Part shown: positions 1-29,167 of the stretch, in pieces
Position numbering within the stretch: position 1 is the first letter of the stretch
Layout: the number at the start of each line of letters is the position of its first letter
From: a virus
Taxonomy: Duplodnaviria > Caudoviricetes
Length of the DNA: 29,167 nt
Direction: 5' to 3' (one strand)
Virus record (IMG/VR): IMGVR_UViG_3300007344_000166
Location: 1 to 29,167 of that record
The notes under the pieces: generated by a model
Seen by the model: only the letters and a program-made list of their open reading frames with translations
The model's database searches: none
Told to the model about the DNA's origin: nothing
Program-made: the position numbers and the translations under genes

Positions 1-1
1 A

Positions 2-508
2 TTGGCCCTACCACTCAGACGATCTCTAATCATGGCCCTGAATCTCTCAGATCTCACCAGTCCCTCAACATCCGATGATGTTCTGAGCGACATCTACACG
101 ACCGCGGATCAGGGTGACGGGATCGCGCTGATGATCGACCTATCTGACAACGAAATCGACGCCACTCAATCGACGGCCCTTTACCAGCCTGTCGCCTACG
201 TCAACTCTGTCGATGGAACGTTCGCCAGATTCGACGGCATCGATGATCGAATGTCGTTTACCCTGGCGAGCCCGATCATAAACGGCACGGTATTTTTCGC
301 CACAAAAAATGGATGTCACTCCGCAGCGATCAATCTGGTGGCTGGAACGCATGATTTCACTGCGAACGAACTTTCCTCTGTCAGTTATGGATCTTCCAAC
401 GATCTTGTCGCACTTTACCTGTTCGACTATGCCGTGCCCGAAGCTCAAATTTCTCAACTGACATCCTACGTTGTCAGCAAAGGAGCGGCTGAAAACAGTT
501 CGCCCTAA
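2..508 (+). CDS. Putative tail-associated protein with LamG/concanavalin-like segment; start uncertain, possibly partial
   Basis: Segment IDLSDNEIDATQ..QP..FDGIDD resembles the D-S-GN..A-Q..P..FDGxDD pattern of phage tail lectin-like domains; lies at the end of the late gene run. Confidence 0.45.
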   Translation: MALPLRRSLIMALNLSDLTSPSTSDDVLSDIYTTADQGDGIALMIDLSDNEIDATQSTALYQPVAYVNSVDGTFARFDGIDDRMSFTLASPIINGTVFFATKNGCHSAAINLVAGTHDFTANELSSVSYGSSNDLVALYLFDYAVPEAQISQLTSYVVSKGAAENSSP

Positions 509-539
509 ATCGCCACGAATGGGAAACATACCACAAGCA

Positions 540-848
540 ATGGCAGAAACACACCGATATTTTAAATGCGAGGCAGCGACCTACACCCAACTCGCTGCCG
601 CGGTTGACCAGTCACGGGGCTACCCACATGGCGTCGGAACGAGAGCCGTGACGCTTCGGGGCCTGCCTCCGTTCGACGAGTTGGAGCTTGCCAACGATAA
701 CAGCGGGCGAGGACTCATCGCTATCGACAAGTGGCGATTCACACCCTCCGACGACGAGGAGATGCTCGCGCCAGCGATTCAGGCTGGGCTGATTGAAGAA
801 TTGACCAAAGAGGAGTTTGAGCAATTCACTTTCCCACTGACCCCATGA
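540..848 (+). CDS. Hypothetical phage protein, 102 aa (MAETHRYFKCE...)
   Basis: ATG at 540 within track ORF 471..848; its stop overlaps the next start (ATGA). Confidence 0.65.
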   Translation: MAETHRYFKCEAATYTQLAAAVDQSRGYPHGVGTRAVTLRGLPPFDELELANDNSGRGLIAIDKWRFTPSDDEEMLAPAIQAGLIEELTKEEFEQFTFPLTP

Positions 849-1150
849 GCGACACCACGATCCTTACCCTGGGCGGAACAATTTGCACCGCGTTGATAGG
901 CGCCATTGCCACGCTTTGGAGGGACCAGGTGCAGTCGAAGAAAAACGGAGAGCAACGCGAAGCCCGGGCCGAGGAGCGGTATCTCCGATGCGAAGAGCGT
1001 CACAACGAAACCCGGACGGATCTTCTCCGCGTGACCGAGGAGGTTGGCCAGCTCAAAGGCACGATCCACCTAGCCAGCGAGCTTGGCCCCAAGCTCGACC
1101 GCCTGGCCGAACGTCTCGAAAACCAGACTCCCCCCGACCGGCCAGCGTAA
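845..1150 (+). CDS. Holin-like membrane protein (one N-terminal TM helix plus coiled coil)
   Basis: Hydrophobic ILTLGGTICTALIGAIATLW followed by a charged heptad region; last gene before att. Confidence 0.5.
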   Translation: MSDTTILTLGGTICTALIGAIATLWRDQVQSKKNGEQREARAEERYLRCEERHNETRTDLLRVTEEVGQLKGTIHLASELGPKLDRLAERLENQTPPDRPA

Positions 1151-1209
1151 CCTCCGCCATAGATCCCGCCATACACCGCCGGGAAAAGGTTACCTTTTAT
1201 TACTCTCAG

Positions 1210-1233
1210 CGAGTTAAGTCCCGGTAAAGTTTC
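1210..1233 (+). repeat. Left arm-type repeat of att site
   Basis: cgagttaagtcccggtaaagtttc matches 1427..1450 at 22/24; built from tandem GTAAAGT-like motifs. Confidence 0.7.
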
Positions 1234-1268
1234 CCCCTCCAAAAAAACCCCAAATCCCCGTAAAGACT

Positions 1269-1327
1269 TGGTGGGCAGGGCTGGATTCGAACCAGCGTAC
1301 TCCGGAGAGAGCAGATTTACAGTCCGC
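1269..1327 (-). mobile_element. att core: 3' part of tRNA-Tyr(GTA), from anticodon stem to CCA
   Basis: Reverse complement GCGGA-CTGTAAA-TCTGC, long variable arm, GCTGG-TTCGAAT-CCAGC, CCTGCCC-A-CCA. The 5' acceptor strand and D arm are absent. It lies about 120 bp from the integrase 3' end. Confidence 0.9.
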
Positions 1328-1426
1328 AAAACGCTTTACCGATCTCCGTAAATCCATGAAAAACCTTGCAAAATCAAAGGTTTCAAATTTCCCGCGCCGC
1401 GAGATCCACGCACAAAGGCCACTTTT

Positions 1427-1450
1427 CGAGTAAAGTTCCGGTAAAGTTTC
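1427..1450 (+). repeat. Right arm-type repeat of att site
   Basis: cgagtaaagttccggtaaagtttc, direct repeat of 1210..1233, abutting the integrase stop. Confidence 0.7.
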
Positions 1451-2702
1451 ACGCCCTCAAACGCACCACCTGATCCCCGAGAAGATCCGCCGGACGGAGC
1501 GCGAAATATTCCTCGCCTTCACTCCGCGGCCGGGGCTGGTGATAATGCGCGTGCATCATCTTCGGGCTCGTCCCCATTTCCTCCGCCACTTGCGCGATAT
1601 TCCGCACCAGCGCATTTCGGTGGCTCCCGTAGGTATGCCGCAGCCAATCATGCGGCCAGCCTTCCTCCCGCCCGAATTCCTCATCCATGGCCCTACCAAG
1701 CCGGACCGTCTCCCGAGCTTGCGCCATGCTCATCGTGGCCACCGGGAAAAATTGATCCGGCTCCCATCCCGCCCACTTCAACCACGCCCGCAGACAATCC
1801 GAAATCGGAATAACATGAGCAAAGGTTTTTGAAACCTCCCGCGAAACGTAAATTACCCCGTCCTCGAGGGAAATGGCCGACCGACACAAACCCACCTTGC
1901 CCCTCCGCGAATCCGGCGCAGTTTGCTCCGGACGCATCCCCGCAAAAAGCCCCAGCACCACCGGCAACCGCCATTCCTCTCTCACATTCCGCAGGAGCCA
2001 AAGCGTTTCCGCTATTGTCGCAATCCGGATTTCCTTTTCCTCCGGCGCTTTCCTGCGGAGCCTCGACGCCACCGCCGCTTGTTCCGTTGTCAGATAATCC
2101 CGGGCCCCGGCCCAATTCCACAGCGCCACCGCCGCTGCCCTGATGTTATTCCTCCGGCTGGCACTCAGCCCCGAGACTTTCGCCTCAAACCACTTTTCCA
2201 ACTCCCTGGTCGAAATCGTCGCCATCGCCACTCCCGGGAATGCCGCCGCCAAATTCTCGAGAATCGCCCGCACCTGGCGCAGGTGCGACGTCTGCCCCTT
2301 CTCGCTTTCCTTCTCCGCCAAATACTCCTCGACCATCTCCGCCAGCTTGGAGCCCCGCCGCCGGTCTTCCACCACCCGCAGCACCTCCCGCAATTCCTCG
2401 ACCGACTCCACCCGCTTTGCCAGCTCCACCACAATCGCCCGCTGTTCCCCCGTGATGCGCCCGAGAAACTCCTCCCCGGCCGCCAAATCTCTCAAATATT
2501 CTTTCGCCGCCTTCGTTGCCTCCGCTTTCGCCACCCGCGTGACCGCCTTCCCATTGGCTTTGAATTGCCAACCCTCGCCGCCTCCCCAGCGCACCCGATA
2601 AACCACTACCGAGAACCGACCCCGACCGACCCGGAACGACTCCGCTTTCATGTCGGAAGTGAATAACTCCCCGCCTTTTGAGTCAATTCCCTTGTTTTTC
2701 AT
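1449..2702 (-). CDS. int: Tyrosine recombinase (phage integrase)
   Basis: Catalytic pattern GLFAGMRPEQ (R), SKT (K), HDWLRH, EMGTS..MMHAHY (Y); adjacent to a tRNA-derived att core. Start could also be 2651. Confidence 0.92.
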   Translation of the reverse strand: MKNKGIDSKGGELFTSDMKAESFRVGRGRFSVVVYRVRWGGGEGWQFKANGKAVTRVAKAEATKAAKEYLRDLAAGEEFLGRITGEQRAIVVELAKRVESVEELREVLRVVEDRRRGSKLAEMVEEYLAEKESEKGQTSHLRQVRAILENLAAAFPGVAMATISTRELEKWFEAKVSGLSASRRNNIRAAAVALWNWAGARDYLTTEQAAVASRLRRKAPEEKEIRIATIAETLWLLRNVREEWRLPVVLGLFAGMRPEQTAPDSRRGKVGLCRSAISLEDGVIYVSREVSKTFAHVIPISDCLRAWLKWAGWEPDQFFPVATMSMAQARETVRLGRAMDEEFGREEGWPHDWLRHTYGSHRNALVRNIAQVAEEMGTSPKMMHAHYHQPRPRSEGEEYFALRPADLLGDQVVRLRA

Positions 2703-2728
2703 TCACTTTTCCACAGTCTACCAAGGTC

Positions 2729-3004
2729 ATGGGAGCGCAGGACCGCCGCGAATACTTCCGCCGGCGCCGTCAAAAGTTACAAACCGACGAGCAATGGAAA
2801 ACACAGGAGGCTGAACGGAAGGCCGCCTGGTATCGCCGCACCCATAATCCAAAGCCCAAACTGTCCGAGACTGAGAAACAAGAGCGCCGCCGCCAGTATG
2901 ACCGGGAGCGCCGCGCCCGCCTCGCCCAAGATCCGGAATGGCTCGAGGCCGAACGCAAACGGCGCCGCGAATCCTATCACCGCAACAAACATTCACCCCC
3001 ATGA
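2729..3004 (+). CDS. Basic helical protein with two internal repeats, 91 aa
   Basis: ATG at 2729; RREYFRRRRQKLQTDEQW and RRQYDRERRARLAQDPEW; ATGA overlap with next gene. Confidence 0.6.
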   Translation: MGAQDRREYFRRRRQKLQTDEQWKTQEAERKAAWYRRTHNPKPKLSETEKQERRRQYDRERRARLAQDPEWLEAERKRRRESYHRNKHSPP

Positions 3005-3174
3005 ACACCTTCAAACTTTGCAGCATCGCCACCGCCATCCTGGTGCTTTCCTCTCTTGGCTTGTTCATCCTCGCCATGCGTGCCCACGCGCCCACCGCCA
3101 GCGTGCTTTCATTCTTCGCTCTCATGTCGTTTGCCTTTCTGTCTTACGTCCACGACCGCCGAACAAACCGGTAG
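3001..3174 (+). CDS. Small two-TM membrane protein, 57 aa
   Basis: Two hydrophobic stretches with a basic tail; ATGA-coupled to the previous gene. Confidence 0.55.
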   Translation: MNTFKLCSIATAILVLSSLGLFILAMRAHAPTASVLSFFALMSFAFLSYVHDRRTNR

Positions 3175-3199
3175 CCAAACAGGTCGCTCACGCCAACCG

Positions 3200-3609
3200 G
3201 CTACGCCGGCGGGTGATCTTGGCTGTTCACCCTAAATCATCGACGCATAGGCCGTTCTTTTCTAACAGCTTGTTGATCTGGGCAACCGCCCGCCTTTTCT
3301 TAAAATACTCGACTGCCTCTTCGACCCATTCCTCCAAATGGTCGTCAAAATTCGAATGATCTTCTGGCACAAACTCCCACAACAAAGCCTCATCGACAAG
3401 CGCGCGCCAGTGAAGCCCATCACTAACGCCGCACCATCCTTCGCTTTCGATTTCTGGCAACCCGTGATCGGTTACAATCTTTTCGATCACCACCAAAAGC
3501 TCTCCAACCGCTTTGTGTAGCAACGCGCCACTTTTCAACTCTTCACTCATTGCTTTCATCCTCCTCATTCTCACCGACCCGCTACGCCATCGGGTGATCT
3601 TGGCTGTTC
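3200..3609. repeat. Pair of 29-bp direct repeats (3200..3228 and 3581..3609) bracketing one gene
   Basis: gctacgcc(gg/at)cgggtgatcttggctgttc, 27/29 identical. Confidence 0.85.
3227..3550 (-). CDS. Acidic hypothetical protein, 107 aa (MSEELKSG...)
   Basis: ATG at 3550 preceded by GAGGAGG; downstream of the repressor-like gene on the same strand. Confidence 0.65.
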   Translation of the reverse strand: MSEELKSGALLHKAVGELLVVIEKIVTDHGLPEIESEGWCGVSDGLHWRALVDEALLWEFVPEDHSNFDDHLEEWVEEAVEYFKKRRAVAQINKLLEKNGLCVDDLG

Positions 3610-3893
3610 TCGATCTCTTTCTCATTCGCAAGGCCGCCGCTGCTTTCCATGTCGTAAACCCGCCCCTCGCCGTTCTTCTCCGGCGCTTTGATTTCCTCCA
3701 CAAGGAAATCCCGCAGGCCAACCAGCCCGATCTTTTTCATCGCCTTGAGTCCGGCCGCTACTGACAGCCGAATCACATCCTGCTTGGAAATCTGAAACTC
3801 CTCAGCAACCGAGGCGATTTCCTCATTTTGCTCAGGAGTAAAACGCACGGCCACCGGAGCAGTCCCGGGCCGAGTCTGATTCTTTTTTGCCAT
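3582..3893 (-). CDS. Ribbon-helix-helix (CopG/Arc-like) regulator, repressor position
   Basis: PVAVRFTPEQNEEIASVAEEFQISKQDVIRLSV fits strand-helix-helix RHH pattern. Confidence 0.72.
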   Translation of the reverse strand: MAKKNQTRPGTAPVAVRFTPEQNEEIASVAEEFQISKQDVIRLSVAAGLKAMKKIGLVGLRDFLVEEIKAPEKNGEGRVYDMESSGGLANEKEIENSQDHPMA

Positions 3894-3973
3894 GCCCAAA
3901 TTTTACCGGTATCAAAAAAAAATACAATTCTTTTTTGACACCTTTGTATGACTGGGATATACACGCCTCAACC
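3894..3973. promoter_or_regulatory. Divergent promoter/operator region
   Basis: AT-rich. Rightward TTGACA(3935-3940)-17-TATACA; leftward TTGTAT(3927-3922)-16-TAAAAT(3905-3900). Inverted repeats ggtatcaaaaaa/ttttttgacacc and atacaa/ttgtat. Confidence 0.7.
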
Positions 3974-4135
3974 ATGAGCACTCCAACCGAGAACCACCCC
4001 CAGGCCGTCCGCCTCGATGACGAGGCCCGCCGAGAAATCGAACGCCTCGCCAAAAAACTTGGCGTTTCCAAGTCCGCCCTCATCCGCATGGCCCTTGCCA
4101 AAGGCCTGCCCAAAGTCCGAGCCGCCTTCGCCTGA
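3974..4135 (+). CDS. Ribbon-helix-helix regulator, Cro position, 53 aa
   Basis: QAVRLDDEARREIERLAKKLGVSKSALIRMAL is a typical CopG-type RHH. Confidence 0.82.
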   Translation: MSTPTENHPQAVRLDDEARREIERLAKKLGVSKSALIRMALAKGLPKVRAAFA

Positions 4136-4136
4136 T

Positions 4137-4310
4137 ATGATGACCACGGAACAGATCGTCGCCCACTACCCCACGGCCCTCCTCGAGCAGATCCTCGCCG
4201 ATATCGGCCAGCGCAATCTCCGCGACTACCGCGACAACGAAACCCGCTGGCTTGCCGAGCGCGCCTCCGCCGTCCGCAAAGAACTCCGCCGCCGAAAAGC
4301 AAAATCATGA
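4137..4310 (+). CDS. Hypothetical protein, 57 aa
   Basis: Fills the gap between RHH gene and next gene; ATGA overlap. Confidence 0.6.
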   Translation: MMTTEQIVAHYPTALLEQILADIGQRNLRDYRDNETRWLAERASAVRKELRRRKAKS

Positions 4311-4615
4311 ACTCGGACATCCTCGACCGCGTCGCGGAAAATCCGCGCATTCTCCGCAACCTGGGCATCACCCGGGCCGACGTCCTCGCCGCCATCGAAA
4401 AAGCATTCCTCCAGGCTTACCGGGAGGAGCCGCACAAGCTCGACGAAGTCACCTGCCTGCCCCTCCAGACCGCCGCCGCCCTTTCCGGCATGTCCCGGCA
4501 CGAGATCACCCGCGAGGCCCACCTTGTTTCCCCCGGCCCTCAAAAGCGCCTTCGCATCACCCGGGCCGAACTCCGCCGCCTCATCGAGTCCCGACTCACC
4601 CCGCCCGACGCATGA
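4307..4615 (+). CDS. Excisionase-like HTH protein
   Basis: LPLQTAAALSGMSRHEI...RLRITRAELRRLIE resembles the Xis/MerR-type HTH pattern. Confidence 0.55.
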   Translation: MNSDILDRVAENPRILRNLGITRADVLAAIEKAFLQAYREEPHKLDEVTCLPLQTAAALSGMSRHEITREAHLVSPGPQKRLRITRAELRRLIESRLTPPDA

Positions 4616-4821
4616 GCATCGACGAGCCAAAAATCAAAATCTCCTTTCTCGGGGGTCCCCTATGCGGAGCCACCGGCGCTTACTCCGCCACCGTCAGGGA
4701 AACCGGAGTCGCCATCCTTTCCGGATGTTACCTCGCCACTCACACCACCGACAGCGCGGGCATTCACGTTTTCAAATTCCACCACTGGCCCACCACCCCG
4801 CCAGACAATCCCCTCCCATGA
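4612..4821 (+). CDS. Hypothetical protein, 69 aa (FLGGPLCG motif)
   Basis: ATGA overlaps at both ends. Confidence 0.65.
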   Translation: MSIDEPKIKISFLGGPLCGATGAYSATVRETGVAILSGCYLATHTTDSAGIHVFKFHHWPTTPPDNPLP

Positions 4822-5030
4822 GCACCCACCGCCAGGACCGCCCGGGAAACCTCGCCCGTTGCATCGCCCACCTCTGCCCCCAGCGCACCAAATGCCACCG
4901 CTACGCCCTCGCCCAGACCGAGCCCCCAGTCCCCAAGGACCGGCACGACCGCGCCGCCGTCACCGTCTACACCATCTTCCGCGATAAACGCGGCCATTGC
5001 CGCCATCAAATCCCCATCCCTCAACCATGA
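4818..5030 (+). CDS. Small Cys-rich phage protein, 70 aa
   Basis: C-x4-CP-x4-C-x-RY...C pattern; ATGA overlaps at both ends. Confidence 0.65.
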   Translation: MSTHRQDRPGNLARCIAHLCPQRTKCHRYALAQTEPPVPKDRHDRAAVTVYTIFRDKRGHCRHQIPIPQP

Positions 5031-5176
5031 CCCTACAAGAAGCCATCGACATCCTCGACGCGCACCAGAAATGGCGACGCGACCTCACCGACGAGCACCC
5101 CGCCACCGACCCCAAAACCCTGGGCATCGCCATCGACACCATCCTCAACCACTTCCAATCCAACCCTCCAAAATGA
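5027..5176 (+). CDS. Hypothetical protein, 49 aa (MTLQEAIDILDAHQKWRR...), below ORF track cutoff
   Basis: Open frame translated by hand; ATGA overlaps at both ends. Confidence 0.7.
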   Translation: MTLQEAIDILDAHQKWRRDLTDEHPATDPKTLGIAIDTILNHFQSNPPK

Positions 5177-5337
5177 ACGCCCCCAAATTCTTCGCCTTCT
5201 TCCTCGCCGCCATCCTCTTCGGCTTTATGGCCGCCATCCTCATGCACGATGGCTGGTTCGTCCCTTCCTCCATTCTCTTCGGCTGGACCTGTTTTTTCAC
5301 CGCCCACGCTTGCAACTCCCTGTTCCCCGCTCCCTGA
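5173..5337 (+). CDS. Small two-TM membrane protein, 54 aa
   Basis: Phe/Ala/Leu-rich hydrophobic ORF; ATGA-coupled. Confidence 0.6.
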   Translation: MNAPKFFAFFLAAILFGFMAAILMHDGWFVPSSILFGWTCFFTAHACNSLFPAP

Positions 5338-5338
5338 C

Positions 5339-5908
5339 ATGCCCACTCACCTCATGGTCGACCTCGAAACCCTCGGGACCGCACCCACCGCCATACCCAT
5401 CCAAATCGGGGCCGTTTTTTTCGACGACAATTTCAAAATCACCGGCCATTTTTTCATCGAGCCGGACATTGCCGACGCCGCCCGCTCCGGTCTCACGACT
5501 GAAACCGACACAATCGCTTGGTGGATGAAGCGCGGAAGCCTCACTCAGGGGGAAACGCACCCCCTGAAATGCTCTCTCTCGCTTTTCAAATCCATGCTCG
5601 AAGTGGCCGCCAACTACGGCAAAGGCAAAAAAGCCCGCGACCCGATCCGCTCCTTTTGGGCATGGGGGATCGACTTCGACGTACCCATCCTCCGCAATGC
5701 CTTCCGCGCCGTCGACCTCGAATTCCCTTGGCCCTATTGGCTCACCCGAGACGCGCGCACCATTCACTCCCTCGCCTTCCCCGACTACCGGCCCGCCCGG
5801 GGCGAAGTGCAGCACAACGCCCTCGAGGACGCCCGCGACCAAGTCGCCAAGCTCGAAGCCGCATTCAAGACCCTTGGCATGTCTCTTTCGAATTCCCCAC
5901 AACAATGA
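5339..5908 (+). CDS. DEDDh 3'-5' exonuclease (Rv2179c/ExoVIII-N-like)
   Basis: HLMVDLETLG (ExoI), WGIDFDVPIL (ExoII), HNALEDA (ExoIII). Confidence 0.88.
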   Translation: MPTHLMVDLETLGTAPTAIPIQIGAVFFDDNFKITGHFFIEPDIADAARSGLTTETDTIAWWMKRGSLTQGETHPLKCSLSLFKSMLEVAANYGKGKKARDPIRSFWAWGIDFDVPILRNAFRAVDLEFPWPYWLTRDARTIHSLAFPDYRPARGEVQHNALEDARDQVAKLEAAFKTLGMSLSNSPQQ

Positions 5909-5972
5909 ACACCACAGCAAAACCAAAACCATACCGGCACCTCCTCTTCGCAGCCTTCCTCCCCACAAACCC

Positions 5973-6215
5973 ATGAGCATTGCCGATTTCGCCGAGATCC
6001 GCCACCAAGTAAACCTACTCGCCCGAGCCAAGGCCGAACGCGAGCGCGACGCCCTCGCCGACGAGCGCAACGCCCTCGCCGACGAGCGCGACGCCCTCCT
6101 CGACGAGCTCGAGGAGGCCCGCGACACGATTGAAACCCTGGTGGAAAAAAAACGCGACCTAAATTCACAAATCGTGGCCCTTCGAACCACCATTAAAATC
6201 CTCAAAGCTCCATGA
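5973..6215 (+). CDS. Coiled-coil protein, 80 aa
   Basis: Heptad repeats ERDALAD/ERNALAD/ERDALLD; ATGA overlaps. Confidence 0.7.
   Translation: MSIADFAEIRHQVNLLARAKAERERDALADERNALADERDALLDELEEARDTIETLVEKKRDLNSQIVALRTTIKILKAP
6042..6104 (+). repeat. 3 x 21-bp tandem repeat
   Basis: gagcgcgacgccctcgccgac-like unit repeated three times in frame. Confidence 0.9.
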
Positions 6216-6562
6216 CTGAAAGCCCGGAATTCAACGCCCTTCTCAACTTCCGACGTCTCCGCGACGCGAAGTTAAACACGATTTACCAAATGATCATCCT
6301 CCTCGCCATCAAGCTCGATCCCGAGATCACCACGACGGACCTTGCCAAAAGCCTCAATTCCTCCCGGGCCGGTGCCAGCCACCAAACCCACCATCTACGG
6401 AAGAAAGGTTTTCTCGACTGGCGCCCTCGCACCGAGGACGAGGCCAGACGCCAACGCTACGGCCGCACGCACACCCGACGTTATTTCCTCACCGAGACCG
6501 GCGAGGCCCTGGTCTCGTTCGCCGCCCAAATTCCCTTTCCTCCCGACGCCGTGACCCCATGA
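6212..6562 (+). CDS. MarR-like winged-helix DNA-binding protein
   Basis: ITTTDLAKSLNSSRAGASHQTHHLRKKGFL...YFLTETG. Confidence 0.78.
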   Translation: MTESPEFNALLNFRRLRDAKLNTIYQMIILLAIKLDPEITTTDLAKSLNSSRAGASHQTHHLRKKGFLDWRPRTEDEARRQRYGRTHTRRYFLTETGEALVSFAAQIPFPPDAVTP

Positions 6563-6780
6563 AATTCCTTTCCTTATGCTCCGTCCGCCGCCTCACTCCT
6601 CGCGAATGCGAGCGCCTTCAGGGATTCCCCGACGACCACACGCTCATCCCTTGGCGCGGAAAGCCCGCCGAGAATTGTCCCGATGGGCCCCGCTACAAAG
6701 CCCTTGGAAACTCGATGGCCGTCCCCGTTATGGCGTGGATTGGCCAGCGAATCGAAACCATCTCGAAGCTCCTCCCATGA
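6559..6780 (+). pseudogene. Internally deleted DNA cytosine-5 methyltransferase remnant
   Basis: Start of motif I (MKFLSLCS) joined directly to motifs IX-X (RRLTPRECERLQGFPD...RYKALGNSMAVPV); catalytic PCQ and ENV absent. Confidence 0.82.
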
Positions 6781-7691
6781 ACTACCTCAACCTCCACACC
6801 GACCTCCTCCGCTCAGTCGACTACTTGGGCGCCGAGCCCGTGGAGCGTGCCACATGGCTCAATCTCCTCGCCTGGTGCGTCTCGCAGGAGAACGGGGGGA
6901 TCATCCCCGGCGCTGCCGATTGGGGGGACCGCAAATGGCAGCAGCTCTGCGGAGTCACCCTCGAAGAAGCCCACCTCGAAAGCGCCCTCTACCATTTTGA
7001 CGACGACGGGAATATGGTAGTCCACCACTACCCCGCCGAGAAGCAGGCCGAAGTCCAAGCCAAGCGCGAGGGAGGCCGCCAAGGAGGCCGCGCCACCACC
7101 CCGGCCAAACAAAAGGCCGTCCGGGAAAACGGAAAAAAAGGAGGCCGCCCGCCGAAAAACCTAAGCTTAAACCAAAGCTCAAACCAAACGGAAAGGAAGG
7201 GAAAGGAAAGGAAAGGAAGGGAAGGGGAAAGGGAAGGTCTGGAAGGGAAAAACGCCTCCGGCGTGATTGCCTTCCCCCTCCCCCCCTCCGATTCTGATTT
7301 CGTTCTTTCCGCCCTGCGCGAGATCTTCCCCCACGCGCCCGATAAGCTCACCGCCGCCGAGGAGGCCGACCTTGCGACTTGGTGCGATGACCTAGCCCAC
7401 CTCGAGCCCGACGACGCGGAAGCTCTGGTCTGCTGGTTCTGTCTGGTCGACGACCGCACCCGAGGCCGCAAACGGTGGCCCCGTTCCCGGGCCGAGTTCC
7501 TCGCCAACTACGCCGAGGCCATGGAGAAAATCCGCGATTGGTGGAAGCTCACCGGTGCCGATTGGTTCGCCGCTTACCAAGCCCGCCAGCGTCGCAAAGC
7601 CGCCAAGCTCGAGGCCGTCCCTTCCCAACCCGATCCCGACGAAGAGCAAATGACCCCCGCCGAAATGATCGAATTCCTGAAAACCAAATAA
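6777..7691 (+). CDS. Putative phage replication initiator (lambda O/DnaD-like layout)
   Basis: Globular N-terminus, NGKKGGRP, low-complexity linker with DNA repeats and KGKERKG tract, then C-terminal domain; early operon position. Confidence 0.6.
   Translation: MNYLNLHTDLLRSVDYLGAEPVERATWLNLLAWCVSQENGGIIPGAADWGDRKWQQLCGVTLEEAHLESALYHFDDDGNMVVHHYPAEKQAEVQAKREGGRQGGRATTPAKQKAVRENGKKGGRPPKNLSLNQSSNQTERKGKERKGREGEREGLEGKNASGVIAFPLPPSDSDFVLSALREIFPHAPDKLTAAEEADLATWCDDLAHLEPDDAEALVCWFCLVDDRTRGRKRWPRSRAEFLANYAEAMEKIRDWWKLTGADWFAAYQARQRRKAAKLEAVPSQPDPDEEQMTPAEMIEFLKTK
7157..7250 (+). repeat. Iteron-like 12-bp repeats plus polypurine tract (possible origin)
   Basis: aaacctaagctt / aaaccaaagctc / aaaccaaacgga followed by (ggaaa/ggaag)n. 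Confidence 0.55.
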
Positions 7692-7707
7692 CCCCCCACT
7701 TCCACCC

Positions 7708-8175
7708 ATGGAATTACCCGACCCTCCCTCATCGCTCAACCCCAAGCAGGCCCTCTTCATCCGCGAGCTTGCTTTCGGAAAGCACAAGAGCCAAAAGGCC
7801 GCCGCCATCGCCGCAGGATACGCCCCGGGCCGCGCCGTGGTCACCGGCAGCGCCATCCTTCGCCGGCCAGACGCTCGATCTTACTACGACTCCCTCACCG
7901 GCACCGTGGCCGACGAGGTCGCCAAGAATGTCTCCATGGACATGATCGACCTCGCCGAATACCACGTCCAGATTCTCAAATCCAAACCCTCGCAGGCCGG
8001 ACCCGACAACCCCCTTTGCGACATCTACCCCACGCGCGAAGGCGAGGTCTATGTCTTCCCCAAAAAGATGGACTCCGCCCGCGCCCTCTTCGACATCCTC
8101 AACCGGGACAACGAAAAATCAGAAAGCGCCGGTCTCTCCCTCCTCGAAACCCTCCTCTCCAAACGCGACGTATGA
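7708..8175 (+). CDS. terS: Terminase small subunit
   Basis: LNPKQALFIRE...AAAIAAGYA...GSAILRRP fits the N-terminal HTH of Terminase_2-type proteins. Confidence 0.78.
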   Translation: MELPDPPSSLNPKQALFIRELAFGKHKSQKAAAIAAGYAPGRAVVTGSAILRRPDARSYYDSLTGTVADEVAKNVSMDMIDLAEYHVQILKSKPSQAGPDNPLCDIYPTREGEVYVFPKKMDSARALFDILNRDNEKSESAGLSLLETLLSKRDV

Positions 8176-8549
8176 TGAAAGTCCTCCTCTACCAAGGCCC
8201 CGACCTGGTCGACCAACCGGTCCGCACCGCCGGCCAGACTTCTCTTTTCCCAAATCCCGCCCGCATTGAAGACCGCGTTCTCGCCGCAGTCACCGAGGCT
8301 TACGACGTCACCCTCGCCGAGCTTGTCAGCCCTTCCCGCAAGCCGCACTTTGTCTGGCCCCGGCAACTCGCCATGGCCCTCCTCCGCGAACTCAGCCCCT
8401 ATTCGCTCGAATTCATCGGGCAGCTCTTTGGCCACCGGGACCACTCCACCGTGATCTACGCCATCCGCCGCGTGGAAACCCGCAGCGACCTCGCCGGAGA
8501 CCACCCGGGAGAATACCAATCCCTTCGCCGCCAGCTTCTCAAACCATGA
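8172..8549 (+). CDS. Stand-alone DnaA C-terminal (domain IV)-like DNA-binding protein
   Basis: SRKPHFVWPRQLAMALLRELSPYSLEFIGQLFGHRDHSTVIYA matches the DnaA domain IV signature. Confidence 0.88.
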   Translation: MMKVLLYQGPDLVDQPVRTAGQTSLFPNPARIEDRVLAAVTEAYDVTLAELVSPSRKPHFVWPRQLAMALLRELSPYSLEFIGQLFGHRDHSTVIYAIRRVETRSDLAGDHPGEYQSLRRQLLKP

Positions 8550-9217
8550 AATCTTTCGGCTACCCCATCCACTACGATGACTTTTGGGAGCTTTGCGACC
8601 CGAACCCGGATTCTCCCTTTCACCGACCCTTCGATCTTGGCCACGGGGAAACCTGCCTCGCCAATTCCCGCATGGCCCTCCGCACCACCCAGGCCGTTCA
8701 CGCCGAGGATTGCGTCCCCTTCGATCAATCCCACACCGCCCGCGAGCGCATTCTCCGCCTCGATTGGTCCTTCTTTGATTTTCCCGAGCGCCGAGACCTC
8801 AAGGTGGGAGCCCTCCGCGACTGGGAACATTCATGGCGCCCTCTCACCGAGCGCGGAGGCCTCATTGCCCGCCCTCCCGTTCCCGCGTGGGAACCCACCA
8901 CCGACTCCGCCAAGCGCGGAGGATTCGACTTTGTCGACAAGCCCCGCCTCACCGTCGGAGCCGACCTCGCCGTAATCCCCGTTTCCATTTTGCAGCTGAT
9001 CCGCCGACTCCCCAACCCCGAGATCTTCACCGCCCGATACCAAGCCCCGACTCTTTCAAATCTCGAATATCGCTGGCTCTTCTTCCGCTTCACCGGTGGC
9101 CGGGGCATGGCCCCCAGCGTCCCCATGAAAGCCGGTCGCCCGTGGGACGGCATCCCCCCGGCTTATTCGATCTATGTCCCCACGCACGACACCCAACTCG
9201 AAATCCTCAACCCATGA
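8546..9217 (+). CDS. Hypothetical protein, 223 aa
   Basis: ATGA overlaps at both ends; phage-typical codon usage. Confidence 0.7.
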   Translation: MKSFGYPIHYDDFWELCDPNPDSPFHRPFDLGHGETCLANSRMALRTTQAVHAEDCVPFDQSHTARERILRLDWSFFDFPERRDLKVGALRDWEHSWRPLTERGGLIARPPVPAWEPTTDSAKRGGFDFVDKPRLTVGADLAVIPVSILQLIRRLPNPEIFTARYQAPTLSNLEYRWLFFRFTGGRGMAPSVPMKAGRPWDGIPPAYSIYVPTHDTQLEILNP

Positions 9218-9498
9218 GCGACACACCAGAAACAGATCAAAATTGCCTCGAAAACCCGAGCCCGATTCGCGAGGTCGTTTGCTCCGATTTTGCGCGGAAG
9301 CTCGAAAGAGAGCGCGATAAGGCCCAGGAACTAGCTGATGACCAATACGAACGGGCGAAGCATTACTTTAACGAGCGCAACAAGGCCGAGCTTCGAATCG
9401 CCATTCTCGAGCAAGACATAGCCCTGATCCGCAAGATCATCAAAAAGGGCGGGACCGCGCAGGACGTCATGAAATTCTTGGACACGCCGGAAGCATGA
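9214..9498 (+). CDS. MSDTPETD-type coiled-coil protein, copy 1, 94 aa
   Basis: Near-identical to 10589..10873; ATGA overlaps. Confidence 0.78.
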   Translation: MSDTPETDQNCLENPSPIREVVCSDFARKLERERDKAQELADDQYERAKHYFNERNKAELRIAILEQDIALIRKIIKKGGTAQDVMKFLDTPEA

Positions 9499-9668
9499 GC
9501 AAAGACCAACTACCAGAAAACACCTATTACAAATGCGGAACCTGCGGGAAAAAATACACCCTAAGCCTTTGGGAAAGCGTATTAAAGCGGGTCGGGTGCG
9601 TTGAACACGTCGTTTGCACTTGCAGCAGGAATCCCCCTGTGTGGAGAAAAATCAAAACAAAGCCATGA
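9495..9668 (+). CDS. Small zinc-finger-like protein, 57 aa, below ORF track cutoff
   Basis: MSKDQLPENTYYKCGTCGK...VCTCSR; ATGA overlaps at both ends. Confidence 0.6.
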   Translation: MSKDQLPENTYYKCGTCGKKYTLSLWESVLKRVGCVEHVVCTCSRNPPVWRKIKTKP

Positions 9669-10066
9669 GTGACACCCCAGAAACCGACGCCCTCGAAATC
9701 AGGATGGACGAGCAGGATTTTGAGCCGAGCGACAAGCTGCCGGAATACGCCAAGCTATGCCGGAAGCTTGAACGCGAACGCGACGAATTGATCGCCCGCC
9801 CAGACTATCGTCAAAAATTCCTCGCAATGCGCCGATCCTGCCGCGCCGCCAACCGAGGAGCCGAGCGCAACGCTCAAATCATTTCCAATCTCACCAACGA
9901 ACTAAACCGTCTACGATCCCGCGACCAAACCGATTACCGTGACCTCATGGAATTACGCCAAGAAAACCGCGCACTCAACACCGTGTTATTTCAAACCCTC
10001 AAACGATTTGAAACCCTCAACCTAGAAAATGACCGGGCCCTTGCCCGCCGCAAACGAATCTCATGA
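9665..10066 (+). CDS. MSDTPETD-type coiled-coil protein, divergent paralog, 133 aa
   Basis: Shares MSDTPETD and RKLERERD with copies 1 and 2. Confidence 0.72.
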   Translation: MSDTPETDALEIRMDEQDFEPSDKLPEYAKLCRKLERERDELIARPDYRQKFLAMRRSCRAANRGAERNAQIISNLTNELNRLRSRDQTDYRDLMELRQENRALNTVLFQTLKRFETLNLENDRALARRKRIS

Positions 10067-10278
10067 AACCACCAAAACCTCAAAAACCCGATTCTCCAAA
10101 ATTCAAAAAGTCAATCGGCCACCAGACCCGATGCGGAGTAAAGCACAAACCCTTGCGAGGAATTTTCCAGATGAACCAAGCCCTCGACAATTTCATGGCC
10201 AGCCGGGGAATGCTCAGTCCCTCTGAACTCGCCGAGCTCAAAACCCAAGCACGCCTCGCCGGAAAGACAAGACAATGA
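10063..10278 (+). CDS. Basic hypothetical protein, 71 aa
   Basis: ATGA overlaps at both ends. Confidence 0.6.
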   Translation: MKPPKPQKPDSPKFKKSIGHQTRCGVKHKPLRGIFQMNQALDNFMASRGMLSPSELAELKTQARLAGKTRQ

Positions 10279-10592
10279 ACACCACTTCACAACCATCTTC
10301 AATCTTCGAATTGGTCGATTCGACCGCCGATGAGTATTACACCCTCGGACTTTTTTACAGCAAAGAGGAGGCCCTGGCCACCGCTACCAAAGGAGACCAC
10401 CCGCCGACCGATTGCGAAGACAGCGCAACGCTACAAATCCGCGAGCGCAAAATCGGATTCACCGGATGGGGCAACAACGGAAAAATAATCGCGGAAATCC
10501 GGTGGGAAATCTCCTTCGATGAAGACGACGACGACTGGGGATGGGAAACCCCGAGTGTCTTTCTCAAAGATCAAACCGAGCCCAACCCATGA
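10275..10592 (+). CDS. Acidic hypothetical protein, 105 aa
   Basis: ATGA overlaps at both ends. Confidence 0.7.
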   Translation: MNTTSQPSSIFELVDSTADEYYTLGLFYSKEEALATATKGDHPPTDCEDSATLQIRERKIGFTGWGNNGKIIAEIRWEISFDEDDDDWGWETPSVFLKDQTEPNP

Positions 10593-10873
10593 GTGAAACA
10601 CCAGAAACCGATCGAAAATGCCTCGAAAATCCTAGCCCGATTCGCGAGGTCGTTTGCGCCGATTTCGCAAGGAAGCTTGAAAGAGAGCGCGATAAGGCCC
10701 AGGAACTAGCTGATGACCAATACGAACGGGCGAAGAATTACTTTAACGAGCGCAACAAGGCCGAGCTTCGAATCGCCATTCTCGAGCAAGACATAGCCCT
10801 GATCCGCAAGATCATCAAAAAGGGCGGGACAGCGCAGGACGTTATGAAATTCCTCGACAGGCCGGAAGCATGA
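10589..10873 (+). CDS. MSDTPETD-type coiled-coil protein, copy 2, 94 aa
   Basis: About 94% nucleotide identity to 9214..9498 by hand count. Confidence 0.78.
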   Translation: MSETPETDRKCLENPSPIREVVCADFARKLERERDKAQELADDQYERAKNYFNERNKAELRIAILEQDIALIRKIIKKGGTAQDVMKFLDRPEA

Positions 10874-11106
10874 CCGACCACGACCACCCGCTCCTCATCG
10901 CCGCCCAGCAATCCCGCCGGGACGCCGAGGACGCCCTTTCCCCTTGCCGCGAGTGTGATGGCTTTCCCCTCCTCGCCTACGAACCCGGCTCGACCTACTC
11001 CACCTGCCTCCACAACCGCCGCGATTGCCCGTGCCTTGAGCGCGCCCCAGACGAGGACTACCCGGAACTTGTCCGCCGGATCAATGCCAAGAACCGCCCG
11101 GAATGA
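10870..11106 (+). CDS. Small Cys-rich protein, Lar (restriction alleviation)-like zinc ribbon
   Basis: LSPCRECDG...C...CPC...INAK loosely follows the LxPCPFCG..WN pattern. Confidence 0.45.
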   Translation: MTDHDHPLLIAAQQSRRDAEDALSPCRECDGFPLLAYEPGSTYSTCLHNRRDCPCLERAPDEDYPELVRRINAKNRPE

Positions 11107-12668
11107 ACCTGACCGCTGACCAAGCATCGCGCCTGGGAGACCCGCTTTGGCGTCTCAACAATCTCTATTCCATCATCACCAAGCGCGATGGCATTCAGCC
11201 CTTCCGCCCGTTCTGGTATCAGAACCGGCTTTATGAAGACATCTACAAGAAAGGCCGTCGAAAGCACGTGATCGTGAAAGCCCGCCGCATGGGATTCTCG
11301 ACCGCCATCTACCTCCAAATGATCGACCTCGCCCTCTTCAACCGGGCAATCCAATGCTCGATTGTCGATCTTACCCAGGAAGACGCCCGGGAAAAAATGC
11401 GATCCAAGGTCCGCGTCGCTTGGCAGGAGGCCGAAAAATCCGGCTGGACCTCCGCCCTTGGTATCGTCCCCCATCACCGGGGCGACGGCCACTGGTCCTT
11501 CAATACCGAATCCCATATTTACGCCGGCATTAACGCCCGGGGGGGAACCAATCATTTCCTCCACATCTCCGAATGGGGACCCATCGCCCACCAAGACCCG
11601 GAGCGCTCGAAGCGCATTCTCACCGGCGCCCTCCCCTCCGCTGATGAAGGCGTGGTGGTGATCGAAACCACTTGGATGGGAGGCAAGGCCGGAGAGCTTT
11701 GGGGAATCGTGAAAGACGCCATGGAGATCCCGGCCGAGGAAAAGACCGAACAGGATTTCTGGTTTCACTTTGTCCCGTGGTTTGACGACCCCCGCCACCG
11801 CCTCGACGGCCAACGCACGCTCGACGAGGACACCGACAATTATCTCCGCGACCTCGAGGAGAAAACCCTCCGCGAATTCACGCACGAGCAAAAGCAATGG
11901 TTCTTTGTCAATAAGTCCCGCTATGGCGACGACATGGGACAGGAATACCCCTCGACGCCCGAGGAAGCATTCGAGCGCCGCGTCGCCGGAGCAATTTACG
12001 GCAAATGGGTTTCCGCCGCCCGGGCCCAAGGCCGCATTTCCGATTTCCCTCTCGAAGAGCGCGCCCCGGTGCATATCTCGATGGATCTTGGAATCGCCGA
12101 CTACCTCCCCCTTTGGTTTGTCCAATTCGTCGGAAAGGAAATTCGCCTGGTCGACTGGTACGAAAACAACGGCGAAGGCATCGCCCACTACGCCCGCACG
12201 ATCAAACGATGGGAAACCGAAAACGACGCTATCATCGCCGCCGTCTATCTCCCGCACGACGGCAACGCGAAACAGCTCGCCACCAATCAGACGATCAAGG
12301 AAACCCTCGAAGGCCTCCTCCCTCACATCACCATAAAGCTCGTCGACCGGACCGCCAACGTCTGGCAGGGAATCGATTGGATTCGAAGCAACTTCTCCCG
12401 CTTCTGGATTCACAAAACAAATTGCGGAACGCCCCGCAACAAGGACGGAGTCGATTACCCGTCCGGCCTCGAATGCCTCGAGAACTACCACCAGAAGCTC
12501 GCCCAAGCCGGAAGCATTTCCGACAAGCGCCCCGTGCACGACGTCTATTCTCACTCCGCCGACGCCCTCCGCACCCTCGCCGAAGCCATCGACCAAGGCA
12601 TCGTGGAAAACGTCGCCTCGCCCAAGGCCTCCGCCCGTAACTTCATCGCACCACCTGTCATTCAATAA
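11103..12668 (+). CDS. terL: Terminase large subunit
   Basis: Walker A VKARRMGFST, Walker B FLHISE, coupling ETT, nuclease ISMDLG, LPHD, SHSADA. Confidence 0.93.
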   Translation: MNLTADQASRLGDPLWRLNNLYSIITKRDGIQPFRPFWYQNRLYEDIYKKGRRKHVIVKARRMGFSTAIYLQMIDLALFNRAIQCSIVDLTQEDAREKMRSKVRVAWQEAEKSGWTSALGIVPHHRGDGHWSFNTESHIYAGINARGGTNHFLHISEWGPIAHQDPERSKRILTGALPSADEGVVVIETTWMGGKAGELWGIVKDAMEIPAEEKTEQDFWFHFVPWFDDPRHRLDGQRTLDEDTDNYLRDLEEKTLREFTHEQKQWFFVNKSRYGDDMGQEYPSTPEEAFERRVAGAIYGKWVSAARAQGRISDFPLEERAPVHISMDLGIADYLPLWFVQFVGKEIRLVDWYENNGEGIAHYARTIKRWETENDAIIAAVYLPHDGNAKQLATNQTIKETLEGLLPHITIKLVDRTANVWQGIDWIRSNFSRFWIHKTNCGTPRNKDGVDYPSGLECLENYHQKLAQAGSISDKRPVHDVYSHSADALRTLAEAIDQGIVENVASPKASARNFIAPPVIQ

Positions 12669-12675
12669 CTTCCCA

Positions 12676-13173
12676 ATGAACGCCCTCGCCCAAACCCGCG
12701 CCTATTACCAAGGCCGCGACGACCGCCTTTTCGACGACCTGATCTTCTACGGCTCTACCGGCATTGCCCTCCTTTCCCCGTCGTTCTGTCTTCTTGCCCG
12801 CCCCGTTTCCCCGGGCTGGACCGACGACGAAATCATCGGCCGCCAAATTTGGCCGCACAAAGAATCCTTGACGCACAGTTATTTTATGGTGCATATCCAC
12901 TTGGCAACGGGTGACCTCGCGGAAATCCGGGCCTGTCTTTTGGCGCATCTTGGAAACGCCGCCACCGTTTCCTTCCAGCGCCGGGGAGGCCGCCTCCGCA
13001 GAATCCCCGCCGACCTCCTCACCCGAAAGACCGCGCCCCATGGGATTCTCGCCACCAAAGCCGCCCCAGCCCGACCCCGCCACCAAAATGGTGCAGGCCA
13101 AGACCACCCGCACCGCCGACCGGGTTTCCCGTCGCGACGAGTTCTCGACCGCCAGAACCCGCCTCGCCCGTAA
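12676..13173 (+). CDS. Hypothetical protein between terL and portal; 3' end overlaps next gene
   Basis: ATG 8 nt after terL stop; the first ~120 aa look globular. Confidence 0.6.
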   Translation: MNALAQTRAYYQGRDDRLFDDLIFYGSTGIALLSPSFCLLARPVSPGWTDDEIIGRQIWPHKESLTHSYFMVHIHLATGDLAEIRACLLAHLGNAATVSFQRRGGRLRRIPADLLTRKTAPHGILATKAAPARPRHQNGAGQDHPHRRPGFPSRRVLDRQNPPRP

Positions 13174-13225
13174 GACCGCCCGCCGCAACCCCCGTGGTGT
13201 CGATCTTGGCGGACCCCCTGCCTGA
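13040..13225 (+). CDS. Small basic virion protein upstream of portal (T7 gp7.3-like position)
   Basis: MGFSPPKPPQPDP...LGG, Pro-rich start and basic tail; ends 9 nt before portal start. Confidence 0.62.
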   Translation: MGFSPPKPPQPDPATKMVQAKTTRTADRVSRRDEFSTARTRLARKTARRNPRGVDLGGPPA

Positions 13226-13233
13226 TCCACGCC

Positions 13234-14883
13234 ATGACCATTGCCGACCTCCTCCGCCAAGACGAACGCCTCACCACCGAGCGCTCCGGCTGGGATTCGT
13301 GGTGGCAGGACCTCACCGACCACTTCCTCCCCGCCCGCACTTACCGCCACCCAAAAGGCCAGCCGCAAGGGAGCCAGTTCGACCGCATTTACGACACCGT
13401 CGGCATGGAGAGCGCCGAAGGCCTGGCCAACATGCTCACCACCAAGCTCTCGCCGGCCGGAGAGAAATGGGTTTCCTACGCGCCCCCGCCCGAGCTCCAA
13501 GACGACGAGGAGATCATGGCCTACTATCGCCGCGCGTCGGAAGTGGTGCTCGATTACGTCCTTCACTCCAACTACTACACCGAGCGCCACGAGGCCAACC
13601 TCGACAAGGCCGCCCTGGGAACGTCCGCCCTGTTTGTCTCCCGAGGCCGCAAGTCGCTCTTCCAGTTCAAGCACGTTGACCTCGGCACGTTCAATTTCCA
13701 AGAAGACGACGAAGGAACCCCGCAGGAAATTTGGCGCACCATCGACCTGACCCCCGCTCAGGCCGCAGCCATGTTCCCAAACACGCTTGGCCCCAAGCTC
13801 ACCGCCGCCCTCGCTGATTCCAACAACAAGCACACCCAGAAATTCTCCTTCCTCCATTACGTCGGCCCCAATCCCGACTACCGGCTCGACAAGGTCGAAG
13901 CGAAATACAAGCGCTTCATCTCCCGCTGGATTTGCAAAACCGACAAGGTCGACCTCGACCTGTCCGGATTCGATGCTTTTCCCTACGAACTTTCCCGGAT
14001 GCTCAAATGGTCCGCGTCCGACCAATGGGGACTCGCCCCGGGCCGTAAGGCCATGCCCGCCCTTCACCAGTTGAATTGGCTGGAGCACTTGAACGACCTC
14101 GCCGCCGAGCTCCAAGTCCGCCCTCGAATGCTCACCATCGCCGACCAGGTTGGCCAAGTCGACCTCCGCGCCGGTGGCCGCACCGTCGTTTCCGAACGCG
14201 CCGCCGGCACCAATCTCCCCCGGGAATGGCTGACCAATTCCCACTACGATATCGGCAAAGACCGCGCCGAAGAAAAGCGCGAGGCCGTCCGCCGCATGTT
14301 CCACCAGCCGCTCTGGCAATTCCTCTCGCAGATCGACCGGCAAATGACCGCTTACGAGGTCTCCGCCCGCGAGCGCGAACAGCTCAATCTCTTCGCCCCG
14401 CAGCTTTCCCGGCACGAAACGGACTCACAGCCGCTTCATGCCCGCCTTTTTGGCATTGCCCTCCAAGCCGGTGTCCTGCCCCCGCCGCCGAAGCGACTCC
14501 TCGACGCGACCGGCCCCGACATTCCCAACCCCATCGCCCGCACCGAGTCCCGACTCGCCAAGGTGACCCGCGACGCCGCCACTCAGGATTACTCCGCCTT
14601 CATCGAAATCCTGACCCAGACCGCGCGACTCGCCCCCGACGTCCTCGACTCCTTTGACCTCGCCGCCGCCGCCCGCGAAATGGCCCGCTCTCAGAACCTC
14701 CCGTCCTCGATCCACCGCACCGAGAGCGAAGTCATTGAAATCGCCCAGCAACGCGCCGCCGCCCAGCAGGCTCAGGAAGGACTCGCCGGTGCCGAGCAGG
14801 CCGCCGGTGCCGCCGCCAAGGCCTCCCAGGCTGACCCCAACAAGGTTGCCGAGATGGCCCAGATGATGGGCGAAATGGTCTGA
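13234..14883 (+). CDS. Portal (head-tail connector), T7/BPP-1 type
   Basis: 549 aa; IYDTVG, LGTSALFV, WGLAPG, RQMTAYEV motifs; gene order. Confidence 0.92.
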   Translation: MTIADLLRQDERLTTERSGWDSWWQDLTDHFLPARTYRHPKGQPQGSQFDRIYDTVGMESAEGLANMLTTKLSPAGEKWVSYAPPPELQDDEEIMAYYRRASEVVLDYVLHSNYYTERHEANLDKAALGTSALFVSRGRKSLFQFKHVDLGTFNFQEDDEGTPQEIWRTIDLTPAQAAAMFPNTLGPKLTAALADSNNKHTQKFSFLHYVGPNPDYRLDKVEAKYKRFISRWICKTDKVDLDLSGFDAFPYELSRMLKWSASDQWGLAPGRKAMPALHQLNWLEHLNDLAAELQVRPRMLTIADQVGQVDLRAGGRTVVSERAAGTNLPREWLTNSHYDIGKDRAEEKREAVRRMFHQPLWQFLSQIDRQMTAYEVSAREREQLNLFAPQLSRHETDSQPLHARLFGIALQAGVLPPPPKRLLDATGPDIPNPIARTESRLAKVTRDAATQDYSAFIEILTQTARLAPDVLDSFDLAAAAREMARSQNLPSSIHRTESEVIEIAQQRAAAQQAQEGLAGAEQAAGAAAKASQADPNKVAEMAQMMGEMV

Positions 14884-14893
14884 CTCCCCACCT

Positions 14894-15148
14894 ATGGCCC
14901 TCAACGACAAAGGAAAGCCCATCGCCTCGCCGGATGATTACCGGACCTTTTTCGGTTCCCAGCAAGGAATCAACATCCTTGCCGACCTCGAGGCCCAGTT
15001 TGAAACCAACCTCCCCAGTTTCCGCACCGACGAAATCCTCGCCGACCCGGAAGCCGCCGACACTTTCGCCAAGCTCCGCGACGGCGCCCGCGAGGTGATT
15101 CTCTACATCCGCACCCGAGCCCAATCCAACGAAACCACCAACCCCTAA
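14894..15148 (+). CDS. Small conserved protein after portal (Bbp19-like)
   Basis: YRTFFGSQQGINILADL...RDGAREVILYI pattern and position. Confidence 0.7.
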   Translation: MALNDKGKPIASPDDYRTFFGSQQGINILADLEAQFETNLPSFRTDEILADPEAADTFAKLRDGAREVILYIRTRAQSNETTNP

Positions 15149-15164
15149 GCCAACCCCTGACACC

Positions 15165-15620
15165 ATGAGCGCCATCTATTCCCTCGCCGGCCACAAGGTC
15201 TACCGCAACGGCAAACACGCCGCCACCCTCGACGGCGACGAAATCACCTACAAGCACGGCTTCAAACAGCACGCGGCCGAGATCGACCAGTTCCTTTCTG
15301 ACCTCGACGACGCCGAAGACACCGAACCCGTGGCCGAACCCGAACCAGTCCACGAAGAATCCACCCGGACGGACGACGGACAGACCGCACGGACGACGGA
15401 ACCCGCACCCGATCCCGAGGAATCCCCAGCCCCGGATCCGGAACCCAAGAAAAAGCCTGGCCGCCCGAAAAAGGCCGACAATCCCGAGCCGCCTTTCTCC
15501 CGCCGCTTTGGCGACCTGACTCCCGAGGTGGTCCGGTGGCGCCACGAGAATTGGCCCAAGTCCAAATTCCGCGAGCACTACCACCACCGCCTTTCCGCTT
15601 TCCCCGATCTTCAAGACTAA
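15165..15620 (+). CDS. Hypothetical protein with acidic/Pro-rich linker
   Basis: 151-aa ORF filling the gap; GDLTP motif near C-terminus. Confidence 0.72.
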   Translation: MSAIYSLAGHKVYRNGKHAATLDGDEITYKHGFKQHAAEIDQFLSDLDDAEDTEPVAEPEPVHEESTRTDDGQTARTTEPAPDPEESPAPDPEPKKKPGRPKKADNPEPPFSRRFGDLTPEVVRWRHENWPKSKFREHYHHRLSAFPDLQD

Positions 15621-15638
15621 ACCCAACCCCTCGCCATC

Positions 15639-16637
15639 ATGACCGATGCCCCCACCGCCGAACCGACCGCCCTCCAACAGCAGTCCCAAGACCCCCCGGC
15701 CACGCCGCCCAGCCAATCCGCGCCCCGGCCCACCCGCCTCGCCGCTGCCGCTGGTGACCCCCCGGCCACCCCGGCTACTCCGCAGGCCGCGCCCGTGACC
15801 ACGCAGGCCCCCGCCCGGGGACCAGTCCAACCCACCGCCCAACCGGACAACACGCCACCCCTCCTCGGAGACGATCTGTCCCTCCGCCCCGGATGGGTCG
15901 ACGCCCTCCCCGAGGAATACCGCGAGCACTACAAGACCGGCGCGAAATTCGACAATCTTGGAGGCCTCCTCAAATCCTATTCCAACCTCGAACGCCTCCG
16001 CAGCATTCCTTTACGCGACGCACCCGACGAGGTGAAAGCCGCTTTCCGCGACGCCAACAAAATCCCCGGAGATCCCGCCGAGTTTGCCAAACAAATCCCT
16101 CTCCCGGAAGGACAGGAGATCCCGCCGGAGCTCATTGCCCGCGCTGCCCAAGCCGGCCTCGAGGCCAACATGCACCCGTCGCAGATGGGCGCCATGATCG
16201 ACTTCCAGCTCCAACTTTCCCAAGACGCCCTCACCCAGGCCGAGCAATCCGCCCAAGCCGAGAAGGACAAAGCCTTCGAAGCGCTCGAAAAGGAATGGGG
16301 ACGCGACACCGAAGCCAATTACAGCAACGCCACCAGCGCCGCGAAAATGCTTGGCCTCGACATCGCCGACCCAAACATCGGAGACAATCCCTCCCTCATC
16401 GGAGCCCTCGCCAAACTCCACGCCAAGCTCGATGAAGACACCCTTCGCAGCGTCGCCAATGCCGGACCCGTGAATTCTGGAGGTGGCATGGGAGACCGCG
16501 CCAAGGCCCGCGACATCGTGAACAACCCCGCCAACCCGCTTTACAAGCCTTACCACGACCCCAGCGACCCCGCGCACGAACGCGCCCACCAGCAGGTGGA
16601 TCTGTTCAATGCGGCCGCCACCGGCTTCCGCCCGTGA
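15639..16637 (+). CDS. Capsid scaffolding protein
   Basis: Pro/Ala-rich N-terminus, KSYSNLE, LEKEWG motifs; between portal and capsid. Confidence 0.82.
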   Translation: MTDAPTAEPTALQQQSQDPPATPPSQSAPRPTRLAAAAGDPPATPATPQAAPVTTQAPARGPVQPTAQPDNTPPLLGDDLSLRPGWVDALPEEYREHYKTGAKFDNLGGLLKSYSNLERLRSIPLRDAPDEVKAAFRDANKIPGDPAEFAKQIPLPEGQEIPPELIARAAQAGLEANMHPSQMGAMIDFQLQLSQDALTQAEQSAQAEKDKAFEALEKEWGRDTEANYSNATSAAKMLGLDIADPNIGDNPSLIGALAKLHAKLDEDTLRSVANAGPVNSGGGMGDRAKARDIVNNPANPLYKPYHDPSDPAHERAHQQVDLFNAAATGFRP

Positions 16638-16646
16638 TAAAATAAT

Positions 16647-16724
16647 GCGTAGGCCCTTCCCGGCGAGGCTCTTCGATGGCTAGGGGAACTCAGAGAAAAC
16701 CCATGACCCGGGAAGGTCCTACGC
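16647..16724. ncRNA. Putative structured RNA: 17-bp stem closing a 44-nt loop; strand unknown
   Basis: gcgtaggcccttcccgg pairs with ccgggaaggtcctacgc at 16/17. Confidence 0.5.
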
Positions 16725-16729
16725 TCCAC

Positions 16730-16930
16730 TTTTCTCTGACTCGATGGCATCGGTAATGTTTAACTACCCAGGGCGCCAAAGCTGGCCTCTTGGCTTGCTA
16801 CTGGTGAAAACAGGCAAACTGCCTCGACCCTACCTGGCACGCGACCGGAGATAGGGCAAAAGATCGAAGCGCCGGATACGTTGGCAGTCGTCAAAAAAGC
16901 CGGATTCCGGTGCCATCGACTCAGAGAAAA
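16730..16930. repeat. 24-bp inverted repeats (16730..16753 and 16907..16930) flanking 153 bp
   Basis: ttttctctgactcgatggcatcgg versus ccggtgccatcgactcagagaaaa, 22/24 complementary. Confidence 0.9.
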
Positions 16931-16947
16931 AACCCACGCCCCGCCTC

Positions 16948-16977
16948 ACCGCGCCACCACTGGCGCGGTTTTTTGTT
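16948..16977 (+). terminator. Rho-independent terminator
   Basis: accgcgcca-ccac-tggcgcggt followed by a T run. Confidence 0.8.
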
Positions 16978-17199
16978 GACGCACACCCGCGCCCGTGCTT
17001 AAACGGGCCCACAGCTTGGCAGAGGACAATCCTTTCGGACCCGCTCCCAAGTCATTCCCAGGGATGAATTGAAACTCCCCAGGTCTCACGACCCGCGCAA
17101 ACGCGCCTCCCCGGTCAATCCGCATGGACCCGGTTGGATGGAGCCGACGCCGGCCAATCAAAGCCGCCCTCGAACCCAAACCCAACCCACTCAAAAACC

Positions 17200-18141
17200 A
17201 TGCCCACTGATATGACCGTGCCTGATCATTACCAGATCAAGTATGCCGACACCTTCGAATCTCGCCTTCAACAGAAGGTGAACCGCCTCGCCCCTTTCGT
17301 CACCGTGAAGCCGGACGCGAAAGGCAAGGTCTGCTTCCTGGACCAGATCCAGCCCATCGACCTCGACCAGAAGACCAGCCGCCACGAGAAATCCCAGCTC
17401 ACCGAGCCGGATACCCTCCGCCGCGCGATGGTCGCCAAGACCTTCCACAAGATGATTGGCTTTGACGAGGACGACGAATTCAAGCTCAACAGCCAATCCG
17501 TCCCCATGCCGGAAACCGCCATGCAGCTCATGTATGGAGCGCAGCGCGCCATGGAGAAGGTCGTCATCGACGGCATCTCTGGCGTGAACCAAGTCGGCAA
17601 CGGAGCCAATGACCTCCTCACCACCGAAACCTTCCCAAACGCGAATGAAATCGCCGTGACCGAAGGCTCCGCCGGTGGTGGCACCAACACCAACATGCCC
17701 ATCGACAAGGTGATGGCCGCTATCGAGAAACTGATGGTCGACGAGGCTTTCGGCCAAGCAAACGACGACGGCCTCGAAATGCCCTGCCTTGCCCTTGGAC
17801 CCTCGCAGCTTGTCGACTTGATCCGCCAGACCAAGGCCAGCTCGAAGGACTACCAGCCCGGAGACAACCTCGCCCTCTTCACTGGTCGCCTTGAGCAGAT
17901 TCTCGGATGCAAGATCCTCCTTACCAACCAGCTCGAGGTCGCTTCCAACATCCGCACTTGCCTTGCTTGGGTGAAACCGTCCGTCGGCTTTGGCCTCTGG
18001 AAGAACTACTCGACCCACCTTTGGGTGGACGAGGAAACCGGTGGCCCTCGCCTCCGCGTTCACATGGCCTGCGGAGCCGCCCGCCGGGACACCAAGGGAG
18101 TCTTCAAGCTCTTTGCCGACGAGACCAAGAAATCCGCCTAA
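17200..18141 (+). CDS. Major capsid protein, 313 aa
   Basis: LQQKVNRL N-terminal motif, GAARRD C-terminal motif, size, position after scaffold, followed by a strong hairpin. Confidence 0.88.
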   Translation: MPTDMTVPDHYQIKYADTFESRLQQKVNRLAPFVTVKPDAKGKVCFLDQIQPIDLDQKTSRHEKSQLTEPDTLRRAMVAKTFHKMIGFDEDDEFKLNSQSVPMPETAMQLMYGAQRAMEKVVIDGISGVNQVGNGANDLLTTETFPNANEIAVTEGSAGGGTNTNMPIDKVMAAIEKLMVDEAFGQANDDGLEMPCLALGPSQLVDLIRQTKASSKDYQPGDNLALFTGRLEQILGCKILLTNQLEVASNIRTCLAWVKPSVGFGLWKNYSTHLWVDEETGGPRLRVHMACGAARRDTKGVFKLFADETKKSA

Positions 18142-18157
18142 CCCAAACCCTCAAAAC

Positions 18158-18194
18158 TAAAAAGGGGGGAGGCCCCACGCTTCCCCCCTTTTTA
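18158..18194 (+). terminator. Terminator hairpin after capsid gene, potentially bidirectional
   Basis: taaaaaggggggagg...cttcccccc-ttttta. Confidence 0.78.
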
Positions 18195-18211
18195 ACAACC
18201 CAGCAAATACC

Positions 18212-18658
18212 ATGGCCTCTTACACTATTGATTCCGACGTCGCAGCCGACCAGGCCGCCGCGCGCGAAAACTCCGCCCTTCTCGTCAGGGACGGCACCAA
18301 ACTCACCGGCAACGTGCAAGCACTCACCGCCCGCGTGACCACTGATCAAGCTTACCTCAACGGAGACGTCATCACGATCAACGTGGGCTGTCTTCCGAAA
18401 GGAGTCCGCATTCTCCCGGGGGGTTCTTCAGTTGTCTCCGACCAATCCAGCGCTTATTCCGCTACTTTGATCGAAGGAACCGGCAGCGAAATGATTCTGG
18501 AGACGGATCAAACCATGATCCAACAGCCCAAAATTCTTGGGCCGCTTACCCAAGTAACCACCGCGCTTTGCCACATCACTTGCGACGTGACCCTTGGCGC
18601 CAACCTCGCCAGTGGCTCCACTTTTGAAATTACCGTGCTCTACGCCTCCCCCGCTTAA
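18212..18658 (+). CDS. Putative capsid decoration/cement protein, paralog 1
   Basis: 148 aa, beta-rich, directly after capsid gene. Confidence 0.55.
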   Translation: MASYTIDSDVAADQAAARENSALLVRDGTKLTGNVQALTARVTTDQAYLNGDVITINVGCLPKGVRILPGGSSVVSDQSSAYSATLIEGTGSEMILETDQTMIQQPKILGPLTQVTTALCHITCDVTLGANLASGSTFEITVLYASPA

Positions 18659-18661
18659 ACC

Positions 18662-19108
18662 ATGGCCGCTTATTCCTTCGACTCGGACCTCGCGACCGAC
18701 CAGGACCTCGCTTTCGGCGATTCCGCCAAGCTGGTCCGCGATGGCACGCGCCTGACCGGTAACCTGCAATCCTCGATTGCTCGATACGCTGCCGCCGATG
18801 TTTACGCCAATGGTGACACCGTCACCGTAAAGCTTGGCACTCTCCCGGCTGGCGTCCGCATCATCCCCCAGCTTTGTGGCATCGCCCGCACCGCCGGAGG
18901 AACTTACACCTGGCAGGTGAAGGAAGCCGCAAACGACAATGTCATTTTGTCGGGCTCCGCCACCACCAGCACCCCCGCTCTCTTCTCGGACTTTGCCGAG
19001 CAGAAGCTCACCGCCCCCACGGAGGTGATTCTCGTCCTGACTCTCGGAGCCGCCCTCCCGGCTTCTTTTGTCGCCGAGATCCTTCTCACCTACGCTGCCC
19101 CCGCTTAA
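18662..19108 (+). CDS. Putative capsid decoration/cement protein, paralog 2
   Basis: 148 aa; shares DSD.A.DQ, LVRDGT.LTGN.Q, LP.GVRI.P and YA.PA with paralog 1. Confidence 0.55.
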   Translation: MAAYSFDSDLATDQDLAFGDSAKLVRDGTRLTGNLQSSIARYAAADVYANGDTVTVKLGTLPAGVRIIPQLCGIARTAGGTYTWQVKEAANDNVILSGSATTSTPALFSDFAEQKLTAPTEVILVLTLGAALPASFVAEILLTYAAPA

Positions 19109-19115
19109 CCCACCC

Positions 19116-19766
19116 ATGACTGACCTCGACTTGGCAAATCGGGCCCTTTCCCTTTTGGGCGAGGGCTCGATTGCCGAGTTGAGCGAAGCCGCCGCCGCGT
19201 CCGATGACCGCGTCGCGCATTGCCTACGAATGCTCCCTCACGCCAAGGGAGAATTCCTCACCCTTTACGATTGGGGTTTCGCCCGAGCCCAAGCCGAGCT
19301 TGTCGCCGCCTCCTCGCCCCCGTTGAATTGGGACTTCGCCCACACCCTCCCAGATTCTTTCCGGCGCCTGGTCGCAGTTTACACCGCCGCCGAAGCCTCC
19401 TCGCCGGCCGGAGCATGGGAAAAGGTGGAACGCTTTGCTCTCGGAGGCGGAGTGATCCGCAGCGATTACGAATTCCTCGCCATTGAATACGTGAACGACG
19501 CTCCTTTCACTCTCTGGCCCGCTTACGCCATTGCCGCCATCGCGCGACTCCTCGCCCATTATCTCGCCATCCCGGTGACCGGCCAACCGGACATCGCGCA
19601 GTTGATGCTTTCCACTTACGAGCAACGCGACCGGCCCAACGCACTTTACCAGGACGCCACGCAGTGGGCCTCAAATGAAAACCACGAACCGGCCATGCTT
19701 CTTTCCCGCTCGACTCTCATCACCGAGCGAAGCCGCGGCCTGACTTCTTACGACGAAGGATATTGA
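19116..19766 (+). CDS. Tail tubular protein A / adaptor (T7 gp11-like)
   Basis: LANRALSLLGE...WGFA...LP motif; size and position. Confidence 0.85.
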   Translation: MTDLDLANRALSLLGEGSIAELSEAAAASDDRVAHCLRMLPHAKGEFLTLYDWGFARAQAELVAASSPPLNWDFAHTLPDSFRRLVAVYTAAEASSPAGAWEKVERFALGGGVIRSDYEFLAIEYVNDAPFTLWPAYAIAAIARLLAHYLAIPVTGQPDIAQLMLSTYEQRDRPNALYQDATQWASNENHEPAMLLSRSTLITERSRGLTSYDEGY

Positions 19767-19781
19767 CCCCTCCCCGCACCC

Positions 19782-22247
19782 ATGAGAGTTGATCGCAATT
19801 CATTCAACGGCGGGGAACTTTCCGATTGGCTCGATTCCCGCTCAGACCTTTACAAACGCGCCTCCGGCTGCCGTACGCTGGAAAATTGCCATGTGATCCG
19901 ATACGGCGGAGCCCGCCGCCGCTCCGGATTTGTCCTCGCCGGGAAGGCCGCCGCCGATACCGTCCGCCTCGAAGGTTTCAATTTCTCCCGCACGACCGGA
20001 TACATCCTGGAATTCTCCCAGTTCAAAATCCGCTTTTGGAATCGCGACGGCTCACCTGTCGAATCGTCCCCGGGCACTCCCTACGAACTCACCACCCCTT
20101 ACCTCGAGGCCGATCTTTTCCGCCTCGATTTCGCGCAGCAAAACGACGTCATCATCGTCACCCACCCAGCCCACCATCCGCAATGCCTGAAGCACGCAGG
20201 CCCGACCGCGTGGGAACTCTACCCCGTGCCATGGCTGGTCCGCCCGTGGTCGGATTTCAACGACACCGCCACGACCGTAACGGTTTCCAAATCGGGAGCC
20301 GATACCCTGGTCACCTTCTCCGCCAACACGCTTTCTTCCGCGTGGACGGACTCTTACCTCCGCGTCCGCCGCGCCGTGGATTCAACCTTGGAAACGACCT
20401 CCTTCCGCAATGTCTGGCGACCCCCTGATCTCCCGGCAGAATATGACACCGTGGAGTTTGTCAGGTCCTCCCTCTACGATCCCGACCCCGCCACCAATGG
20501 CCGCAAGTCCCATGTGTTTCTCCGCGATGGCTACGGTTCCGCGTCCGGCCACCACACGCTTTTCCGGTGCATCGCCCCTTACGATGGCACCGGCACTTCT
20601 TCGGACCCCAACGATTACCCCGCCAATTTCGCCCCAGGCATCATCGCCCTTGGCCCCATCCTTGTGACCGGCCGATGGGAATTTGAAACGAAAGGAACGT
20701 GGACCGGCACTTGGCGGGTGGAACGCTCTTACGATTCTGGCTCGACATGGGACGAGGTCGGCACCGCGTTTTCGATCAATGATTCCAACACCTTGATTTC
20801 CGAAGAGGAAGATCCCGACCGCCCCGCCCTTTTCCGGGTGCTGGCCATGTCCTCGACCTACCTCCCTTCCGAATCCGTTTATTTCCGCGCCCTCGACGGC
20901 TCCATCACCGCCGAATACCAGATCCAATCCGTTTATTCCGCGACGTCCGCCAAGGTGATCCCCGGCGCCAATGCCGACGACTTCCCCCTGGGCGAGGCCT
21001 CGACCGATTGGTCGGATGATGCGTTCTCCGAAAAAAACGGCTTCCCGGCCGTGACGACGTTCCACGAAAGCCGCCTCTTTTTCGCCGCGACGGACGCCGA
21101 GCCGGAGCGACTTTGGGCCTCGAAGACCGACGCGTTTTTCTCGTTTCCCTACGGCACCGAGGCCGCCGACGCTTTCACGTTCGTCCTGAATGCCAACCGC
21201 TACAACGCGATTGTGTGGCTTTGTTCCCAGCAGGCTCTTTTGATTGGCACGACCGGCGCCGAATGGTCCTCCTTCACCACCGAGGGAGGCCCCATGACTC
21301 CGGAAACGACCAACTTTCACCTCCACACCCACCACGGCAGCGACCCGAACCCGGGATTGGTTCTTTCGGACGCCGCTGTTTTCGTGCAGCGCCAAGGCCG
21401 CAAGATCCGCGAGTTCGCCCCCTCCCCCCAAGGCCTGGGCATTTACGCCTCGCCCGATCTCACGGAGCTCGCCGAGCACATCACCCGCGGAGGAATCAAG
21501 CAGCTTGCCAAACGGGACTCGCCCGACACCGAGCTTTTCGCCCTCCGGAACGACGGGACCATCGCCAACATGATCTTCGAACGCTCTCAGCAGATTTACG
21601 CCTGGAGTCGATGGACCACTTCCGGCCAGTTCACCAGCATCGCGACGACCTACGGAGACGGCGAGGACGACGCGGTTTTCGTGGCCGTGGTTCGAAATGT
21701 CGGGGGGACCGATCAAACTTTCATCGAATACCTCGCTCCGGACGGCATCCGCACGGAGGAGAATGCCACCGCCGCCGATTTCATTTCTCTCGATCATGCC
21801 CAGACCACCACTTCCCTTGCCGCCGAATACGCCGGGAAAATCCTCGCCGCGCAAGATGGCTTTGAAGATCTTGGCGATTTCACCGTCGCCGGAGACGGCA
21901 CCGTGCCCCTTTCCGGAGGAGAATCCAATCCGGTGGTGGGATTCAATTTTGTCACAGACATCGAACCTACACCATTCGAGCTTGGAGGCCACGCCAACAA
22001 GGTTTCCCACCAGTCCGCCCACATCCGCCTCCGGTATTCCAGCAATTTCAAAATCGGCACTTCGGACCGCTCCCGCTTCAATGCCATTGCCATCGCCCCA
22101 GCCGACCACTCGCCCGTGAACGTGGACAAGGTGATTTCCGCGCCGGGAAAATTCGACCGCAACAGCTCAATCGTGATCCGCAAGGACCGCCCGGGACCGC
22201 TCTCAGTGGTCTCCATCGACCTCGAAACTCAAACCGGAACTCTCTGA
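19782..22247 (+). CDS. Tail tubular protein B / nozzle (T7 gp12, P22 gp10-like)
   Basis: SFNGGELS, GGARRRSG, FPAVTTFHESRLFFA, LWASKT, AWSRW; 821 aa. Confidence 0.9.
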   Translation: MRVDRNSFNGGELSDWLDSRSDLYKRASGCRTLENCHVIRYGGARRRSGFVLAGKAAADTVRLEGFNFSRTTGYILEFSQFKIRFWNRDGSPVESSPGTPYELTTPYLEADLFRLDFAQQNDVIIVTHPAHHPQCLKHAGPTAWELYPVPWLVRPWSDFNDTATTVTVSKSGADTLVTFSANTLSSAWTDSYLRVRRAVDSTLETTSFRNVWRPPDLPAEYDTVEFVRSSLYDPDPATNGRKSHVFLRDGYGSASGHHTLFRCIAPYDGTGTSSDPNDYPANFAPGIIALGPILVTGRWEFETKGTWTGTWRVERSYDSGSTWDEVGTAFSINDSNTLISEEEDPDRPALFRVLAMSSTYLPSESVYFRALDGSITAEYQIQSVYSATSAKVIPGANADDFPLGEASTDWSDDAFSEKNGFPAVTTFHESRLFFAATDAEPERLWASKTDAFFSFPYGTEAADAFTFVLNANRYNAIVWLCSQQALLIGTTGAEWSSFTTEGGPMTPETTNFHLHTHHGSDPNPGLVLSDAAVFVQRQGRKIREFAPSPQGLGIYASPDLTELAEHITRGGIKQLAKRDSPDTELFALRNDGTIANMIFERSQQIYAWSRWTTSGQFTSIATTYGDGEDDAVFVAVVRNVGGTDQTFIEYLAPDGIRTEENATAADFISLDHAQTTTSLAAEYAGKILAAQDGFEDLGDFTVAGDGTVPLSGGESNPVVGFNFVTDIEPTPFELGGHANKVSHQSAHIRLRYSSNFKIGTSDRSRFNAIAIAPADHSPVNVDKVISAPGKFDRNSSIVIRKDRPGPLSVVSIDLETQTGTL

Positions 22248-22250
22248 CCC

Positions 22251-22772
22251 ATGGGATTTGACCCTCTCTCTCTCGGACTCATGGCCGCCGGTGCCGGAGT
22301 CAACTACGCCGCCGGCCAATACTCCGCGCAAGCTCAAGAAGAATCCGCCCGATACCAAGCCGACCTCCTCGACCAGCAGGCCGAGCAGGAACGCGAAACG
22401 AACATCGAAAACCGCGCCCGCCGCCAAGCCAATGCCGACCGCTATCTTTCCCAAGTTTTCGTGCAGTCCGCCAACACTGGCACGGTGGCCAGCGCCGGAA
22501 CGTCCCGCCTTCTCCTCGAGGACATTTCCTCTCGAGTGGAGCAGGACCTCGAGGATTTTATCAACGCTTCCCAAAACCGCGTGACCCGCCTCGAATCCTC
22601 CTCGACGATAGCCCAATGGTCCGGCACGCAGACCGCGCGCGCGACTCGCCTTCAATCAGCCGGTGGCCTTCTCGCCGACACCGTCCGCCTCTCCGCTGGT
22701 ATCGCTGACTACCTCGACCAGCAGGCCGATCCCCAGCGCAATCCTTCCCGCTCTTATTCTTTGTTCCAGTAA
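22251..22772 (+). CDS. Internal virion (ejection) protein 1, gp14-like
   Basis: Hydrophobic Ala/Gly N-terminus plus Gln/Ala-rich helix; position after nozzle. Confidence 0.7.
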   Translation: MGFDPLSLGLMAAGAGVNYAAGQYSAQAQEESARYQADLLDQQAEQERETNIENRARRQANADRYLSQVFVQSANTGTVASAGTSRLLLEDISSRVEQDLEDFINASQNRVTRLESSSTIAQWSGTQTARATRLQSAGGLLADTVRLSAGIADYLDQQADPQRNPSRSYSLFQ

Positions 22773-24940
22773 TGCCCCGCGTCCCTGACTTCCAACTTCA
22801 GCAGTCCTTGGCCGTCCCCGGAGACGCCGAGGGAGTTTCCCGCACGATGCTTTCCACGGTGCAAGCCGCCACCGGTGTCGCTGGTAATCTCCTCGACGCT
22901 GGCCAGACGGTGGTAAAGACCCTGAAACGCCAGCAGCAAATCGAAGACCGAAAGACCGCCCTCGACGCCCGCTTGGGAATGCAGGCCAATCTTGCCGAGT
23001 TCGAAAGGTCGCTCGAAGGAGTCGACCCGAAGGAATGGGTTTCCCGATTCGATGAAAACGCGCAGCAATACAAATCCCAGTTTCTCGCCCAGGACTACCC
23101 GCCAAACGTCCGACGCGAACTCGAGCTCGAAGCCAATCAGGCTTTCGGACGCGCCCGCATTCAGATTGCCGGTGCCGCTCTGAAAAAAAACGTGGGCCTG
23201 ACCCGCCAGAAATACGGGCAGGAAATCGACCTCCTCACCAAGCGAGGAGAAACCGCCGCCGCCAAGGCCCGCCTCGATGAGGCCAAAAATCTCGGAATCA
23301 TCGACGATCCGGATTACGACGCGCAGGCCCAGCAGATCGACGCGTTCGAGCAGATCACCGGCCTTCACGACCTCATCCTCGACCACCCCTACAAAACCCT
23401 CAAAACAATCCAAGCGCCGGACTTTCTCAAGAAGTTTCCCGCCCTGACTCTGGCCGATCAAGCCGAACTCGAAAGCGTCGCGACCCGCGCCATCAATGCC
23501 GACCGCGCGCAATTCTGGGAGGCCGCCGTCGAGGCCGCCAACAACCCGGACAACCCGAAGATCCTCACCGACGAGGAACTTTCCACTCTGGCCGACCAAG
23601 GCCAAATCACGCAGACCCAGCGCGCCAAATACCTCGAGGCCTACCGCCCCGACACCGCCCAGCCTTTCGATCCCGCTATCTATCAAAAGGCGATCACCAT
23701 GATTCGAGGCTACACTCCCGAAAATGATCCCGACGGCTTCGAAGCCGCGACGATCCGCGAGACGCTTTCCAATCTCAACCTGCCGACAAATTACCGTCGG
23801 GAGCTTGGCAAGCGCTTCACCGCCCACCTGAACGAAGACGCCACGCCGACGCGATCCGGCAAAAAAATCCGCCCCAATCTTCGCCCCATCGAAAAGCACT
23901 TCGCCGACCTCCACAAGAAATACCTCGAAGCCGGAAAATTCGGCGGATGGATCAATCTCGAAGACCACGACCAGGACGAATCCACCGCGCCAAAGGAAGT
24001 GATCGACTTGAAAGCCTACAACCGCGCAAACGCGCTGGCCATCGACTTCCAAACAATGTGGGAAAACCATCTCGCCAACGCGCCCGAGGATTATCCTTCC
24101 ACCCAAGCCGCCCTCGATTTCGAAACGCTTTACCAAGACTTCCGTTCCAAGGGACCTTCGCCCTTTGAAATGCCAAGTCTCCCGCCGCCCGTGGATTTCG
24201 ACAAGCGCCTCCGCGACCTCATTGGAGACGAGGGAGCCAAAGGAACCCCGGGCACTCCCGGCACCGCCAACACCGACACCGCCAAAGCAAATGGCCCAAC
24301 CTACCACCTTGGCTTTTCCACTTACCCGAAGCGCCAAGCGATCTTCCGCGCCGGTGGAACTCCCATTCTCCTCGACACCAACTTCTCGACCGCCGAGGGA
24401 GGCATCGCCCACCCGCTGATGGTCATCCCCGATGAAGCAACGCAGGCCCAGCGCGACGCCGCCCAGGCTTACGTCGACCGCGTCGCCAAAACTCTCAACA
24501 GCCGATTCGGCCGCCAGATGAAAGGCCGCGTGGTGACCCGATCCGAAAACGGACGCGGTCGCGCCTACGCTTTCCACACGGAGCCTTTCGCCCTGTCAGA
24601 CCGACCCGTCGCCCGTTTCATGGCCACCCCGGAAGGTCTCGAAACCCACCGCCAGATCATCCGCGAAACGCTGGCCAAGGCCCCCGGCGCCCAGTTTTTC
24701 CTGCCCCACTCGCCGACCGATCCCGGCGCCACGGTGGGAAATCAAAGCGAGGTCTCGATGGCACGCGAACTCCTCCGCGGATTCTCGACCGACCTCCCGC
24801 CCGCAGCTCTCACCGCCCCCCGGCCCGAGGCCCAAACTCTTTGGCACCGCACTACCCGCCCCACTTCTCCCGCTGAAATTCGCGAAGGCCTCGACGAGCT
24901 CGACACCCTCCGCGCCATCCACAAGCACTCCCAGCAATGA
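22772..24940 (+). CDS. Internal virion (ejection) protein 2, gp15-like, with C-terminal globular domain
   Basis: MPRVP start, long helical region, position; 722 aa. Confidence 0.68.
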   Translation: MPRVPDFQLQQSLAVPGDAEGVSRTMLSTVQAATGVAGNLLDAGQTVVKTLKRQQQIEDRKTALDARLGMQANLAEFERSLEGVDPKEWVSRFDENAQQYKSQFLAQDYPPNVRRELELEANQAFGRARIQIAGAALKKNVGLTRQKYGQEIDLLTKRGETAAAKARLDEAKNLGIIDDPDYDAQAQQIDAFEQITGLHDLILDHPYKTLKTIQAPDFLKKFPALTLADQAELESVATRAINADRAQFWEAAVEAANNPDNPKILTDEELSTLADQGQITQTQRAKYLEAYRPDTAQPFDPAIYQKAITMIRGYTPENDPDGFEAATIRETLSNLNLPTNYRRELGKRFTAHLNEDATPTRSGKKIRPNLRPIEKHFADLHKKYLEAGKFGGWINLEDHDQDESTAPKEVIDLKAYNRANALAIDFQTMWENHLANAPEDYPSTQAALDFETLYQDFRSKGPSPFEMPSLPPPVDFDKRLRDLIGDEGAKGTPGTPGTANTDTAKANGPTYHLGFSTYPKRQAIFRAGGTPILLDTNFSTAEGGIAHPLMVIPDEATQAQRDAAQAYVDRVAKTLNSRFGRQMKGRVVTRSENGRGRAYAFHTEPFALSDRPVARFMATPEGLETHRQIIRETLAKAPGAQFFLPHSPTDPGATVGNQSEVSMARELLRGFSTDLPPAALTAPRPEAQTLWHRTTRPTSPAEIREGLDELDTLRAIHKHSQQ

Positions 24941-27900
24941 GCGACCTCAATCCCTCTCCCTTCATTGCCTCGCCTCTCGCCCCGATCAATCTCGCCGAGG
25001 AATACGGCCCCGAGTCCGAATTGACCGAAGCCCGCGCCTTCCAGGCTCTCCATCTTCTCGAAGCTTTCCCAAAACCAACCATCACCCCCGGCACTCCGCC
25101 GCCCCCAAATCCTCTCCGCGATTACCTCCGCCGATACGCCGCCGACCGCGAATCAAGAGGACTAAAGTTTTTCCCCAAGGAAAACGCCAAGGCCAACCAA
25201 AAGCGCATTCAATACTCCCGCGATCTTTACCTCAAATCGCCCGAAGATCTCCTCACCGGCGACCAGTTGAAGGCATATGAAGCCGACCTAACCGAGATGC
25301 CGGACCCGGACTCCTACCGCGCCCGCCAGACCAACCGCGCCTATTTTAACCTCATCGCCCCGACCCCCATCGCGCCCGACCGATACGACCTGGTCCGCGA
25401 TGAATACGCCCGCGCCGTCCTCAAACTCGACGACACTTCCGACAAGGCCGTCTTCTCAGCGATCCAAGCCCAATTCCAAGAGGAAGCGTCCGCCTTCGAT
25501 TCCTTGAAGCCCCTGGCGAAAGAAGCATTCGACAAAGGACTCACCGGCCAACCGTTGTCAGCCGCCGACCGGTGGAGGGCCACCGCCGCTCTCCCCGCCA
25601 AGCACAAGCGGAACGCGCGCGAAGTTCTCGCCGCGCAACACCAAGAAGCGCAAGCCACTCGCCGCCGCCTCATGCCGACGGTGAAGTTTCTCGCCACCAG
25701 CATGCTTTCCCGCCGGGGAATGGACGTTCCCCGCGACCTTGCCTCGCCTGAAGCCTCCGCCACTTCGCGAGAATGGCTTCGCGCCCTGGGAGAACTCAAC
25801 CCGCCCGACCGCGCCGCCGCTCTTTTCATCCTCTCGCAGGAGATGGAAAAGCTCGACACCGCCGACGACTCCGCCGGCACGTTCAAACGCGCCGCCACCA
25901 ACGCTAGCAAAACCGCCCTCCAGCTTCTCGAGTCCGCTTTCACCATGATCGACAGCGAGACCTCGGAAGGTTTCCTCGATGAAGAAGACCGTTGGACCAT
26001 CGACGCCGACGAACGCGCCCGCCTGACTGCCGCCCTTCAAGGCATTGAAAGCATTCCGGAGAATTTCCGCCCCGATGATTCCGCCTTGCAAAAGGCCTTC
26101 ATTGCAGGCTCAGGCCAAGCCGCGATCTTGGGCTCCCTCTTCACCGGCGCCGCAGGCCTGACGTTTCTTGGCACTTCGATGGCCGGACAATCCTACGCCG
26201 GCCAGCGTCTCGAATCTCCCGAGGCCGACCGCGCGATCCAGTACGGCGCCGCCACTCTTTCCGGCACTGCCCAGGCCGCCACCGAAATTTATTTGACCAA
26301 GCTTGGTCTCAAAATGATCGGTGGCCGTCTCCCCGGCCTCGCCACTCTTTTCACCAAAGCCCGCATCACCGCGCCCGTTGCCCGCTCTCTCGCCGCCTTC
26401 CCTCTCGCCGCCGCCGGTGCCTCCGCCGTGGAATTCACCGAGGAGATTGTTCAAGACGCCACCGACAATCTTCTCTCCGACATCGCCAACGAGCTTTCCG
26501 GCATTGATCCGGCCACCGATTGGGGAGAATTCCTCACCCGCTGGACCACCAAAAACCGCACGACCGAGGAGGTCTTTTACGCCATCGTCCCTTTCGCTCT
26601 CATTGGCTCCGGCGTTGTCGCTTCTTTCCGACATTTCAAGCACGGCGCATACCTCCAACAGGCCACGCCCATCATGGCGAAGATGGGTTTCCGTTCCGAC
26701 AAAATCAAAGAGATCCGCGAAGCTTCTCCCGAGGAAGCCGCCAGGATTGTCAGAGAAGAAATCAAGCACGTTAAGGAAAAAGCAGAAGACCGATCGAAAG
26801 CCGCCGCCGCTTCTCAACCGGCCAGCCAACTTGCCAAGGAAGCACCCAACCGCGCCGCCAAACAATTTGATCTTTTCCACGCTGGGGACCAATCCCTAAC
26901 TTTCGAAACAATTTCAGTAGATCCCAGAAAAACCCGCCAAGGGAAAACTGGGACTTATGGAGGCCTCTACACTTTTGACAATCAAACAGAAGCAGACAAT
27001 TGGAACTCTGACCTGGAAGGCAAAGAGGTTTTTGGCATCAAACTCAAAGATGGAGTCAAAATTGAGCAATATGACAAACAAATCGAGCGACTTGACCAAA
27101 CCGAACTTGAAAATCTTAGGGCACAGGGAATCAAAGTAATTTCGGGCAAATCACTACTCGGAAAAAGGGAGATCGTTATCATCGACAAAACCGCCATTGC
27201 CTCTTTTGAACCTCTGAGCAAATTGCAATCTGACAATTCTTCTAAGACTTCCCAAGATGAAAGCGAACGATCCTCTGTGCTTGAAAGTTTCCGCGAGGCT
27301 GCCGAGCTTTCCCAAAAGGCCGGTTTCCCCATCCTTGAAACCGAACTCAATGAGTTCACCGAACAAGAGCAATACGTCCTCCGCCTGCCCGAGCAGGAAG
27401 AACAATACTTTGACGACGAGGAACAAGCCATCGAAGCCTGGCAAGACTTCCTGATTCAGCAGCAAAACGAAGTTTCCGCCGAGGTCATCCGCGCCGCAAA
27501 CACCGACCTCATTTCCTTCCTCACCGAAGAATCACAACTTGCTTTTGGGACCAAGGTCCGCGAGCGCGACGTTGAAATGGACGCCGCCCGGGCCGTGAAA
27601 GAAGGCCTGGCCACGATGGAGCAAATCAAAGCCCGCGCCCGCATCTTCGCTTTGCAGGAAGGGAGCTCCACCGCACCCGATTTTGCGATCATGGCCCGCC
27701 GCTGGGCGGAGGTGACCACCCGGGGAATTTACCGCGCCACGGTGGAATACTACCGCGGAGCCAATCCTCTTAACATCCTAGAAGACCTCGCCGAAACCAA
27801 CATCGACAAGGGGCTCACCATGGGAATGCTCGACGGCGCCGAGCTTGTTTCCGAACTCCGCGCCCTCGAGGAAGCCACCGGCAACGCATACATCGCCGAC

Positions 27901-29167
27901 GATTACACCTACGCCGACACCGACAAAATGCCCCTCCTCGAGGCCATGTCAAAAGCGGGCGTGGAATACTTCATGGGGAACATCAAAAACGACATGATCC
28001 CCTCGACCATCCGCCGATGGTTCCAACAAATCCTTGCCGTCGCCGGAGCGATGTTCCGCCACGCCCGCACGCTCGCCCGATCCGAACCGCTGATGAAGGC
28101 GATCAAGGAAGGCCGCGTGAATCAAAAGTTTGTCGACCTCATCGCCGACAGCGTCGGATTGAATGAAGCCAACACCGAGGCCCGCTACCGCGCCGCCGAG
28201 CAGCAGGCCCAAGAGCAGGCCCTCAATTCCGACCTCGAAGAGATTTCCGACGTCCTCCGCGGCCGCCTCCCTCACCCCGACAGCATGGCAGGTGACCCCA
28301 TGGCTTCCGAACTCCGCGTCATTCACGATGGCATGGTGAAGGTGAGCAAGCGCCGGAACAAGAAGGGCCAGCGCCTTCTCAACACCCGCAAGGCCGACAA
28401 CTTCTTCCTGCCGCGGGGCGAGGTCGTTTCCATCGACGGCATTCGCGAGGAATTGAACGAGCGCGGATTCGACTTCGACACCGAGGCCGACATGCTCGCC
28501 GCCCTCGACGACTCTCTCTACCGCAACCTCAAAACCTACGCCGTAGGAACGATGGAGCAGGAGACGACCTATTCGATTTCTCAGTTCAGTACAGGCATGA
28601 GACCACCGAAAGGTGTGACCAGTAGAAAAACGGAAGCCCTGCCAGTTTGGAATATAGAGAAGCAAAAGGATAGCCTTCCAAAGGTAATCGCCAACAAAAC
28701 ACAGCGTGAGGCTTTCTTTAAAAGGTTGGATGATGCGCTGGATTGGCTGCGTGAAGACCCTTCCAAATTGGGAACAGCTGGAGGATGGGTGAAATTCTTG
28801 AGGAAAGCAGGGGTCTATGGGGAGGTTCCAATGCCTCCCACTGGAATCACGGAACTATTTGAAAACCCTGCTGGATACGCTGAAAAAGTTCGGGGGGCGT
28901 ATCATGGGGACCTGGCTATTTCGGGAACAAACGCATCAGCAAAAGCGGGGTTAGACGGAACAAAGGAAATGCGTGAGCTTATCGGGGAAGGGAAAGCCCC
29001 TGCCCCTTGGACGGTTGCTCTGCATCATCTTTGGGGGATTCTTTCAAGAATGCTTCCACCCATCGATCAGGAGGGGATGTGGTTGCGCCTAATTGCTCAC
29101 CGACCTGTTCTTGAAGCGATTCAGTCTTCAATCGATGGGAATTTCGATCTGTCTTTGGATCAGTGGA
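24937..29167 (+). CDS. Large internal virion (ejection) protein 3, multi-domain, >1410 aa, runs off window; not in ORF track
   Basis: ATGA overlap at 24937. No stop in the stretches translated by hand, and the track lists no closed ORF in this frame. Gly/Ala hydrophobic region at about 26100-26620. Confidence 0.85.
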   Translation, partial: MSDLNPSPFIASPLAPINLAEEYGPESELTEARAFQALHLLEAFPKPTITPGTPPPPNPLRDYLRRYAADRESRGLKFFPKENAKANQKRIQYSRDLYLKSPEDLLTGDQLKAYEADLTEMPDPDSYRARQTNRAYFNLIAPTPIAPDRYDLVRDEYARAVLKLDDTSDKAVFSAIQAQFQEEASAFDSLKPLAKEAFDKGLTGQPLSAADRWRATAALPAKHKRNAREVLAAQHQEAQATRRRLMPTVKFLATSMLSRRGMDVPRDLASPEASATSREWLRALGELNPPDRAAALFILSQEMEKLDTADDSAGTFKRAATNASKTALQLLESAFTMIDSETSEGFLDEEDRWTIDADERARLTAALQGIESIPENFRPDDSALQKAFIAGSGQAAILGSLFTGAAGLTFLGTSMAGQSYAGQRLESPEADRAIQYGAATLSGTAQAATEIYLTKLGLKMIGGRLPGLATLFTKARITAPVARSLAAFPLAAAGASAVEFTEEIVQDATDNLLSDIANELSGIDPATDWGEFLTRWTTKNRTTEEVFYAIVPFALIGSGVVASFRHFKHGAYLQQATPIMAKMGFRSDKIKEIREASPEEAARIVREEIKHVKEKAEDRSKAAAASQPASQLAKEAPNRAAKQFDLFHAGDQSLTFETISVDPRKTRQGKTGTYGGLYTFDNQTEADNWNSDLEGKEVFGIKLKDGVKIEQYDKQIERLDQTELENLRAQGIKVISGKSLLGKREIVIIDKTAIASFEPLSKLQSDNSSKTSQDESERSSVLESFREAAELSQKAGFPILETELNEFTEQEQYVLRLPEQEEQYFDDEEQAIEAWQDFLIQQQNEVSAEVIRAANTDLISFLTEESQLAFGTKVRERDVEMDAARAVKEGLATMEQIKARARIFALQEGSSTAPDFAIMARRWAEVTTRGIYRATVEYYRGANPLNILEDLAETNIDKGLTMGMLDGAELVSELRALEEATGNAYIADDYTYADTDKMPLLEAMSKAGVEYFMGNIKNDMIPSTIRRWFQQILAVAGAMFRHARTLARSEPLMKAIKEGRVNQKFVDLIADSVGLNEANTEARYRAAEQQAQEQALNSDLEEISDVLRGRLPHPDSMAGDPMASELRVIHDGMVKVSKRRNKKGQRLLNTRKADNFFLPRGEVVSIDGIREELNERGFDFDTEADMLAALDDSLYRNLKTYAVGTMEQETTYSISQFSTGMRPPKGVTSRKTEALPVWNIEKQKDSLPKVIANKTQREAFFKRLDDALDWLREDPSKLGTAGGWVKFLRKAGVYGEVPMPPTGITELFENPAGYAEKVRGAYHGDLAISGTNASAKAGLDGTKEMRELIGEGKAPAPWTVALHHLWGILSRMLPPIDQEGMWLRLIAHRPVLEAIQSSIDGNFDLSLDQW

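What the first reader, a model, noticed from the sequence alone, without database searches (positions are those of the whole stretch)
16647..16938. Hairpin loop with two boxes matching opposite strands of an adjacent, twice-present site (split-guide geometry)
Seen: the 44-nt loop holds box A TCGATGGC (16673-16680) and box B ACTCAGAGAAAA (16688-16699). The neighbouring site GCCATCGA-CTCAGAGAAAA (16912-16930, inverted copy 16730-16748) is revcomp(A) directly followed by B. One box therefore matches each strand of contiguous half-sites. Established: IS110 bridge RNA loops and TIGR-Tas guides recognise DNA with this two-strand geometry. Inference: either a guide-like RNA whose target is next door, with no recognisable effector in the window, or an RNA switch in which the loop pairs alternately with each arm of the 24-bp duplex (B with 16730-16739 would be a pseudoknot), controlling read-through into the capsid gene. 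Similarity to the right copy extends to CCCA, so local duplication may explain part of it.
Basis: partly seen in the sequence, partly recalled or inferred. Interest (0 to 1): 0.85.

Follow-up and report, generated by a model that had tools for sequence, protein, structure and literature searches.

The report
Rearranged repeat mimicking a guide RNA
A 300-base non-coding stretch in a bacterial virus carries a hairpin whose loop matches both strands of a neighbouring repeat, but this is likely a by-product of local DNA duplication and flipping rather than a working guide RNA, and no partner enzyme was detected in the complete virus genome.

Summary
The pattern is real and beyond chance: a 19-nt split match, with 0 of 5000 shuffles reaching 17. 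It lies in a ~310-bp accessory stretch between the scaffold stop codon and its terminator in a temperate phage. The guide reading fails most tests. The complete 37-kb genome shows no IS110 or Nop protein. On the strand that would be transcribed, the boxes have the opposite polarity to TIGR and bridge guides. There are no significant C/D boxes, and the overlap is 1 nt, not a 2-nt core. The read-through switch also fails: the terminator folds in every state tested, and the capsid gene has its own conserved promoter-like site. A simpler history fits. Box B and its reverse complement bracket a 30-nt spacer holding the hairpin's 3' arm. Flipping that spacer in silico gives a colinear tandem copy of one element with ~35-bp inverted ends, which accounts for the stem, A, B and the CCCA tail together. 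Support is moderate, since each extra feature has a chance level of about 1-8%. No diverged homologue or read data was available, so covariation and expression are untested. An orphan guide using a host IS110 enzyme is unlikely (~7%) but not excluded.

The parts
15639..16637 (+). upstream gene, probable capsid scaffold protein; the insert lies in its 3' untranslated region
   Evidence: ORF; PHROG 3742, unknown function, and weak PHROG 458, protease; scaffold role inferred from its position between portal and capsid
16647..16663 (+). 5' arm of hairpin 1
16664..16707 (+). 44-nt loop, only weakly paired on the + strand and more paired on the - strand
16673..16680 (+). box A: direct copy of 16741-16748, preceded by a further 4-nt match after a 3-nt gap
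16688..16699 (+). box B: direct copy of 16919-16930; its last 10 nt and 16730-16739 form an inverted repeat around a 30-nt spacer
16700..16710 (+). loop tail matching the right flank 16933-16943 at 9 of 11 positions after a 2-nt gap
16708..16724 (+). 3' arm of hairpin 1, inside the 30-nt spacer proposed to have been inverted; followed by TCCA (16725-16728)
16730..16753 (+). left arm of the 24-bp inverted repeat; holds a dyad at 16742-16752 and an ATG at 16744
16754..16906 (.). 153-nt interior; no more structured than shuffles; no promoter-like site; no homologue found
   Evidence: z -0.5 (+) and -0.05 (-)
16744..16854 (+). 36-codon open frame starting in the left arm; no evidence that it is a gene
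   Evidence: exact sequence not in the protein collection; no PHROG match
16907..16930 (+). right arm of the 24-bp inverted repeat
16948..16975 (+). intrinsic terminator-like hairpin with T run; folds independently of the insert
16976..17004 (+). promoter-like site for the capsid gene (TTGACG, 17-nt spacer)
   Evidence: top score in the region, and among the top 3 of 58266 positions, with a matrix built from 13 homologous junctions
17201..18141 (+). major capsid protein gene
   Evidence: PF19821, E 1e-40

Best explanation
The stretch is likely an accessory insert in the scaffold gene's 3' untranslated region whose guide-like loop probably arose from local DNA rearrangement, not from selection as a guide. 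Proposed history (inferred): (1) an element with ~35-bp inverted ends was duplicated in tandem; (2) the first copy lost its interior, leaving a piece of its left end (A) next to its right end (B); (3) the 30 bp between copy 1's B and copy 2's reverse-B were inverted, by polymerase template switching or a host invertase. That inversion turned the duplicated 17-bp flanks into a hairpin. Because the two ends of an inverted repeat are complements, a loop holding part of each end matches both strands automatically. The two helices would form on the packaging-operon transcript and could affect its 3'-end stability or processing (inferred). They are not predicted to gate the terminator.
For: Shown: A and B occur in the loop in the same order and orientation as in the neighbouring left and right arms. 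Flipping 16700-16729 in silico extends the inverted repeat outward by 11 nt (9 of 11 match; local score 42 to 53). It also aligns the two 17-nt flanks colinearly with the 4-nt piece and A, giving 31 identities in 44 columns. The guide model does not explain the 4-nt piece or the tail. A local score as high as the 4-nt piece plus A was reached by 153 of 10000 random 24-mers, and the 11-nt tail by 142 of 10000. The junction is variable in relatives: 12 of 16 distinct homologous scaffold-capsid junctions are 350 bp or shorter, 4 of 16 are 582-1478 bp, and this one is 562 bp. None of them matched the insert by BLAST. Spacer inversion by template switching at inverted repeats is documented (PMC8604942 passages). 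Template switching between arms was first found in phages (PMC5941160 passages). The only G-U wobble favours the + strand, whose box polarity is non-canonical.
Against: Part of the flip result is circular, because inverting any hairpin arm yields a direct repeat. Only the colinear A piece and the tail are independent. The tail test depends on the length chosen: 788, 142, 730 and 2462 of 10000 for 9, 11, 13 and 15 nt (1482 of 20000 for 13 nt). The model needs at least four events in about 90 bp. No ancestral or unflipped form was found: four assemblies are identical, and pattern scans found no other copy. The documented yeast spacer inversions were 2-5 bp, in coding DNA, not 30 bp. Perfect blocks (stem 16/17, A 8/8, B 12/12) separated by diverged stretches are also what selection for base pairing would leave.
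Confidence: 0.5

Rival explanations
1. Antisense RNA cassette working like P4 CI or P1 C4 RNA, or like a type I toxin-antitoxin mRNA. The 78-82-nt hairpin would be cut out by RNase P. B would pair with the region just upstream of the 36-codon frame and A with the right arm, controlling translation of that small frame rather than capsid read-through.
For: A 7-bp terminal stem is followed by TCCA. CI and C4 RNAs are cited as hairpin-like RNase P substrates (PMC5499578 passage). On the + strand each box has one complement downstream, with duplex energies of -11.9 and -12.5 kcal/mol. The full 24-bp helix sequesters the ATG at 16744. The sizes and mechanisms of CI and C4 are recalled, not checked.
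Against: No Rfam match at gathering score; only chance-level matches, E 0.095 or worse. The arm-arm duplex (-37.6) outweighs either box. The locus is in the packaging operon, far from the repressor region near 3585-4135. The 36-aa peptide has no long hydrophobic stretch and no homologue.
Confidence: 0.2
2. Protein-driven invertible or miniature mobile element. The three copies of the B core are binding or crossover sites for a host or phage recombinase that flips the 153-bp or the 30-bp segment, with no RNA involved.
For: The arm length is within the 10-40 nt range of invertons (PMC11892184 passage). Verrucomicrobiota are rich in invertons (PMC13343947 passage). The three exact TCAGAGAAAA copies in the window are all within this insert. 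The phage encodes a tyrosine integrase.
Against: No promoter-like site lies inside the segment, and the terminator lies downstream of it. The Akkermansia inverton motif is only half matched, at 16901-16906. The integrase gene is 14 kb away. No copy of the element was found in 401 family-level or 391 order-level genomes. All four assemblies show one orientation.
Confidence: 0.15
3. Orphan guide RNA: a single-loop bridge-like or tigRNA-like RNA, loaded on a host IS110-family protein, recognises both arms and flips or binds the segment between them.
For: The 19-nt two-strand match is beyond chance. The box lengths, 8 and 11-12 nt, are in the TIGR range. The - strand RNA has the canonical polarity. 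A CUU lies in the 5' stem arm on both strands, and CUU marks processing of stem-loop tigRNAs. PF02371 is found in 54 of 121 genomes of the likely host family. Orphan IS110-linked small-RNA modules exist (PMC12288879 passages).
Against: No PF02371, PF01548 or PF01798 match in the complete genome. The + strand polarity is non-canonical, and reverse-complemented spacers did not guide TasR. No - strand promoter was found, and the boxes are largely paired on that strand. The best C/D-box fit has 2 mismatches, equalled or beaten by 109 of 300 random windows. It is one unit with one loop and a 1-nt overlap. No likeness to 20 sampled IS110 loci (best 12 nt, E 0.79).
Confidence: 0.07

Closest known systems
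Stem-loop TIGR arrays (tigRNA with TasA/TasR)
   Same: A stem closes a loop with two 8-12-nt segments, one matching each strand of adjoining half-sites; phage location.
   Different: No Tas protein, no array, no significant C/D boxes, opposite polarity on the + strand, and the target lies next door, whereas the split guide is proposed to avoid self-targeting.
IS110/IS1111 bridge RNA; Piv-type DEDD invertases
   Same: Two-strand recognition; the - strand order equals the LTG-then-RTG order; two inverted sites would suit inversion.
   Different: One loop instead of two; 1-nt overlap instead of a 2-nt core read by both guides; no recombinase gene; 24-bp repeats against 7-17-bp sub-terminal repeats.
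P4 CI RNA and P1/P7 C4 RNA
   Same: A short hairpin RNA with a 3' NCCA and single-stranded boxes complementary to the same transcript.
   Different: Not in an immunity operon, no Rfam match, no effect on the terminator in folding models.
Template-switch spacer inversions at short inverted repeats; intergenic invertons
   Same: 10-12-bp and 24-bp inverted repeats around short spacers, near-perfect arms.
   Different: The spacer is 30 bp, longer than the yeast cases seen; no invertible promoter; three sites rather than two.

Membership tests
TIGR-Tas (stem-loop) | Nop-domain Tas gene near the array | tested here: not met
   PF01798, PF02371 and PF01548 gave no match in complete G001 at E<=1; 46 proteins against PHROGs and 28 against Pfam gave none. 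A very divergent Tas could be missed.
TIGR-Tas (stem-loop) | box C (CCA) before and box D (UG) after each spacer | tested here: not met
   best fit has 2 of 10 mismatches on either strand and frames other spacers than A and B; 109 of 300 random 53-mers do as well or better
TIGR-Tas (stem-loop) | tandem array of units | tested here: not met
   one such hairpin among the 7 inverted-repeat pairs found in the window
TIGR-Tas (stem-loop) | two 8-12-nt spacers on opposite strands, gap of at most 2 bp | tested here: met
   8 and 11-12 nt, contiguous
TIGR-Tas (stem-loop) | polarity: target = first spacer + revcomp(second), deduced from the 8-nt 3' overhang | tested here: inconclusive
   not met for the + strand RNA, met for the - strand RNA; the transcribed strand is inferred, not measured
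IS110 bridge RNA | DEDD recombinase encoded by the element | tested here: not met
   present in 54 of 121 genomes of the likely host family
IS110 bridge RNA | [quoted passage not shown] | tested here: not met
   one loop only; the interior is not structured beyond shuffles
IS110 bridge RNA | core dinucleotide paired by both guides | tested here: not met
   the overlap is 1 nt
IS110 bridge RNA | covariation of guides with sites across orthologues | not testable with these tools
   only identical copies were found
Transcription attenuator / RNA switch | alternative pairing that disrupts the terminator | tested here: not met
   the inner terminator pairs have P=1.0 in all 5 constrained folds; pseudoknots and folding kinetics were not modelled
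P4 CI / P1 C4 antisense RNA | RNase P-type stem with 3' NCCA and single-stranded boxes complementary to the same transcript | tested here: met
   sequence features only, processing untested
P4 CI / P1 C4 antisense RNA | match to a curated family, and location in the immunity operon | tested here: not met
   the locus lies between scaffold and capsid genes
Intergenic inverton | 10-40-nt inverted repeats around a short segment | tested here: met
Intergenic inverton | promoter inside the segment; known Akkermansia repeat motif | tested here: not met
Intergenic inverton | both orientations present in reads | not testable with these tools
   no read data could be examined; four assemblies share one orientation
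Retron | reverse transcriptase beside an a1/a2-bounded structured RNA | tested here: not met
   no RT family among the proteins scanned; interior z about -0.5

The most novel reading that the evidence does not exclude
A phage-borne orphan single-loop guide, transcribed from the - strand, borrows a host IS110-family recombinase to flip the adjacent repeat-bounded segment: an RNA-guided inverton. Its guide was born in place by duplication and inversion of its own target, which would show one route by which split guides acquire matched spacer pairs.
Probability: 0.07. Interest if true: 0.85.

Novelty: new member of a known kind. Interest (0 to 1): 0.3.

Why it matters
Under the likely reading it is a useful caution. 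Any partial copy of an inverted-repeat element produces a statistically strong split-guide match, so scans for TIGR- or bridge-like RNAs need polarity, box and duplication controls. If the guide reading held, it would be an effector-less RNA-guided inversion module in a phage. It would also bear on how paired spacers arise, which the TIGRFinder preprint lists as unknown.

Tried and rejected
Homologue searches gave only identical copies or chance hits. These were: phages by blastn; plasmids; viral-contig patterns; capsid, scaffold and portal protein scans; 401 family-level and 391 order-level genomes. Ten of the 14 distinct short genome hits were inspected and none reproduced the element. The two extra hits (L147, L149) and the nine extra hits are unrelated. 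The closest metagenome relatives (L006-L008) end before the insert position, and L009 lacks the insert. A global colinear alignment (52 of 53) used near-free gaps and is disregarded. The 71-codon frame 16764-16976 has no credible relative. No tRNA or tmRNA was found. A REP-like reading of the GTAG-led arms found no repeated family. The 223-aa orphan ORF at 8546 gave no usable Atlas hit. The tRNA-like att stretch matched 0 of 401 genomes at 3 mismatches, so the host stays uncertain: portal relatives lie in six Akkermansia and two alphaproteobacterial bins. The profile search of capsids added no DNA context. An RNAalifold run on the capsid leader gave only 7 pairs. The scan's earlier notes held nothing.

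Full report
Context. The window is most of a temperate phage. It carries an integrase, small and large terminase, portal, capsid, tail and internal virion genes. An identical complete record, G001, is 37058 bp with terminal repeats. Its extra 7.9 kb holds a long internal-virion-type frame, an endolysin and a tail gene. The host is uncertain. Portal relatives at 27-36% identity lie in six Akkermansia and two alphaproteobacterial bins, and capsid relatives were found in 48 of 401 genomes of the Akkermansia order. The finding lies between the probable scaffold gene (stop at 16637) and the capsid gene (17201).

Observation. Everything described is present. The 19-nt split match was not approached by 5000 shuffled loops or by 1421 other windows (maximum 16). 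It was the best of 37 large-loop hairpins in the loci then held (next best 15). The 336-nt region folds better than all 100 shuffles on both strands (z -5.1 and -3.5). The 153-nt interior alone does not (z -0.5). Rfam has no match at gathering score and only chance-level matches below it.

Anatomy from relatives. In 16 distinct homologous junctions with a recognisable scaffold gene, 12 are 350 bp or shorter and 4 are 582-1478 bp; 12 of the 16 have TTGAC 170-202 nt before the capsid. The usual order is stop, terminator, promoter, conserved leader, capsid. The window has the same terminator (16948-16975) and a promoter-like site at 16976, the best score in the region and among the top 3 of 58266 positions. 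That matrix was built from 13 chosen junctions; the plain sigma-70 scan found no promoter in the region. The ~310 bp before the terminator is therefore likely an accessory insert. It was found only as identical copies. It was not found in annotated phages, plasmids, 401 family-level or 391 order-level genomes. These genome sets are samples and partly overlap.

The switch reading. With the left arm blocked, with the B or A pairings imposed as blocks, or with both, the inner terminator pairs stay at P=1.0. The capsid appears to have its own promoter downstream. Control of read-through into the capsid is therefore not supported. Pseudoknots and folding kinetics were not modelled.

The guide reading. 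For TasR, an 8-nt 3' overhang (PMC12045711 passage) requires the target to read first spacer, then the reverse complement of the second. Bridge loops have the same order (PMC11208160 passages). The + strand RNA here has the opposite order, and only the - strand RNA is canonical. The + strand is the likelier transcript: it follows the scaffold gene, ends in the terminator and holds the only G-U wobble. No - strand promoter stood out. C/D boxes are at chance level (109 of 300 random windows do as well). There is one unit, one loop and a 1-nt overlap. G001 has no PF02371, PF01548 or PF01798 match. In favour of the guide reading: the box lengths fit, CUU lies in the stem, IS110 proteins occur in 54 of 121 genomes of the likely host family, and orphan IS110-linked RNA modules exist (PMC12288879). 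Twenty sampled IS110 loci showed no likeness to the insert.

Best explanation. A is a direct copy of part of the left arm and B a direct copy of part of the right arm, in the same order as in the neighbouring element. B and its reverse complement at 16730-16739 bracket exactly the 30 nt that hold the hairpin's 3' arm. Inverting that spacer in silico extends the long inverted repeat outward by 11 nt (9 match). It also lines up flank, a 4-nt piece and A colinearly in two tandem copies, 31 identities in 44 columns. This suggests tandem duplication of an element with ~35-bp inverted ends, loss of the first copy's interior, and inversion between the facing ends. The two-strand match then follows automatically. 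The sequence relations are shown; the history is inferred. Against it: the flank becoming a direct repeat is circular; the tail's chance level ranges from 1.4% to 25% with the length chosen, and the 4-nt piece plus A is at 1.5%. Several events are needed, and no intermediate was found. The documented yeast spacer inversions were only 2-5 bp. Perfect blocks between diverged stretches also fit selection for pairing. Origin by rearrangement does not exclude later use. I put this reading at 0.5.

Rivals. A CI/C4-like antisense cassette (0.2) is suggested by the 7-bp terminal stem followed by TCCA, and by B being complementary to the bases just upstream of a 36-codon frame that starts in the left arm. 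The peptide has no support as a gene. A protein-driven inverton or miniature element (0.15) fits the arm length and the three B cores, but lacks an internal promoter and the Akkermansia motif. An orphan guide using a host enzyme is put at 0.07. The remainder is unassigned.

Literature seen. Passages only: PMC12045711, PMC11208160, PMC5499578, PMC12288879, PMC11892184, PMC13343947, PMC5941160, PMC8604942. Abstract and named sections: bioRxiv 10.64898/2026.09.09.750476, sections 5, 7, 11, 13; 10.64898/2026.08.11.744272, section 5. No supplement was read; tigRNA and bridge RNA sequence tables there could refine the box test. The CI and C4 mechanisms and sizes, type I toxin mRNA folding, the REP GTAG hallmark and the retron layout are recalled. 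Seven searches found no description of this element; the library lacks most subscription papers.

Verdict. The feature is real and so far private to one phage. It is probably a rearranged repeat that mimics a split guide. Covariation, expression and inversion remain untested. Interest 0.3.

Noticed in passing
window 17005-17200; L007, L009, L017, L021-L023, L026, L050, L095: The capsid leader is conserved across distant relatives, with a repeated AATCC/AACC...GGACC motif and no Rfam match. It may be an undescribed cis-regulatory RNA or a repeated protein-binding site. The RNAalifold consensus was weak (7 pairs, 1 with compensatory change).
   Followed up: partly
L115-L144, about 150 nt upstream of the capsid match: Prophages in genomes of the Akkermansia order share a related capsid-leader pattern with apparent hairpins, and several carry gene-sized inserts upstream of it.
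   Followed up: no
window about 1270-1326, - strand: The 3' part of a tRNA-like sequence (GTA anticodon, Tyr-like) beside the integrase, probably attP; 0 of 401 genomes matched at 3 mismatches.
   Followed up: partly
window 16744-16854 (+) and 16830-16916 (-): Both repeat arms hold an inward-pointing ATG, giving 36- and 28-codon frames that stop in the same symmetric hairpin (16828-16856). This may be chance.
   Followed up: partly
L036 4934-5782, L040 9490-10072, L072, L082: Relatives carry unrelated inserts of 300-1200 bp at the same scaffold-capsid junction.
   Followed up: partly
window 9214-9498 and 10589-10873: Two near-identical ~95-codon reading frames about 1.4 kb apart, with a third similar start at 9665.
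   Followed up: no
window 6559-6780: A stand-alone 73-aa C-terminal piece of a DNA methyltransferase.
   Followed up: no
window 24937-29167 continuing into L014 1-5222: One internal-virion-type frame of roughly 3100 codons spans the window end.
   Followed up: no
window 18158-18194: A 16-bp hairpin with A and T runs on both sides after the capsid gene, a likely bidirectional terminator.
   Followed up: no
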